Shown here piece after piece: positions 1-64,000 of a stretch of 64,000 nt of DNA (position 1 is the first letter of the stretch; every line of letters begins with the position of its first letter). A model generated the notes under the pieces. It did not search any database. It was given only the letters and a program-made list of their open reading frames with translations, and was not told the DNA's origin. The position numbers were made by a program, and so were the translations under genes. Source of the DNA: Candidatus Hermodarchaeota archaeon (GTDB lineage: Archaea; Asgardarchaeota; Lokiarchaeia; Sigyniarchaeales; SOKP01); contig JBHLLG010000002.1 of NCBI GenBank assembly GCA_048885925.1, positions 32,001 through 96,000 of the forward strand, in the 5' to 3' direction.

Positions 1-682
1 CAACAATAACATGCTCAATTGTTGGAACATCATCAATTATTTGAACCACATCTGCCATTTTAGGATAGGTTTTTCCTGCTCTTAAAGTTTCATCACTCGT
101 AAATAAAAGACGTGAATTTGAATCTTCAATTCTATCTTTTACTGCTTCCTTTGAAAAGCCTCCAAATACAATTGAGTGGATTATTCCAAGTCGAGCACAA
201 GCTAACATAATTATTGCTAATTCTGGTATCATTGGTAGCCATATTGTTACTCTATCTCCTTTTTTTAGACCTAATTTTTTCATACCGTTAGCGCATTTAG
301 ATACTTCTTTTAGTAGTTCATTGTATGAGAATGTTCTAACCTGTTCAGGTTCATCAGCTTCCCAAATTAGAGCGATTTTATCTCCTTTTCCAGCTTTTAC
401 ATGTCTATCGATACAATTATAACTAACATTAAGTTTTCCTCCTACAAACCATTTTCCAGGGAAGAGGTCGGTTTTTTCCCAGACTTTGTTATAAGGTTGT
501 ATCCAATCGATAGTTTTTGCTTGTTCAGCCCAGAAGCCTTCCATATCATCTATAGATTGTTTGTAAAGTTTTTTATATTCTTCTAGTGACATTCCGGACT
601 TTGCGAATTCGGGATTAAGATCAATTGGATTAAAAATTCGATTTTCTACAAGAATACTTTCCATTCTTTCTTCTTTTGACAT
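1..682 (-). CDS. acs: Acetyl-CoA synthetase (AMP-forming), N-terminal part; runs off the window edge
   Basis: Not in the ORF track. Manual translation from ATG 682 gives MSKEERMESILVENRIF...FWAEQAKTIDW...KWFVGGKLNVSYNCIDRHV...LGLKKGDRVTIWLPMIPELAIIMLACARLGIIHSIVFGGFS, the typical Acs N-terminal motifs. Confidence 0.93.
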   Translation of the reverse strand, partial: MSKEERMESILVENRIFNPIDLNPEFAKSGMSLEEYKKLYKQSIDDMEGFWAEQAKTIDWIQPYNKVWEKTDLFPGKWFVGGKLNVSYNCIDRHVKAGKGDKIALIWEADEPEQVRTFSYNELLKEVSKCANGMKKLGLKKGDRVTIWLPMIPELAIIMLACARLGIIHSIVFGGFSKEAVKDRIEDSNSRLLFTSDETLRAGKTYPKMADVVQIIDDVPTIEHVIV

Positions 683-948
683 ATTTTTTCACATTTTTGA
701 ATCTTATAAATTTAGAAGTTCATTTAATTTACTTTTAATTTTTATTTAATATTAACAATTAATATATATGATTTTTAAATGAAATTTTCTAAATCAAAAA
801 AGAGATGAATGAAATTTAAAGATTTTATTTATAATTTCAAAAATATTATTTGAATGGAAATAGAAATAATAGTTTAATTAGATATAAAATTAATCAATAA
901 TAAAAGTAAAATTGGGATTAAGCCTTTTCAATGGAGTGAATAATTGCA

Positions 949-2841
949 ATGGATTTTAATTGGAAAGAAAGTTGGAAAGAAAAGGAAATTACAGCCCAAC
1001 AAGCAATAGAAGAAATTATCCCAGGGAATAGAGTCTTTATTGACTCAGGATGCTCTGAGCCTCAACTCTTAACCTCAGAATTAATAAAGAATTCAGAAAA
1101 GTTAATAGATACTGAAATTCTTCATTTTCTAACAATAGGTTCTGAAAAATATTTTAAAGATAAAGCGGAGGATCTTTTTAGACATAATGCTTTTTTTATT
1201 GGGAGGACTCTCCGTGAAGAAATCAACAAAGGTCAAGCAGATTATACACCAATATATGCTAGTGAAATTCCATCGTTATTTTTGACAGGTCGGAAACATA
1301 TTGATGTTGCTCTCATCCAAGTTTCTCCTCCTGATCCTTATGGTTTTTGTTCTTTAGGAATTAATGTAGACATTGCCAAACCAATAGCACAATCATCTTA
1401 TATGACTATTGCTGAAATTAACCCTCAAATGCCTCGAACTCTAGGAAATAGTTTTATTCATATGAAAGAAATAGATTATTTTGTATACAATGATAGCCCG
1501 TTGTTAGAGTTTCAATTTGATGAACCAGATGAAATTGCAGATAGAATAGGGCGAAATTTAATAAATCTTATAGAAAATAAATCTACTATTCATGTAGGGT
1601 TTGGCGATCTTCCAAATGCTGCATTAAAATTTCTAGGAGATAAAAAAAATTTAGGAATGCATTCTCACTATATTACGGATAACATTATACCACTTATAGA
1701 AAACGGCGTATTAACTTGTCGAAAAAAAAATTATCATCCTGAAAAAATTATTACCAGTTTTGCTTTGGGGACAAGAAAATTATATAAGTTTGTAGATAAC
1801 AATCCTTTCATTGAATTTCATCCATCTGATTATGTATGCAATCCTCAAAATATTGGAATGAATAAGAAGATGGTTTCTATAAATTCTGCGCGACAGATTG
1901 ATTTAACTGGACAAGTAAATGCAGCAACGGAGGGTTATCGTTTCTATTCTGGACTTGGTGAGACCATTGATTTTATGAGAGGAGCAGCATTTTCTAAGGG
2001 AGGTAAACCAATCATAATTATACCCTCTACTTCACGAGATGGCAAAAAATCACGAATTGTACCTCATTTAGATGAAGGAGCGGGGATAATGTTGTCTCGT
2101 GGAGATGTGCATTATGTAGTAACGGAATGGGGCGTTGCTTATCTTCATGGAAAAAGTATTCGTGAAAGAGTAATTGAATTGATATGTATAGCCCATCCTA
2201 AATTTAGACAATTATTATTAGATGCTGCCAAAAAGTTGAAATATATTTATTCTGATCAAGTATTACCTTGTGATGAGAAAGGTCGAATTTGTATATATCC
2301 TTCAGAATATGAGACTTTTTATACTACAACAAGTAAGGAAAAAATAAGAATTCGTCCTGTGAAAACAACTGATGAGCCATTATTAAAAGATTTATATTAT
2401 TCATTAAGTGAGAGAGATAGATATTTAAGATTCTTTGAATTAAAAAAAGAGTTCACTCACTCCAAAACTCAATTCGAGGTAAACATTGATTATAGCAACA
2501 CTTTTTCAATTGGTGCATTTATTGGCGAAATCGGGCATGAAAAAATGATTGGTAATGCAACTTATTATTTAAATCCTAAATTAAATATGGGAGAGTATAG
2601 TTTCATTGTAAGAGAAGATTATAGAGGGAAAGGGATTGGTGGTTTTTTATATCAACATATAATTATTATTGCAAAAGAGAAAGGATTAAAAGGATTATAT
2701 GGCAATATTCACATTCAAAATAAAAGTGCTGTTCGTATTATTCAAACAGGGGGATATACAAAAATAACTCCTCCCTCTTCACCTGAAGAAAAAGAATTAT
2801 TTTATGAAGTTTTTTTTGATAAAGAAAATTCTATGGAATAA
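949..2841 (+). CDS. Acetyl-CoA hydrolase/CoA-transferase-family domain fused to a C-terminal GNAT acetyltransferase
   Basis: DVALIQVSPPDPYGFCSLG, AEINPQMPRTLG, DVHYVVTEWGVAYLHGKSIRER (4-hydroxybutyrate CoA-transferase family); C-terminal IRIRPVKTTDE...RYLRFF...VREDYRGKGIG (Pat-type GNAT). Confidence 0.88.
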   Translation: MDFNWKESWKEKEITAQQAIEEIIPGNRVFIDSGCSEPQLLTSELIKNSEKLIDTEILHFLTIGSEKYFKDKAEDLFRHNAFFIGRTLREEINKGQADYTPIYASEIPSLFLTGRKHIDVALIQVSPPDPYGFCSLGINVDIAKPIAQSSYMTIAEINPQMPRTLGNSFIHMKEIDYFVYNDSPLLEFQFDEPDEIADRIGRNLINLIENKSTIHVGFGDLPNAALKFLGDKKNLGMHSHYITDNIIPLIENGVLTCRKKNYHPEKIITSFALGTRKLYKFVDNNPFIEFHPSDYVCNPQNIGMNKKMVSINSARQIDLTGQVNAATEGYRFYSGLGETIDFMRGAAFSKGGKPIIIIPSTSRDGKKSRIVPHLDEGAGIMLSRGDVHYVVTEWGVAYLHGKSIRERVIELICIAHPKFRQLLLDAAKKLKYIYSDQVLPCDEKGRICIYPSEYETFYTTTSKEKIRIRPVKTTDEPLLKDLYYSLSERDRYLRFFELKKEFTHSKTQFEVNIDYSNTFSIGAFIGEIGHEKMIGNATYYLNPKLNMGEYSFIVREDYRGKGIGGFLYQHIIIIAKEKGLKGLYGNIHIQNKSAVRIIQTGGYTKITPPSSPEEKELFYEVFFDKENSME

Positions 2842-2890
2842 TTCTCCAAAATTTTTATTTTTCTCTCTTAATTATTTAATTTGTTTGTTT

Positions 2891-3691
2891 ATGAGGTTCA
2901 AATTTACAGATTTTCATGTTCATACCAGACCTTGGAGCGTAGATGTAGCAGAAGATGGTCCTACTTTTGAGGATTATCTAAAAATTGCAGAAGAATATCA
3001 GATTAATGTTTGTTTTTTAGATCATTTTGAACTCCACTATGTTGAAAAAGATAAAAGCAATCCTTTTCATAATGGAAAGATTAATGATTATCTGGAAGAA
3101 ATTGATATATGGAAGGAAACGTATGATTTTATACTCAGCGGTTTAGAAGTTGAATATTATGAGGATAAAGAAATTCAATTAATTGAATTTATGGATGATT
3201 ATGGAAAAGAATTGAATTTTATCGCAGGATCTATTCATGAATGGATTATTGGATATCCGATTACGACAAAAAATGGTTTATTGAGATTATTAGAAAAAAA
3301 ACCTATGAAAAAAATTATTGATGAATATTTTGAAATTAGTAAGAAGATGATCGATTCAAAAATCTTTAAAAATATTTGTCATATTGATACAATTTTTCGA
3401 TATATTAATGATAATGATTTATATCCACCAAGTGATTGTAACATTTCTGAAAGTCGTACAATAGAATTAGGACGTTCATGTATTAAAAATAATATAAACA
3501 TAGAGTTCAATTTATCTGGATATAAATTTCCAATAAATAGACCATTTCCTTCTCTACATATTGCTGAGCTACTAAAGAAGGAAGGAGCTAAATTCTTTAT
3601 AGGATCAGATTCACATGATTTAAATTATTTCAAAAATCAAATCTCTAAAGTAAAAGAAGCAAGCTTAATTTTGAAATCCCATTTAAATTAG
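2891..3691 (+). CDS. PHP-domain phosphoesterase (HisJ/histidinol-phosphatase-like)
   Basis: DFHVHT, FLDH, GLEVE, GSIH, CHID and IGSDSH metal-binding motifs. Start moved to ATG 2891 because the track start overlaps the upstream gene. Confidence 0.82.
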   Translation: MRFKFTDFHVHTRPWSVDVAEDGPTFEDYLKIAEEYQINVCFLDHFELHYVEKDKSNPFHNGKINDYLEEIDIWKETYDFILSGLEVEYYEDKEIQLIEFMDDYGKELNFIAGSIHEWIIGYPITTKNGLLRLLEKKPMKKIIDEYFEISKKMIDSKIFKNICHIDTIFRYINDNDLYPPSDCNISESRTIELGRSCIKNNINIEFNLSGYKFPINRPFPSLHIAELLKKEGAKFFIGSDSHDLNYFKNQISKVKEASLILKSHLN

Positions 3692-3709
3692 TTCTATACA
3701 TTGATTCCT

Positions 3710-4429
3710 ATGTCCTTAAAAGATATTTTAAATATAATTGATAACTGGGATGTTAGATTACTCTTAAAATATAATGGTTCAGGAGGCAAACTAATCACAT
3801 ATATTTTGAAAATAATTTCTTTTCTTGGAAGAGAAACTTTATGGATTCTCTTAATTGTTTTTTATTTATTAATTTGGTATGATCCATTTCTATTATCATA
3901 TATTTCTGCAACATTTCTAACAGGATTAGTTTTAATTTTAACATTAAAATTGATTGTTAAAAGAACAAGGCCATATGAAAGGTTTAAAGAAGGTGAAATT
4001 ATTATACTTGAACGAAAACCATCTTCAAGAAGTTTTCCATCTTGGCATTCTTATAATATTATGTCACAAGGATTGTTGATCGGAATTTTCTTTTTAAAAT
4101 CACCAATTTTAACAATATTAATGATGATACTAACATTTATAGTTTCATATTCAAGAGTTCAACTTGGCGTACATTATCCGACAGATGTAATTTTCGGTTG
4201 TATTTTTGGGATAATAGGTTTTTTAATAGCAATTTCTTTCATTAGTCCGCTTATTATTAAAATGATTATTTTTATAGAACAGTTTATTGTTCATGAAATT
4301 CAATATCGGCAATTCAATTCATTAATCTATCAAAATATAGGATATTTGATATTTTGTTTTATTATTTTCTTTATTATTTTTTTGTTATCAATCAATAAAA
4401 CAATAAAAGAGTATTTTAAAAAAGAATAA
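3710..4429 (+). CDS. PAP2-family membrane phosphatase
   Basis: KLIVKRTRP, SFPSWH, SRVQLGVHYPTDV motifs; several hydrophobic segments. Confidence 0.88.
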   Translation: MSLKDILNIIDNWDVRLLLKYNGSGGKLITYILKIISFLGRETLWILLIVFYLLIWYDPFLLSYISATFLTGLVLILTLKLIVKRTRPYERFKEGEIIILERKPSSRSFPSWHSYNIMSQGLLIGIFFLKSPILTILMMILTFIVSYSRVQLGVHYPTDVIFGCIFGIIGFLIAISFISPLIIKMIIFIEQFIVHEIQYRQFNSLIYQNIGYLIFCFIIFFIIFLLSINKTIKEYFKKE

Positions 4430-4440
4430 GTTAGAAAAGG

Positions 4441-5688
4441 CTAAATATTAAGACTTTTTCTTTTACTAAATAAATCTTTTAGTTCATTAAGAACATTTAA
4501 TCTCGTATTTTCTTGAGCTCGTATAGGGCTTTGGGAAGGATTAGCAATTTCAATTGGAACGCCACTTTGTGCAACTTGGAATGCTCCTGATTCTATTGCT
4601 CGAAGTCGACTGTCAAGATCATTGAGTTGCATAGAAATGCTTTCTGATAAACGGATTACAGCATTAAGAGTTTCTTCTAAAGTTTTTCCAAGTCCTTCTA
4701 CTTTTCTTACTGTTGGGTCTGTAAGTGAATAATTTGCACTCATTAAATTTTTAATATATTTTGCAAATTGAGGTTCACGTGATATTAAAGAATAAATAGA
4801 TGTTAAATAAATTTCTGTATTGAAATCAAAATTATTATTTTTAAATAATTCACTTATATTATCTTTTATTAATTCAACATTTAAGAGAATTTTTGGGTCG
4901 TTCTTAAGGTCTGGGTCAAATTTATGTATGAATATTAAAATATAGGGATTTTCTTCCAGAAGAATGATTGAATGTAGAATCTTTTCAAAATATTCAAGAG
5001 ATTCATCAAATCTGTCAGGATCTTGCACATCAATTACATAAATAAATAAATCAAGTTCAATGAAATACTGCTCTGGATTATTTAAATATCTTTCTCGATA
5101 TTCCTTCTGTCCTCCTAAATCCCAAATAAATAAGTTTACTTTTGAATCTCCAAATTTCATTCTAACTACACCCTTGGTTGGATGTGTTGAGATCATATCG
5201 CTAATTCCTAATCTTCCTCCAAATTTTGATAATACTGAAGTTTTACCAGCAGCATCCAAACCAGCTACCAATACCTTCTGCCCTGTTGTTTTAATACCTT
5301 CTTGTTCATCTTTTATACTGGCAATTAGAGAGCTAATAGTAATAGTCTTTTTTAACTTTTCTTCAAGATTTGGAAATTTTTCTTTCAATTCCTCTATTTT
5401 TTTCTTTAAATTTATTGCCAATTCGATCGAATCTTCCGATTCTTCAATTTCAGTTAGACTTTCAAATGGGTTTTCTTTATTTAATTTGGAAGCTTCACCA
5501 ATTGTTGAAATTTCTAACAATTGTTTCATTAATTTAGATTCTTCTTTATCTATAAATTTATAGATATGAATTGGTAAACTTAAAATATCATCTAACTCTT
5601 TGACTTTATCTATCTTCCGAGATTTGGGATCAAAAAATTTTGAAAGAATTTTAATAATGTTAGAGACTTCTGAGGACATTACATTCAT
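4441..5688 (-). CDS. Multidomain Arf/Rag-like small GTPase with N-terminal helical region and C-terminal coiled coil
   Basis: G1 GLDAAGKT, G2 PTKG, G3 WDLGGQ, G4 HKFD, G5 TSI. Confidence 0.85.
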   Translation of the reverse strand: MNVMSSEVSNIIKILSKFFDPKSRKIDKVKELDDILSLPIHIYKFIDKEESKLMKQLLEISTIGEASKLNKENPFESLTEIEESEDSIELAINLKKKIEELKEKFPNLEEKLKKTITISSLIASIKDEQEGIKTTGQKVLVAGLDAAGKTSVLSKFGGRLGISDMISTHPTKGVVRMKFGDSKVNLFIWDLGGQKEYRERYLNNPEQYFIELDLFIYVIDVQDPDRFDESLEYFEKILHSIILLEENPYILIFIHKFDPDLKNDPKILLNVELIKDNISELFKNNNFDFNTEIYLTSIYSLISREPQFAKYIKNLMSANYSLTDPTVRKVEGLGKTLEETLNAVIRLSESISMQLNDLDSRLRAIESGAFQVAQSGVPIEIANPSQSPIRAQENTRLNVLNELKDLFSKRKSLNI

Positions 5689-5978
5689 CGCTTTTTCTTT
5701 ATTATTTATAGGTTGATATACTTTTTATTATTATTTGTTAAACTTTTAAGATACTAGTTAAAAAGATTAAGATTTAAATTTTCTTAAGTCAATTTTCAAT
5801 AGATCAAACTTATATATTAAGAAATTTATGTATTTCTAGGGAAAAAATTAAGAATTCGAATACTATCCTTTTGTATATTAAAAAAATGCCAGCCCATTTT
5901 GAAAACGATGATTTTTTTGAGGAAAATATAGAGGAGGGTATCAAATTATATATTTTTAAGAAGGTAAATTAGCGAATC

Positions 5979-6893
5979 ATGTCTGGTGATGATGATTTTT
6001 TTGAGGAAGATAGCAATGAGACTCCATCCTGTTGCGACAGTCCGAAGGTCTCGCAAGAAGATGGTTTCTATGTTTGTTTGAATTGTGGGTTTGTTTATTC
6101 TCGAATTCTTGATGATAGTCCTCGAAGAGCTTTTACACAGGAAGAAATACAAAAAAGAAAAAGTAGTGAAAGAGTATACAGTCCAATTGGGCCTAGAACA
6201 ATAATCCGAGGATCTAGAGACGCGAGAGGTACATTATTGAGCCCAAAATATAAATCAAAATTTAATAGATTAGCTAAGATTCATCGATCACTTACAACTA
6301 GCTATGAAAGAAACTTGTGGATTGCTTTACCAAATTTACAGCGACTACAAAAGAGATTAGGAATTCCTGATGCTGTAGCAGAAGATGCACTTCGGATCTA
6401 TACTCAAACTGTAAAAAAGAAATTAACTATGGGTCGGAGTATAGATACTTTATTATCAGCTTCTATTTTCGCTGCTTTACGTGTTCACGGTATACCAAGA
6501 ACTGCTGAAGAAGTAACTAAGGTAGCACAAATTCCAAAAAAAAAAGTAATTAAAAGTTATCGCTTGATATTAATGGAAGTTTTACCTAAATTAGGATTGA
6601 AAGTGACTCATTTCAGTAGTGAACGGTATGTCGATAAATTCAATGAAGAGTTAAAGCTTTCAATGAAATGTAGAAATATTGCTGTTAAACTGATTGAAAA
6701 AGCGAGAGAAAGTGGTTTTAATTCAGCAGGTAAAGATCCGAAAGGTATAGCAGCAGCGGCGATTTATATCGGTTCTAAAATCTGTAATGAAAATCGCACC
6801 CAAAAAGAGATAAGTAAATTAGCCAAGGTGACTGAGGTTACTTTAAGAATGCGTGTAAAAGATTTACAGAAATATGCTAATATGGTTGATTAG
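5979..6893 (+). CDS. tfb: Transcription initiation factor IIB (TFB)
   Basis: N-terminal Zn ribbon (CC...VCLNCG); cyclin repeats with GRSIDTLLSASIFAALR, GKDPKGIAAAAIY, TQKEISKLAKVTEVTLR. Confidence 0.95.
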   Translation: MSGDDDFFEEDSNETPSCCDSPKVSQEDGFYVCLNCGFVYSRILDDSPRRAFTQEEIQKRKSSERVYSPIGPRTIIRGSRDARGTLLSPKYKSKFNRLAKIHRSLTTSYERNLWIALPNLQRLQKRLGIPDAVAEDALRIYTQTVKKKLTMGRSIDTLLSASIFAALRVHGIPRTAEEVTKVAQIPKKKVIKSYRLILMEVLPKLGLKVTHFSSERYVDKFNEELKLSMKCRNIAVKLIEKARESGFNSAGKDPKGIAAAAIYIGSKICNENRTQKEISKLAKVTEVTLRMRVKDLQKYANMVD

Positions 6894-6913
6894 CTAAAAA
6901 TTATAAAAAATGA

Positions 6914-9900
6914 TTATGTAATATCAATTAATATTTTTTCCTTTTCGAATAATGGGAGAAATTCTAACATTCCCTTAATTTCTGGTAAATATTTAGAAAG
7001 ATTTTTTAGTTTAATATCGATCAGGAAAAGAATGAGCATCATATAAAATATTTCTTCAACCGATCTTCTATTAATCCCAAGGGTGTTTAAAAATTCATTA
7101 ACATTATTTTTAATCAATTTTAATGGATCGCCTGCTTTTAAAAGAGATAATCCGTGTAAAAGTATCATTAAGGTACCTGCTTCAAGATCTTTTCTTTTAG
7201 AGAAATTATATGCTAATTCTAAATATTTATTTGCCACTTCTTTAAATTTTTGTGATTTCAACAACTCTAATATTTCAGAATAATATCTTTTTCTCATTGC
7301 ATCTCTTTTTTTCTTAGAATCTTCCTTACCACTTTTAATATCACCTATTTTTGATTGAATTTTACCAAATTTCTGGTCTATTTCTATAATTTCTTCTTCT
7401 TTCAAATGTACAACTGCTTTAATTTCCGTTTCTAGAACTTCTTCTTTTTTATATTCTTCACCTAAAATATCAGATATTAACATCATTTCCTCTTCAAATA
7501 ATGGGAGGCTTTCAAAAAAAGCTAATGATTCTTTAGAAGGTAGTTCATTATGAAGAGTTTTCATATCTAATATATATTCTATTAAAGTAACCGGAAAAGT
7601 ATTAGAAAATAATTCTGCTAAACCAGATAATTTTGTTTTTGTCTCATCCAACAATTTTTTAATCTCGTCAAATTTTCCTTCTCTCATTAAAATTAAACTT
7701 GCCACAGCTAAAGAAACTCCTGCTAGGTTATATTTGTTTTGTAAATTTAGATTATTAATATCACTTTTATATATTTCAAGAGCTTGATTATAATGGTGGT
7801 TTTTTAAATGGATTAAAGCATCCTTACAATAAACAGTTCTTTCTCTCTTTTGTTTTTCTTTATCTAAGAGTGCTTCCCGTGCTCGATTTTCTAAAATTGA
7901 TGGCATTTCTTTTATCTCTTCTCCTTTGCGAGATTCTTTAGCTTTCTTAGATCTAATTTCGCTCTTTTTAGCTTCAATTTTTTCTATTTGTCCATGAATT
8001 TCAGCTTTATAGCCCTTATCTTCAATTTTATCATTATAAACTTGGGCTAAATGCAAATCATCCAGTTTAATATAAATATTAGCGATTTTATAATTGATTT
8101 CATCAAAAATATTTTGTTTAATTTCTTCCTTTTCTAAATATTTTGATCCTATATTTAGAACTTTTTTTACTAATTCTTCTGCTTTATTAACTCCAGACGG
8201 ATCTGATTCTTTGTCCAAAATTCTTAATGCTTCATTTATAATTACTTCGATAAAAATTAAACTAATTTCTTTTGATTGATCATAAAGTATTTCTTTTCGA
8301 TATATATTAATAGAATTTTCAAAAACTAGTTCAGACCATTTATAATCATTTAAATCCATGACATCTTTTAATTTTTGGAAATATTTAGGAAAAATTCTGG
8401 TTAAATACTTTGATTTCATATCTATTGATAATTCATTGAAGATTAAAAAAAACGCTTCAAATTCTAGGCCCTCTAATAATATATCTAAAGATTTTGTTAG
8501 AATTTGATCTCTAATCTCTTCTTTTCCAATCTTTTTAAGGTATTCACCATGTTTTCTTAAGTGATTTGCTGCCTTTAAATAATTACCTTGTTTAGAAAGT
8601 TCATTAGCTTCATTAATTTTTTGAGTATTTAACTCAATAATGATCATTCTTTCGTTTTCAACAAAATCCCTTATTACTTCGATTCCCCTGTTCAGATAAT
8701 CTTCAACCTCTTTCTTCTTTATAGTTTTATATCTATCTTCAAATTCATCTCTAATTTTAGCTAATTTTTGCTTTAATTTGCTTGAGTTTAACTTATTTAT
8801 AAGAATTGTGGCTACTGCAAAAAGATCTTCTTCTAAAAATTGGTTAATAAGACCTTCTAAAGTTGAATCCAAATTCAATCTTTTTACATTATATGAATCC
8901 CACATGTTTTCAATTTCATCATAAGTATTTCTAGCATCAGAATTTTTTTTCTGATTTACTTGTTGTTTAAAAAGTGTAATTAAAATTTCATTCAATTTAT
9001 TAGTCAAATCTTTTAATTCGTCAAAAAGAGCCCCACGCTGATATTTATCAATAGCTAGATATAATTGGCTTTTGGCTAAACTAAAATCACTTTTTTTAAC
9101 TAAAAAATCAGCAGAAGCACAAATTTTATCTGAAATTTCTTTTAATAATGCAATTACTGCTTGATGAGGTAAACTCTCAAGTATTCTAAAAGCGTCTTCA
9201 ACTCTACAAGCAGAAATCCATGAATTTATTGCTGAGCGAAAAGCTTCATGAGTTAATTCTTTATCTAAAAATTCTAAACTTGCCCAATGAGCTGCTATTT
9301 CATAATTTCTTGCTGCGCGTTCAAATTCATTCCTATTGAAATAAAGATTGCCTTCTCTTATAATAGCATCTGCGTATAATCTTTTAAAATTCTTCGATTT
9401 TCGATTATCTACATCTTCTAATATTTTACTTGCTTCTAAATATAAATTAATTTTAGAATAAAGATACGCTGCTTGTTCACAAATTATAAAAAATTCTTCT
9501 TTATTATAGATATCAGCAATTTGGGCAGCTTTTCTTACAGCTTGGGCAGCATATAAATAATTTTGGTTATTAAAATAAATATTCGCCATTTGTATAAATA
9601 TAGGAAATCGCATCCAGGCATTCTCTATGTTTAATGGAGTATCACTATTAATCATAGCTAAGCATAAAGATTGAAGTGCTTGATGAAAATCATGAGGAGC
9701 AAGATTTGCAAATGCTTCTAAACTAGGGAAATTAACCCAAATATGTGTTAATAATTCATTTACAGATATTGGGAGAATTCCATTTCGATCATAAAATAAT
9801 ATAATTGTTGGGATATCGCGTTTTATAGAAAAAATATCTGGAAGAATCATTTCAAATAATTCTGATTCTTCTTGTACAATTGGATTTAAAAAGTAAATGA

Positions 9901-10120
9901 TTCCATCCGCAGTTGATATAATTTCATCTAAATCAGCAGAAATGCTTGTAAGAGCGTCAATTTCTAACTCACAAATATTATCTAAAACCTTGATTTCCTT
10001 ATACCAAGAAACATAAGTGTCTTTATCCTCACCAGGTTCTCCAAATGCTCTTGAGATAAAAAAGTGAATTGCATCAAGATCTGAACCGAGAATTAGAGTT
10101 CTAAAATGAAATATTGACAT
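6914..10120 (-). CDS. Large alpha-solenoid (TPR/SNAP-like) protein with a possible degenerate small-GTPase-like N-terminal domain
   Basis: 1068-aa ORF; repeated YxxAAxxY helical patterns; N-terminus has a GTPase-like strand pattern without a P-loop. The fold assignment is inference. Confidence 0.6.
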   Translation of the reverse strand: MSIFHFRTLILGSDLDAIHFFISRAFGEPGEDKDTYVSWYKEIKVLDNICELEIDALTSISADLDEIISTADGIIYFLNPIVQEESELFEMILPDIFSIKRDIPTIILFYDRNGILPISVNELLTHIWVNFPSLEAFANLAPHDFHQALQSLCLAMINSDTPLNIENAWMRFPIFIQMANIYFNNQNYLYAAQAVRKAAQIADIYNKEEFFIICEQAAYLYSKINLYLEASKILEDVDNRKSKNFKRLYADAIIREGNLYFNRNEFERAARNYEIAAHWASLEFLDKELTHEAFRSAINSWISACRVEDAFRILESLPHQAVIALLKEISDKICASADFLVKKSDFSLAKSQLYLAIDKYQRGALFDELKDLTNKLNEILITLFKQQVNQKKNSDARNTYDEIENMWDSYNVKRLNLDSTLEGLINQFLEEDLFAVATILINKLNSSKLKQKLAKIRDEFEDRYKTIKKKEVEDYLNRGIEVIRDFVENERMIIIELNTQKINEANELSKQGNYLKAANHLRKHGEYLKKIGKEEIRDQILTKSLDILLEGLEFEAFFLIFNELSIDMKSKYLTRIFPKYFQKLKDVMDLNDYKWSELVFENSINIYRKEILYDQSKEISLIFIEVIINEALRILDKESDPSGVNKAEELVKKVLNIGSKYLEKEEIKQNIFDEINYKIANIYIKLDDLHLAQVYNDKIEDKGYKAEIHGQIEKIEAKKSEIRSKKAKESRKGEEIKEMPSILENRAREALLDKEKQKRERTVYCKDALIHLKNHHYNQALEIYKSDINNLNLQNKYNLAGVSLAVASLILMREGKFDEIKKLLDETKTKLSGLAELFSNTFPVTLIEYILDMKTLHNELPSKESLAFFESLPLFEEEMMLISDILGEEYKKEEVLETEIKAVVHLKEEEIIEIDQKFGKIQSKIGDIKSGKEDSKKKRDAMRKRYYSEILELLKSQKFKEVANKYLELAYNFSKRKDLEAGTLMILLHGLSLLKAGDPLKLIKNNVNEFLNTLGINRRSVEEIFYMMLILFLIDIKLKNLSKYLPEIKGMLEFLPLFEKEKILIDIT

Positions 10121-10315
10121 GCGTTATATAGATTAATTATTCTTTTAAATTTCTACTGATTGATTGATTTTATTTCAATTATAAAGATTTTTAAACACAT
10201 AAAATTAATATTATAATTCTTATGAAATTATTTTAAAATAATAGAAATCATTTAATAATAATTAATTGAGTTTGAGAATTTATATTTTTGTTTTGATTTA
10301 TCTGGAGAATAAACA

Positions 10316-10978
10316 TTGAATTACTTAGAAAGAAATTACAATCTTATAAAAGAACGAATGATTCAGCAAATGGAAAATTCATTTATACTAGGAAGAAAGC
10401 TTATTGATTCAGAAGTAGATACAGGATTATTAAATTTTATTGTTAAACCATTAATTAAAACTTTTTATGACTATTGGTCTAAAAATGAAGCGAAATCTGG
10501 AACCTTAAAACAAATTCGAATTACATTAGATTGTGGAAAAGAAATATTACTTAATGGAAAAACTGACCAAAGTTTTAATAAAACAATTGATGATAATTTT
10601 CTAAAGTATCTAGCCAATGATCAAACGTATCTTCAGTGTTCAAAATCGCATAAAAATTATGAAAAATTAAAAAATGTTGCTAAAAGTACTTTTAAAAATT
10701 ATTTAAAAGAAGTAGTAAAGCTATTAGAAGTTAAAGATGAAATTGAAAATTATGGAGATTTATGTAGAGTGGCTTTTCCCTCGAAAGATATAGCGAAGCA
10801 AAATTTAATGAATCAATTAGAATATACAGATAAAGGTATTCAAATCGTTGAAGAAGATCCTTCTATTCTTAAAGTTCCCGTTGGAAGAAAGATTATCGTA
10901 AAAGCATTAAGAAAAGGGTTTGAAGAGACTAAAGCAGAATTCATTAAAGCTCTTGATGAAACATATAATCAAAAATAA
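10316..10978 (+). CDS. Hypothetical protein, tandem paralog 1
   Basis: 220-aa ORF colinear and clearly similar to the next ORF (LIDSEVDTG/LIDSELDTG, GTLKQIR, ILKVP.G.KII.K.LRKGFE). Confidence 0.85.
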   Translation: MNYLERNYNLIKERMIQQMENSFILGRKLIDSEVDTGLLNFIVKPLIKTFYDYWSKNEAKSGTLKQIRITLDCGKEILLNGKTDQSFNKTIDDNFLKYLANDQTYLQCSKSHKNYEKLKNVAKSTFKNYLKEVVKLLEVKDEIENYGDLCRVAFPSKDIAKQNLMNQLEYTDKGIQIVEEDPSILKVPVGRKIIVKALRKGFEETKAEFIKALDETYNQK

Positions 10979-11035
10979 TTAATTTCATGAATAATTTTAA
11001 CATTTATTTATACATCTAATTTTAGGGAAATTAAT

Positions 11036-11695
11036 ATGGATTTTATCGAAAGAAACTATGGAATTTTAGAAAAAAGGATGATCGAGCAAATGGAAACATC
11101 TCTTAATTACGGTAAAGAATTAATTGATTCTGAATTAGATACGGGTGCGTTAAACGTAGTAGTTAAGCCCATTGTCAAATCTTTTTATAATTATTGGTCA
11201 GATAAAGATGCCAAAGTGGGAACATTGAAACAAATTCGAGTCACTCTAGATTCCGCTAAAGAATTTTTAATGAATGGAGATGGTTTAAAAGAACGTTTGG
11301 ATAGAATTATTAATAGAAATTTCCCTATTTACCTAAAACATGACCAGACGGATAAACAATGTAAAAAAAATCACCATAATTACCATAAACTGAAGGAAGT
11401 AACAAAAAAATGCTTTATTACTCAGGTTGAAGAAACTTTATTATTTCTGAAAGTTAATGAGGATATTAAAAATTATAGTGATTTATCAAGAGCCGCATTT
11501 AAATCAAAGGAAAAAGCATACCAAGCATTAAAACGTCAATTGGATTATAATGAGGAAGGTATAGCAATTGTAGAAAAGGATGATAGCATTTTAAAAGTAC
11601 CGACTGGAAAGAAAATTATTTTAAAAGTTCTTAGAAAAGGTTTTGAGTTAACGAAACAGAAATTACTTGAAGAACTTGATCAAATTTTTAATTAA
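11036..11695 (+). CDS. Hypothetical protein, tandem paralog 2
   Basis: 219-aa ORF, paralog of 10316..10978. Confidence 0.85.
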   Translation: MDFIERNYGILEKRMIEQMETSLNYGKELIDSELDTGALNVVVKPIVKSFYNYWSDKDAKVGTLKQIRVTLDSAKEFLMNGDGLKERLDRIINRNFPIYLKHDQTDKQCKKNHHNYHKLKEVTKKCFITQVEETLLFLKVNEDIKNYSDLSRAAFKSKEKAYQALKRQLDYNEEGIAIVEKDDSILKVPTGKKIILKVLRKGFELTKQKLLEELDQIFN

Positions 11696-11743
11696 TATTT
11701 AATCTTGTTTAAAATTAAAATATAGAGCGCGTTATTATTCACA

Positions 11744-12790
11744 TTGAATGAAATTCCTAAAGATATAGAAAGAAAAAATTATTTGCGATTTATATTTTTA
11801 AATTTATTAATCATTGCTTTTATTATAATCTCTTACGTATATATTTCTGAACCTTTTGGCTCAATATCTAGTATTTTTGTAAACAATCAAGAGTTTTCAA
11901 TTCAATTTGGTACAACTCTTCTAATATTCACCTTTTTCTCTATATTAGCAGGACCAATTCATGGATTAATTACTGGATTTTTAGGAGAACTACTTTTTCA
12001 ATTAGCATTTTATGAAACTCTATATTTTGAATGGTGTTTTATTGTTGCTTTATTAGGATTTTTATTAGGAATCTACAAATACAGTCCATTAAAATATCAT
12101 GAAGGGATTAAGGTATATTATACTTTTATAATTCTAATGATTATTTCTTTAACAATTTCAGGTTTAATTATTGCAATTCAATTTTTCCTTTATGCAGACC
12201 AACAATCACTTGAAATAATTGTTATCAATTATGGGTTTAAATTTTTTCTTATAGCCCTTATTTCAATTATATTTATAATTCCTATATTATTGTTTATATA
12301 TGATAGAATTTTTGCTAAAGAGGAACAAAATTTATATTACTTATTTTTAACCCACCATCCTCTTTCTGCAATTGATCACACCTTTTTTCTTCAATTTGGT
12401 CGAACTAAAATATATTTCTGTACAAGATGCTCGGGAGTCATAATCGGAGGGTTGATAGCGTTATTTTCAACATATTTATTACAGAAAATTTATCAAGTGG
12501 AATTTGGTGCTGAAATTGCTTTACTTCTTTGTATTATCCTCCCTATCCCAGGAATAATTGACTGGGGAACTCAAAGACTTTTATTAAGAAAAAGTACCAC
12601 AGAATCTAGAATATTTACAGGATTTATTATAGGAACTGCTCTACATTTCATGTCTTACACGTATAAATATTATTTTTATACATTATTAATCCTAATAATT
12701 TATTTTTCAATATTTGGACTTTTTGTGTATTTTGGTCATAGAAAAGAAATGCAACTTTTAAGAGAAGATGTAGATAAGATTCCTATTTAA
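11744..12790 (+). CDS. Membrane protein: ECF S-component-like domain plus DUF2085-like domain
   Basis: AGPIHGLITGFLGELL resembles ECF S-components; FCTRCSGVIIG...IDWGTQ...RIFTGFIIG resembles DUF2085. Confidence 0.65.
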   Translation: MNEIPKDIERKNYLRFIFLNLLIIAFIIISYVYISEPFGSISSIFVNNQEFSIQFGTTLLIFTFFSILAGPIHGLITGFLGELLFQLAFYETLYFEWCFIVALLGFLLGIYKYSPLKYHEGIKVYYTFIILMIISLTISGLIIAIQFFLYADQQSLEIIVINYGFKFFLIALISIIFIIPILLFIYDRIFAKEEQNLYYLFLTHHPLSAIDHTFFLQFGRTKIYFCTRCSGVIIGGLIALFSTYLLQKIYQVEFGAEIALLLCIILPIPGIIDWGTQRLLLRKSTTESRIFTGFIIGTALHFMSYTYKYYFYTLLILIIYFSIFGLFVYFGHRKEMQLLREDVDKIPI

Positions 12791-12807
12791 GAATAATTGT
12801 ATAGATC

Positions 12808-13323
12808 ATGAAAAAAATACAGAATGTAATTTTTATTCACGGACTTGAAAGTTCAGGAAAAGGATTCAAAGGCAGGCTACTTCAAAAAGAAATAATTGAA
12901 TGCATTACTCCAGATTTTGAAGTATATGACCCTAATATATCAATGGAAAGATTATTAAAAATTAGAATGGAACAATTATATACAATTTTAAGAGATAAAG
13001 AACCATGGATTATTATAGGGAGTAGTTTTGGTGGCTTGATGGCAACATTATATACTCTAAAAAATCCTGATAAAGTTTCTAAATTAATTTTATTAGCACC
13101 TTATTTGTTAATTCCCGAATTAATCAATAAAACTTATTCTCCAATAAATGTTCCTGTAATTATATTTCATGGTAAGTATGATAGAGTTGTCTCGTTACGC
13201 CAATCTCGTAAGTATGCTGAAAAATTATTTACTAATCTCACATACAATATAGTGGATGACGACCACTTTCTTCATAAAATGGTTGTATCTATTGATTGGA
13301 AGCTTTTAATTGAAAGATTCTGA
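12808..13323 (+). CDS. Alpha/beta hydrolase (YqiA/YcfP-like esterase)
   Basis: FIHGLES, nucleophile elbow GSSFGG, HGKYDRVV, DDDH. Confidence 0.88.
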   Translation: MKKIQNVIFIHGLESSGKGFKGRLLQKEIIECITPDFEVYDPNISMERLLKIRMEQLYTILRDKEPWIIIGSSFGGLMATLYTLKNPDKVSKLILLAPYLLIPELINKTYSPINVPVIIFHGKYDRVVSLRQSRKYAEKLFTNLTYNIVDDDHFLHKMVVSIDWKLLIERF

Positions 13324-13437
13324 CTCAAACTGAATTTATATAATATAACATATCAAAAATTGGACTCCATTTTTTTTTTAATCAGTTAATCACATCTTTT
13401 TATTAAAAAAAATAAGAAAATAAAAAGTTGATAAATT

Positions 13438-13923
13438 TTGAATTGGGAGAATTTTTTTAATGATATTAATATGTGGTATAATATTTTTATCGACTGGTAT
13501 TTAGAGCAACCGATTTATGGCCAAGTGTTTGCTTTGATAGGAATAATTGCTCTTATAGCTTTATTGATTACACTTATCTATTTTATTATAAAAGGAATTG
13601 CTTATTTAGTATATTATATTTTTAAAGGATTATACTATCTTCTTAGATATATAGGTTATGGATTCTATAAACTGTTCGAAGGATTCTACTACTTAGTTTC
13701 AGGAAAATCAAAATCTTCAAATCAAATAGATCTCCAGGCAAATATTAATGAAAATTTTACTAGTGAATATCATTATAATTTAGAATATTGTAGTGAATGC
13801 GGGAGGAAATTTTCTGAAAAAATGAAATATAGCTTGGAAAGAAATGGGATGGTTTTTTGTGTGAATTGTGGAAAAAAATTCATCAGAAATAATAATCTAA
13901 AATCTATTACCCTTTCTCATTAA
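13438..13923 (+). CDS. Membrane protein with C-terminal zinc ribbon
   Basis: Hydrophobic N-terminal half; CSECG...CVNCG. Confidence 0.75.
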   Translation: MNWENFFNDINMWYNIFIDWYLEQPIYGQVFALIGIIALIALLITLIYFIIKGIAYLVYYIFKGLYYLLRYIGYGFYKLFEGFYYLVSGKSKSSNQIDLQANINENFTSEYHYNLEYCSECGRKFSEKMKYSLERNGMVFCVNCGKKFIRNNNLKSITLSH

Positions 13924-14002
13924 TGAAAATTTATATCTGTTTAAAGAAAAAAAATTAAAGTAAAGGAACAAAAATATATTTATAAAGGTGTAGTTAAAAA
14001 AT

Positions 14003-15592
14003 ATGGCTGTTTATATTTGTAGAACATGCAATTATGCATTTCCAGATGAACTTTCACATTTAATAGAAAATAATATTCAAGTATATTGTGAAAGGTGTGG
14101 TTCACCTTTTAATTTAGAAGGAGTTAAATTTAGACCTGCTCCAACTCCATATATAAGAGATAAAAAGCCATATCGTACTTTATCTGAAAGTAAATCATCT
14201 AATTTAGAAAAAGTTATTCGTAGTTTGGATAAAATATCCCTTATTCCAATAATTATATTTACTATTATTAGTTTTATTTGGATTTTTGAGATCTTTTTTG
14301 ATCCAAGCAATTGGTTTGATATTCTTTTTAGATATGGACTTCAAGGATTTATTGGATTTTTCATCATAATATATGATAGTTCTTATATTTCATCTAAAAT
14401 AAAAGAAAAAAATTATAACGTCATATTTCTTGATGCCTTCTGTTGGGGAATTTTAGGTTGTGTCCTGTACGGTACTGGCGTAATTCTTCTTATTAAAGGA
14501 ATATTTATAATTCTCTATGTAATAACTGATAAAAAGAATAATTCCTTAAAGATTTATGACTTTGGATTACTAATTAAGAATTCTCTAAATTATTTTTCAG
14601 CTAAAGCTGGCTTTTTAATTATATTATTCGGAATTTATGGGATTTATTTAGGAGATAATTATTTATTAGGATATGATACTTTAACAACTTTAAGAATATT
14701 CGATTTCTCTTTTGACATATCTGATTACTTTTTAACTTTAGCTATTTTGTTTATAATATCATTCATAGCTCTTATAATAGATTTTAAATCAAGAGGCAAA
14801 CTTAAAGAGAAAAATGAATTTAAAGTAGGAAACGCAGTTCCAATAATTATTAGAGGAATTTTAGGAGTTATATTTTTCGCTGCCGGAATTTTTATATTAT
14901 TAAAAGGAATTGTTGTTATTTTCTTATCTTTTGGAAAACCTTCTGAAATAATAAGCACCACTCCTGTAGAGGAAAAACCAGTATATTATATTCCATCTCC
15001 TCCAAGCCCTCCAAAACCTCCAGCGCCACCTATAGTTCCATATAGAGAAGTAGTGCCGTCCCAGGAAATTACTTTGAAAGATGAACAACAAAAAATTAAA
15101 GAAGTTGAACAACCAATTAGAAAAGAGCCAGAAAAGATTGAAACTCTTATAGCTAAAGAACTTGAAGAAATTCCTATTAAAGTAGATAAAGAAGAAAAAG
15201 CAAAAAGGGAAGAAGAATTTGAATTAAAATTGCATGATTCTCTTTTACCTGTTAAAGATGAAAAAGATAAGAAATTAGTTAAAGAATATTTCTCAAAAAT
15301 ATTTGCTGTACTTTCAAAGGAATTAAGGAATCAAATAAATGATTTAAAAATTTCTAAAAAAGAGAAGAAGGAATTATTAGAAGAGCTAGCCTTCTTAACA
15401 AAAGAGGAGCAAGTAAAATATATTGCTGCTTTAGTTGATTTATACAAAGAAATACCCAAAAAATTAATTAACAGGATTCGTAAGCTTCCTAATGTTAAAC
15501 CTAAACATTATGATAAGATTGTAGAACAACTGAAATATATGGATTATGAGGAACAAATAAAGTTCATTCAATTTTTAGAGGAAAACGCCTAA
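14003..15592 (+). CDS. Multi-pass membrane protein with N-terminal zinc ribbon, proline-rich linker and helical C-terminal domain
   Basis: CRTC...CERCG; multiple TM segments; PSPPSPPKPPAPP; charged C-terminus. Confidence 0.75.
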   Translation: MAVYICRTCNYAFPDELSHLIENNIQVYCERCGSPFNLEGVKFRPAPTPYIRDKKPYRTLSESKSSNLEKVIRSLDKISLIPIIIFTIISFIWIFEIFFDPSNWFDILFRYGLQGFIGFFIIIYDSSYISSKIKEKNYNVIFLDAFCWGILGCVLYGTGVILLIKGIFIILYVITDKKNNSLKIYDFGLLIKNSLNYFSAKAGFLIILFGIYGIYLGDNYLLGYDTLTTLRIFDFSFDISDYFLTLAILFIISFIALIIDFKSRGKLKEKNEFKVGNAVPIIIRGILGVIFFAAGIFILLKGIVVIFLSFGKPSEIISTTPVEEKPVYYIPSPPSPPKPPAPPIVPYREVVPSQEITLKDEQQKIKEVEQPIRKEPEKIETLIAKELEEIPIKVDKEEKAKREEEFELKLHDSLLPVKDEKDKKLVKEYFSKIFAVLSKELRNQINDLKISKKEKKELLEELAFLTKEEQVKYIAALVDLYKEIPKKLINRIRKLPNVKPKHYDKIVEQLKYMDYEEQIKFIQFLEENA

Positions 15593-15594
15593 AA

Positions 15595-16488
15595 ATGTCT
15601 TTAGAAAAAAAAAGAGAACCTAGAGGAACTAAAGAGAAAGAAGAGCTCCAAGAGAGTTCATTTAGGCGACTTGATTTTAAACCATTACAAGAAGTAGTCG
15701 AACTAGAAGAGAAAAAATTAGATAAAGAGGAAATAGTTGAAGAATTAACTGAAATAGAAAAGGATGTATTAGAAATTGCTAAAGATATCTTAAAATTAAA
15801 GCGTTATGGTACTGAGTTTGAAATTGAATCGGAAAGTCAAATCCAAAAATATCCAATAATTGAGAAGTTATATGCTAAATGTATTGCTAAACTTTCTTAT
15901 AAGAAAGGATATAGTAAAGAAGAAATTTTTCTAGGCATAAGAAGTTTAGAGGCGAAAAATTGGATCGTAACAAATGAGAGACGTACTAAATTAGAGATCC
16001 TTAGTAATGAAAAATTGGTAAAAATACTTGATTTCATTAAAAATAACCCGGGAATCCATGCTAGAGATGATAAAATCGAGGAAGAATTAGAAATAACCAG
16101 AACTCCTTTTTTAAAACACGTAATGACACTTGAAAGATTTAATCTGATAAGATCTAAAAAAATAGGAAAAACTCTTCATTATTTTTTAAGTGATATGCCA
16201 GATGATTATGATAAATTTAAAGTTATTTTTCTAAATCCTTTAATTCCCAAAATTTTAGAAGAATTATTTAAAGATGAAGAAATTTCAGTTTCTCAGATTG
16301 GAGAAAATTTAGATATGTATTCTGGTACAATTTTATACCATATTAAAAAATTAAAAGAACTTAATCTTATAAGAACTACAAGAAATAAATCTAACAACAA
16401 AATATTTTTGGTAAATTTTGAGCTTCTCAAAAAATATAATACCTTTTTTGATGAACCCGATTTTAGTCAGCTGCTAAAAGGATTTTAA
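15595..16488 (+). CDS. Winged helix-turn-helix transcriptional regulator (tandem wHTH)
   Basis: ILDFIKNNPGIH...HVMTLERFNLIRSKKIG and SVSQIGENLDMYSGTILYHIKKLKELNLI. Confidence 0.8.
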   Translation: MSLEKKREPRGTKEKEELQESSFRRLDFKPLQEVVELEEKKLDKEEIVEELTEIEKDVLEIAKDILKLKRYGTEFEIESESQIQKYPIIEKLYAKCIAKLSYKKGYSKEEIFLGIRSLEAKNWIVTNERRTKLEILSNEKLVKILDFIKNNPGIHARDDKIEEELEITRTPFLKHVMTLERFNLIRSKKIGKTLHYFLSDMPDDYDKFKVIFLNPLIPKILEELFKDEEISVSQIGENLDMYSGTILYHIKKLKELNLIRTTRNKSNNKIFLVNFELLKKYNTFFDEPDFSQLLKGF

Positions 16489-16503
16489 TTAAAGAATTTT
16501 AGA

Positions 16504-17388
16504 TTATAATAATTCGTTTTTAATTTTTGGTAAATTATTTATCACAAGTTTAATTGCATTATTAATACCAGTTTCCATATCTGGATGGATTTCATTTGAA
16601 TTAAGTAAATCGTATTTTGGATGACCTGGTAAATCTGAAACTGAAAGAATTGATATTGTTTTTAAATTATAGATTTTACCCAGTAAAAACAATATAGAGG
16701 ATTCCATATCAATAGATTGAACATTAATTGAACTTAATGCTCTAATAAAATCTAAACTCTCACAGAATAAAGCATCAGTAGTCCATAAGTTGGTTTCTTT
16801 AACTCTATTTTTAACAGATATTGAATCATTTCCTATAAAGAGTCGTTTTAACATTTCATGTGGTCTAGAGATGAAGACAGTCTGATTACCAGTAAAAATG
16901 TTTTGAAATCTTGCTATAGGATTTAAAATTGACTCTAATTCATTTACTAGAGAAGGATTTTCCCTTATATAATTAGGACTTGTACCATCATCACAATAAG
17001 CTAGTTTTGGGACTAAAATGTCACCAATATTTATTGGAAAATTCTCACTTTCTATTCCTCCGCACACATCGATTCTAATGATTATTTTTGTTTTACATCG
17101 TTTTAATGCTTCTATCGCCATTGCACAATTCGGAGCACCAATTAAGGAACGGACAATACTCACTCGGGTATTGCTTAATTCCCCATTGTATACTCTTCCA
17201 AAATTACGTTTATTTTGTAATTTCTGCAATAATTTTTTCATAACAATTTTAATGGCAGGGAGGATTACTATTTCATTTACATTTGAGGGACTCGTTTCAA
17301 GAAGCATCCGTACAATTTTTTCATCAATACTAATAAATTTCAATCCTATATTTAACAACTCACTTTTTATTCTATTCAACATTTTCAA
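16504..17388 (-). CDS. Nucleoside phosphorylase family protein (PNP/UDP), divergent
   Basis: IGAPNCAMAIEAL, IIRIDVCGGI, DDGTS, WTTDALF, IDMESS, ILSVSD. Confidence 0.8.
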   Translation of the reverse strand: MKMLNRIKSELLNIGLKFISIDEKIVRMLLETSPSNVNEIVILPAIKIVMKKLLQKLQNKRNFGRVYNGELSNTRVSIVRSLIGAPNCAMAIEALKRCKTKIIIRIDVCGGIESENFPINIGDILVPKLAYCDDGTSPNYIRENPSLVNELESILNPIARFQNIFTGNQTVFISRPHEMLKRLFIGNDSISVKNRVKETNLWTTDALFCESLDFIRALSSINVQSIDMESSILFLLGKIYNLKTISILSVSDLPGHPKYDLLNSNEIHPDMETGINNAIKLVINNLPKIKNELL

Positions 17389-17560
17389 TCTTACTCTTGA
17401 TTTATTCTAATTAACCAAAATTGAATTTTTAGTTATAATCTAAAAGTTCTACACTAATTATTTATCTACTTATAATTTTTAAGAAAATAATTTAATATCT
17501 TATTAAAATACATTTATTTATATAAACTAGTGTGAATTTTGCGTTTAAAGTGGTTCTTTA

Positions 17561-18853
17561 ATGAATAATAGATTTATAGTAGATAGCAAAATTACAAACG
17601 ATTTTGTTGAGGCCTACACAAAAACAACCTATAGAATAGTTGGAGAAAATAAGCATTCATCCACCAAACCATGTCATTGGCTTGAACAACGATTAATGAC
17701 TGGAAGAAATAATCGTAATTGTTATAAAGATATTTTTGGTATCCAAAGTCATAGATGTTTACAAAATACTCCTTCATTACCCTTTTGTAATCATCAGTGT
17801 ACTTTTTGTTGGAGGGATATAGAATCAGGATCCCTTGGGAGTGAATTTATTGTTGAACCAGATGATCCGAAGTTACTTGTTGATGAAATGTTAAGACACC
17901 ATAAAGATATTATTGAAAACCATTTGCCATTGAGACGTTATCTTGATAATTATGAAATAATGATTGATATTCTGTATTATATGCTTTTAAATAGTCGTCA
18001 AAACTTTAATATAAATTCATTAGCTAACAAAATTCACGTTTCAAAAAATAAAATTGAACGGGCAATCATACTTCTAAAAAATCAAGAATTTATTAAGTTA
18101 ATCAATCAATCATCTAATGAATTTGGATTGGATGATGATATCAAATGTTGCATTGGTTCTAAGGAGGAATTAGAAGTATTAATCAAAAGATCATTAACTA
18201 CACCTGATGAGATAATGCAGGCTCATAGTGAAGCAATGATCCCAAATCATGCAGCAATTTCACTCGATGGCGAACCCCTTTTATACCCAAGAATTTCTGA
18301 ATTTGTACAAGAATTTAAGAATCGTCAAATGACAACATTCATAGTCACTAATGGTACATTACCAGAAAAAATAGAAAGCTTAGATCCTAGCCCTTCGCAG
18401 TTGTATATAACTCTAGCTGCTCCGAATGAAGAAATATATAAAAAAATTTGTCGTCCGATGATTAAAAATGGTTGGGATAAAATCATGAATAGTTTAGATT
18501 TAATTAATTCTTTATCTTTTAGAACAGTTGTACGATTGACTGCTGTAAAGAATCTTACGATAAATGAACATTTTATTAATGATTACGCTAAAATAATAGA
18601 AAAAGCAAATCCTAACTTTTTTGAAATTAAAGGATTTACATTGCAAGCAAAAGCACTGTTAATAAAGGAAAGATTGAAGAGTGAGAAACAGATTCAATAT
18701 TATTTCCCTGAATATGATTATTTGGAAGATTTAGTACTGAAATTTGAAGAAAAGAGTGGTTTTCCACTTATCTATAAAAATAAAGCTAGTAGAGATTTTT
18801 TATTTGCTGTTAATTGGGATAGAAGCAAAAATCCTAAAATAAGCCATCCTTAA
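17561..18853 (+). CDS. taw1: 4-demethylwyosine synthase Taw1/TYW1 (radical SAM) with an internal insertion
   Basis: HSSTKPCHW, CYKDIFGIQSHRCLQNTP, CNHQCTFCWR (CxxxCxxC), HAAISLDGEPLLYP, TFIVTNGT, PSQLYITL. Confidence 0.92.
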   Translation: MNNRFIVDSKITNDFVEAYTKTTYRIVGENKHSSTKPCHWLEQRLMTGRNNRNCYKDIFGIQSHRCLQNTPSLPFCNHQCTFCWRDIESGSLGSEFIVEPDDPKLLVDEMLRHHKDIIENHLPLRRYLDNYEIMIDILYYMLLNSRQNFNINSLANKIHVSKNKIERAIILLKNQEFIKLINQSSNEFGLDDDIKCCIGSKEELEVLIKRSLTTPDEIMQAHSEAMIPNHAAISLDGEPLLYPRISEFVQEFKNRQMTTFIVTNGTLPEKIESLDPSPSQLYITLAAPNEEIYKKICRPMIKNGWDKIMNSLDLINSLSFRTVVRLTAVKNLTINEHFINDYAKIIEKANPNFFEIKGFTLQAKALLIKERLKSEKQIQYYFPEYDYLEDLVLKFEEKSGFPLIYKNKASRDFLFAVNWDRSKNPKISHP

Positions 18854-18859
18854 AAATTA

Positions 18860-19495
18860 TTAAATTTTCTCTAAATAATATTTTCGTATAATTCGATTTA
18901 ACTGTGTTAAATTTATTTTTTTTAATGCTGAAAATTCTAAATATGGTAAATTCAACTTATCTTGAAACTTAAAATCATTTAAATGAATTAAGTTCAAACC
19001 AAATTCTTTTGCTGATTCAACAAATAAAGAGATTATTTTTTTTTTATCAAAATTGGATACTTTATCGATTTTATTAAATAAAATAAGAAGAGGAATACTA
19101 AATTCATTTAGAAATTGAATCAATTCAAAACTTAAAGGCATTTTTTTCTTATTTTGAAGGAAATGTTTCTTTAGCTCATCTTCAATTCGAAGAATATTTA
19201 TAACTACTAGTCCAAAAAAATACTCGTCATGGTGCTTTTCAATATGAATAACTATTTGATTCTTAATGTGTTCTTCTCTTCGATGGCTTGTTTTCTTCAT
19301 AAAACCAAATCCAGGTAAATCTACTATTTGATATGATAAATTAGGCTGCGAAATAGGTTTTATCAATAAAGTACTACCCGGAATTTTGCCAGTTTTACCT
19401 TTAAATTTTCTAGGATTTGGTAAAAGTAAACGAGTTATTGAAGATTTCCCCACATTTGAATTTCCTATTATTAGCAAGGAAGGTTTTTTTTTCAT
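18860..19495 (-). CDS. engB: EngB/YihA-like GTP-binding protein
   Basis: GNSNVGKSS, PGST, DLPGFGF, NKID, FSALKKIN. Confidence 0.82.
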   Translation of the reverse strand: MKKKPSLLIIGNSNVGKSSITRLLLPNPRKFKGKTGKIPGSTLLIKPISQPNLSYQIVDLPGFGFMKKTSHRREEHIKNQIVIHIEKHHDEYFFGLVVINILRIEDELKKHFLQNKKKMPLSFELIQFLNEFSIPLLILFNKIDKVSNFDKKKIISLFVESAKEFGLNLIHLNDFKFQDKLNLPYLEFSALKKINLTQLNRIIRKYYLEKI

Positions 19496-19520
19496 TTTTT
19501 AGATCTAATATATAAAAAAT

Positions 19521-20411
19521 TTAGATATCAAGAAAATTTTCATCAAGAAAATCTCTAAACATTTTTTTTTGCTCTTTTTCTTCAATTATTGGTCTTGTGC
19601 TAATCGGCTCTCCCGCTTCTTGAAGGATATCTTTTAAAATATCAATTTTAACATTAATTTTAAACACACCGTCTCTTAGAAATCTTACAATTTGCTTATT
19701 ATTTACATTTAATCTTAGAAGATAACCAAGACCAAAATAAAATTGATGTTCAGGGATAGGATCAATTGGTGATTTACTTGTTACTTCTTTTAAGATATCA
19801 TATAATAATGCTTTTGATGCTGTGTGATCTTCAACATTAAAAACCAAATAATATAGTGCATGATACCAGATCTTTTCGCGTTTGTTTTTAACATAATCTA
19901 AAAACAATTCTGGAGTAACTATTTCCTCTTCTTCTTCCTCTTTTCTTTTTAGGAGTTCTTCTTTAATTCGTTGCTCAAGTTCACTTGAAACTTCCGGAAT
20001 TGATAGAATTTTACCTTCTTGTTCACCTGATATTTCAAAATCCTCATGTTTTACTGTTTCGATAGCTTCTTTCATATCTCTTAATTCATCAAAGTCAATT
20101 TCGTCAAGATCTGAAAAATCTGAAATCAGTTCCTCTTTAATTTCTTTTTGTTTTTCGAGTTCGTTAAAAGCTTTTTTTTGTGGCAAAATTTCATTCTTCA
20201 ATAGTTTATCTTCAGGTAATACTACACCTTCCTTGACCTTTTCAATGGCTTCTTGAATTTCTTGAAGTTCCTCGAAATCTAAATCTTCTAAATCAGAAAA
20301 ATCAGTTTCAAGTGCTTTCATTTCGCTAAGATAGACTTGCAAATCATCTCCTTCTACTTCTTCCTCAAAATCATCCCTTTTATCATCATTTTCTTCTTCG
20401 TTTTCATTCAT
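19521..20411 (-). CDS. Acidic hypothetical protein with an internal repeat and a globular C-terminal domain
   Basis: 296-aa ORF; D/E-rich N-terminus with two DFSDL.. repeats. Confidence 0.75.
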   Translation of the reverse strand: MNENEEENDDKRDDFEEEVEGDDLQVYLSEMKALETDFSDLEDLDFEELQEIQEAIEKVKEGVVLPEDKLLKNEILPQKKAFNELEKQKEIKEELISDFSDLDEIDFDELRDMKEAIETVKHEDFEISGEQEGKILSIPEVSSELEQRIKEELLKRKEEEEEEIVTPELFLDYVKNKREKIWYHALYYLVFNVEDHTASKALLYDILKEVTSKSPIDPIPEHQFYFGLGYLLRLNVNNKQIVRFLRDGVFKINVKIDILKDILQEAGEPISTRPIIEEKEQKKMFRDFLDENFLDI

Positions 20412-20535
20412 AATATCTTCTATTTTATTAACAAGCGTTTTATTCGATTCTGTTTATATTATAATTAGTTCTCTACTTCTTTAAATATTGATATTCGTAT
20501 AATTAAAATTATTCTAAATATTATTAGACTTTAAT

Positions 20536-21249
20536 ATGGAAAAAATTAACTTAACTAATATTAAAGGGATAATTTTTGATTTAGACGGTGTTATTTATGA
20601 TATTACTGAATCAATTAAGAAAGCTGTTGATGATGGAATTGAAAAATATCAGCTACACAATATTAATCGCGATGATGTTATGGAAGAAATCGCCCATTTA
20701 ATTGAAGAAATTCAGAATTATCCTGTACCTAAAATTCTTTTAAATTCTTATGAATTACTAAAAGTAAATTTCTTAGAAGGAATTAGCTTTTTCAAGAAAT
20801 TACGTATAGCAATTTTCCTATTTAATCAATTCAATAAATACAAAGAAGCAGAATCGACAATTTTTAAGGACGTTGATAAATTAATCTCAAAATTGGTTAA
20901 ACATGTAAAATTGGCAATATTAACGAACAATAAAAGTCAATATGCAGAAGAAGTCCTAGATAAATTTAATCTTACAGAATATTTTGAAACAATTATCGGT
21001 TTTAACGATGTAACAGAAGTAAAACCAAATCCTGAAGGTATTCTAAAAATCCTTGATAAGTGGAAATTGAAACCTTCAGAGGCAATTTTTATTGGAGATA
21101 TGACTACGGATATCGAAGCAGGTAAAGCTGCAAATGTTAAAATGATCTGTGTAGCAAGTGGACTTGCTCGAAAAGAGATCTTACTTAAACATCAACCAGA
21201 TATTTTGGTAGATAGTACTGACCAATTGATTAAGCTTTTCAATTTTTAA
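20536..21249 (+). CDS. HAD-superfamily hydrolase (phosphoglycolate phosphatase-like)
   Basis: IIFDLDGVIYD, ILTNN, KPNPEG, FIGDMTTDIEAG. Confidence 0.9.
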   Translation: MEKINLTNIKGIIFDLDGVIYDITESIKKAVDDGIEKYQLHNINRDDVMEEIAHLIEEIQNYPVPKILLNSYELLKVNFLEGISFFKKLRIAIFLFNQFNKYKEAESTIFKDVDKLISKLVKHVKLAILTNNKSQYAEEVLDKFNLTEYFETIIGFNDVTEVKPNPEGILKILDKWKLKPSEAIFIGDMTTDIEAGKAANVKMICVASGLARKEILLKHQPDILVDSTDQLIKLFNF

Positions 21250-21428
21250 TTTACAAATATAAAAAAAATGATGATTTCTAAAAAGATTTTAATCATTAAG
21301 TCTAAAAAATAAGTTTTTATAAAGACTGAAATTCCTTTTAGAAAATAATATTATTGATTTAGCAAGGCTTAAAAAATCTTATTTATATTATTAGGAAAAT
21401 AATAAAAACTATATTTTTTATTTAAACG

Positions 21429-21983
21429 ATGAGTGATAAAGCGTTTGGATTTAAAATAGTTGTTGTAGGAGATGCTGCTGTTGGTAAAACTTCATTAATT
21501 AAAAGATATACCACAAATACATTTCAAAAAAATTACATATCTACATTAGGTATGCAATTTTCGAGATATGAAGAATTTGTAAATGAAGAAATGGTTGAAT
21601 TATTTTTATGGGATTTGGCAGGTCAAGAATCGTTCAACACTCTACGAGATAGATTTTATAAAGGAAGTAGTGGTGCAATTATAGTTTTTTCTCTTGCTCC
21701 TGATGAAATTGAAACATATCATCATATCGATAAATGGAGAACCCATATAAAAGATGGCTGTGGGAGTATACCTATAGTATTACTTGGTAACAAAGCAGAT
21801 TTAGTTGATCAAGATGCAATAGCTACAAGCCCAAATTATGAAACTTCAGATGTTTATGTGAATAAACTTGCCCAAGATCATAATATTATGAAATATTTTA
21901 GAACAAGTGCTTTAACAGGTCAAGGTGTCAAAGAAGCGTTTCAAACATTAGTATTTAAACTATATCAAAGAGCTACCATTTGA
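21429..21983 (+). CDS. Rab-like small GTPase, tandem copy 1
   Basis: GDAAVGKTS, YISTLG, WDLAGQE, GNKADL, TSALTG. Confidence 0.92.
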   Translation: MSDKAFGFKIVVVGDAAVGKTSLIKRYTTNTFQKNYISTLGMQFSRYEEFVNEEMVELFLWDLAGQESFNTLRDRFYKGSSGAIIVFSLAPDEIETYHHIDKWRTHIKDGCGSIPIVLLGNKADLVDQDAIATSPNYETSDVYVNKLAQDHNIMKYFRTSALTGQGVKEAFQTLVFKLYQRATI

Positions 21984-22166
21984 ATTTCTTTTATATCCTG
22001 CTTTAAATAACTTTTTTGAAATATAGAGATATTATATTTCTTTTAATTTTAGATATTCGATTGGATTTATTAAAAGTTAATGATATATTGTTTTGTAAAA
22101 ATTTAAAATAATTAACTTTTACTATTTAAGAAAGGGACATTAAACTTAAATTAGTAATTCATTAAT

Positions 22167-22739
22167 ATGTGTGCCGAAGAGAAGGGCTACGGGTTCAAAA
22201 TTACAGTCATTGGAGATGGAGCGGTAGGAAAAACATCCCTAATTAAAAAATATACGCAGGGATCCTTTCGAGAAGAATATATCGCAACATTAGGCACGCA
22301 ATTTTCCAAATATGAAGAAAAAATTGATGGAGAAAAAGTTGAGTTGTTTTTATGGGATATTGCAGGACAAGATCAATTTCAAGCATTACGACAAAGGTTC
22401 TATATAGGGAGCAGTGGAGCTATCATCGTTTTTTCTCATGATCCAGCACAACTAAGATCTTATGAACATGTTCCTAAATGGCTTGATGATCTTAAAAAGC
22501 ATTGTGGAAATATACCAATAATTTTATTTGGAAATAAAATTGATTTGGTAGATGATGGAAAATTAGAATCAAATCCAAATATACCCACTTCAGATATAAA
22601 TGTTGAAACTTTTGCAAAAGAAAATAGATTTATTGGATATTATAAAACAAGTGCATTAACTGGTCAAGGAGTGACTGATGCCTTTGAAGTACTTGTTAAA
22701 AAACTATATATGATCGCTAAAATTTCAAGTTTTACTTAA
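22167..22739 (+). CDS. Rab-like small GTPase, tandem copy 2
   Basis: GDGAVGKTS, YIATLG, WDIAGQD, GNKIDL, TSALTG. Confidence 0.92.
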   Translation: MCAEEKGYGFKITVIGDGAVGKTSLIKKYTQGSFREEYIATLGTQFSKYEEKIDGEKVELFLWDIAGQDQFQALRQRFYIGSSGAIIVFSHDPAQLRSYEHVPKWLDDLKKHCGNIPIILFGNKIDLVDDGKLESNPNIPTSDINVETFAKENRFIGYYKTSALTGQGVTDAFEVLVKKLYMIAKISSFT

Positions 22740-22786
22740 ACTACATCCAAAATTTCAATTATATTAAAAAAAGAAATTTAAAAAAA

Positions 22787-25069
22787 TTACGTACGTTTAT
22801 AGATAAATCTTTCCCAACTCTTCTTACTTGGCGCTTCTAATGGCATATTTTTACGCTTGCGAATATCCATAATGATACTTTCTTCTAATTGAGGAGGAAC
22901 TTTCTCAAATCCTAAAAATTCATATCCAAAAAATGCCCGTCCCGCTGTTGAGCCCCTAATATCGTCAGCAAGTCCTATAGTTTCTGCAGCAGGAATTTGA
23001 CCTTGAATTCTTACATATTCTCCCTCAGGAATAACGTTAGTAATTCGACCTCTTCTTCTAGTTATAATACTAGAAACTGATCCTTCTGTACCCTGTGGTG
23101 ATTTCACATCTATCTTCTGTATTGGCTCAAAAAGGTGTGGATTTGCATCCAACATAGCCAAGGATACAGCAGAGAAGAACATACCAGCAATCTGCCCATA
23201 TTGCGTATGTCTGGGGTCTTCATGGATTGTCATATCAGTAAAAACGACTTTGATTCCAGCAGCAGGTTCTTTTGCTAGGATACAATTGCCAAGCCAATCC
23301 CTAAATGCAGCACTTAAATATGATCTTACACGATCAAATCTCTGTAATCCTGAGGTACCATTTACAAGAACACTTCCATGATAGAGATCAACAATTCTTC
23401 TTGCTTCTTTAGCGTCCCATCCAGCTTCTTCTCTAAGAATTTGAGCTCGATCTTTCTCATTTTGCAGATCATTCACTTTACCGGTTTCTATCAAACGTTC
23501 AGTTTTTTCATCTAAGGGTTCTATATATAATAAAACACGATTATGCGTGTTTGCTGATTTAGTATAATAATCAGGACTTTTTTGAGTAATTTTTTCCCTA
23601 TATACGATTATTGGTTCTCCAATATTAATTTGCACTTGATTATTTATACGTTTTACTAAAATTTCTATCTGTAATGGGTCGATTCCAGATAAAATAAATT
23701 CTCCTGATTCTTGATCTCTTCTATATTCTGCTGTTGGATCTGCTTTTAACCATTTACTTACAACCTCATCCAGTTTATCTATATCATGTGGATCTTTTGG
23801 TTTAATGCTTCTCGAGACAACAGCTTCACATGCATAATGGATTTTTTCAAAGGCGGGTATTCTTTTCCTTTCTTCCTTATCTTTAGGGACATCATTTGCG
23901 TTAATAAAGGTTTCTCCTGATGGAGAAATGAATCCATACAATGCAAATAAATTGCCAGCAGGAACTTTAGGAATATCTAAAATATCTGTAATTTCCATCA
24001 CTCCAAGTCTTTTCACTCGAGTTTGTGAATCACTATTAACAAGATAAAGTGTATCACTTTGATCAAAGGTACCCGAAAAAACACGACCGATAAGTGTGGC
24101 CTGATAATTTCTTTTAGGATCAAGGAAAATCTTAGTAATCATACCATAAAGAGGTCCTTTAGGGTCGCTTTTAACAAGAGCTTGACCAAGTTCCGATTTT
24201 AAGTCACCTCCCCAAATGTGGGGAATTCTATACTTTGAAGCAGTAACTGGATCTGGTAAATGATCTACAATCATTCTTAGCATAGGTTCATCTAGAGGTA
24301 GATTGTCCCTTAACCACTGAATATCACCTTCATTATATTTAGCAAAAACATCTTGGGGTTTCAAACCTTTTTCCAATAAAATCTCGTAAGTAAAACCCCA
24401 ACCATGTTTTGCTGAACCAACTGCCACAGAATTTTTCGCAAAATCAATACTCCAATCTGAGCCTTCTGGTCTAACCTTCTTGATCAGATCATTTACTTCT
24501 CTAGTGATTTTATCAATCTTAGCAAAGGTTTGTTGTGGGGTTAATTTAAGCTCACTAATAAGGCGGTCAACTTTATTAATGAAAAGAACGGGTTTGCAGT
24601 ATTCCTCACCGACAGACAATCTAATATTAGTTTCTGTTTGTGTCATAACGCCCTCAAGAGCATCCACCAATATAATAGCACCATCACTGCCTCGAAGAGC
24701 TCTTGAGACCTCTCCGGTAAAACTGATATGACCGGGGGTATCATTGAGCTGAATAATATAAGATTCATCATCTTCTGGCTTTCTAGGGTCATTAAATGCA
24801 AGAAGAACTACACTTGTGAATATAGTAATGCCCCGTTCCTGCTCCTCGTCTTTCAGTAGATCAAGTAAATCTTAATCTAAATCTGAATCTGTCATTTGGA
24901 GCTGTCCGGCATCCTCGGGTCGCATGAGACCAGCTCTGCGTAGTAAGTAATCAGTAGCTGTAGTTTTGCCATGATCAATATGAGCTGTGATTGAAAACAA
25001 CCTTTTCTTTTTATATGAACCTTCTGTAACCAATTTTGCTATAGTCTCAGGGTTCTTTACTTTAACCAT
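22787..25069 (-). CDS. fusA: Translation elongation factor 2 family protein (aEF-2 or its paralog), predicted join(25069..24881, 24850..22787), 750 aa after removal of a 30-nt intron
   Basis: Track ORFs 24872..25069 (G1 AHIDHGKTT) and 22787..24670 (G4 NKVD, domains II-V) are in one frame. Between them lie EEQERGITI and G3 DTPGH. Only a 30-nt insert containing TAA interrupts the frame. Confidence 0.93.
24851..24880 (-). other. Predicted 30-nt bulge-helix-bulge (tRNA-endonuclease-type) mRNA intron in EF-2
   Basis: Pre-mRNA UCAG-AU^U-UAGAUUAAG-AUUUA-CUUGAUCUA-CUGA-AA^G: 4-bp central helix UCAG/CUGA, 3-nt unpaired segments on opposite strands, 9-bp intron stem. Canonical cuts delete exactly 30 nt including the stop. 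Confidence 0.85.
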
Positions 25070-25134
25070 TATAAGTTCACATCGTATAAATTATAGTTAG
25101 TTATTATGTTATAATTGAAGAAAAGAATACTGGA

Positions 25135-25155
25135 AATCATAAAAGTTTTATGATT
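25135..25155. promoter_or_regulatory. 10-1-10 inverted repeat in the divergent EF-2 / histidine kinase intergenic region
   Basis: AATCATAAAA-G-TTTTATGATT, perfect arms; function inferred only. Confidence 0.4.
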
Positions 25156-25290
25156 CAAATATAAAGCCTCAGAAGTTATTATTAAACTCATTAATAAAAG
25201 AAAAGAAAGGAATTCATATTCATTTAAAATATCGTACTCTATTATAATTTTAATTAGTTAAAAAAAATAGCTAAGTTGAGGATTTAGATT

Positions 25291-26619
25291 TTGAGTGATT
25301 ATTTTACTATTAGACTTTCAATCACAGTAATGTTTATTTTTGCTGCTCTTGTTTTTACAGTGGTATGTTCTAAAAGACGTGATTTGATTTCTTGGCTTTT
25401 TGCTTATATAGCAGGTTCAATATCAGAAATTTTTAGACTAATATCTCAAGAAGATTATGATGTTCCTTATCTAATAGGTCTTGTTTTTTCTACTCTCACC
25501 TTATTGTTGATAATTTTTGCAGTATCTCGGGAATATTATCAGACGTTTTACCAATCTCTAAAAACGCAAGCACCTTCTACTGTTTTATTATTAATTATGC
25601 AACAATTTGTGTCAATCAGCTTACAAGTAATAATCGGGATCCTACTCTTTATAGCATTGTTTTTAATCTTAAGAATTTATTTGAAGAAGAAAACACCAAC
25701 ACATGCATTTTTATTTTTTATTTTAATTTGTGGCATTCTGAATTTAGTAGCTATTGCTTTAAGAGATGTGGGTATTAGTGGGGCAGAAGAATTTTACTTA
25801 TTTTCTTCGATAGTAATGGGTACAATTATGCTTTTGACTGGAATAGTTGCGCTAATTGAAGAAAGGTTAGTAAAATCTGAAAAGAAGCATCGGCTAGCAT
25901 ATAATAGAGCTGAATTTTATAAAGATTTGTTTGTTCATGATATTAATAATATTCTTCAAAATTTGCAATTTTCATTAGAAATTATTTCCCAAAACATTAA
26001 AATTTATGAGAATAAAGAAAATCTTGATGAGTTAATTAATATTGCAAAAGGTCAAGTAATTAGAGGCGCAGAATTGGGTTTAAATGTGAAAAAACTTTCT
26101 GATTTAGAGATAGGAGCAATTAAAAATGAAGCAATAGAGCTTTTTAATATATTAGAATGCGTTATAAGTGAGACTAAGAAAAAGTTTCCTGAAGAAGAAA
26201 TAGAGATTGAGATTGAAAGTATAACAAATAAGATTTTTGTTTTTGCTAATATACTTTTAAAAGATATTTTTAGAATCATATTGAATAATGCTATAAAATA
26301 TAATGAAAGTCCTGTTAAAGAAATCCTCATAAGAATTTCTAAGGAGACGCGAGATTTCGGCTCTAATATAAAATTGGAATTTATTGACAATGGTGTTGGA
26401 ATACCGGATGCTATGAAAAATGATATACTTCAGCCCGTCTATAAGAATATAAAAGATTTTAAGAGAATTGGATTAGGTTTACTTCTTGTGAATGAAGTAA
26501 TTAATAGTTTTTCTGGTAAAATTTGGGTAGAAGATAAAGTTATAGGTGATTATACAAAAGGTAGTAATATTGTTCTCTTAATCCCTGAAGCTTATGGAAT
26601 ATTAGATGTAGAAAGGTAA
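25291..26619 (+). CDS. Membrane-bound sensor histidine kinase
   Basis: Multi-TM N-terminus; H-box FVHDINNILQ, N-box ILNNAIKYN, G1 DNGVGIP, G2 IGLGL. Confidence 0.9.
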   Translation: MSDYFTIRLSITVMFIFAALVFTVVCSKRRDLISWLFAYIAGSISEIFRLISQEDYDVPYLIGLVFSTLTLLLIIFAVSREYYQTFYQSLKTQAPSTVLLLIMQQFVSISLQVIIGILLFIALFLILRIYLKKKTPTHAFLFFILICGILNLVAIALRDVGISGAEEFYLFSSIVMGTIMLLTGIVALIEERLVKSEKKHRLAYNRAEFYKDLFVHDINNILQNLQFSLEIISQNIKIYENKENLDELINIAKGQVIRGAELGLNVKKLSDLEIGAIKNEAIELFNILECVISETKKKFPEEEIEIEIESITNKIFVFANILLKDIFRIILNNAIKYNESPVKEILIRISKETRDFGSNIKLEFIDNGVGIPDAMKNDILQPVYKNIKDFKRIGLGLLLVNEVINSFSGKIWVEDKVIGDYTKGSNIVLLIPEAYGILDVER

Positions 26620-28059
26620 TATCATATTTTTTAGAACATATACTGCCTTTCTCCCGGATGATGTATGAGTTTTAAATGATATTGAAATATTTATAAATTG
26701 CAAATTATCAGCGATTCTATCTTTTATAAAATGCTTAATAAAATTCAAAAAATCAGTAAATTCTCTAGTGGTTTCTACCCAAAGGTAACCTTGTTTTTCA
26801 AAAAAATTTGGATTTTTCCTTTTAAAATTATCAACATGTTTTCTTTCTGTTAGAGGTGGTCCTTTACGAATATATGTTTGTGAGATTTGAGGGTGTTCAC
26901 AATAAATTACTAAAGAATATACATTCTTTTCATTTTCAAAATAGACTTCGAATATAATTTTACCAAAGCGTTCTATATGAGAAAATTCTTTTTCTCCATT
27001 GGTTTTAATGCTTTCTCCTAATGAATACAATTTATCTCTATTAATTGTGTAATGTATTTCCTTACTGGTAGTTTGCAATTCGACAATAAAGATATGTGAA
27101 AGGAGGGGGTCTTCCTTATAAGATAAAATTACTTCTGGAATAGGGAGAATTTTAAAAAATTCTATAGCAGGTTTTTTTAAAAATTCGCTAATTTGATAAT
27201 TACAAAATTTATAAGCTCTTTCAGAAATTGCCGAAGCAACATTACGATTTTTATCAATTGGATCAATGATAATGAGATAATCATCTTGAAAATGTAGAAT
27301 TTTCTTTAATTCTGATTCATTTCTCTGGTAAAAATCCAGAGGCTTTTTCTCTAAATTATGAAAATTTGTAAAAAGCTTTTGAATATTACCAAAATAGTAG
27401 ATCAATAGTTCAGCACTATAGCCAATAAAGCCTACTTTTCCAACTGCACTTGTATCACCATAACTGTGACAAGATTTAAAAAACTGTTTTAAAAGTCTTA
27501 CATCATCTTTTTGTTTATAGGTTAATTCATCTCTTATGAATCGTCCATGCCAAGGAGACCTATCGACTGCTGTTATTGGTCCGTTCTTTTCTATGAATTT
27601 TTTATCTAAATCAAAATATAAGACAATATCGATTTTAATTTTAATTCTATCGACAATATAATCAACTGTTACATAAGGATGTTCAGCATATAAAAGGCGA
27701 GGATTAGAAAATTCTTTTAAAGTCAATGATTTAAGAATCCAATTTTTACATAAATCCAAAAAGTCTTTTTTCGATTCTTTCTTTAACTTACTTTTACTTA
27801 AACCTTCATATTTTGACTTATATAAGTTATAATCTAAACCGATAAATAAATCGATATCAAAATCATTTTTTAACTGAGTTTTTTTAATTCCAGTTGATCC
27901 CTGTGGTTCAATTTTAGTATAGCTTATTTTTTTTTCTTTAGCCTTTTTATCTAGTAATAATTCCAATCGTGTTGTAATGTCATTGATTAGATTAATTTCT
28001 TGTGTTGTTGGTTTAATTTCCTTCAATACTTCAGTTAAAATATGGTCTATATTGGTCAT
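26602..28059 (-). CDS. cca: Archaeal class I CCA-adding enzyme
   Basis: GSTG...DFDIDLFI, YAEHPYV, ITAVDRSPWH, DVRLLKQFFK, GFIGYSAELLIYYFG, IIDPIDKNRNVASA. Likely start ATG 28059. Confidence 0.93.
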   Translation of the reverse strand: MTNIDHILTEVLKEIKPTTQEINLINDITTRLELLLDKKAKEKKISYTKIEPQGSTGIKKTQLKNDFDIDLFIGLDYNLYKSKYEGLSKSKLKKESKKDFLDLCKNWILKSLTLKEFSNPRLLYAEHPYVTVDYIVDRIKIKIDIVLYFDLDKKFIEKNGPITAVDRSPWHGRFIRDELTYKQKDDVRLLKQFFKSCHSYGDTSAVGKVGFIGYSAELLIYYFGNIQKLFTNFHNLEKKPLDFYQRNESELKKILHFQDDYLIIIDPIDKNRNVASAISERAYKFCNYQISEFLKKPAIEFFKILPIPEVILSYKEDPLLSHIFIVELQTTSKEIHYTINRDKLYSLGESIKTNGEKEFSHIERFGKIIFEVYFENEKNVYSLVIYCEHPQISQTYIRKGPPLTERKHVDNFKRKNPNFFEKQGYLWVETTREFTDFLNFIKHFIKDRIADNLQFINISISFKTHTSSGRKAVYVLKNMILPFYI

Positions 28060-28136
28060 AAATAAATAATAAAAACTTTTTTTCAAAATCTCATAAAATT
28101 TTTAATGTTTCAATGTAATAAAATAACACTTTTTGA

Positions 28137-29942
28137 TCAAAATCCCCACCAAGGATGAATTGCTTTTCGCATTAAAGTCACATACTCTCTTAAAGCTTGT
28201 TTTTGATCAGTGGTTAATTCATTAACAAACTTTCCCATTAGCTGCCTCACGTGAGATTCGGGAATACTTACATAGAAAGTTTCATCTTTTCCTATATCCC
28301 GTCCGATTTCAATTCCTCGAATTGAAATTGCGACTTCTGAATCTTTGGATGCTTTTTCTAATGTTTGACCTTTATCTTGAATTTGATGAACTCTTCTTAC
28401 TCTTTTTCCTTTATCATTTATTAAGGGTACCTTTGGAAATAAAGTCCCAGCCTCAATATGAACTCCAAATACTGCAGGATCTGAATTTCTAAATATAAAA
28501 TCTGGAAGCATTTTTACTTTTGCAGGTAAGATTAGTTCACTTAACCCTTTGGCTGTATCTTCTGCCTTTCTAGTTTCAGCGTATTCAATATAATCTTCTA
28601 ATAATCGATAAATAACATCATTAGTAAATATTCTAATATTATCAATAGTCGCTTGTTCTTTAGCTTCAGGTAATATTTCAACATTGAATCCTAAAACAGC
28701 AGCGGAATAAGGATCTAACTGTCTAACAATATATGCATTAATGATATCTTCTTTCTTTATTGGTCCTACATCAGCAACACTGATTTTTACACCACTTTTC
28801 GTAAAGTGATTTTCTAATGCTTCAAGTGAACCCAAAGTATCTGCTTTTAAAACTACTCCTGCTTTATCAGTTTTTATCCTAATACTTTCAACTTCCGATT
28901 CAATTTGATTATATACAATTTCTTCTTCAGAATGGTCTTTTATGCTTCTAAATGGAGACCCTGCAACAACATCATCAATATTTGGAGCAAGGATTTTAAT
29001 ACCTACTGCAGCACTTACCATCTCAACTGAGTCAAATCTTTGTCTAGGATCCCTGATTTCATCTAATGGTTTAGGAAGTAGTAAGGCTCTCACTTTTGAC
29101 TTAATAGGTTTTTCTAATCCTCCAACTATGAATTCATCACCTTTGTTAATAATCCCATCGTAAATAAGAACATCCATAGTTTTCCCCTGGCCCTTTTCTT
29201 TTTTGACTTCTAAAACAACACCTTTAGCTGCTCCTTCAGAAAATTTTAGATTCTTGGTTAAGTATTGTTGAACTAAGCCCATTAAAATCAATAGGAGGGT
29301 TGATATTCCTTCGCCTGTTTTACCACTTGTGGGTACAATAGCAATCTTTTTGGTAAAATCTTTAATCTTATCATACCGATCAATACCTTTAAATCCTTCT
29401 TCTAAAAAATTACCCATTATCTGTAAAACTTTTTCATCTAAGAAATCTTTAACATGAGGTTTTTGAGAATTATAAGAATCTAGAAAATCAGCATCTTTTT
29501 TTGATTTCCATCCAGAAAGTCTATCTATTTTATTAGCAGCAATGATAAAAGGTGTTTTTCTTTCTCTTAAAATTCTAACAGATTCCCATGTAATAGGCAT
29601 CGTTCCAGCAGTGACATCAATGACCAAAATAGCAATGTCGGCAACTGCTCCACCTCTTTTTCGAAGATTAAGAAAAGCAGCATGACCTGGAGTATCAATA
29701 ACTAAAATACCTGGAAGTTTAAGTTCTTTTTCAGCAAATTCTTGTTTAGATTTTCTTAAAAATTCCCTTATATCATTGGTTGGAAAATAAGATGCACCTA
29801 TATGTTGCGTGATTCCAGCAGCTTCTCTTTGTTGAACGACTGTACCTCTGATATAATCTAATATAGTTGTCTTTCCATGGTCTATATGGCCAAGAATGCA
29901 AACAATTGGAGCTCTGATTATCTTATTTTCACTTTCAGTCAT
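28137..29942 (-). CDS. infB: Translation initiation factor aIF5B (IF-2)
   Basis: RAPIVCILGHIDHGKTT, EAAGITQHIGAS, DTPGHAAF, NKID, KADTLGSLEAL. Confidence 0.96.
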   Translation of the reverse strand: MTESENKIIRAPIVCILGHIDHGKTTILDYIRGTVVQQREAAGITQHIGASYFPTNDIREFLRKSKQEFAEKELKLPGILVIDTPGHAAFLNLRKRGGAVADIAILVIDVTAGTMPITWESVRILRERKTPFIIAANKIDRLSGWKSKKDADFLDSYNSQKPHVKDFLDEKVLQIMGNFLEEGFKGIDRYDKIKDFTKKIAIVPTSGKTGEGISTLLLILMGLVQQYLTKNLKFSEGAAKGVVLEVKKEKGQGKTMDVLIYDGIINKGDEFIVGGLEKPIKSKVRALLLPKPLDEIRDPRQRFDSVEMVSAAVGIKILAPNIDDVVAGSPFRSIKDHSEEEIVYNQIESEVESIRIKTDKAGVVLKADTLGSLEALENHFTKSGVKISVADVGPIKKEDIINAYIVRQLDPYSAAVLGFNVEILPEAKEQATIDNIRIFTNDVIYRLLEDYIEYAETRKAEDTAKGLSELILPAKVKMLPDFIFRNSDPAVFGVHIEAGTLFPKVPLINDKGKRVRRVHQIQDKGQTLEKASKDSEVAISIRGIEIGRDIGKDETFYVSIPESHVRQLMGKFVNELTTDQKQALREYVTLMRKAIHPWWGF

Positions 29943-30066
29943 ATTTTATCACGAATCTCATTAATAATTTCAAAATATTTTTACTAATACTTATAATATA
30001 AAAATATTTAATATACGTTTAGAAGTTTATTCTGTAATTTTGGAAATAATGAGTGAAAAGTGATAA

Positions 30067-32940
30067 TTATTTAGTATTAAGATATTTGCCTAAATACTGC
30101 CCAGTAAAAGAATTATGTTCTTTAATAATTTCTTCAGGAGTTCCAATTGTTACGATATTACCGCCTTTTTCTCCTCCTTCAGGTCCAAGATCGATAATAT
30201 AATCAACAGATTTTATAATATCCATATTATGTTCAATAATAATTACAGTATTACCTTTATCAACTAACTTTTGAAGAACCTTTAGTAAAAAATTAATATC
30301 ATAGGATGATAATCCTGTTGTAGGCTCATCTAAGATATAAAGTGTGTTTCCCGTACTTGTTTTTCTCAATTCTCTTGCAATTTTTAATCGTTGTGATTCT
30401 CCTCCACTTAAAGTAGTCGAGGATTGACCTAATTCTAAATAACCCAACCCTACATCTACTACAGTTTTAATAGTTCTTTTTAATTTTGGAAAACTATCAA
30501 AAAATTCTAAGGCTTGATGAAAAGTCATTTTTAGAACATCGTAGATTGATTTTTCACGATATTTAATCTCCAGTGTTTCAGAATTATATCTTTTTCCTTT
30601 ACATAAATCGCATTTTATATAAACATCTGGTAAGAAATACATTTCTTTAAGAATATAACCAGTTCCTTTACATTTCTTACAGTGACCTGATGTTGTATTA
30701 AAGCTAAACCTTCCCTTTTTATATCCTCTCTCTCTTGATTCAGGTAATCCTGCAAAAATTTCTCTAATATAGTCTAAAGCTTTCGTATAAGTAGCAGGGA
30801 CCGATCTGGGAGTTCTTCCAATTGGAGATTGATCAATATTTATAATTTTATCTATCTTCTCAAAACCATTAATCGAACCAAACTTCCCTTCTTTAACTTG
30901 TGAACTTCGAATATTTACTAAATTATGAAGACCTTTATATAAACAATCAATAATCAAACTAGTTTTGCCAGCACCAGATACTCCTGTTATACAAGTAAAA
31001 ACTCCTAATGGAATTTTTACATCGATATTTTTTAAATTATTCTCTTCTGCTCCTTTAATTTCGATAAAATCTCCATTGATTTTTCTTCTACTTTTTGGGA
31101 TTTTAATTTTTTTTTTTCCTGATAAATATTCTCCTGTTAATGTATTCGAATTGAGAATAATTTCTATTGGACCTTCAGCTACTATTTCTCCTCCTCGTTC
31201 TCCTGCTAATGGTCCTAAATCAATAATATGATCTGCATTACGCATTATTGCTTCATCATGTTCTACCACTATAACAGTATTTCCCAAATCTCTTAATTTT
31301 TTTAACATATTTACAAGGCGATTGATATCTCTTTGATGTAGACCTATACTGGGTTCATCCAAAACATATAAAACGCCTACTAAACTAGAACCTAATTGTG
31401 TAGCTAATCTAATCCTTTCTGCTTCTCCGACTGATAATGTATCTGAACGACGATTTAATGAAATATAATCTAATCCAACATTTTCAAGGAAAGATAACCG
31501 ATTTAATATCTCTTTTAAGACTTCTTTTACTATTGTCTTTTCTAACTCACTTAATTGTAATTCTTGAAAATATTTTAAGGAATCTTTAACAGATAAAGAT
31601 GAGAGTTCAGCAATATTAAGATTGTTTATTGTTACCGCTAAACTTTCTGGTTTTAATCGCTTTCCATTACATTGAGGACAATCTATTCGATTCATAAAAC
31701 TTTCATAAATTTCACGAGCCCATTCTGAACGAGTTTCCATATACCTTCTATGCAATAATGGAATTATTCCCTCAAAAGGTCGTACTACTTGCCAAGATGA
31801 TCTAAATTCACCATTATAATTATTAATTTCATTACTATCACTTTTAAAATGGAATTCAATTGATTCATTTTCAGTTCCATAAAGAATTTTATGGAGATAT
31901 TTTGGATCAATATCTTTAATTGGAGTTTTATTTGTATTGAATCCATAATGCTTTGCTACTTGAATTATAGTTTGCCAAGAATATCCATTTTCCGATCCAA
32001 ATCCAGGAATATCTCTAATAGGAGTTTCTTCTAATGGAACTTCCAAATCATTTCCTAGAAGTAAACCATAATCAAATTCCATTACAGTACCTAATCCACT
32101 ACAATATTTACAGCTACCGTGAGGGATGTTAAAAGAGAACATTTTATGATCTAATGGAGGAAATGATATTTCACAATCAATACAAGCAAGATGTTCTGAA
32201 TAGATTTGTTCTTCTTTTCCAAGAACTTCTACAATAACTAAGCCATCTGTTAAATTTAGAGCATTTTCAATGGAATCAGCTAATCTAGTCTTTATATCTT
32301 TCCGCATCACTAATCTATCAACAACAACATTAATAGTGTGTTTTACATTCTTTTCCATGGAGATATCTTCATCTAAGGTATATTGAATTCCGTCAATTTC
32401 AACCCTGACATATCCTTGTTTTTTTAAATCTTGTAAGAGTTCCTTATATTCACCTTTTCTATCTCTAATAACTGGAGCTTTAATTATAAATTTTTGATTT
32501 TCATTAATGTAATTTAAAATTTGCTGAATAATTTGCTGGGGAGTTTGTGGATTTATTTCCTTTCCACAATTGGGACAATGTGGGATCCCTATATTTGCAA
32601 AAAGTAATCTATAATAATCATATATTTCAGTTACAGTACCTACTGTACTTCTCGGATTTTTTGAGAGAGGTTTTTGCTCAATTGCAATTGCTGGAGATAA
32701 TCCTTCTATTGAATCTACATCAGGTTTATCCATTTCTCCTAAGAATTGTCTTGCATAACTAGATAACGATTCTAAAAATCTTCGTTGGCCTTCTGCATAC
32801 AGAGTATCCATTGCTAAGCTACTTTTCCCACTCCCACTTATTCCTGTAATAACTACTATCTTATTACGTGGGATAATAACGTTGATATTTTTAAGGTTGT
32901 TCTGCCTTGCTCCTTTAATAATAATTGAATTTTCATACAT
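30067..32940 (-). CDS. uvrA: Excinuclease ABC subunit A
   Basis: GARQNNLKNI, GISGSGKSSLA, LYVLDEPSIGLHQRD, second Walker A GVSGAGKT, LSGGESQR, zinc fingers. Confidence 0.97.
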   Translation of the reverse strand: MYENSIIIKGARQNNLKNINVIIPRNKIVVITGISGSGKSSLAMDTLYAEGQRRFLESLSSYARQFLGEMDKPDVDSIEGLSPAIAIEQKPLSKNPRSTVGTVTEIYDYYRLLFANIGIPHCPNCGKEINPQTPQQIIQQILNYINENQKFIIKAPVIRDRKGEYKELLQDLKKQGYVRVEIDGIQYTLDEDISMEKNVKHTINVVVDRLVMRKDIKTRLADSIENALNLTDGLVIVEVLGKEEQIYSEHLACIDCEISFPPLDHKMFSFNIPHGSCKYCSGLGTVMEFDYGLLLGNDLEVPLEETPIRDIPGFGSENGYSWQTIIQVAKHYGFNTNKTPIKDIDPKYLHKILYGTENESIEFHFKSDSNEINNYNGEFRSSWQVVRPFEGIIPLLHRRYMETRSEWAREIYESFMNRIDCPQCNGKRLKPESLAVTINNLNIAELSSLSVKDSLKYFQELQLSELEKTIVKEVLKEILNRLSFLENVGLDYISLNRRSDTLSVGEAERIRLATQLGSSLVGVLYVLDEPSIGLHQRDINRLVNMLKKLRDLGNTVIVVEHDEAIMRNADHIIDLGPLAGERGGEIVAEGPIEIILNSNTLTGEYLSGKKKIKIPKSRRKINGDFIEIKGAEENNLKNIDVKIPLGVFTCITGVSGAGKTSLIIDCLYKGLHNLVNIRSSQVKEGKFGSINGFEKIDKIINIDQSPIGRTPRSVPATYTKALDYIREIFAGLPESRERGYKKGRFSFNTTSGHCKKCKGTGYILKEMYFLPDVYIKCDLCKGKRYNSETLEIKYREKSIYDVLKMTFHQALEFFDSFPKLKRTIKTVVDVGLGYLELGQSSTTLSGGESQRLKIARELRKTSTGNTLYILDEPTTGLSSYDINFLLKVLQKLVDKGNTVIIIEHNMDIIKSVDYIIDLGPEGGEKGGNIVTIGTPEEIIKEHNSFTGQYLGKYLNTK

Positions 32941-32978
32941 TTTTTCTCTGAAATAAGTTTTATACTAAGATAGAGATT

Positions 32979-34985
32979 TTAGATCTCTATCTGATATTCC
33001 TTCTTTATATCCATAATTTTATCTCGCAAATAAGCTGCATCTTCAAATCTTAATTCCTTCGCTGCCATAAACATTTTATTTTCAAGGTATTGAATTAAAA
33101 TATCAATATCTCCTTCTTTTTCTAACTCTTTTATTTTAATTTGAAGATTCTTTTTCAATCTTTTAACTTCTTTTTCTCTTAACTCTTGCTCTTCGGATAG
33201 TGATTCTAAGATATTCTTTTTTATTGTTTGAGGTGTTACGTTGTGTTTTTTATTATAGGCAATCTGTTTTTCTCTTCTTCTATTTGTTTCTTCTATTGCA
33301 GCTTTCATCGCAGGTGATATTTTTTCAGCATATAAAATAGCCTTTCCCTCCACATTTCTTGAAGCTCTTCCAATAGTTTGAATTAAGGATCTAGTGTCCC
33401 TTAAAAAGCCTAATTTATCCGCATCTAAAATTGCAACTAATTTCACTTCAGGTAAATCTAATCCTTCTCTTAATAAATTAATTCCAACAATGGCGTCGAA
33501 CGTACCATTTCTTAGTTGCCTTAAAATATCAAAACGCTCAACGGTATCTACTTCTGAATGCAGATAAGCAATTTTTATACCTAATTCTGAATAATACTCT
33601 GCAATATCTTCTGACATTCGTTTAGTTAAAGTTGTTATAAGTGCTCTTCCTTCATTTTTGATGATATTTCGAAGCTCACCTAATAAATCATCAATTTGAT
33701 TTTTAGCAGGTCGCACTTCAACTTGTGGATCTACTAATCCTGTCGGTCGAATAATCTGTTCCGCTGAAATACCTCCAGCTTTTCTCAATTCCCAATCACC
33801 AGGAGTCGCGCTCATAAAGATTATGTTTTTAATTTTAGATTCCCATTCTTCAAATGTTAAAGGTCTATTATCAAAAGCGCTTGGGAGTCGCCAACCATAT
33901 TCAACGAGATTTTCTTTACGAGATCTATCTCCCCCAATCATACCATGAATTTGAGGAATCGTTATATGACTCTCATCTACAACTATTAAAAAATCATCAG
34001 GGAAATAATCAATTAAGCACATAGGAGGAGTTCCCGGTAGACGCCCATCTAAATGCCTAGAATAATTTTCTATTCCCTTACACCATCCTAATTCTCTCAT
34101 CATTTCGAGGTCAAACTTAACTCTTTTTTCTATCCATTGAGCTTCAGGATATCTCTTTTCATCCATAAATTTCTTTATTTGTTGTTCTAACTCAAGCTCA
34201 ATCGATTCTAATGCTTTCATCTTATTCTCTTCAGGGATAATAAAATGTGTAGCGGGAAATATTCTACAGTTAGTTAAATCTTGTATAATATCATTTGATA
34301 TAGGATGAATCTCTTGTATTGATTCAATTTCATCTCCAAAAAGCGAGACACGAAGGGCAGTATTTAGATAAGCAGGAAAAATGTCAATTATATCACCTCT
34401 TACTCTCACTATTCCTGGTCTAAATTCTATATCCTTTCGTTCGTAATTCATTCTAATAAGCCCCTTAATGATTTCCCCTCGTTTAACTGTCTCTCCAACA
34501 TTTAAATTGATTGAAACTTTTTCCCATTCTTCAGGTGAACCTATACCATAAATACATGATACAGTTGCAACTATGATAACATCATGTCTTGTTCTAATTG
34601 CATGAGTCGCAGCGAGTCTTAATCGTTCAATTTCTTCATTAACACTAAAATCTTTCTCGATATATTGAGCTGTAATCGGTAGATATGCCTCGGGTTGATA
34701 GTAGTCATAGTAACTCACGAAATAATGGACAGCATTTTCTGGAAATAACTCTTTTAATTCATTATATAACTGTGCTGCTAATGTTTTGTTTGGTGCCATC
34801 ACTAAAGTAGGTTTTTGAATTTCTTGAATTATATTTGCAATAGTAAATGTTTTACCTGTACCAGTAGCTCCTAATAATGTTTGGAATCGTTTTCCTTTAG
34901 AAATATTATCAGCTAGAGCACTTATAGCTTCGGGTTGATCCCCTGCTGGAACAAATTGAGATTCTAACTTAAATCTAGCTATCAT
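32979..34985 (-). CDS. uvrB: Excinuclease ABC subunit B
   Basis: GDQPEAI, GATGTGKT, beta-hairpin YYDYYQPEAY, DESH, GINLLREGLDLPEV, C-terminal UVR domain FEDAAYLRD. Confidence 0.97.
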   Translation of the reverse strand: MIARFKLESQFVPAGDQPEAISALADNISKGKRFQTLLGATGTGKTFTIANIIQEIQKPTLVMAPNKTLAAQLYNELKELFPENAVHYFVSYYDYYQPEAYLPITAQYIEKDFSVNEEIERLRLAATHAIRTRHDVIIVATVSCIYGIGSPEEWEKVSINLNVGETVKRGEIIKGLIRMNYERKDIEFRPGIVRVRGDIIDIFPAYLNTALRVSLFGDEIESIQEIHPISNDIIQDLTNCRIFPATHFIIPEENKMKALESIELELEQQIKKFMDEKRYPEAQWIEKRVKFDLEMMRELGWCKGIENYSRHLDGRLPGTPPMCLIDYFPDDFLIVVDESHITIPQIHGMIGGDRSRKENLVEYGWRLPSAFDNRPLTFEEWESKIKNIIFMSATPGDWELRKAGGISAEQIIRPTGLVDPQVEVRPAKNQIDDLLGELRNIIKNEGRALITTLTKRMSEDIAEYYSELGIKIAYLHSEVDTVERFDILRQLRNGTFDAIVGINLLREGLDLPEVKLVAILDADKLGFLRDTRSLIQTIGRASRNVEGKAILYAEKISPAMKAAIEETNRRREKQIAYNKKHNVTPQTIKKNILESLSEEQELREKEVKRLKKNLQIKIKELEKEGDIDILIQYLENKMFMAAKELRFEDAAYLRDKIMDIKKEYQIEI

Positions 34986-35117
34986 AAATATAGAATAATT
35001 AATTAAAATACTAATTTAACATAAAAATAAAGTTAATATATTAAAGATAAGACTTATGATATTCTAATGTATCATAACTTAAGATTTTTATTAATTCATA
35101 AATAAAAATTTAAAGAA

Positions 35118-38100
35118 TTAAGCTACTACTACTTCTTCTTGAGTATCCTCAGCACCTTCTAAAGTTCGAGCAAGAATTATGAATTTAACTCCTGGAGTTA
35201 TCGGACCAATGAAGGATTCAAGATTATTAAGATAAATTGTAATAAAACCTCCAAGATTATCAATTTCAAAAGAATTACCGACTTGAAATGTAAAGCTAGA
35301 AAGAGGAATATACGTTTCGTTTATATAGATTGAATGTAATGTTACATTCAATACTCCATTATTTACAATTTTTATAGTAATCCTATTATCACTGTCGTCA
35401 ATAACGGAGGATGGATCAACTGTAATACTATAAAATTCCGAATCAACAATCGCATTAAATATAGTTTCATACTCTGCTGTTGTATTAGTAGTTATTTTTA
35501 CAATAACTTCATCTGACTTATTAATTTGAAAACCTGGAATATCAAAAGAAATTAATGCAACTTCTTGGTTATCTAAGGAAGAATCTCCATATAAAAATTT
35601 AATTTCATTACTATTGGAGCAATCAAGTATTAGAGTGGTATTAATTATGACATTTTCCAAAGTGATAGGGCCATTTCCTGTGTTTTTAATTAAGATTATA
35701 CCTGTTTCATTTGCATTGATATATGAAACTGTTGTTCCATCAATTTCTTCAATTATTTGAATATCATCCTCATCTTTAATTGTATGGATATAACCAATGT
35801 CTGAAGCGACCGTTGTGTCAAAACTGGCTGTAACACATACAAGTATTTCTTCATTTATATCTCCATTTACATAATCAGTGGCATCAATTACAACTACAGT
35901 TTCTTCACCTACATCCAATAATAAATCAACGGGTTTATGATAATCTTCATAATCTACTTCATTTTCAGGATCAACTCCATTAAGATAAATTGATTCAATA
36001 CCAAATTGGTTATCTCCTGTATTTTTTATATTTAGAGTTAATTGAGTAGATCCATTTTCATATGTATAAGCATGAGTTTTACTGAAATCAACGGGAACAT
36101 GCTTTCTATAATGGTTATCCATTGCGACAGCTGCTTCAGGTGAAACTATTCGTTCAGAGCTCAAAATCGTAATTGAATAGTCCTCAAGAGAAGATGTGAA
36201 TAAGACTTCATCAGATACGTTATTTACAGTAGCTACTCCAATTTTATTATATTTTATTGTAGGATAAATGGAAAAATCGGTTCCAACATCCTTTAAATGA
36301 ATATTTGCTCTTTCTCCAGGTTCTATGATTGGGGAACTATTTAAATAAACTATATCATCTGAAGGAAATCTATTCTCTTCAATATCATCATTTTCATAAA
36401 ATCTATCAAGAAGTACTGTTGATTCCCCTAAATTTTCCACTTCAAGATATATATCAGCAGTAGAGGGATCTGTTTGAATTACTTTACTGTTCTCTCTATT
36501 AATTTTTATTTCTTCAGTTAATGCCTTTTTAACAAAGAAGTTGCTGGTTTTGTTGGTAAATATGTATGGTCTTTCATAGAGAGCCTCTGATTGAGCCGTA
36601 ACGGTTACATTAACAACATCATATTCATCAAACGTAGTTCCCTTTGATTTAATATCAACCCAAACTCGATCTTCGCTTCCTTTTTCGATTGTATTATTAG
36701 CATTACCCATAACAAAATCATAACTTAGACCATTTATGTCAACACTTGTAATTTGTAGATTTTTTTCACCATGATTATCTATTTTAAATGTTGCGTATCC
36801 ATTATCAAAAACTTCTGCATTCTTTATCATAAATTTTGAATCTAAGGCGGTATAGTCAATCTTAAATAATTTAACCATCCCCATTTTCGAGAAATATTCT
36901 GGAATAAAAGCTACAGTAGGATATAATCCAGCTTCAGGTATATGGGACTTCCATGTATCTCCATCATTATCTATTCTCCTACTTATTTCTCTTGCATAAC
37001 TCTGACTGAATTGATGATGAGATTGATCAGTTTCATCTGTTGGGATCCCATAAAACATCAACTTAACCAATTGACTATCAAACCATGCATCATCAACATA
37101 TCCATGAGTCATATTTCGATATTCACTTTCATCAAAAACGGCATTATCCTTCCAATTATCCTCTTCCCAGCCCATTTGTTTAAACCTTGCATACTCATCA
37201 TTACAAATTTGAATCATCCATGTCCATTTTCCTTCATCACCACCTAATCCTGTGATGAGAAACCCGAAAAATACCAAAATATAATCTGCTCTCAGCCTTT
37301 GTAATACTTTTAAACTATAAATTTCGTTAGTTTGCATTAGAGCCATTCCTACTGCGCCCATTCTAGTACGATTCCAAGTAGCATTGTCATTTACTGTCGT
37401 TACATTTCCTATTGGAGTAAGCCAATAGCCATAATCCCACCATGAAACAACTACATCTGTTCCTTCTAGATTTTCTCTCATCCAAGTTAAACTTTCTTCC
37501 CATTCATGTACAATTCCGGCAGGAGCTATTTGTGCGAATGACATCTGATTGACAGCAATATCAACGGTATGAACAACTTGGGCTATACATAAAAATCCTA
37601 CAACAAGATAAATTGCAACTGCTTCTGAAGTCCCTAATGTTCCCTTTACTTGTCTTCTTCTCATTCTACTTACACCAGCTTTTCTTTCTCCCAAAAAACT
37701 ACCGAATATTCTTAAAATACTGACTAGACCATAAGCTCCTACTAAAGCTGACGCTGGTGCAAAAATTAAAATTATCCGAATCATACTTCCTGTAAAATAA
37801 AACATTAATATGATAAATGTAATCAAAAAGATATCTGCAGTATTTAATCTCTTAAAGCAAAAATAAATGCCTAATGGTACTAATACTAAGGGAATTAAAG
37901 TTTGATAATAAAAAACGCTCCAAGCACTAGGCATTTGTTCTGCTACTGAAGCAACATGAGCAACTTGTTCACGAGCAAGAGGATTAATAATTGTCCAAAA
38001 TCGGGAACTAAAGTTAAAAGGTAAAAGTTGAGGAGCTACCCAAATTATAACAGCAATAATTAATATTCCGGGAATAATAATCCATTTTATTACATTTATT

Positions 38101-39017
38101 AAATAATAATAAAAACTTGAATATTCACTCCTTTTCGTATAAATAATATGAAAAATTACTAAAATAATTGTAAAAAGAAAAATTCCACCTATTTCTAGAC
38201 TTGAAAATAATTCACCATGGTTAAATGTAATATATAATGAATATATCAATAAACCAGTTCCTTGGACTCCAGCATAGGCAATCAATAAATTTTCATTGTA
38301 TTTATTCGTTAAAATTAATATTATACTAATTAGAGGTAATAGTAAAAAAATAAATTGATATCCACCCCAACTTAGTGATAAATATCCCAAAAAGACACCA
38401 CCAAGCACGGAATATGAAAACCTTCCCGTTCTCGCTGCTTTTAAGAAGAATAGGAAAGCCATTAAGGAAGCAAAAACTCCGATTGTTTCATTATCAAAGA
38501 AACCGGCAGTAGTACGTTGTAGATACCCCGGATTGAAAGCTAAGAAAAATGCTGCGATTATACCTGTACCACGATTTAAAATTTCTTTTCCTAGATAATA
38601 AATAACTAATACAGTTATCCCTCCCATAAAAGCAGGAAAGTAAAAGCAAACATTATATAATGAGATGGGTAATCCAAAGAACTTAAAAATATTATATATA
38701 GCTAAAACTGTAAATGTCAATCCTGGTCGTAGACCGCCCCGAAAAGTGCCCTCAGGATACCAACTCTTGGTATCCCACCAATTAAAATATTCATAAAAAG
38801 TGTGCTCACTTAAATATTCTGCATTATACCATTGAATCCAAGGGTCAAATGCTTTAATTAAAGTTACTCCTCTTATCAATGGACTAAGCCTTATTAGTAT
38901 TGCAAGAATTACGATAAAAAATACAGATATAAAAAGTAAAATATTAGTTGTTTTCACAGATATCGATGTTCTGATACGATCACGAAAATTTCTTAACGAA
39001 CCGAGGATCTTAACCAT
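35118..39017 (-). CDS. aglB: Oligosaccharyltransferase AglB/STT3 with a long extracellular beta-rich C-terminal extension
   Basis: AFDPW, GFFDNE, SWGGY, VASVAEQ, SWWDYGY, DNATWN, DEGK..WM..I; many TM segments. Confidence 0.93.
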   Translation of the reverse strand: MVKILGSLRNFRDRIRTSISVKTTNILLFISVFFIVILAILIRLSPLIRGVTLIKAFDPWIQWYNAEYLSEHTFYEYFNWWDTKSWYPEGTFRGGLRPGLTFTVLAIYNIFKFFGLPISLYNVCFYFPAFMGGITVLVIYYLGKEILNRGTGIIAAFFLAFNPGYLQRTTAGFFDNETIGVFASLMAFLFFLKAARTGRFSYSVLGGVFLGYLSLSWGGYQFIFLLLPLISIILILTNKYNENLLIAYAGVQGTGLLIYSLYITFNHGELFSSLEIGGIFLFTIILVIFHIIYTKRSEYSSFYYYLINVIKWIIIPGILIIAVIIWVAPQLLPFNFSSRFWTIINPLAREQVAHVASVAEQMPSAWSVFYYQTLIPLVLVPLGIYFCFKRLNTADIFLITFIILMFYFTGSMIRIILIFAPASALVGAYGLVSILRIFGSFLGERKAGVSRMRRRQVKGTLGTSEAVAIYLVVGFLCIAQVVHTVDIAVNQMSFAQIAPAGIVHEWEESLTWMRENLEGTDVVVSWWDYGYWLTPIGNVTTVNDNATWNRTRMGAVGMALMQTNEIYSLKVLQRLRADYILVFFGFLITGLGGDEGKWTWMIQICNDEYARFKQMGWEEDNWKDNAVFDESEYRNMTHGYVDDAWFDSQLVKLMFYGIPTDETDQSHHQFSQSYAREISRRIDNDGDTWKSHIPEAGLYPTVAFIPEYFSKMGMVKLFKIDYTALDSKFMIKNAEVFDNGYATFKIDNHGEKNLQITSVDINGLSYDFVMGNANNTIEKGSEDRVWVDIKSKGTTFDEYDVVNVTVTAQSEALYERPYIFTNKTSNFFVKKALTEEIKINRENSKVIQTDPSTADIYLEVENLGESTVLLDRFYENDDIEENRFPSDDIVYLNSSPIIEPGERANIHLKDVGTDFSIYPTIKYNKIGVATVNNVSDEVLFTSSLEDYSITILSSERIVSPEAAVAMDNHYRKHVPVDFSKTHAYTYENGSTQLTLNIKNTGDNQFGIESIYLNGVDPENEVDYEDYHKPVDLLLDVGEETVVVIDATDYVNGDINEEILVCVTASFDTTVASDIGYIHTIKDEDDIQIIEEIDGTTVSYINANETGIILIKNTGNGPITLENVIINTTLILDCSNSNEIKFLYGDSSLDNQEVALISFDIPGFQINKSDEVIVKITTNTTAEYETIFNAIVDSEFYSITVDPSSVIDDSDNRITIKIVNNGVLNVTLHSIYINETYIPLSSFTFQVGNSFEIDNLGGFITIYLNNLESFIGPITPGVKFIILARTLEGAEDTQEEVVVA

Positions 39018-39215
39018 GATAATTTATATGAAATTTTATTAAGTTTTCAATTAAAATCCATAATTAAATTTTTAATATAAAAAATATCCTTAAGATTAAA
39101 ATCTTTTTCTTTAATCTAACATTTTGTAAAATTTACTATAATTTAAAAAGAATTTACGAGATTTGGATATTCTATAAATTAAAAATCATTAGAAATATTA
39201 GATGTGAAGACTTTT

Positions 39216-40061
39216 ATGGATAAATCGAAATTTCTCTTCAAAATTTATTATATTGGAAAGAAAAAGTATTTTGGATCTCAAAGGCAACTTGAATTTATAA
39301 CAATTGAACATTGTTTTTTAAATGCGTTAATAGAAAGAAATTACATCAATGAATCCAAAAATTCTCAGTTTGAATTTGCTAGTAGAACTGATCGATTTGT
39401 AAGTGCAAGAGGATCGTGTTTCGCTTGTATTATAGATAAAGAACCGATATTAATGGAAATTAACAGTGTATTACCGAAAGAAATGGGTATTTGGGCATAT
39501 AGTAAAGTACCACTAGATTTTTCTTCTAGATACAATGCTAAATTACGTCATTATGTATATATTGTGCCTACTCCCTTACATTATTTGGAGAAAAAAGATA
39601 TGATTAATCTTGCAATATTGGAAAAAGCTTGTAAAAAGTTACAAGGCAGACATGATTTTGTTAATTTCTCAAAGAAGGAAAAGAAAGAAATTATTACTAT
39701 AAGAGATTTGGATGTTGTAAATTTATCAGTAGTGAATGATTACTTAGTTTTTATTTTTAAGAGCAGAGCATTTTTACGACAACAAATTCGTCGAATTGTT
39801 AAAAAATTATTAGAATTAGGAACAGGTGAGATTTCTTATAATGAGTTTATAGATTTATTTGATAATTCTAAAATAGTGTCTTATCAACCGGCTGATCCCA
39901 AAGGATTAATTTTATGGGATATAATTTTTGATGATAAAATAAGATTTATAGAAGATCCCAAATCTAAAGAACGAATGTACAAATTTTTTCAAAAAGAAGA
40001 ATTAAAATTTGGACATAGAAATAAGTTATTCAGAACTCTGCAACAAGACGATTTTGGCTAA
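39216..40061 (+). CDS. truA: tRNA pseudouridine(38-40) synthase TruA
   Basis: GSQRQ, ASRTDRFVSARG, GRHDFVNFS, AFLRQQIRRIV, GLILWD. Confidence 0.9.
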   Translation: MDKSKFLFKIYYIGKKKYFGSQRQLEFITIEHCFLNALIERNYINESKNSQFEFASRTDRFVSARGSCFACIIDKEPILMEINSVLPKEMGIWAYSKVPLDFSSRYNAKLRHYVYIVPTPLHYLEKKDMINLAILEKACKKLQGRHDFVNFSKKEKKEIITIRDLDVVNLSVVNDYLVFIFKSRAFLRQQIRRIVKKLLELGTGEISYNEFIDLFDNSKIVSYQPADPKGLILWDIIFDDKIRFIEDPKSKERMYKFFQKEELKFGHRNKLFRTLQQDDFG

Positions 40062-40997
40062 TAATGCTTGAAGCTGAATTTCTTCAGTGCCTCCTTGACT
40101 TAGTCTATATTCAAACTCAGCTAATAGTTTAGTTAATTGAATTTTTAAATCTTCTTGTATGTCTAACTCATAAATCTCCTTATGCAAACTCTTTATAATA
40201 TTTTGTCCTGAAAGCCCATATTCCTTTATCAAATCATTTAATAATTTTATAGATAACTGTAATTGGCCATCTAAAGAAGCTTTTAAGATTTCTTTTATTT
40301 TTTCAGGAGGAACTTCGCCAGCTATCCGAAAAACAATTTCTTGATCAATCTTTTTAGCGATTGTTCCACAGGATTGAAGATAATTTATTGCTCTTCTACA
40401 ATCTCCTCTAGAAACATTAACAATTGCATTTAAACCACCAGGAGTTAAGGTAATATCTTCTTGTTTTGCCACATATTTTACTCTACTCTTAATGTCATCG
40501 ATATTTAGTGAAGCAAATCTGAATACAACACATCTAGATTGAATAGGAGGAATTATTTTATTAGAATAATTACATATCAAAATCATTCTACAATTTTTTG
40601 TATATTTTTCCATAGTCCTCCTTAAAGCTTGTTGTGCAGGAGCAGTCATGTTATCTGCTTCATCAAGAATTAATACTTTAAAGGAAATATCAGCTGGAGG
40701 TCGTGCTTTTGCAAAATCTTTGATATAAGTTCTAATAACATCAATACCACGCGCATCGCTAGCGTTTAATTCTAAATAAGTTCTATTAATTGCCATTTCT
40801 CTTCCGTATAATTCCCTTATCATTGCTAATGCAGAAGTAGTTTTTCCTGTTCCAGCAGGACCAGCGAAAATGAGATGAGGCATAGATGTATCTTTTACGA
40901 ACTGCTTCAAACGTTTTATTATTCCTTTTTGATTTACCACATCATCTAGTACTCTCGGTCGATATTTCTCAACCCAAGGTCTATTTTCAAGAGACAT
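40026..40997 (-). CDS. rfcS: Replication factor C small subunit
   Basis: PWVEKYRP, GPAGTGKTT, ELNASDARGIDVIR, LDEAD, AQQALRRTME, SRC. Confidence 0.96.
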   Translation of the reverse strand: MSLENRPWVEKYRPRVLDDVVNQKGIIKRLKQFVKDTSMPHLIFAGPAGTGKTTSALAMIRELYGREMAINRTYLELNASDARGIDVIRTYIKDFAKARPPADISFKVLILDEADNMTAPAQQALRRTMEKYTKNCRMILICNYSNKIIPPIQSRCVVFRFASLNIDDIKSRVKYVAKQEDITLTPGGLNAIVNVSRGDCRRAINYLQSCGTIAKKIDQEIVFRIAGEVPPEKIKEILKASLDGQLQLSIKLLNDLIKEYGLSGQNIIKSLHKEIYELDIQEDLKIQLTKLLAEFEYRLSQGGTEEIQLQALLAKIVLLQSSE

Positions 40998-41090
40998 CTT
41001 TTTAATGTATGAGTTTAACTTTTTTAATATTATATTAAGAATTAAATTTTCTTAATTCTTTATTAATATTCATATCCATAAAAAAATTAA

Positions 41091-42404
41091 ATGAATGTTA
41101 TGACTGATTTTAAAATTACAAAAATTAAATCTCGATGGATTTTAGATTCACGTGGAAATCCAACTATTGAATCTGATGTTTTTGTTGGAAAAAGTTTTTC
41201 AAGAGCAGCTGTCCCTTCAGGAGCATCAACTGGTGTCTCAGAAGCACTTGAATTGAGAGATGGAGGGAAGGCTTTCATGGGAAAGCATGTGTTGAAAGCA
41301 ATTAATAATGTTAATGATATAATAGGTAAAGAATTAATTGGATTTGATGTAAGAGAGCAAACGAAAATAGATGGAAGAATGATTTCTTTAGATGGAACAG
41401 AAAATAAAAGTAATTTAGGTGCAAATGCAATTTTATCTGTATCTTTAGCAGTAGCTAAATTAGCTTCTCAGCTTACTGAAGTACCTCTATTTGTTCACCT
41501 TCATCATTTAGCATATAATAAATCTAGTGAGAATTATTTATTGCCTCTTCCATGTTGCAATATTATAAATGGAGGTGAACATGCTGGTAATAATTTATCA
41601 ATACAAGAATTTATGGTTTTACCTGTTGGTGCTAAATCGTTTTCTCAAGCAATACAAAATGCCGCAGAAGTATATCAAACATTAAAAAAATTATTATTAA
41701 AGAAATACGGACCTTCTTCGATTAATGTTGGTGATGAAGGAGGATTTGCCCCAAATATAAATTTAACTTCAGAAGCCGTGGAAATAATTATAGAAGCGAT
41801 TGAAAAAGCAGGATTTCTCTGTGGTACGGATTTTGTACTTGGAATGGATGCTGCTGCGAGTGAATTTTATGAAGATGGTTCTTATAATATTGATGGGAAA
41901 AAGCTCTCCGAGGAAGAATTATTAGAATATTATATAGATTTAATCCATGATTATCCCTTCAAATCTATTGAAGACCCTTTTCAAGAAAAAGATTTTAGAA
42001 ATTTTTCAAATTTAACTGCTAAAGTTGATAAATCAATTCAGATTGTTGATGATGATTTAACAGTTACAAATATAAAGATTCTCGAAAATGCAATCAAATC
42101 AAAAGCAGGAAATGCTTTATTACTCAAAGTAAATCAAATAGGATCTTTAACGGAAGCTATAAAAGCAGCAAAAATGTCTTTTGATAATGGATTTAATGTA
42201 ATGGTTTCGCATCGCTCTGGAGAAACAGAAGATACCTTTATAGCTGATTTAGCGGTTGGTTTATGTACTGGACAAATTAAGACCGGAGCTCCTTGTAGAT
42301 CTGATCGAAATTGCAAATACAATCAGTTGCTAAGAATTGAAGAAGTACTAGGCAATAATGCCAGATATCCAAAAAAACTAGATTCGTGGAAAGAATTTCA
42401 ATAA
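41091..42404 (+). CDS. eno: Enolase
   Basis: [50 protein letters not shown]. Confidence 0.97.
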
Positions 42405-42417
42405 TTTAAATATTCTA

Positions 42418-43074
42418 CTAACTCATATTATTATTTTTAATGAATCTATACACGTTAACATTAATCTTTTTAGCTCTTCGATTGTGAAAAGGAAAAGATT
42501 TTTCTAGAACCATAGTAAAAGGAAATACATTATCTATTTTCCAATCAAATTTCTTAATGTAGCTTAAAATAAATTTATGGACTTTCTCATTTGCTAAATG
42601 AATAGAATAGATAGTATCTGAAAAAGAGAATGCTTTAACTAAAAACCTTCTATCAGCATATTTCGTTTGAACTCCAAATGGAGGATTCATAATAGTTGTT
42701 ACTTTCATTTTCTCAGGAATATTTTTTTTTGAAATCTCAAAGTATTCAATATCTGCGCAAATTGGAAAAATGATGTTATCTAATTTTAACTTAAGAATGT
42801 TTTTTCTTAAAATATTTAATGCACCTAAATCAATATCAATACTTAGAACATAACTGGCTTTTAAAAGTGCGCTTGCGATAGATAATCTTCCTGTTCCAGC
42901 ACCTAAATCTATAATAATATTTTCATTAATATCATTAAATTCAAAACCCGCATAGTATATAATATCTACTGCACAGCTTGCATCAATACAATATTGTTCT
43001 AGTTCAACTTTAGGATTTGTAAATGTTTCTGTTTTTTGAACAATAAAAATTAATTGTTTTTTATTAATATTCAT
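42418..43074 (-). CDS. METTL5-family RNA methyltransferase
   Basis: PKVELEQY, DLGAGTGRL, MNPPFG, FPFH. Confidence 0.9.
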   Translation of the reverse strand: MNINKKQLIFIVQKTETFTNPKVELEQYCIDASCAVDIIYYAGFEFNDINENIIIDLGAGTGRLSIASALLKASYVLSIDIDLGALNILRKNILKLKLDNIIFPICADIEYFEISKKNIPEKMKVTTIMNPPFGVQTKYADRRFLVKAFSFSDTIYSIHLANEKVHKFILSYIKKFDWKIDNVFPFTMVLEKSFPFHNRRAKKINVNVYRFIKNNNMS

Positions 43075-43168
43075 CTGAATACTCTTTTAAATTGAATACA
43101 TCAAATTTATTTATCTTATTAAATACTATTTACATAGATTAGAAAAGAGTCTGAGAAATTAAAAACTA

Positions 43169-43780
43169 TTGTTGATATTGTTGAGTAAGAAGAATATAGA
43201 TGATGATGAAATTGTTTTAACTGGTCAATATATTGGAGTAGTAGAAGAATTCCTTCCTGATAAACAATCTACATTTATCAAGGACGGTAAAATTTTTGCT
43301 AGTAAAACAGGACTAGTAAATATTAATAATAAAGAAAGGAAACTTGAAATACAAACACATCAAGAACAAGATCGAAAAACTGTTAAAATTGGGGATATAG
43401 TTATTGGAACAATTGTTTTTTTGCGAAAATTTTCTGTCGGAATTAATTTTTTTACAATAAATAAAAAAATCCATTTCAACTCTGGATATTTTGGAAATGT
43501 TCACGTTTCACAGATTTCAGATAAATATGTTGAAAAAATCAACGATGCTTTTCAAATTACAGATATTTTGCGTGCCCGCGTGATTGAGCAAGAATATAAT
43601 GAATATAAGTTAAGTACTGTTGGTAAAAATCTAGGAATAATCTATGCTGATTGTGTAATTTGTGGAAATTCTCTTACAAAAATTGGATATAATAAATTGA
43701 AATGCATGAGATGTGGAAATATTGAAACCCGAAAATTAGCTAGTGATTATGGAAATGTAAATGATAACTTAAGATTTTAA
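43169..43780 (+). CDS. csl4: Exosome RNA-binding subunit Csl4
   Basis: IGVVEEFLP, S1 domain HVSQISDKYVE...DILRARV, LGIIYADCVICG...CMRCGNIETRKLASDYG. Confidence 0.92.
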   Translation: MLILLSKKNIDDDEIVLTGQYIGVVEEFLPDKQSTFIKDGKIFASKTGLVNINNKERKLEIQTHQEQDRKTVKIGDIVIGTIVFLRKFSVGINFFTINKKIHFNSGYFGNVHVSQISDKYVEKINDAFQITDILRARVIEQEYNEYKLSTVGKNLGIIYADCVICGNSLTKIGYNKLKCMRCGNIETRKLASDYGNVNDNLRF

Positions 43781-43825
43781 ATTACCTTTTTAAATAGAGA
43801 TTTAAAAAAAAATGCGTGCTCATTA

Positions 43826-44044
43826 TTGAAGAAAACAGGAAAAAAAGTTATTCATTTCTATAATAATAGTGGTTCCTTGGATAATACTATTCAATTTCTT
43901 GAAAATATTAAAAAAAAAATAAATTATTTAAATCTGAATGTATCTGTGGATGGCAAAATAATAAAAGTTACTCTTTTTGGATCACGAGATCTTCAACATT
44001 TAGCAACAGAAAGACTAAAAGAATTAGCTAATCGATACTTATAA
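43826..44044 (+). CDS. Small hypothetical protein (possibly DUF2067-related)
   Basis: 72-aa ORF between csl4 and rpoL, where DUF2067/COG3286 genes commonly sit in archaea. Confidence 0.55.
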   Translation: MKKTGKKVIHFYNNSGSLDNTIQFLENIKKKINYLNLNVSVDGKIIKVTLFGSRDLQHLATERLKELANRYL

Positions 44045-44141
44045 GAATTCAGTATCTTATTCCTAAAACCATAAAAAATTTATTTGATTTTACATATTTT
44101 TTATTAAGCTCACTTAATCTTAAACACAAAAAAAGATAATA

Positions 44142-44651
44142 ATGGCTAAAAAAAAGGCAGTCAAATCAAAAGATCTAGAAGAGGATGAACTTGATGAATT
44201 TATTGATGAATTTTTAGAAGATGATAAAGTTGAAACCATCTTTCCAAAAACAGATCAAAAAGAAAAAAGTAAACCACCTATACCGGATGAAGATGAATTT
44301 GATATCAGTGAAATACCGGAAGAAGAATTAGAATTTGAACTCGAGGAACCAGAAAGATTTCCTGAATATAAATATCTTAATCTGAGATTAAATAAAGGAG
44401 AAAGCGATAATGATTTTGAACTGATTGTTGAGGGTCAATCGCACGGATTCTGTAATATTCTTGTTAAACATTTGTTATCAATAGAGGGTGTTAATATTGC
44501 TGCGTATAAAGCAACTAATATAAATCCCGCACAAGTTTATATCCGTCTTGAAAATTCTAAATATAATATTAAAGATATTCTAAATAAAGGAATTGAATCA
44601 TTAAGAGAAGAAGTTATAAAAACTCAGAAATTATTTAAAAAACTAACTTAA
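44142..44651 (+). CDS. rpoL: RNA polymerase subunit Rpo11/RpoL with acidic N-terminal extension
   Basis: ELIVEGQSHGFCNILVKHLL...GVNIAAY resembles the RpoL GEDHT..N.L motif; csl4-rpoL synteny. Confidence 0.8.
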   Translation: MAKKKAVKSKDLEEDELDEFIDEFLEDDKVETIFPKTDQKEKSKPPIPDEDEFDISEIPEEELEFELEEPERFPEYKYLNLRLNKGESDNDFELIVEGQSHGFCNILVKHLLSIEGVNIAAYKATNINPAQVYIRLENSKYNIKDILNKGIESLREEVIKTQKLFKKLT

Positions 44652-44708
44652 AGCTCTATTTTCTTTTTTATGAAAAATTTATAAGATCTCTATATTCAAC
44701 CTATCATA

Positions 44709-45176
44709 ATGGATTATGATTTTTTAATTAAAGATTTACACCTCAATAAATCTCAAAAGAGTATTGGAACAGATAAAGGTTTAGCTAAAATTGGAGATGG
44801 AATTGTAAATTTAACATATTCCGTAGCAAAGTCTATCTTTTTAACAAAAAATAATCCAAATAAAAAGATTGTTAGAACAGGAAAAAAAGTTGGTAAAAAT
44901 ATCTTAGATACCGCATTAAAAAATGCCAATATGAAGAGTTATGCTAAAACGAGAGCCAATGCTCATGACCTTGCAGACACTGTTGAGTCCTTAATTGCAT
45001 ACATATGGCTTAATAATAAAATGACAATAAAAGAGATAATCAATTTCCTAGTTGAAAATCTTTCTGGTGATCTTAATAATAGAAATGAAGAAATTAAAAA
45101 CGCAACCACCGCATTTACAAATCTGTTAAACTTTATTAAAAAGTTTTTACCTGAGAAAAAAAAAGATGAAAGATAA
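44709..45176 (+). CDS. Archaeal RNase III-domain (mini-III-like) protein
   Basis: DKGLAKIGDGIVNLTYS and LADTVESLIAYIWL. Confidence 0.78.
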   Translation: MDYDFLIKDLHLNKSQKSIGTDKGLAKIGDGIVNLTYSVAKSIFLTKNNPNKKIVRTGKKVGKNILDTALKNANMKSYAKTRANAHDLADTVESLIAYIWLNNKMTIKEIINFLVENLSGDLNNRNEEIKNATTAFTNLLNFIKKFLPEKKKDER

Positions 45177-45726
45177 TCCCATAACAATTGGATTTGATGA
45201 TGCACCATTTGATTTCTATTCAGATAAAAAATATACTCATTTAGTTGGAGTTGTTTGTCAAGGAACAAGATTGGTTAGTGTTATACAAGACAGAATTACA
45301 ATAGATGGAGAGGATGCTACTGAAAAAGTAATACAACTAGTTAAGCAAAATGAAAAACATATACAATATATTTTAACACATACGATTACTTTTGGTGGAT
45401 TTAATCTTATCAATCTAAAAGAAATCTATTCTAATATTGAAAAACCTATCATTGCAATAACAGAGAGAGAAGTTGATCTTGACTCTGTTAAAAATGCTCT
45501 AATACACAAGTTTCCAGATAGGTATAAAAATAAATTAAAGCATATTATCGATGCTGGAAATTTGTATGAAACAGAAATAAAAACCGCTGGAGGCTTATCC
45601 AAATTATTTTTTCATTGTAAAGGTATTTCAATCGAAGATGTAGAATCTCTCCTTGAAAAAGTCTGTATTGATTCCAAACTACCAGAATCAGTAAGAATTG
45701 CTCATTTAATTGGGAAAATTTTCTAA
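45166..45726 (+). CDS. DUF99 family (endonuclease V-like) protein
   Basis: IGFDDAPF, ITIDGEDATE, ITFGGFN, KLPESVRIAHLI. Confidence 0.88.
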   Translation: MKDNPITIGFDDAPFDFYSDKKYTHLVGVVCQGTRLVSVIQDRITIDGEDATEKVIQLVKQNEKHIQYILTHTITFGGFNLINLKEIYSNIEKPIIAITEREVDLDSVKNALIHKFPDRYKNKLKHIIDAGNLYETEIKTAGGLSKLFFHCKGISIEDVESLLEKVCIDSKLPESVRIAHLIGKIF

Positions 45727-45741
45727 TATACAATTGTTCTA

Positions 45742-46212
45742 TTAATCTGTTTCGACTTCATATTCTAGGATTTCACGAATTCTATCACGTAAGTCAAATC
45801 TTATAGCAGACATTCCATATGTGGTAATCCCTAATTTTTTTTGAACTGTTTTTGCTTTTAAAGCACCAGGAAGATCTTGTTTATTAGCTATAGCAATAAT
45901 CTTGGTATTCATATATCGCGAAAACTTCTTATAAATCTCCTTAGTCTTTTCTATGTTATCTTCAGTCGAATCGCATACCAAAACTGTTAATCCTGCTCCT
46001 CTTAAAAAATCCTGCCACATGAAATGATAACGTTCTTGTCCCCCAAAATCCCAAATATTAACCTTTTTTCCATTAAGTTTAGAATTCTCAATCTCTAATC
46101 CTACTGTTGGTGTTGTTTCATTTGGTATTTCTCGTCCTTGAAGTAAAGATACTAATGATGATTTCCCAACACTGCTCAACCCTAAAAAACAAATTTTGGT
46201 TTTAGTCGAAAG
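45742..46212 (-). CDS. Arf-like small GTPase; true 5' end unresolved
   Basis: The open frame extends upstream of the track start as LSTKTKICFLG-LSSVGKSS; PTVG, WDFGGQE, ANKQD, SA. No in-frame ATG/GTG/TTG precedes beta1. Confidence 0.82.
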   Translation of the reverse strand, partial: LSTKTKICFLGLSSVGKSSLVSLLQGREIPNETTPTVGLEIENSKLNGKKVNIWDFGGQERYHFMWQDFLRGAGLTVLVCDSTEDNIEKTKEIYKKFSRYMNTKIIAIANKQDLPGALKAKTVQKKLGITTYGMSAIRFDLRDRIREILEYEVETD

Positions 46213-46224
46213 AACCTCAAATCA

Positions 46225-46260
46225 ACCTTTTCTAAATAAACCTTTTTATGTAGAAAAGGC
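46225..46260 (-). other. Long hairpin immediately upstream of the Arf-like GTPase
   Basis: GCCUUUUCUA pairs with UAGAAAAGGU (10 bp), plus inner AUAAA/UUUAU around a 4-nt AAGG loop. Confidence 0.65.
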
Positions 46261-46470
46261 AAATAAAGCTTCAAAAAAGAAAATAATATTCGTATATCAT
46301 GGGAATATTCCAATAGAATTTAATAATAGTTGAATTTTAAATTTAAAATTTAAAAAAAAAATTCTAATTTGAACATAAAAATCCTAATTAGATTAACTTT
46401 ATAAACTATTTTAAAAAAATAATCAAATTAAAATAAGAATATAAGAAAAAATTTCTAAAATAGAGTTTTT

Positions 46471-47766
46471 TTATGATCCAGTCTCAATTTCTTTGACTAT
46501 ACCTACTGCTACGGTTCTGCCCATATCTCGTACAGCAAATCGACCCATTTCTGGAAATGCTTCATACTTTTCGAGACACATTTTCTTGATAGGTATTAAC
46601 TCCACAAGAGCAGATTCATTTTTCTTGAGAAACTTTGGTGAATCCTCAATCACGGCACCAGTCTTTTGATCCATCTTTTTAAGCAAGCTGGAAAATTTAG
46701 CAGCAACTTGTGCTGTATGAGCATGAATTACAGGAGTATAACCTTGTGCAATCGCAGTAGGATGCCAAATTACTATAATCTGCCCAGTCCATTTACCATT
46801 TGGGTTGATTACAGTTGGTGGGTCGCTTGGATGGCCAAGACAATCGCCACGGCTAGCATCTGCCATTGTAATACCTCTAATACTGAATCCTACGTTGTCT
46901 CCGGGAATAGCTTGTGGAATTTCTTCATGATGCATTTCTATAGATCGTACTTCTCCTTGGAAACCAGTGGGCATTATAATAATCTTATCTCCTTTCTTTA
47001 AAATTCCAGTTTCTACTCTACCAACAGGAACGACTCCAGTTCCTTTGATTCTATAAGAGTCCTGGATAGGGAGTCTTAACGGTTTGCCAGTAGGTTTCTC
47101 AGGAAGAACAAATTGATCAATTGCATCAATCAACGTTGGACCATCATACCATGGCATTTTGTCGCTTTTCTTTGAGAGATTTTGCATCTGCATACCTGAA
47201 CAGGGAACAAAAGGCACATCCTTGAGCTTGAAACCAATATTTTTTAGAAGATCTCCGACAGCTTCTTTAACTTCATTATATCTTGCCTCAGAATAATCAT
47301 ACACATCAGCTTTATTAACTGCTACAACAATTTGTTTTACGCCTAAAGTTTGAGCCAGATATGCATGTTCCCGAGTCTGCCCATTAGCGGCGATTCCAAC
47401 CTCCATCTCACCTTTCTTACCGGAAACAACTAAGATTGCTGCGTCAGCCTGGCTTGCGCCGGTTATCATGTTCTTAACAAAATCCGCGTGGCCTGGTGCA
47501 TCGATTATTGTGAAGTATTTTGATTTAGTTTCAAATTTTCGAAATGCAAGATCGATAGTGATACCTCGTTGTCTTTCTTCTTTTAATCTATCAAAAACAA
47601 AGGCATATGACCATGATTCTCGATCGTATTCTTTCGCAAGTTTTTCTAACTCACGAGCTTCTCTGTCTGTTACAGCGCCAGTTTCGATTAGTAAAGCACC
47701 CATCATGGTACTTTTACCGTGGTCAATGTGCCCTATTATCACAAGATTTAAATGCTCTTTCATCAA
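46471..47766 (-). CDS. tuf: Translation elongation factor 1-alpha (aEF1A)
   Basis: GHIDHGKST, ERQRGITID, DAPGH.DFVKNMITGASQAD, GQTREH, NKAD, MGRFAVRDMGRTVAVG. Confidence 0.97.
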   Translation of the reverse strand: MMKEHLNLVIIGHIDHGKSTMMGALLIETGAVTDREARELEKLAKEYDRESWSYAFVFDRLKEERQRGITIDLAFRKFETKSKYFTIIDAPGHADFVKNMITGASQADAAILVVSGKKGEMEVGIAANGQTREHAYLAQTLGVKQIVVAVNKADVYDYSEARYNEVKEAVGDLLKNIGFKLKDVPFVPCSGMQMQNLSKKSDKMPWYDGPTLIDAIDQFVLPEKPTGKPLRLPIQDSYRIKGTGVVPVGRVETGILKKGDKIIIMPTGFQGEVRSIEMHHEEIPQAIPGDNVGFSIRGITMADASRGDCLGHPSDPPTVINPNGKWTGQIIVIWHPTAIAQGYTPVIHAHTAQVAAKFSSLLKKMDQKTGAVIEDSPKFLKKNESALVELIPIKKMCLEKYEAFPEMGRFAVRDMGRTVAVGIVKEIETGS

Positions 47767-48141
47767 TTTTCATCAATTTCCTTTATTTTTAATTTGTAAT
47801 GTTTATAAATATTTAATATCAATAATAATTATTTTTATTAGATGTTAATTTTAAATGTTGTTGAATTTATATTTTTTACTATATTTAAGCGTAATTATCT
47901 TGTATAAATAAGTATCGTTATAAATTTGTGGAAGATTATCTGAGATGCCTTATCTAACTTCAAGTGAAGTTCAACATTTTAAACTATATATTGGTCAAAA
48001 TCATAAATTGTAATATTCTAGATAAAAAAGTAGTAAAAACGCAATATTTAGAATAAAGAATTTAGAATCAAATAAGAAATATAAATGAGATGAAATTTAG
48101 CATTATAACAATCAGAATTATTTAAAGATTAAGGTTTTTAT

Positions 48142-50007
48142 ATGGTAAATGGCTATACTGGCAATATTCTTAGGGTAAATTTGACAGAAGAAAAAATCTC
48201 AATTGAAAATCCTGATGAAATTTTTTACCGACGTTATATTGGTGGTGAAGGTTTTGTTGCTTATTATCTTCTTAAAGAGTTAGAGCCTAAAATAGACCCC
48301 CTTAGTCCTAAGAATAAGTTAATTTTTGCTAATGGTCCCTTGACTGGATTTGCGATCCCTGGTACAGGTCGAAATAGTGTAGGTGCTAAATCGCCTTTAA
48401 CAGGTGGATTTGGTGAAGCAGAAGTTGGAGGACATTGGGGCGCAGAGTTGAAACACGCTGGATTTGATGCGATAATATTTGAGGGTAAAGCAGAGAATCC
48501 AGTTTATCTTTGGGTTCACGATGGAGAAGCTGAGATAAAGGATGCAACTTATCTTTGGGGTAAAATTACTGGCGAAGCAGAAGAACTTATTAAGAAAGAA
48601 CTGGATGATAAATTTATTCGTGTAGCTCAAATTGGTCCAGGAGGAGAACGTTTAGTTCGTTATGCGTGTGTTATTAATGATTTAAGAAATGCTGCGGGGC
48701 GTGGGGGAATGGGTGCTGTAATGGGATCTAAAAATCTAAAAGCTGTGGTAGTTAGAGGACATAAAAGACTTGAAGTAAAAGATAAAAAAAAAATGAGGAG
48801 ACTAATAAAGGAGTATTATGATGTAGCGTATAAGCCATATGCAAGTTATTTTGAGCATGGTACAGGAGGAGGAATGATGGAGAGGTTTGCAGAATCAGGA
48901 AATCTTCCGATAAGAAATTTTAGAGATGGTAATTTTTTGGGGGCCAAATCGTTAGATCCAAGTATTACGAAAGAAGAAATAAACCTTAAGATGAATGCTT
49001 GTTATGCATGTTCGCTTCGATGTAAGAAAGTTGTAGAAATTAGAGAACCATGGAATGTTGATCCTATGTATGGTGGTCCTGAATATGAATCTATAGCTGC
49101 TTTTGGATCAAATTGCGGAATAGATGATATGAAAGCTGTTTGTAAAGCAAATGAGCTATGTAATAAATATTCATTAGATACTATATCTACTGGAGTTTCC
49201 ATTGGGTTTGGGATGGAATGTTATGAGAATGGAATTTTGTCTGATAAAGATACTAATGGAATAAAATTAAATTTCGGAAATGCTGAAGCTATGATCCAAA
49301 TGGTTGAAATGATTGCTAAGCGTGAAGGTTTAGGTGATATTTTAGCTGAGGGTGTAAGAAGGGCAGCTGAAAAGATTAAAAATGGATCCGAAGAATTTGC
49401 AATGCATGTTAAAGGACAGGAGATTCCTATGCATGAACCTCGCTTAAAAAAAGGATTGGGGGTTGGTTATACAATTTCACCTACGGGTGCGGAACATATG
49501 GCAAACATGCATGATACATCTTTTGCAAGTGAAAGAGCAATAGGCACTCATAGTGCTATAGGTATTTTGGAACCTCTTGAGCCAGATGATCTAAGTGCAA
49601 AAAAAATTCGCATTTTAACTTATTTTACTAATTGGCAAAATTTATCCAATGCATTATTGATATGTTACTTTTTACCTTGGGATTATGTTGATATTCCAGA
49701 AATGGTTAGAGCTGTAACAGGATGGTATACTTCAGCGTGGGAATTAATGAAAGTAGGTGAGAGAATTACAACTATGGCAAGAGTTTTTAATATAAGAGAG
49801 GGATTTACAGATAAAGATGATTGGTTGCCTAAAAGATTTTTCAAGCCGACTACTTCAGGAGCTCTTGTAGACACTCAAATTAATTCAGAAGAATTAAAAT
49901 ATGCAATCAATATATATTATAAAATGATGGGCTGGAGTGATAAGGGTGTACCCACAAAAGTTAAGTTAGAAGAATTAGATATAAATTGGCTTTCTAAATA
50001 CCTCTGA
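48142..50007 (+). CDS. aor: Tungsten-dependent aldehyde:ferredoxin oxidoreductase family protein
   Basis: GYTGNILRVNL, KSPLTGG, AGRGGMGAVMGSKNLKA, CYACSLRC, GPEYE, DTISTG. Confidence 0.93.
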   Translation: MVNGYTGNILRVNLTEEKISIENPDEIFYRRYIGGEGFVAYYLLKELEPKIDPLSPKNKLIFANGPLTGFAIPGTGRNSVGAKSPLTGGFGEAEVGGHWGAELKHAGFDAIIFEGKAENPVYLWVHDGEAEIKDATYLWGKITGEAEELIKKELDDKFIRVAQIGPGGERLVRYACVINDLRNAAGRGGMGAVMGSKNLKAVVVRGHKRLEVKDKKKMRRLIKEYYDVAYKPYASYFEHGTGGGMMERFAESGNLPIRNFRDGNFLGAKSLDPSITKEEINLKMNACYACSLRCKKVVEIREPWNVDPMYGGPEYESIAAFGSNCGIDDMKAVCKANELCNKYSLDTISTGVSIGFGMECYENGILSDKDTNGIKLNFGNAEAMIQMVEMIAKREGLGDILAEGVRRAAEKIKNGSEEFAMHVKGQEIPMHEPRLKKGLGVGYTISPTGAEHMANMHDTSFASERAIGTHSAIGILEPLEPDDLSAKKIRILTYFTNWQNLSNALLICYFLPWDYVDIPEMVRAVTGWYTSAWELMKVGERITTMARVFNIREGFTDKDDWLPKRFFKPTTSGALVDTQINSEELKYAINIYYKMMGWSDKGVPTKVKLEELDINWLSKYL

Positions 50008-50059
50008 ATTACGAATTTTCTTAAATAAAGCACAATATTTTTCTTATTTATTATTTTTT

Positions 50060-50512
50060 TTATGTTTCCAAATTAGAGAAATATTCCCCTTTTAAATCAT
50101 AAAATAATTCTTCCCTATTTTCTCTTATCAATTGAAAGATTTCATCCATTTCTGTCTTAAAATTGTAAATATTTCCTAAAGAATCAGAGATCTCTTCTAT
50201 AGCTTTATCACTTTTAAATTTTTGAAATACTAATTCAAGATCATAAATATTGACGGAAGTCTCTTTAAAAAAGTCTAAAAGATGGTGCAAATAAAGCGCT
50301 TTAATATAACTTTTCTTAAGTTTATTTTTTTCATTAAAATATTTTAATTGTTGAACAAAGATGCTATCATTATTTTTTTCAAAATCTATGATATTATCTC
50401 TATAAAATGTCCAATTAAAACCATAATCTAAAGCAATATTTACAATATTTGCTACATCTTCATTAATACCCGCTTTTTTCGCCCATTTGATATGAATTAA
50501 CCAATTGGGAAT
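50060..50512 (-). CDS. Hypothetical protein (150 aa), probably initiated at ATT; possible metal-binding helical hydrolase
   Basis: The frame stays open for 74 codons upstream of the track start, to ATT-CCC-AAT-TGG (MPNWLIHIKWAKKAGI), with SD-like AAGTGA 6 nt upstream; later HHLLD motif. Confidence 0.65.
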   Translation of the reverse strand: MPNWLIHIKWAKKAGINEDVANIVNIALDYGFNWTFYRDNIIDFEKNNDSIFVQQLKYFNEKNKLKKSYIKALYLHHLLDFFKETSVNIYDLELVFQKFKSDKAIEEISDSLGNIYNFKTEMDEIFQLIRENREELFYDLKGEYFSNLET

Positions 50513-50632
50513 TTTTAATCACTTTTCATTTATGTATTTTATTTTAAGATAAAAAAAAATAAAAAATCATAGAATATTAAATTAAATTAAGAAATAAAAA
50601 AAAAAATAATTAATACCCGAGTTATCAATACC

Positions 50633-51451
50633 ATGGTAAAGAGCAAAACAAAATTCCCAAGAGAAGGAGAGTTTGTTATTGCTAAAGTAACAGAGATACA
50701 AGATCAGTATGTGTACGTAGATTTAATTGATTATGAAGGTTTGGAGTCAGAACAATGCGCAAAAGGTATGATACATGTATCAGAAATAAGTTCACGCTGG
50801 ATTAAAAATATTCGCAATTATGTTCGAGTTGCTCAAAGAATTGTTCTAAGAGTATTGAGAGTAGATCCAATTAAAGGTCACATTGACCTATCATTAAGGC
50901 GAGTCAACTCTGCTCAAAGAGAGATTCGCCTTAAGGAATGGAAATATGCTTTAAAATTAGAAAATTTACTACAATTCCTTCTAGACACAGAAGTTATTGA
51001 TATGACTCTTGATGAAGCATACAATTTAATAGGCTTTCCTGTCTTAGAAGAATTTGATTCTTATCAAGAAGCAATTGAAAGTCTGAAAGAGAATGGAGAA
51101 GAAATACTCGCTGATTTAGAAATATCAGATGATATCATAAGTGTTTTTTTGAAAATAATAGATGAAAATGTAAAAATTTCAACGGTAAGTATTAGCGGTA
51201 AAATTAAATTAACATTCAATTCAGCAAATGGGATAGATCAAATAAAAGAATCATTAATAGAAGCGTCCAAAGTAATCAAACCGAAAAAAACAAGAAATAT
51301 TGCTATTCATTATATTGCAGCACCCTTTTATAGGTTAGAGGTAGTTTCAAAAGATTATTTAGATGCCGAAAACATTTTAGCAGATGCATTAGAAATAATT
51401 GAACATAAAGCTCAAAAATATGGTGGAACTTATGAATTTATTCGAGATTAA
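50633..51451 (+). CDS. eif2a: Translation initiation factor aIF2 alpha subunit
   Basis: FPREGEFVIAKV, IHVSEISSRWIKNIR, VLRVDPIKGHIDLSLRRV, YIAAPFYRL. Confidence 0.95.
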   Translation: MVKSKTKFPREGEFVIAKVTEIQDQYVYVDLIDYEGLESEQCAKGMIHVSEISSRWIKNIRNYVRVAQRIVLRVLRVDPIKGHIDLSLRRVNSAQREIRLKEWKYALKLENLLQFLLDTEVIDMTLDEAYNLIGFPVLEEFDSYQEAIESLKENGEEILADLEISDDIISVFLKIIDENVKISTVSISGKIKLTFNSANGIDQIKESLIEASKVIKPKKTRNIAIHYIAAPFYRLEVVSKDYLDAENILADALEIIEHKAQKYGGTYEFIRD

Positions 51452-51475
51452 TATATTAAATAAAAAGTTATAAAA

Positions 51476-51667
51476 ATGACTAAATACCTTCAAAAATGTA
51501 AAGAATGTAATAGATATAGTTTATATAAACCCGATTTGAAATGTCGCTATTGCGGTGGACAATTAATAAACCCAAAACCTCCTAAATTTTCTTTAACAGA
51601 TAAATACGCGAAATATCGATTACAATATTTTAAAGAAGAATTTGATAAGAAGGTTAAAAAAGACTAG
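51476..51667 (+). CDS. nop10: H/ACA RNP protein Nop10
   Basis: CKECNRYSL...CRYCGG...PPKFSLTDKYAKYR; directly follows eif2a. Confidence 0.92.
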   Translation: MTKYLQKCKECNRYSLYKPDLKCRYCGGQLINPKPPKFSLTDKYAKYRLQYFKEEFDKKVKKD

Positions 51668-52329
51668 GAGATATCAATTTTTTCAGCAAATTTTTCCATA
51701 ATAAGGATATTTGCGTTTTGTTGAGGTAAATTCGCAATATCTTCTTTTTCGAAAGGTCCATAATTTATAAGATCAATACCTACTAAAGGAGGGGTATTTT
51801 TCAAAAATCTAATTGGTATATAACTAATCTTTTCTTTCTTAATTTTAACCTCAGGCTTAGAAATCACAGATAATTGTTCCTTACTTGAACTTGGAATATC
51901 ATCAGCAGAGGATTTTATATCAACTGTACTTTTAATTATTTCTTCAAATAGTTCTTGATCCTCTTCATACAATGAAACAGCCTTTACTTTCTGATATCCT
52001 TTGATAGAACTTACAATATTTTGATATAGCAATTTTTCAGTTTCGAGAAGATTATCTAAATTGATTTCCTCAAGAGCTAATGCGGAATTTATTATTTTAA
52101 TTTCCCGAATCTTCAAAAAATCATTAAATAAAAAATTCAAGTTATCCTTATATACTCGGATTATACTTTCCTTTAATTCATTCTTATCATTTTCCTGATA
52201 ATCATTAATAAAATTACAAGAAGTCTTATATTCCTTAAAGAGTTTTTGAGTTAACTCAGTTAATTCTGGATTTTGGAATTCTTTAAGCCAATGTTCATAA
52301 AGTTTCTCATATTCTTTTGGTAAATCCAT
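51664..52329 (-). CDS. GINS complex subunit (Gins15/Gins51)
   Basis: KIREIKII...LLETEK; C-terminal IRFLKNTPPLVGIDLINYGPFEKEDIANLP..NANILI; follows priS. Confidence 0.85.
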   Translation of the reverse strand: MDLPKEYEKLYEHWLKEFQNPELTELTQKLFKEYKTSCNFINDYQENDKNELKESIIRVYKDNLNFLFNDFLKIREIKIINSALALEEINLDNLLETEKLLYQNIVSSIKGYQKVKAVSLYEEDQELFEEIIKSTVDIKSSADDIPSSSKEQLSVISKPEVKIKKEKISYIPIRFLKNTPPLVGIDLINYGPFEKEDIANLPQQNANILIMEKFAEKIDIS

Positions 52330-52389
52330 AAATATCGAATTTGTAATTTAATATATTAAAAAAGTGTTCTTAAGTTTAAATTTTTTAAC

Positions 52390-53667
52390 TTATATGGTTT
52401 TAGCAACTTCTTTACACAATAAAAACACCGCAAAATGGTGAGGGACTTCTATTTTTTGTCCCTTTTTGTAAGGTCCATAAGTTTCACCCTTAATTTTTGT
52501 TATAGGAACTAAATTTTCAATGATTTCTAACTTTTGAGAGACTTCTTTTTCACTTTGAAATACAATGGGATCTAAAAGTGCATTCCCCTCATCTAAGGGA
52601 TGAAAATTATCAAGATCATCGGGAAAAAGTTCTTGAACTTTAAAACCCGTTTTCCCATGTAACGAACCTGGATATCTAATAAGTCTGTGAATATCAATTG
52701 TAACTGGCTCATCAATTTTGGCACCAATTTCACTAATAATTCCATTTAAGAATAAAGACCAGTTTTTAATTCCAAAACCTTCTACGTTCCATACATTATA
52801 GTTATTTTGTGAGATAGATTGTAAAAAGTCATCCTTAGAATTTAAAAAACTCTTAATTGTATCTGTTTTCAATCCAAACTTAGTTAATATTGATCGGATT
52901 TTATCATCTGGATATTTTTGTAAAAGTTCAATAATTTGATTCATAATTTTTTGAGACCATCCAATATTGTTTTCCAATAAACCGTAAATCACATTATTGA
53001 ATTGTCTTAATCCTAAAATTTCAAGAGAAATATTACTTCCCGATACATAGCTAGCAATTTCTCTCCTTTCTTCACCCGTTAGAGTTCTCACGTCTTCATT
53101 TTCTATTTTTAAATGGTACCCACGATGTCCTGAAAATGCAATTTTCATCTGTTCTAAAGAAATTCCAAAATCCGGAATTAAAAACTTGTAAATTAATTTC
53201 ATTAATTGATTTTTTGCAATTCCTAAACAATCCTCGCAAATCCAAGTTAATGATTTAAGTTTTAAACTTTTGCAACTTGGACACTTTTTTACCATTCCTG
53301 TACCTGATTCACCACAGTCTACACAATTCCAAAGATCATGTTCATTTTTACAAGGAGTATAAAAGTGGTCTACATCAATATCAAATATGAGATCACAACC
53401 TTGATATTCTTTATTGCTCATATCTGGATTATCTGGTTGTAGATAAATAGATCCACTTGAATAAATATGCTTAGGTCCTTCATTAATCAAATATTTTTTC
53501 AGATTATCAGGATCTTTAAAACTGATATGTCTTTTCATAATTGTTTGCTTATCCCAAGGAATAAAACCGAATTCTCGTTTATTGAATAAATTTACTGAAG
53601 TAATTTCTGTTCTTTTTTCTTTATAATATGCTTGAAATAACTTTTTTAAATAAGATATATTACTCAT
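52390..53667 (-). CDS. priS: DNA primase small (catalytic) subunit
   Basis: REFGF, DLIFDIDVD, FSGHRGYH, IDEPVTIDIHRLIRYPGSLHGKTG; Cys-rich zinc insert. Confidence 0.95.
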   Translation of the reverse strand: MSNISYLKKLFQAYYKEKRTEITSVNLFNKREFGFIPWDKQTIMKRHISFKDPDNLKKYLINEGPKHIYSSGSIYLQPDNPDMSNKEYQGCDLIFDIDVDHFYTPCKNEHDLWNCVDCGESGTGMVKKCPSCKSLKLKSLTWICEDCLGIAKNQLMKLIYKFLIPDFGISLEQMKIAFSGHRGYHLKIENEDVRTLTGEERREIASYVSGSNISLEILGLRQFNNVIYGLLENNIGWSQKIMNQIIELLQKYPDDKIRSILTKFGLKTDTIKSFLNSKDDFLQSISQNNYNVWNVEGFGIKNWSLFLNGIISEIGAKIDEPVTIDIHRLIRYPGSLHGKTGFKVQELFPDDLDNFHPLDEGNALLDPIVFQSEKEVSQKLEIIENLVPITKIKGETYGPYKKGQKIEVPHHFAVFLLCKEVAKTI

Positions 53668-54853
53668 TTTCATTTTCTGATTTTTCATTTGTGTAATTCT
53701 TCCATTTTGAAGCTCTATATTGTTTTATTCTAGTATACGCTAAAGGATGAGCTAATTTTTTTCTTTCACTAGGTTCCTTTGCACCATAGCCTATTAAGCA
53801 CAATTCATCTTTATAATTCCCTGCCAGACATAAATTTAATGTTTTTAGCGATAAACATTTGTAGGGAGTGTACTTTTTCTTTTTAGCGAAATTGACTTGG
53901 TAGGAAGTTTTTTCTCTATCAAAATCTGGGAGTGTTGAAAACACATTTACAACCTTTTCTTCAGGATAATCAAGAGCAAGTAAAAACCAGACTATAAAGA
54001 GTCTTTCATTATGAATTAAATTCTGACCTTCTTGCGCTTTTCTTAGAATTCCTTTAACACACGGTGGAAAAAGTGCAAAAAGATCATCCTCCTTCTCAAA
54101 ATCAAGATTAAATACATATTCAAATTCTTCTTTACGTTCAGCCCATGCATTTGAAATTATATCAAATACTTCTTTAAAATCTTTTATTTTTAAGATATTT
54201 TGTAAAAGTGCATTTAATGAAGCCTTATCATCTACTTCTTTGAGAAGGAATCTATTTCTTACATATTCTTGGATAAGTCTAATTAGTCTTTTATTTTGAA
54301 TGAATACATATCCCTCTGAAAGAGAATTATGAACTAACTTCCTATAATCATCTCTTAAGTTTGCCGCAAGTTTCAAATAATCAACAAAATGAATTGTAAA
54401 ATTTGTTTTAAGATTTTGATGCTGATCCTTTAAGATTATTTTACCATAATTAATAGGTATATTATAATATCTTATTTTTAATCCTAAATCTTGACATATA
54501 TTATAAAGGGTTGAATCGTTTTTCTCATCAATCAATTCATCATAAGTTATTTTTGAATAAAGATTTGCTATTCTATTAGTAATCATTTGATTATCTAAAA
54601 CATAAAGAAAGATATTTAAAAGTAAATAAACGTAAATATTTAGATTATCAGTTTTGTAATCAGTTATTCCCTCTAAATTATCAAATGCAGCTTTAAATAG
54701 ATTTAAAATTCGTTCTTTGAGTTCACTACCAAAATCTTCAGAAAACGTTTCAAATGCAAACTCAACTGGGTCCTTTAAAGCAATTTCAGAATAATAGTCT
54801 TTTAAAGATGGGAGCCATGGATATTTTTTTAATAAATCAAAAGTACTACTCAT
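53660..54853 (-). CDS. priL: DNA primase large subunit
   Basis: KYPWLP, GYVFI, FPPCV, HNERL, LPDFDREKTSYQV, YTPYKC...LC...C...HPL (Fe-S domain). Confidence 0.92.
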   Translation of the reverse strand: MSSTFDLLKKYPWLPSLKDYYSEIALKDPVEFAFETFSEDFGSELKERILNLFKAAFDNLEGITDYKTDNLNIYVYLLLNIFLYVLDNQMITNRIANLYSKITYDELIDEKNDSTLYNICQDLGLKIRYYNIPINYGKIILKDQHQNLKTNFTIHFVDYLKLAANLRDDYRKLVHNSLSEGYVFIQNKRLIRLIQEYVRNRFLLKEVDDKASLNALLQNILKIKDFKEVFDIISNAWAERKEEFEYVFNLDFEKEDDLFALFPPCVKGILRKAQEGQNLIHNERLFIVWFLLALDYPEEKVVNVFSTLPDFDREKTSYQVNFAKKKKYTPYKCLSLKTLNLCLAGNYKDELCLIGYGAKEPSERKKLAHPLAYTRIKQYRASKWKNYTNEKSENENE

Positions 54854-55008
54854 TACCTGTAAACTTTCTCTTTTTAAAGCTATTTTAACTAATTTGAATA
54901 TAATGATGGAACAATTCATTAATAAATTAAGAGTAAATCAATTTACTAATAATTTTAATAAATCTATTAACAAACTAATAAATAATAAATAGTTAGAGAA
55001 GGATAGAA

Positions 55009-55812
55009 CTAAAATTCATCCATATCATCTTCATCTTCAAATTCGGCTTCTTCTACTCTTGGAGCTAAGAAGTAGCTTAATTCTCCACCCTCAAGAAGAT
55101 TAAAAATCATCTTTAAAGGATGATCTGTTTTTAATGATATTTCTAATTTTTCAGTAATAGATGCTATCTTCAAAATCGCCTTTAAAAAAGTTAATGAATA
55201 TGCTCCACTACTAGATTCACTAATATCATGCTCAATTAAATCATCATCACTCAAGCTATATTCCATTTCACCTATTTGACCTGTGGAATTAAATAAAAGA
55301 CCTTGTCCTGCTGTTGCATTTATATTAAGGATTTCAGAATATATTTCAGCGTCTTTTATTGCTTCAACTAAAAATTCTGGTTCAAGTACCCATTTCGCTG
55401 GATATTCAATTCTTAATAAATTGTCCATCGGGATTTCTTCAATATCAATATCTAATAATGCTAAGCTAAATGTGCGCGAACGCGACATACCTTCTCGTTG
55501 CATCTTAATTTTTATTTTTTGATCAGATTCATTGAAATCGATTTCAACTGAATCATTGGCAGCACTTCTTTTTAAAATTTTATCTAGATCATCTAAATTT
55601 AATCCAACTTTGGATTCTTTATCGCATTGGTAATCGTCAAAATTTTCCTTCTTAATTGATAGTTTAAGTAAACAAATTCTTGAGGGATCCATAGCACTTA
55701 TAGTAAATTCTTTAGGAGTAACTCGGAATTCTGTTTCATCAATGATACTCGCAAGGGTTTCGACAATTCCTTTTAAAATCCGACTATTTTCTAATTTTAA
55801 TGTAAAACTCAT
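55009..55812 (-). CDS. pcn: Sliding clamp PCNA
   Basis: AMDPSRICL, YSLTFL, HPLKM, YFLAPRVE. Confidence 0.95.
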   Translation of the reverse strand: MSFTLKLENSRILKGIVETLASIIDETEFRVTPKEFTISAMDPSRICLLKLSIKKENFDDYQCDKESKVGLNLDDLDKILKRSAANDSVEIDFNESDQKIKIKMQREGMSRSRTFSLALLDIDIEEIPMDNLLRIEYPAKWVLEPEFLVEAIKDAEIYSEILNINATAGQGLLFNSTGQIGEMEYSLSDDDLIEHDISESSSGAYSLTFLKAILKIASITEKLEISLKTDHPLKMIFNLLEGGELSYFLAPRVEEAEFEDEDDMDEF

Positions 55813-55995
55813 AATCTTTCAGTATATTTATTCCATTATAATTAAGATAATATAGTTTGATTCGCATTATTAATAATGTTTGATATTAGTATTTTAATAA
55901 TGCCAATTTTAGATATTAAATTAATTATTTATACTTATCTTAAATTTTCAAACTTGTATTTATTAAGTAATTATATGATTTTTATTTAAAAAAAA

Positions 55996-56316
55996 ATGTC
56001 TCTTCAGTATGCCAAAAAAAGAATAATTAAGGATATTGCTCTTGACGATGAGCGAATTCAAGTTACTGGATATATAAAAAATAAAATTGATGATAATCAT
56101 ATTATTTTAAATGATAAAACTGGAGAAATAAACGTGAATATTAAGAGTGTAGAGAATTTTAACTTTAAAGTAAATGATCTGATTAATGTAATAGGAGATC
56201 TTGAATTCCAATCTTCCGGAGAAAAATTAATTAATGCTGATATTGTTCAAGATATGAATAAATTGAATTTCGAATATTATCAAAAAATATATCAGCTTAA
56301 AAAAGAATTAGAGTGA
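55996..56316 (+). CDS. Single OB-fold protein (RPA small-subunit-like)
   Basis: IQVTGYI...ILNDKTGEINV...LINVIG...INADIVQDM OB pattern; divergent from PCNA. Confidence 0.65.
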   Translation: MSLQYAKKRIIKDIALDDERIQVTGYIKNKIDDNHIILNDKTGEINVNIKSVENFNFKVNDLINVIGDLEFQSSGEKLINADIVQDMNKLNFEYYQKIYQLKKELE

Positions 56317-56346
56317 ATTTAATAACTTATATTCCTTCAGAGGATT

Positions 56347-56715
56347 TTACTCATCTAAAAATCTTTGTATTTCAATTGTATATCCATTAGGATCTTTACA
56401 GAAGAAGTGATAAATATTAAATTTTTGATTGATTTTTGGCTTTTCTGGAATATCTAACCCCAAATTAATCAATTTGCCATAAACCTTGTCAACATCTTCC
56501 GTAACGAAGGTAATAATTGGACTTTTATCATTATGAATAACTGATATATGTTTGCAGAATCCTATTTTACTTTGTTCATTAATGTTAAAAATTAAACAGA
56601 CTCCTTGATCTTTATATACTGTTAAACCTAAATAATTTTGATAAAAATTTGATGTCATATTTAGATCTTTCGTCCCTAAAAAAGTAATAAATTCCTTATA
56701 TCGCATAAAACTCAT
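56347..56715 (-). CDS. VOC/glyoxalase family protein
   Basis: FYQNYLGL, FVTEDVD, FFCKDPNGYTIEIQ. Confidence 0.88.
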   Translation of the reverse strand: MSFMRYKEFITFLGTKDLNMTSNFYQNYLGLTVYKDQGVCLIFNINEQSKIGFCKHISVIHNDKSPIITFVTEDVDKVYGKLINLGLDIPEKPKINQKFNIYHFFCKDPNGYTIEIQRFLDE

Positions 56716-56837
56716 TCTTAGTAATTATTTATATTCATTAAATCATAATTTTATTTTCATTTATAGATAAGATAAAACTTATTAAATATTAATATTTTTT
56801 AAGATTATCTTTACTGATGTAGAACAATGCAATCAAT

Positions 56838-57173
56838 ATGGTCGAATTTTGCCCCGAATGTTCTAACCTTTTACGCAAGAGAATCGAAAACAATCATTCA
56901 TTTTTAGTATGTAAGTGTGGTTATCAAAAAGAACTCAATCCTAATAATAATGAGATTGAAATTAATATTAAAAAGAAAAAAAAGGCTTTAGAAAAGAATT
57001 TATTAGTTATTTCTGAAGATGACAAAATTCTAGTACATCCAATAACTAAGAAAGATTGTCCTAAATGTGGCAATCTTGAAGCAGAAACCTGGCAAGTTCA
57101 AATAAGGAGTTCTGATGAACCAGCTACTCATTTTTTTAGATGTACTGAGTGTAAAAACACTTGGCGCGAGTAA
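56838..57173 (+). CDS. tfs: Transcription factor S (TFS/RpoM)
   Basis: MVEFCPECSNLL...CKCGY; CPKCGN...QIRSSDEPATHFFRCTECKNTWRE retains the acidic DE pair. Confidence 0.93.
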   Translation: MVEFCPECSNLLRKRIENNHSFLVCKCGYQKELNPNNNEIEINIKKKKKALEKNLLVISEDDKILVHPITKKDCPKCGNLEAETWQVQIRSSDEPATHFFRCTECKNTWRE

Positions 57174-57223
57174 TTAAGTAATTTAGAAAGTAAGATCATA
57201 TTACTCAGGTATAATTGAATTAG

Positions 57224-57243
57224 CGTGAAAGAACAGTTTCACG
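57224..57243. terminator. Hairpin between convergent tfs and rps27e
   Basis: CGTGAAA-GAACAG-TTTCACG, with outer ATTGAAT/ATTCAAT arms; terminator role inferred from position. Confidence 0.4.
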
Positions 57244-57285
57244 AAGAATTTTATTCAATATTTTTTGATTTCAGAAAGAATATCC

Positions 57286-57492
57286 TTAAGAAAGAACTTC
57301 TAAAATTTTAGTAAGAATTCTAGCTTTACCCCCTGTGGATTGAAGCAATAATTTTCCACAAACTAAACATTCTACATCAGTGGCGGAACAACCAAAAATA
57401 ATCTGTTGATTACCACAATTTAAACACTTTACACGCAAAAATCTACTTTTTGGCTGTGGAATAAGTTCTTTTTCTTTTCGCTTATGTACCAT
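57286..57492 (-). CDS. rps27e: 30S ribosomal protein S27e
   Basis: [22 protein letters not shown]...CLVCG..L...TGGKA. Confidence 0.96.
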
Positions 57493-57507
57493 AGATACTC
57501 ACTTTTT

Positions 57508-57789
57508 TTATACTTCAGTAATTTCAAGTCTTTTTACACGATAGGATTTTGCATACTGTTTTTTATTGCATTCAGAACATTCTAACACTGGGGTTGATTT
57601 CTTATTAATCTTGGCATTAGCATGAAAAATTTCTTTCGGAAAAGAGCCGTAACCCCTTTTATGTCTCTCTAACCGACGTCTTCCATGGTTTAGAGCTCTT
57701 TCTTTCCCTTTTTTATATAAAGAGACATTATGAATTGTATGAGCGCGGCAATAAGGGCAGTATCTTCGTATTGTGCGGGGATATTTCAT
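57508..57789 (-). CDS. rpl44e: 50S ribosomal protein L44e
   Basis: MKYPRTIRRYCPYCRAHT.H.V, GYG, K..KK...LECSEC; upstream of rps27e. Confidence 0.95.
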   Translation of the reverse strand: MKYPRTIRRYCPYCRAHTIHNVSLYKKGKERALNHGRRRLERHKRGYGSFPKEIFHANAKINKKSTPVLECSECNKKQYAKSYRVKRLEITEV

Positions 57790-57948
57790 TTTAATTTACC
57801 AATCTTATCTAATTACTAAAGGTAATTATTTATAAATTTTAAATTTTATTAGTTCTGTTATTTCTTTTTGAATAGGGATTATTTAATAAAAAATAATTTA
57901 AATCTTATTTGCATAATGTTAATAACAACAAATTGATTGAGAATTGAA

Positions 57949-58866
57949 ATGTTCAAAGAGAAAATTAGGGAAGGTATAATAAGTGCAAAGCAATTTGATA
58001 GAGAAGATATTGAATATATTTTGAAGAAGGGTAAAGAAATGATAGAAATAAAGAATTCAAATCTTCTTCAAGGAAAAATCTTAGCTACATTATTTTTTGA
58101 ACCATCTACTCGAACCCGTCTTAGCTTTGAATCTGCTATGTATAGATTAGGAGGAAACGTGATTGGATTTCACTCTGGAGATGTATCTTCCATAAAAAAA
58201 GGTGAAAGTATTGCAGATACGATAAGAACTGTAGAAAATTATAGCGATTGTATCGTCATGAGACATTCACTTGAAGGAGCGGCAAAAATGGCATCAAAAT
58301 TTGCTAAAATTCCTATTATTAATGCTGGGTCTGGAAGTGGAGAGCATCCAACTCAGGGATTATTGGATTTATTAACCATTACAGAAGAAATTGGATCTTT
58401 AGACGGTTTGAATATAGGAATAATGGGTGATCTAAAATATGGCAGAACTGTCCATTCACTTTCAATTTTATTGTCTCTATTTGATGTAAATCTATATTTT
58501 ATAAGTCCCGAAAGTCTAAAAATGAGAAACCGAGATATGGATTTTTTACAACAACGGCAAGTTAAATATAAAGAGATTAAAAGTTATAGAAAAATATTGG
58601 ACATTTTAGATGTTCTTTATATGACACGAATCCAAAAAGAAAGATTTGTTGATCTTGAAGAATATGAGAAGGTAAAAGATTTTTATGTGTTTCGAGAAGA
58701 TGATCTCGAAAATACAAAAGATAATTTCAGATTATTGCATCCTCTTCCTCGAGTTACAGAAATTTCTCCAAATGTTGATGGTTCAGAAAAAGCAATTTAC
58801 TTTAAACAGACACATTATGGTATTCCTATGAGGAAAGCACTCTTAGCAGAATTAATGTTAGACTAA
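57949..58866 (+). CDS. pyrB: Aspartate carbamoyltransferase catalytic subunit
   Basis: FFEPSTRTRLSFE, KGESIADT, HPTQ, GDLKYGRTVHSL, RIQKER, HPLPR. Confidence 0.96.
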   Translation: MFKEKIREGIISAKQFDREDIEYILKKGKEMIEIKNSNLLQGKILATLFFEPSTRTRLSFESAMYRLGGNVIGFHSGDVSSIKKGESIADTIRTVENYSDCIVMRHSLEGAAKMASKFAKIPIINAGSGSGEHPTQGLLDLLTITEEIGSLDGLNIGIMGDLKYGRTVHSLSILLSLFDVNLYFISPESLKMRNRDMDFLQQRQVKYKEIKSYRKILDILDVLYMTRIQKERFVDLEEYEKVKDFYVFREDDLENTKDNFRLLHPLPRVTEISPNVDGSEKAIYFKQTHYGIPMRKALLAELMLD

Positions 58867-58900
58867 TTTGTTATATGTTTATTTTATTTTTGTTTTATTA

Positions 58901-60886
58901 TTAAAACAAACAATCTTTTAGAGAAATCGCACTGATTTTAGAATCAAATAAGTTATTCAATAATTCCGGTAATGAATTTTCATTAGTATTCATTTTTCCA
59001 GTGAAAATAACTCCTTTATTAATGACTTCTTGAAATTTTTTAAATAACAAGATCCTTTTATCAAGAGAAAGACTTGATTCATTTCTTATTAGTTCAGAGG
59101 AAAATCCATTTAATTTTTGGTTGTAGGGTATAGTTTCATTATAACATGTATCATTTAAATAAGAGTCGTTATGGGGTTGGTTCAGAATAAAATAGTTATT
59201 ATCAACTTCATTTCGCTCTTCAATAAGGTCTCTCATTAATGACAGGATTCTTAGAGCAAAAGTTTCGCTGGATTTTGTTCTATCAAGTTCAATTCCGCAA
59301 TGGTTTAATATTGCTTCATTTAAGCCAAAAAAGCTAATAGATTTTAAGGCATTTTTAAATAAATTTTTTTGAGGTATATTGAAAATTCGTGTGGTTATAG
59401 TGTTCCATGAATCAAGAGCTTTTAATTTCTTCTGTACTAATCTTTCTTTATGTTTAAACAAATCGAATACAGAATTTATTTTATCTTGAATTAGTTCCAA
59501 AAATAACCCGTCATTTTGTTTTGCGTTTACAGAAATCGTATATAAATTTATCAAGATCTTATCTAGAACAATTGTATCTTCGTTGCGATTATCTATTTGA
59601 GTAATAATGGAATTGAATAGATTCGAATAGTCTTTTTCATATATAATTAAATTATTACCCTTTAACCCCGAGATAAATTTACTGATAGATTCACTACTTA
59701 ATTCTGAAGAAAAATATTTAGAATATTCAAAAAGAAGTAGCGGTCTTATAAGATCTGGGTTGAAATTATTCATTGAATTAAGAAATTGTTTATCAATTTC
59801 ATTTTGAATTGATAAATTTTCAATTAATTTTCCATTATAAGTAAAATCTAATGATAAATGAGTTTTACCATCGTTAATTCGATTATTAAACCGGAGAATT
59901 TGAGTAGTTAATAAATCCAAACTAAATGAACTAATTTTAGGTAATTGTAAATAGAAGAGAAATTGACAATTAAAATCACCTAAAAGTAAATCTTCAGTAT
60001 AAAATTGCTTTAATTGATATAAAATATTACTAAAATTAGTAATTAAATTGATTCCATCTTTACGTCTTTCTATTATTTTAGGTTTCATTGACATCTTTTT
60101 AAAGAAATAATCAATTAGTGTTTTAGCATTTACATATAAACCAGTTGGTCTTAAGCTCCAATAATTAAGATTAAGTAAAGCAATTTCACCCGATAGATAT
60201 AAGTCAGCAAGATTTTTTGGTAGAAGATTTAAAAGTAAAAATTGTTCAGAAACATCCGAACCTAATTTTTTAATAAAATCTTCAGGAGCCAGTTCATTAT
60301 TCTTAGAATTAAAAAGTTGAAATGCCTCGAATGGAGGTGTTCCTAAACGGGTTAATTTATGTCTAACTTCCTCTAGACCATTTTCTAACAAAATTGCGTT
60401 TATGTATTCGCGCATTAATGGTGCTGTCATGTAATCTATATTTGTCTTAGAAAGACGTTCTTCTACTTCATGTGCGATTTGTTTAGCTAAATAACGCTCT
60501 AATTCACCCTCTCTTATTAAATATTCTTCAATTTTGCTTGAATCAAATACTTCTTTTGAATATTTTGATGTTCGGATTATTTTAATTTTATTTTGCTTAT
60601 TTAAAATCTGCTCAATTGATAAAATTTTATCAATAATTTGCTCTCCTAATAAAGATATTGAATATCCTTCTTCAGAGGATTGAATTAATTTACTTCTTTT
60701 TAAGATTTTTAAATGGAATGATAAATTAACAGAAGTTAGGTTATTATCTAATATATCTTTCTGAAGTTTTGAAAAAGGTATTGGTACTTGAGCGTTTTTT
60801 AATTTTCTTAAAATCTCAATCCTAACCTTTTGACCTATTGTTTTTAATTGTTTTTCTAGAATTGTTTGTTTTTTGTCGGTATCCAA
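58901..60886 (-). CDS. ArsR-type HTH + ATP-cone + degenerate class III ribonucleotide reductase (NrdD)-like protein
   Basis: RIEILRKL...LSFHLKILKRSKLI (HTH); IRTSKYSKEVFDSSKI...TAPLMREYINAILLENG (ATP cone); HKLTRLG.P, LYLSGEIAL, SISFFGLNEAI (NrdD-like). Confidence 0.75.
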   Translation of the reverse strand: MDTDKKQTILEKQLKTIGQKVRIEILRKLKNAQVPIPFSKLQKDILDNNLTSVNLSFHLKILKRSKLIQSSEEGYSISLLGEQIIDKILSIEQILNKQNKIKIIRTSKYSKEVFDSSKIEEYLIREGELERYLAKQIAHEVEERLSKTNIDYMTAPLMREYINAILLENGLEEVRHKLTRLGTPPFEAFQLFNSKNNELAPEDFIKKLGSDVSEQFLLLNLLPKNLADLYLSGEIALLNLNYWSLRPTGLYVNAKTLIDYFFKKMSMKPKIIERRKDGINLITNFSNILYQLKQFYTEDLLLGDFNCQFLFYLQLPKISSFSLDLLTTQILRFNNRINDGKTHLSLDFTYNGKLIENLSIQNEIDKQFLNSMNNFNPDLIRPLLLFEYSKYFSSELSSESISKFISGLKGNNLIIYEKDYSNLFNSIITQIDNRNEDTIVLDKILINLYTISVNAKQNDGLFLELIQDKINSVFDLFKHKERLVQKKLKALDSWNTITTRIFNIPQKNLFKNALKSISFFGLNEAILNHCGIELDRTKSSETFALRILSLMRDLIEERNEVDNNYFILNQPHNDSYLNDTCYNETIPYNQKLNGFSSELIRNESSLSLDKRILLFKKFQEVINKGVIFTGKMNTNENSLPELLNNLFDSKISAISLKDCLF

Positions 60887-60913
60887 TTTTCTTATTGCCT
60901 TAATAATCTTTCA

Positions 60914-61121
60914 TTAAATCTGCTTAACTAAATAATAAGTTTAACAGTTATATAAAAATTTAGCAATTTTCTAAATTTTAAATGGATTTAGATAATATGT
61001 AGGTGATATGAAACTTTTCTTTAAGAAAGATAATCTTGTAAGTAAATCAATTTTATTCATAAAAAACTTAACTTCTTCAGTTAATAATGTCGCATTATTT
61101 AAAATATAAAGATTGGACTCC
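60914..61121. repeat. 208-bp direct repeat, copy 1 (upstream of acyltransferase 1)
   Basis: Aligns without gaps to 63596..63803 at a constant offset of 2682. Confidence 0.92.
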
Positions 61122-61202
61122 AATTTTGTTATATTTCATTTAAATGGGTTAAAAGTTGTAATTAAAAATTCGAAAAATCTAACAAAAAAGGTGAAAACTA
61201 TT

Positions 61203-62696
61203 ATGGTAAAGAGAAAACAATTTACTGAATTAGTTTTAGTAGAAACAGATAAAGAGATTTTAGAGGAAAGGGGCAAAAATCTTTTCCAAATAGATTTCTT
61301 AAAGGCAGCAATGATATTTTTAGTTATATTTGATCATATGGTAGCATGGGGGGTAAAAGATCAGATGGGTGTTACCTTATGGGAAAGGATCTCAATTCCG
61401 GTCTTTTTAGTGATAATGGGATTTAATATGGGACTTTCTTTTCAAAGAAGAGGAGTTTCCAAGTTAAAGGAATTATACTCCTGGAGTTATTTTAAAAGTA
61501 AAATTTTACGATATATCGTACCATTTCTTGTATTATATGGATTTTCTACGATAATTGGACTAAGTTTTTATCAATTTAATATTACAGCGATGTACCATGG
61601 ACAATATTATCCAGAACATGGATTTATTCAATTATTTACCGGAATTTTACCATTTTGGGGTGCTGGAAATTGGTTTATTCCTGTAATTCTCGGTTCAATA
61701 GTAATATTCCCATTACTATATTGGGCATTTACTAAGAAACCAATCCTAACATTAATTCTTTGTTTTGCTGTTGAGATCATAATGCAATTAATTGTATTTT
61801 TCGTAATAGGACAAATTACAACTTGGGAAGAAGCGCATATTGTTAATTTATTTATGACAAGTTTTCCATTCTATCTATCTGCTATAGGATTAGGTCTGTG
61901 GTTTTCATTTAATCGTAAGCCTTTTTCAAGACGTAACTTGTTTATCTGGATTTTATTTCCAATTAGTTTAACATATATGATATTCTACCAATTCTTCGAT
62001 TTTCGATTCCGAATCGGGGATGTTCCACTATTCAGAGGAGATTACCTTTTCTTAATATTTCCATACTCAACAGTATTATTTCTATTAGTAATGATGATAT
62101 TACCTCAGAAGTCAGACAACAAATTTTCACGAGCAATTTCATTAATAGGAAAGTCAACATATCATATATTACTTACTCAAATGTTGGGTTACGGAATAAT
62201 TTTTATGTGGAGAAATACAACTTTTCTTATAGATGTTGGATTCACATTTTTGGAGGCATTGCTCTTAATATTTGCTTGGATGATATTTATCCCTTTCGGT
62301 ATTCTATGGTATAAAATTGATCAAGAAACAAATTTAATTAAGCGTTTGTTATACTATGTAAATTTCTTCTTAGTTTATGGCGGTTTAGTACATTTCATCT
62401 TTATTTACATTTATTATATATTGCATCCAACCTTTAATGCGTGGATACCAATCACTTTGATTGTTATGCTTATTTATGGGGCTGCAGGACTAATCATTAA
62501 ATTTTTTGTGAAAAAACCAATTAAAACGACTACTCTGGCTATTTGGACATCATTTTTAGTATATAATTTCTTTATTTCAGTACTATACATTGAAATTCTC
62601 CCTCCTACTGAGTATTTGGTACAAAATATTTCCACAGGTACATTCCTCATCTTCGCAATAATAGGTACAGTTTTAGATTATACTCTTAGGAAATAA
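61203..62696 (+). CDS. Acyltransferase-3 family membrane protein
   Basis: QIDFLKAAMIFLVIFDH, IPVFLVIMGF, WFIP, IGKSTYHILLTQ; start placed at ATG 61203 after an AGGTGA SD. Confidence 0.85.
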   Translation: MVKRKQFTELVLVETDKEILEERGKNLFQIDFLKAAMIFLVIFDHMVAWGVKDQMGVTLWERISIPVFLVIMGFNMGLSFQRRGVSKLKELYSWSYFKSKILRYIVPFLVLYGFSTIIGLSFYQFNITAMYHGQYYPEHGFIQLFTGILPFWGAGNWFIPVILGSIVIFPLLYWAFTKKPILTLILCFAVEIIMQLIVFFVIGQITTWEEAHIVNLFMTSFPFYLSAIGLGLWFSFNRKPFSRRNLFIWILFPISLTYMIFYQFFDFRFRIGDVPLFRGDYLFLIFPYSTVLFLLVMMILPQKSDNKFSRAISLIGKSTYHILLTQMLGYGIIFMWRNTTFLIDVGFTFLEALLLIFAWMIFIPFGILWYKIDQETNLIKRLLYYVNFFLVYGGLVHFIFIYIYYILHPTFNAWIPITLIVMLIYGAAGLIIKFFVKKPIKTTTLAIWTSFLVYNFFISVLYIEILPPTEYLVQNISTGTFLIFAIIGTVLDYTLRK

Positions 62697-62711
62697 ATCT
62701 TTTTTTTTTTT
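62697..62711 (+). terminator. Oligo-T archaeal terminator candidate
   Basis: Long T run directly after the stop codon. Confidence 0.5.
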
Positions 62712-62740
62712 ATTATTTAGTTTTAATTAAACGAAATGAA

Positions 62741-62757
62741 AAATTGGACTCCAATTT
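62741..62757. promoter_or_regulatory. Palindromic operator candidate AAATTGGA-C-TCCAATTT
   Basis: Perfect 8-1-8 palindrome about 75 nt upstream of 62832; variants at 13358, 61111, 63565 and 63793. Confidence 0.65.
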
Positions 62758-62831
62758 AGTTTAATATATAAATAATAATATTATTTTTTAACATTAGATT
62801 TATTTTTAAATATAAAATAAGAGGTTGTTTT

Positions 62832-63503
62832 ATGCCTTTAAATGAAATTAGAAAGAAGCTCAGTATAGGGACTACTGGATTATGGATTATTTTTGGGATT
62901 GTTACCATTGTAATGATAGCTCTTTTGGTAGGCGAAGTTTTTGGACCTTATGATTATTGGATTTCAATAATTGCTATTGGAGTTGTACTAATATTAGCAA
63001 TTGCTGCTACTATTGTTGATTTAAGTTCTAAAAGGAAAGGAAAAGTAGGCATTATAGGAATATGGACTATTTTTGGAATGACTTTTATTGTTTTTGCTGC
63101 TCTAATCATAGGAGAAGTTTTTGGACCCGATGATTTTTGGATTCCTATAATCCCTGTTGGTACTTTACTGATTCTAGCGATTATCGCCACAATTTATGAA
63201 TATATATCTGGAGATGTAAGATTTTGTCCTATATGCGGAAAAAGATTTGAGAAAAAATGGGATTTTTGTCAAGAATGTGGTTCAAGAGTTCTTATGAATT
63301 GCCCATCATGTGGTACAAAAATAAAAGGGAATCCGAAATTTTGCGTCAAATGTGGAATAAATTTAAGTGAAATTGAAGTAATTCAAACTTCTTCTCCTAG
63401 TTTTAAATTTAAAAGAGAAGGATATACAAAATTATGTAGGCAATGTGGAGCACCAGCTAAACCTGATGCTAAATACTGCGTATATTGTGGTGCTTCTCAA
63501 TAA
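62832..63503 (+). CDS. Membrane protein (duplicated TM hairpin) with multiple C-terminal zinc ribbons
   Basis: GEVFGPYDYWI / GEVFGPDDFWI internal repeat; six CxxC motifs (double zinc ribbon type). Confidence 0.85.
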   Translation: MPLNEIRKKLSIGTTGLWIIFGIVTIVMIALLVGEVFGPYDYWISIIAIGVVLILAIAATIVDLSSKRKGKVGIIGIWTIFGMTFIVFAALIIGEVFGPDDFWIPIIPVGTLLILAIIATIYEYISGDVRFCPICGKRFEKKWDFCQECGSRVLMNCPSCGTKIKGNPKFCVKCGINLSEIEVIQTSSPSFKFKREGYTKLCRQCGAPAKPDAKYCVYCGASQ

Positions 63504-63595
63504 TTTTTTTTACTTTTACGAATTAAAGTTATAGCATTTTAAACTGAACTTTATTGTCAATAAAAATTGGACTACTTTATAATTTACTTCTTTCT

Positions 63596-63803
63596 TTAAA
63601 TCTGCTTAACTAAATAATATGGTTCACAATTATATAAAAATTTAGGAATATTCCAAGTAATCAATGGATTTAGGTAATATGTAGGTGATATGAAACTTTT
63701 TTTTAAGAAAGATAATCTTATAAGTAAATCAATTTTATTCATATAAAATTTAACTTCTTTAGTTAATGATGTCCCATTATTTAAGATATAAAAATTGGAC
63801 TCC
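63596..63803. repeat. 208-bp direct repeat, copy 2 (upstream of acyltransferase 2)
   Basis: Ungapped match to 60914..61121. Confidence 0.92.
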
Positions 63804-63884
63804 TTATTTATTATAATTCTTTTTTTTTGCAATAATATTATCTTAATGTTTCTTAAAGAATTTAAATAAAAAAGTGAAACTTAA

Positions 63885-64000
63885 ATGAAAGATAGAAAAA
63901 CAGATACAAAAGTAGTTTTAGTAGAAACTGAAAAAGATTTCCTAGAAGAAAGTAGAGAGAGATTCTTCCAAGTAGATGTTCTAAAAGCAATTATGATCTT
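63885..64000 (+). CDS. Acyltransferase-3 family protein paralog, 5' fragment at the window edge
   Basis: MKDRKTDTKVVLVETEKDFLEESRERFFQVDVLKAIMI matches the N-terminus of 61203..62696. Confidence 0.85.
   Translation, partial: MKDRKTDTKVVLVETEKDFLEESRERFFQVDVLKAIMI

What the first reader, a model, noticed from the sequence alone, without database searches (positions are those of the whole stretch)
24851..24880. Candidate tRNA-type (bulge-helix-bulge) intron in the mRNA of elongation factor 2 in an Asgard-like archaeon
Seen: the minus strand reads ATG ACA GAT TCA GAT [TTA GAT TAA GAT TTA CTT GAT CTA CTG AAA] GAC GAG GAG CAG GAA CGG GGC ATT, i.e. MTDSD[LD*DLLDLLK]DEEQERGI. The 10 extra codons include a TAA and sit in switch I. 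Removing them restores the family spacing D-x3-[DE]-E-Q-E-R-G-I-T-I. As RNA: central 4-bp helix UCAG/CUGA, 3-nt bulge AUU on the 5' strand, 9-bp stem UAGAUUAAG/CUUGAUCUA closed by a 5-nt loop, and AAG on the 3' strand followed by one U-A pair, so the exon side is relaxed (BHB/BHL). Established: archaeal splicing endonuclease EndA cuts after the second nucleotide of each bulge and RtcB ligates; the classic archaeal mRNA example is the crenarchaeal cbf5 intron. Applying that rule (AU^U, AA^G) excises exactly 30 nt, so the structure-derived boundaries match the insert length and position expected from protein homology. Inference: EF-2 synthesis depends on the tRNA-splicing machinery, unspliced mRNA gives only a 65-aa stub, and this could couple tRNA maturation to elongation capacity. 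Standard annotation would call it a pseudogene. I do not know of a report of such an intron in EF-2, but could not check the literature.
Basis: partly seen in the sequence, partly recalled or inferred. Interest (0 to 1): 0.96.

Follow-up and report, generated by a model that had tools for sequence, protein, structure and literature searches.

The report
Tiny tRNA-type intron inside EF-2 gene
A 30-base insert carrying a stop codon in an archaeal elongation factor 2 gene has the shape and evolutionary behaviour of an intron cut out by the tRNA-splicing enzymes, although no RNA data were available to see the splicing itself.

Summary
Window 22787-25069 (minus strand) is one intact EF-2 frame, broken only by a 30-nt insert (24851-24880) that carries a TAA.

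Cutting after the second nucleotide of each bulge removes exactly the 30 nt that intron-less relatives lack.

It is neither an assembly artefact nor a pseudogene:
- It lies at the same site in 19 related genomes and was covered by contigs of 4 metagenome runs.
- Intron-bearing genes have dN/dS of 0.03-0.06, with synonymous sites saturated.
- Stem changes are compensatory.
- Synonymous exon sites that form a bridging helix are fixed only in intron-bearing genes.

Relatives carry same-geometry 30-nt inserts at four other sites in the EF-2 GTPase motifs. This genome has similar 30-34-nt inserts in at least six other conserved genes. It encodes RtcB and a crenarchaeal-type EndA catalytic subunit.

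Splicing itself is unproven because no RNA run holds the locus. My literature searches found coding-region BHB introns reported only for crenarchaeal cbf5. Best reading: a BHB mini-intron, confidence about 0.8.

The parts
22787..25069 (-). EF-2 family gene, 761 codons including the insert and the terminal stop
   Evidence: one frame, with a single internal TAA.
24881..25069 (-). Exon 1 (codons 1-63; P-loop AHIDHGKT, ends ...TDSD)
24851..24880 (-). 30-nt BHB-type mini-intron, with the in-frame TAA at 24872-24874
   Evidence: absent at exactly this point in intron-less relatives.
22787..24850 (-). Exon 2 (begins DEEQERGITI, the G2/switch I threonine region)
24883..24886 (-). Central helix, 5' strand UCAG (exon 1)
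   Evidence: pairs with 24853-24856 in 17 of 17 distinct sequences.
24880..24882 (-). 5' bulge AUU. The predicted cut is after the second nucleotide, between 24881 and 24880.
   Evidence: The cut rule is derived from a passage of PMC4090602.
24871..24879 (-). Inner stem, 5' arm UAGAUUAAG
   Evidence: helix 3 has 94.8% of cells paired and two pairs with changes on both sides.
24866..24870 (-). 5-nt loop AUUUA, the most variable part of the intron
24857..24865 (-). Inner stem, 3' arm CUUGAUCUA
24853..24856 (-). Central helix, 3' strand CUGA (intron)
   Evidence: invariant.
24850..24852 (-). 3' bulge AAG. The predicted cut is after the second nucleotide, between 24851 and 24850.
24898..24902 (-). 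Distal exon-exon helix, 5' strand GCUCC (codons CAG CTC)
   Evidence: its synonymous sites are fixed only in intron-bearing genes.
24841..24845 (-). Distal exon-exon helix, 3' strand GGAGC (codons GAG GAG C)

Best explanation
The 30 nt at 24851-24880 are a bulge-helix-bulge (tRNA-type) mini-intron in the EF-2 pre-mRNA. The last six exon-1 nucleotides plus the intron fold into a 4-bp central helix (exon UCAG with intron CUGA). This helix is flanked by two 3-nt bulges on opposite strands and capped by a 9-bp intron hairpin with a 5-nt loop. A distal exon-exon helix (GCUCC/GGAGC) holds the two exons together.

The splicing endonuclease EndA cuts after the second nucleotide of each bulge, and RtcB joins the exons. 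This restores ...TDSD|DEEQERGITI... and releases a 30-nt, probably circular, intron. Unspliced mRNA would yield only a 65-aa stub.

Shown here: the structure, its conservation and covariation, the exact match of boundaries, selection on the host gene and on the exon pairing sites, and the presence of the enzymes. Inferred: the cleavage and ligation themselves.
For: (1) Geometry and boundaries. Searches give the fold (z -4.78). Searches show that removing the 30 nt defined by the bulge rule gives exactly the sequence of the intron-less orthologues.

(2) Not an artefact; contigs of 4 runs from 4 studies cover the insert with 0-2 mismatches and no indel rows. Only X3 record 31 (24780-25045) has 31 or more letters on both sides. 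The same insert is in 19 genomes.

(3) Not a pseudogene; all 7 full-length intron-bearing genes of the first set have no other stop or frameshift; dN/dS is 0.031-0.058 (median 0.049; 21 pairs) with dS 0.97-2.45.

(4) RNA-level constraint; mean column identity is 91% across 18 sequences although synonymous sites are saturated; 96.4% of 306 cells are paired, against 25-47% when partners are slid. Two stem pairs changed on both sides (G-C to A-U and U-A to A-U, in 4 sequences each). The central helix is invariant, each bulge varies at one position in 1-2 of 18 sequences, and the loop is the most variable part.

(5) Exon constraint; third positions of CAG, CTC, GAG and GAG, which form the bridging helix, are G/C/G/G in 17 of 18 intron-bearing genes. 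In intron-less genus-mates the figures are 3, 2, 3 and 5 of 14. Interleaved unpaired synonymous sites vary in both sets; in 11 phylogenetically independent pairs the helix state follows the intron in about 9.7 and opposes it in about 0.5 (sign test median p 0.012).

(6) Same module elsewhere; four further EF-2 sites (MTD|SD, TAH|IDHGKT, DHG|KT, AHID|HGKT) in 7 other genomes carry 30-nt inserts of different sequence. All have the identical 4/3/9/5/9/4/3 layout, and in each the bulge rule restores the protein exactly. That exact layout occurs by chance at about 1e-4 per position (855 hits on both strands of 3.9 Mb).

(7) Other genes in this genome. The clearest case is a CODH gene whose upstream ORF ends at Prismane profile position 457 and whose downstream ORF starts at 458, across a 32-nt insert with a canonical 6-bp outer helix; 17 relatives have the uninterrupted frame of 635-648 aa, against 565 aa here.

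(8) Enzymes. RtcB is present. An EndA catalytic subunit is present. Its closest solved relatives are crenarchaeal alpha subunits, and it has K and R aligned to A. pernix CSL K44/R46. Passages of PMC3241643 show that loop confers cleavage of relaxed motifs. ARAGORN calls introns in 19 of 31 tRNA genes.
Against: There is no RNA evidence. No listed run holding the locus is on record as RNA, so no spliced junction or circular intron was seen.

The 3' bulge lacks an adjacent outer helix: there is only a possible U-A pair, and the 5-bp helix lies 4 and 11 nt away. The motif is therefore relaxed. The MFE prefers a 5-bp central helix.

Only one EndA homologue was found. The structural beta subunit expected for a broad-specificity heterotetramer was not found with PF01974, PF02778 or tblastn, in a genome that is 95% complete.

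Some carriers have imperfect stems: G021 has two U.U mismatches and G016 one G.A. G195 lacks the distal helix.

The covariation rests on few events; pairs with double changes did not exceed the shuffles (347 of 500).

The link between the intron and the flanking codons could partly reflect co-inherited recombination tracts.
Confidence: 0.8

Rival explanations
1. Programmed translational bypassing. The ribosome hops over the 30-nt hairpin, as in phage T4 gene 60 or the mitochondrial 'byp' elements (both recalled, not read here).
For: The inserts are short and hairpin-forming, lie inside coding sequence and carry stop codons. Some are not multiples of 3 nt in length. GAT codons recur around site A.
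Against: There are no matched take-off and landing codons. At site A the exon ends in GAT and the insert ends in AAA. Hopping from GAT to the next GAC would delete one Asp relative to all intron-less orthologues. Four or more carriers have AAT, and one GTT, before the stop. At sites A2, B, C and D the last insert triplets are stops or unrelated codons. Bypassing does not explain the fixed 4-bp helix with 3-nt bulges, nor the exon-exon helix under selection.
Confidence: 0.04
2. The insert is removed or tolerated by some route other than EndA/RtcB. Examples are another RNA nuclease with a ligase, or DNA-level excision in part of the population.
For: Splicing was not observed. The beta subunit of EndA was not found. 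Intron-less forms of related sequence occur in the same metagenomes (loose ends at 24881/24885 in X2 and X13).
Against: The geometry is the specific EndA recognition motif, and the cut rule reproduces the boundaries at five EF-2 sites and in other genes. The intron-less DNA seen differs in flanking letters, so it comes from relatives and is not an excised form of this genome. No joint across 24851-24880 was listed in the 4 runs.
Confidence: 0.08
3. The gene is non-functional or not needed, and the second EF-2 paralogue does the work. The insert would then be a disabling lesion that is simply tolerated.
For: A second EF-2 family gene exists at contig C14:44377-46500, with 34% identity. The window gene scores below the NCBIfam aEF-2 cut-off.
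Against: dN/dS is 0.03-0.06 over saturated dS in intron-bearing genes. There are no other lesions in 7 of 7 genes. The insert is conserved in 19 genomes with an RNA-structure pattern of change. The paralogue is the more divergent copy and lacks the loop region by eye. Intron-less relatives keep both genes.
Confidence: 0.03
4. The insert is an assembly or sequencing artefact.
For: The genome is a 181-contig draft.
Against: The insert is covered by contigs of 4 runs from 4 studies. It is also present in 18 further genomes assembled separately, with sequence variation.
Confidence: 0.005
5. The insert is translated through stop-codon recoding or readthrough.
For: At site A the stop is always TAA.
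Against: Inserts at other EF-2 sites carry TGA, TAG and TAA together (G204: 1 TGA, 1 TAG and 1 TAA). Other genes have 31-, 32- and 34-nt inserts that shift the frame. The amino-acid sequence of the insert is not conserved, and its changes follow base pairing. TAA also ends ordinary ORFs here, including this gene.
Confidence: 0.01

Closest known systems
cbf5 pre-mRNA intron of Crenarchaeota (Watanabe 2002, Yoshinari 2006, Yokobori 2009). Passages of PMC2738675 and PMC7714728 were read; the two older papers only as citations.
   Same: It is a short BHB-type intron inside a protein-coding frame. The cleavage motif is often relaxed and linked to a hetero-oligomeric, broad-specificity EndA. It shows gain and loss among relatives.
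   Different: The host gene (EF-2, in its GTPase motifs) and the lineage differ. Here there is a stereotyped 30-nt module at five sites of one gene, plus similar inserts in at least six other genes of one genome. cbf5 splicing was shown experimentally; this one was not.
Non-canonical tRNA introns of Asgard and Thermoproteales archaea (bioRxiv 10.64898/2026.10.13.758758, PMC11291895 and PMC5829648; passages read).
   Same: The motif, the presumed enzymes and the size range are the same. Repeated gains and losses occur, and the lineages are reported to be rich in such introns.
   Different: The host RNA is an mRNA, with no tRNA body to help recognition. The passages I read in these papers describe introns in tRNA genes only.
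BHB intron in the 5' UTR of Haloferax volcanii HVO_1309 (PMC7714728; passages read).
   Same: EndA acts on an mRNA.
   Different: That intron lies in the untranslated leader and does not interrupt the reading frame.
HAC1/XBP1 unconventional cytoplasmic mRNA splicing (mentioned in passages of PMC4090602; details recalled).
   Same: It is protein-only splicing of an mRNA at paired stem-loops, with sealing by a tRNA ligase (RtcB in animals). Production of the protein depends on the splice.
   Different: The nuclease (Ire1) and the motif differ, and that splice is stress-regulated. No regulation is shown here.
Translational bypass elements (T4 gene 60; mitochondrial byps). Recalled, not read.
   Same: They are short hairpin inserts with stops inside ORFs.
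   Different: They require matched take-off and landing codons, which are absent here.

Membership tests
Archaeal BHB (tRNA-type) intron cut by EndA and sealed by RtcB | [quoted passage not shown] | tested here: met
   UCAG/CUGA pairs in 17 of 17 distinct sequences, with bulges AUU and AAG. The same layout is found at four other EF-2 sites.
Archaeal BHB (tRNA-type) intron cut by EndA and sealed by RtcB | Flanking helices: inner (intron) and outer (exon-exon) | tested here: inconclusive
   The inner 9-bp helix is met. The outer helix is not adjacent to the 3' bulge; a 5-bp helix lies 4 and 11 nt away and shows selection on synonymous sites. This is a relaxed form. The CODH and 4Fe-4S introns of the same genome have adjacent 6-bp outer helices.
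Archaeal BHB (tRNA-type) intron cut by EndA and sealed by RtcB | Cuts after the second bulge nucleotide give the true exon junction | tested here: met
   the boundaries equal the homology-defined 30 nt at all five EF-2 sites; the Prismane profile runs 457|458 across the CODH intron. The rule is derived from a PMC4090602 passage.
Archaeal BHB (tRNA-type) intron cut by EndA and sealed by RtcB | The host encodes the endonuclease (of a type that accepts relaxed motifs) and the ligase | tested here: inconclusive
   RtcB scores 569.6 bits. The EndA catalytic subunit scores 101.7 bits, and K and R align with CSL K44/R46 of 3p1z_B. No beta subunit was found.
Archaeal BHB (tRNA-type) intron cut by EndA and sealed by RtcB | Excision and exon ligation seen in RNA | not testable with these tools
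   no RNA run holds the locus.
Programmed translational bypass element | Matching take-off and landing codons flanking the skipped stretch | tested here: not met
   (see rivals).
Pseudogene | Relaxed selection and further disabling lesions | tested here: not met
   no other lesion in 7 of 7 genes; dN/dS is 0.031-0.058.
Self-splicing group I or II intron, or another known RNA family | A ribozyme core of hundreds of nucleotides, or a match to a curated family | tested here: not met
   The insert is 30 nt. Rfam scan of 24600-25150 at E<=1 gave 0 matches.
Multi-copy mobile element (MITE-like) | Sequence-similar copies elsewhere in the genome | tested here: not met
   each of 7 intron sequences matches only itself at full length, and they share 8-16 identical positions pairwise.

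The most novel reading that the evidence does not exclude
A whole archaeal family carries a population of stereotyped 30-34-nt BHB mini-introns in protein-coding genes. They sit preferentially inside the most conserved catalytic motifs: the EF-2 P-loop and switch I at five distinct sites, a nucleoside phosphorylase phosphate loop, CODH/ACS, a JAMM motif and a 4Fe-4S motif. They are gained, shifted (site A versus A2, 6 nt apart at a similar exon word) and precisely lost many times. On this reading, mRNA splicing by the tRNA-splicing machinery would be a routine part of gene expression in these archaea. Some intron-spreading route, such as reverse splicing or recombination with spliced copies, would be active.
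Probability: 0.4. Interest if true: 0.92.

Novelty: new variant of a known kind. Interest (0 to 1): 0.85.

Why it matters
BHB introns inside archaeal coding sequences were, according to the 2020 paper I read in passages (PMC7714728), known from a single gene, cbf5 of Crenarchaeota.

Here an essential translation factor appears to need the tRNA-splicing enzymes for its synthesis. The same kind of insert recurs at several sites of that gene and in other central genes across a family of archaea.

If confirmed at the RNA level, several things follow:
- Gene callers are mislabelling intact essential genes as pseudogenes or fragments.
- Protein-only mRNA splicing is more than a curiosity in archaea.
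- The system offers many independent gains and losses among close relatives for asking how such introns arise, spread and are lost.

That last question bears on debates about intron origins.

Tried and rejected
RNA evidence. The look-up of sequencing runs listed no RNA holder. The two RNA runs of a related study held next to none of the words, so I did not lay them.

Read laying was used on 4 DNA runs only. Contigs cannot show transcripts. Only one record (X3) bridges the insert with 31 or more letters on both sides; the other three cover it with 20-24 letters on one side.

Calibration of the cut rule on this genome's own tRNA introns failed, because ARAGORN's intron positions are imprecise. 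The result is uninformative.

Genome-wide ORF screen with a frame-shift control. There was no excess of ORF-restoring hits at the correct cut: 6 at the rule, against 4-6 with the 3' cut moved by 1-2 nt. At 100 or more codons the figures were 2 against 1-2. The screen by itself is therefore not evidence and gives no census. The six hits at the rule lie in conserved domains or motifs. Only the CODH, CdhC and phosphorylase cases have Pfam matches that reach or cross the joint. The controls I inspected (8) were gene ends or low-complexity frames, or alternate registers of the same introns.

One geometry hit in an HdrA-like gene (contig C5, 48479-50284) was rejected. Its 'stop' is a TGA at a Cys position of a recalled DCSxC motif and there is no extra length, so it is probably selenocysteine.

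A search for an EndA beta subunit found none.

A search for paralogous intron copies found none.

Rfam gave nothing.

Literature. Searches found no report of BHB introns in Asgard mRNAs or in EF-2. The library lacks most subscription journals, and supplements were closed. The supplements of the Asgard tRNA-intron papers could bear on this.

I did not inspect the AMP-phosphorylase inserts of relatives at sequence level. Seven of 23 genus genomes with a match have matches about 30 nt longer with in-frame stops. G010 has one TAG without extra length, which is unexplained.
Full report
**OBSERVATION.** The bracketed 30 nt occupy 24880 down to 24851, and the TAA is at 24874-24872.

From 25069 down to 22787 there is one frame of 761 codons, with a single internal stop at codon 66. 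Read mechanically, this gives a 65-aa ORF and a 627-aa ORF.

With the stop read as X, the product is an EF-2 family protein. It matches TIGR00490 at 613.6 bits, below the curated 738.45, and has the Pfam domains GTP_EFTU, EFG_III, EFG_IV and EFG_C.

The genome (3.9 Mb, 181 contigs, 29% G+C) holds a second, more divergent EF-2 paralogue on contig C14.

**STRUCTURE.** A 71-nt stretch around the insert folds at -18.7 kcal/mol. The mean of 200 dinucleotide shuffles is -8.1 (sd 2.2); z is -4.78 and no shuffle folds as well.

The fold contains the 9-bp stem, the 5-nt loop and the AUU bulge. It draws a 5-bp UUCAG/CUGAA helix, of which the BHB register uses 4 bp. It also adds a 5-bp exon-exon helix, GCUCC/GGAGC, farther out.

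The layout from the outside in is:
- exon-exon region
- 3' bulge
- 4-bp helix made of exon 1 and the intron 3' end
- 5' bulge
- intron hairpin

This is the topology of the archaeal splicing motif. A review passage states that anticodon nucleotides 34-35 lie in the 4-bp helix while the canonical intron sits at 37/38 (PMC4090602). It follows that the cut is after the second bulge nucleotide. Applied here (AU^U, AA^G), the rule removes 1+9+5+9+4+2 = 30 nt.

**THE INSERT IS REAL AND IS AN INSERT.** A search of 40 related genomes found the orthologue in all of them. Within the genus, matches were either 2250 nt without stops or 2280 nt with one TAA. The aligned DNA shows that the shorter genes read ...GAT|GA(C/T)GA... 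exactly where the longer ones carry the 30 nt.

Contigs of four public metagenome runs from four studies cover 24851-24880 with 0-2 mismatches and no indel rows. Only X3 record 31 (24780-25045) has 31 or more letters on both sides of the insert. Loose ends at 24881/24885 in two runs are intron-less sequences with different flanks, that is, relatives living in the same samples.

**NOT A PSEUDOGENE.** All seven full-length intron-bearing genes of the first set are otherwise intact. Nei-Gojobori estimates for their 21 pairs give dN/dS of 0.031-0.058 (median 0.049), with dS 0.97-2.45, which is saturated.

**DISTRIBUTION.** I surveyed 399 genomes of the phylum; 315 had a match at E<=1e-150. The search listed the best 150 matches; 168 lower-scoring ones were not listed, so I make no claim for them.

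Internal stops appeared only in the window's own family, in 25 genomes of six genera. Two further rows with 'stops' proved to be terminal stops. I fetched 19 more genes.

Site A (TDSD|DEEQ) is occupied in 19 genomes. On a tree of 26 EF-2 genes built without the intron columns, the intron needs 6 changes, of which 5 are forced by well-supported branches. On a 39-gene tree of the 3' part of the gene it needs 12. The intron sequences are plainly homologous, so the intron has been precisely lost many times or moved by recombination.

**RNA-LEVEL CONSTRAINT.** In an ungapped alignment of 18 site-A introns with 20-nt flanks, mean column identity is 91%, despite the saturated synonymous divergence. 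The 4-bp helix is invariant. The 5' bulge is AUU in 16 of 18 sequences and AUA in two (G214, G195). The 3' bulge is AAG in 17 of 18 and AUG in one (G023). The loop is the most variable part.

Counting the named structure gives 96.4% of 306 cells paired, against 25-47% when the partners are slid by 1-3 columns. Two stem pairs changed on both sides: G-C to A-U in 4 sequences and U-A to A-U in 4.

The weak points are these:
- The double changes are few events.
- The count of pairs with such changes did not beat the shuffles (347 of 500).
- Some carriers have one or two mismatches in the stem.

**EXON CONSTRAINT.** The codons that build the distal helix have third positions G, C, G and G in 17 of 18 intron-bearing genes. 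In intron-less genus-mates the figures are 3, 2, 3 and 5 of 14. The synonymous positions between them that are unpaired vary freely in both groups. That pattern argues for selection on pairing rather than mere hitch-hiking.

With phylogenetically independent pairs, 11 pairs differ in the intron. The helix state goes the same way in about 9.7 of them and the other way in about 0.5 (median p 0.012). The T before UCAG is also fixed in carriers (18 of 18, against 7 of 14), as is TCA for Ser (18 of 18, against 10 of 14).

**THE SAME MODULE AT OTHER PLACES.** Relatives carry 30-nt inserts at four further points of the EF-2 G domain:
- A2: MTD|SD, in G197 and G192
- B: TAH|IDHGKT, in G016, G204 and G232; G016 has both A and B
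- C: DHG|KT, in G186
- D: AHID|HGKT, in G193

Their sequences differ. Each one nevertheless has a 4-bp exon-intron helix, 3-nt bulges, a 9-bp stem (0-1 mismatch) and a 5-nt loop. In each, the bulge rule gives exactly the uninterrupted protein.

The A2 intron resembles the A intron in sequence and sits 6 nt upstream, behind a similar exon word.

The exact layout occurs 855 times on both strands of the 3.9-Mb genome, about 1e-4 per position. Five homology-defined inserts all having it cannot be chance.

**OTHER GENES IN THIS GENOME.** Scans for the geometry found inserts that split conserved genes.

| Gene (as identified) | Contig and coordinates | Length |
|---|---|---|
| AMP/thymidine-phosphorylase-like | C5:45896-45925 | 30 nt |
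| CdhC | C16:1810-1839 | 30 nt |
| CODH | C4:38336-38367 | 32 nt |
| CdhA-like | C6:5548-5581 | 34 nt |
| JAB/MPN | C15:18539-18569 | 31 nt |
| 4Fe-4S protein | C31:18957-18988 | 32 nt |

The CODH and 4Fe-4S introns each have an adjacent 6-bp outer helix, GCUCCA/UGGAGC and CGCCUU/AGGGCG respectively.

Pfam gives the cleanest proof for the CODH. The upstream ORF ends at profile position 457 and the downstream ORF, in another frame, begins at 458. Seventeen relatives have an open frame of 635-648 aa where this genome has 565.

CdhC is matched in one stretch across its insert.

The motif readings for the other genes rest partly on my recall.

An honest control gave no enrichment. Moving the 3' cut by 1-2 nt gave as many ORF-restoring hits (4-6) as the rule itself (6). 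These controls turned out to be gene ends, junk frames or alternate registers. The screen therefore gives no census, and only the homology-backed cases count.

**ENZYMES.** RtcB is present. One EndA homologue is present. Its best solved relatives are the catalytic alpha subunits of crenarchaeal heterotetramers (3p1z_B at 6e-38). It aligns without a gap through the Crenarchaea-specific loop, with K and R opposite K44 and R46.

That loop and Lys44 were shown to confer cleavage of relaxed and non-canonical motifs (PMC3241643, abstract and passages). Asgard archaea are reported to have this loop in an (alpha-beta)2 enzyme (PMC5829648, passages).

I did not find a beta subunit.

ARAGORN tRNA genes, 19 of them with introns. 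The splicing pathway is therefore in heavy use.

**RIVALS.** Ribosomal hopping fails because no site has matched take-off and landing codons. The only possible hop at site A would change the protein length relative to every intron-less orthologue.

Readthrough fails because inserts carry all three stop codons, and other genes have frame-shifting inserts.

Artefact and pseudogene are excluded above.

An unknown nuclease or a DNA-level route cannot be excluded without RNA data, but nothing points to either.

**WHAT IS KNOWN.** A 2020 paper states that, besides a 5'-UTR intron in Haloferax, the only BHB intron reported in an mRNA is that of crenarchaeal cbf5 (PMC7714728, passages). The cbf5 work links such introns to relaxed motifs and hetero-oligomeric EndA (PMC2738675, passages).

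Recent papers on Asgard genomes describe very many tRNA introns. In the passages I read they do not mention mRNA introns.

Six full-text searches found no report of a BHB intron in EF-2 or in Asgard mRNAs. The library is incomplete and supplements were closed.

**VERDICT.** The finding grows from one intron to a family of stereotyped mini-introns in EF-2 and other genes. Excision in RNA remains to be shown. Confidence is 0.8; the finding is a new variant of a known kind.

Noticed in passing
L018 (G016), EF-2 codons 32-41; also L045 (G204) and L047 (G232): A second 30-nt insert of the same geometry lies in the P-loop (TAH|IDHGKT). G016 carries two introns in one gene. Sites C (L056) and D (L057) split DHG|KT and AHID|HGKT.
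   Followed up: yes
G000 contigs C5:45896-45925, C16:1810-1839, C4:38336-38367, C6:5548-5581, C15:18539-18569 and C31:18957-18988: Six more 30-34-nt BHB-shaped inserts split conserved genes of the same genome: a nucleoside phosphorylase, CdhC, CODH, a CdhA-like gene, JAB/MPN and a 4Fe-4S protein. Two of them have canonical adjacent outer helices.
   Followed up: partly
G000 contig C5:48479-50284 (-): An HdrA-like gene has an in-frame TGA at a Cys position of a Cys-rich motif and no extra length. It is probably a selenocysteine codon and was a false positive of the intron scan.
   Followed up: no
G000 contig C14:44377-46500 (-); L039: A second EF-2 paralogue (34% identity) lacks, by eye, the conserved His-containing loop of domain IV. 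The window copy itself scores below the NCBIfam aEF-2 cut-off.
   Followed up: no
window 21429-21983 and 22167-22739 (+): Two tandem small Ras/Rab-like GTPase ORFs (184 and 190 aa) lie just downstream of the EF-2 gene, on the other strand. They were identified by eye from the P-loop and DxxGQ motifs only.
   Followed up: no
window 24979-25108: One contig of run X1 (depth 18.5) skips 128 nt across the start of the EF-2 gene. This is probably a relative with a different upstream region. Unexplained.
   Followed up: no
G010:C33:9237-10775: The AMP-phosphorylase orthologue has one in-frame TAG without the 30-nt extra length seen in 7 other genus genomes. Unexplained.
   Followed up: no
G000, whole genome: ARAGORN finds only 31 tRNA genes, 19 with intron calls, in a 95%-complete genome. 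Many tRNA genes are probably hidden by non-canonical or multiple introns. Only one EndA homologue was detected.
   Followed up: partly
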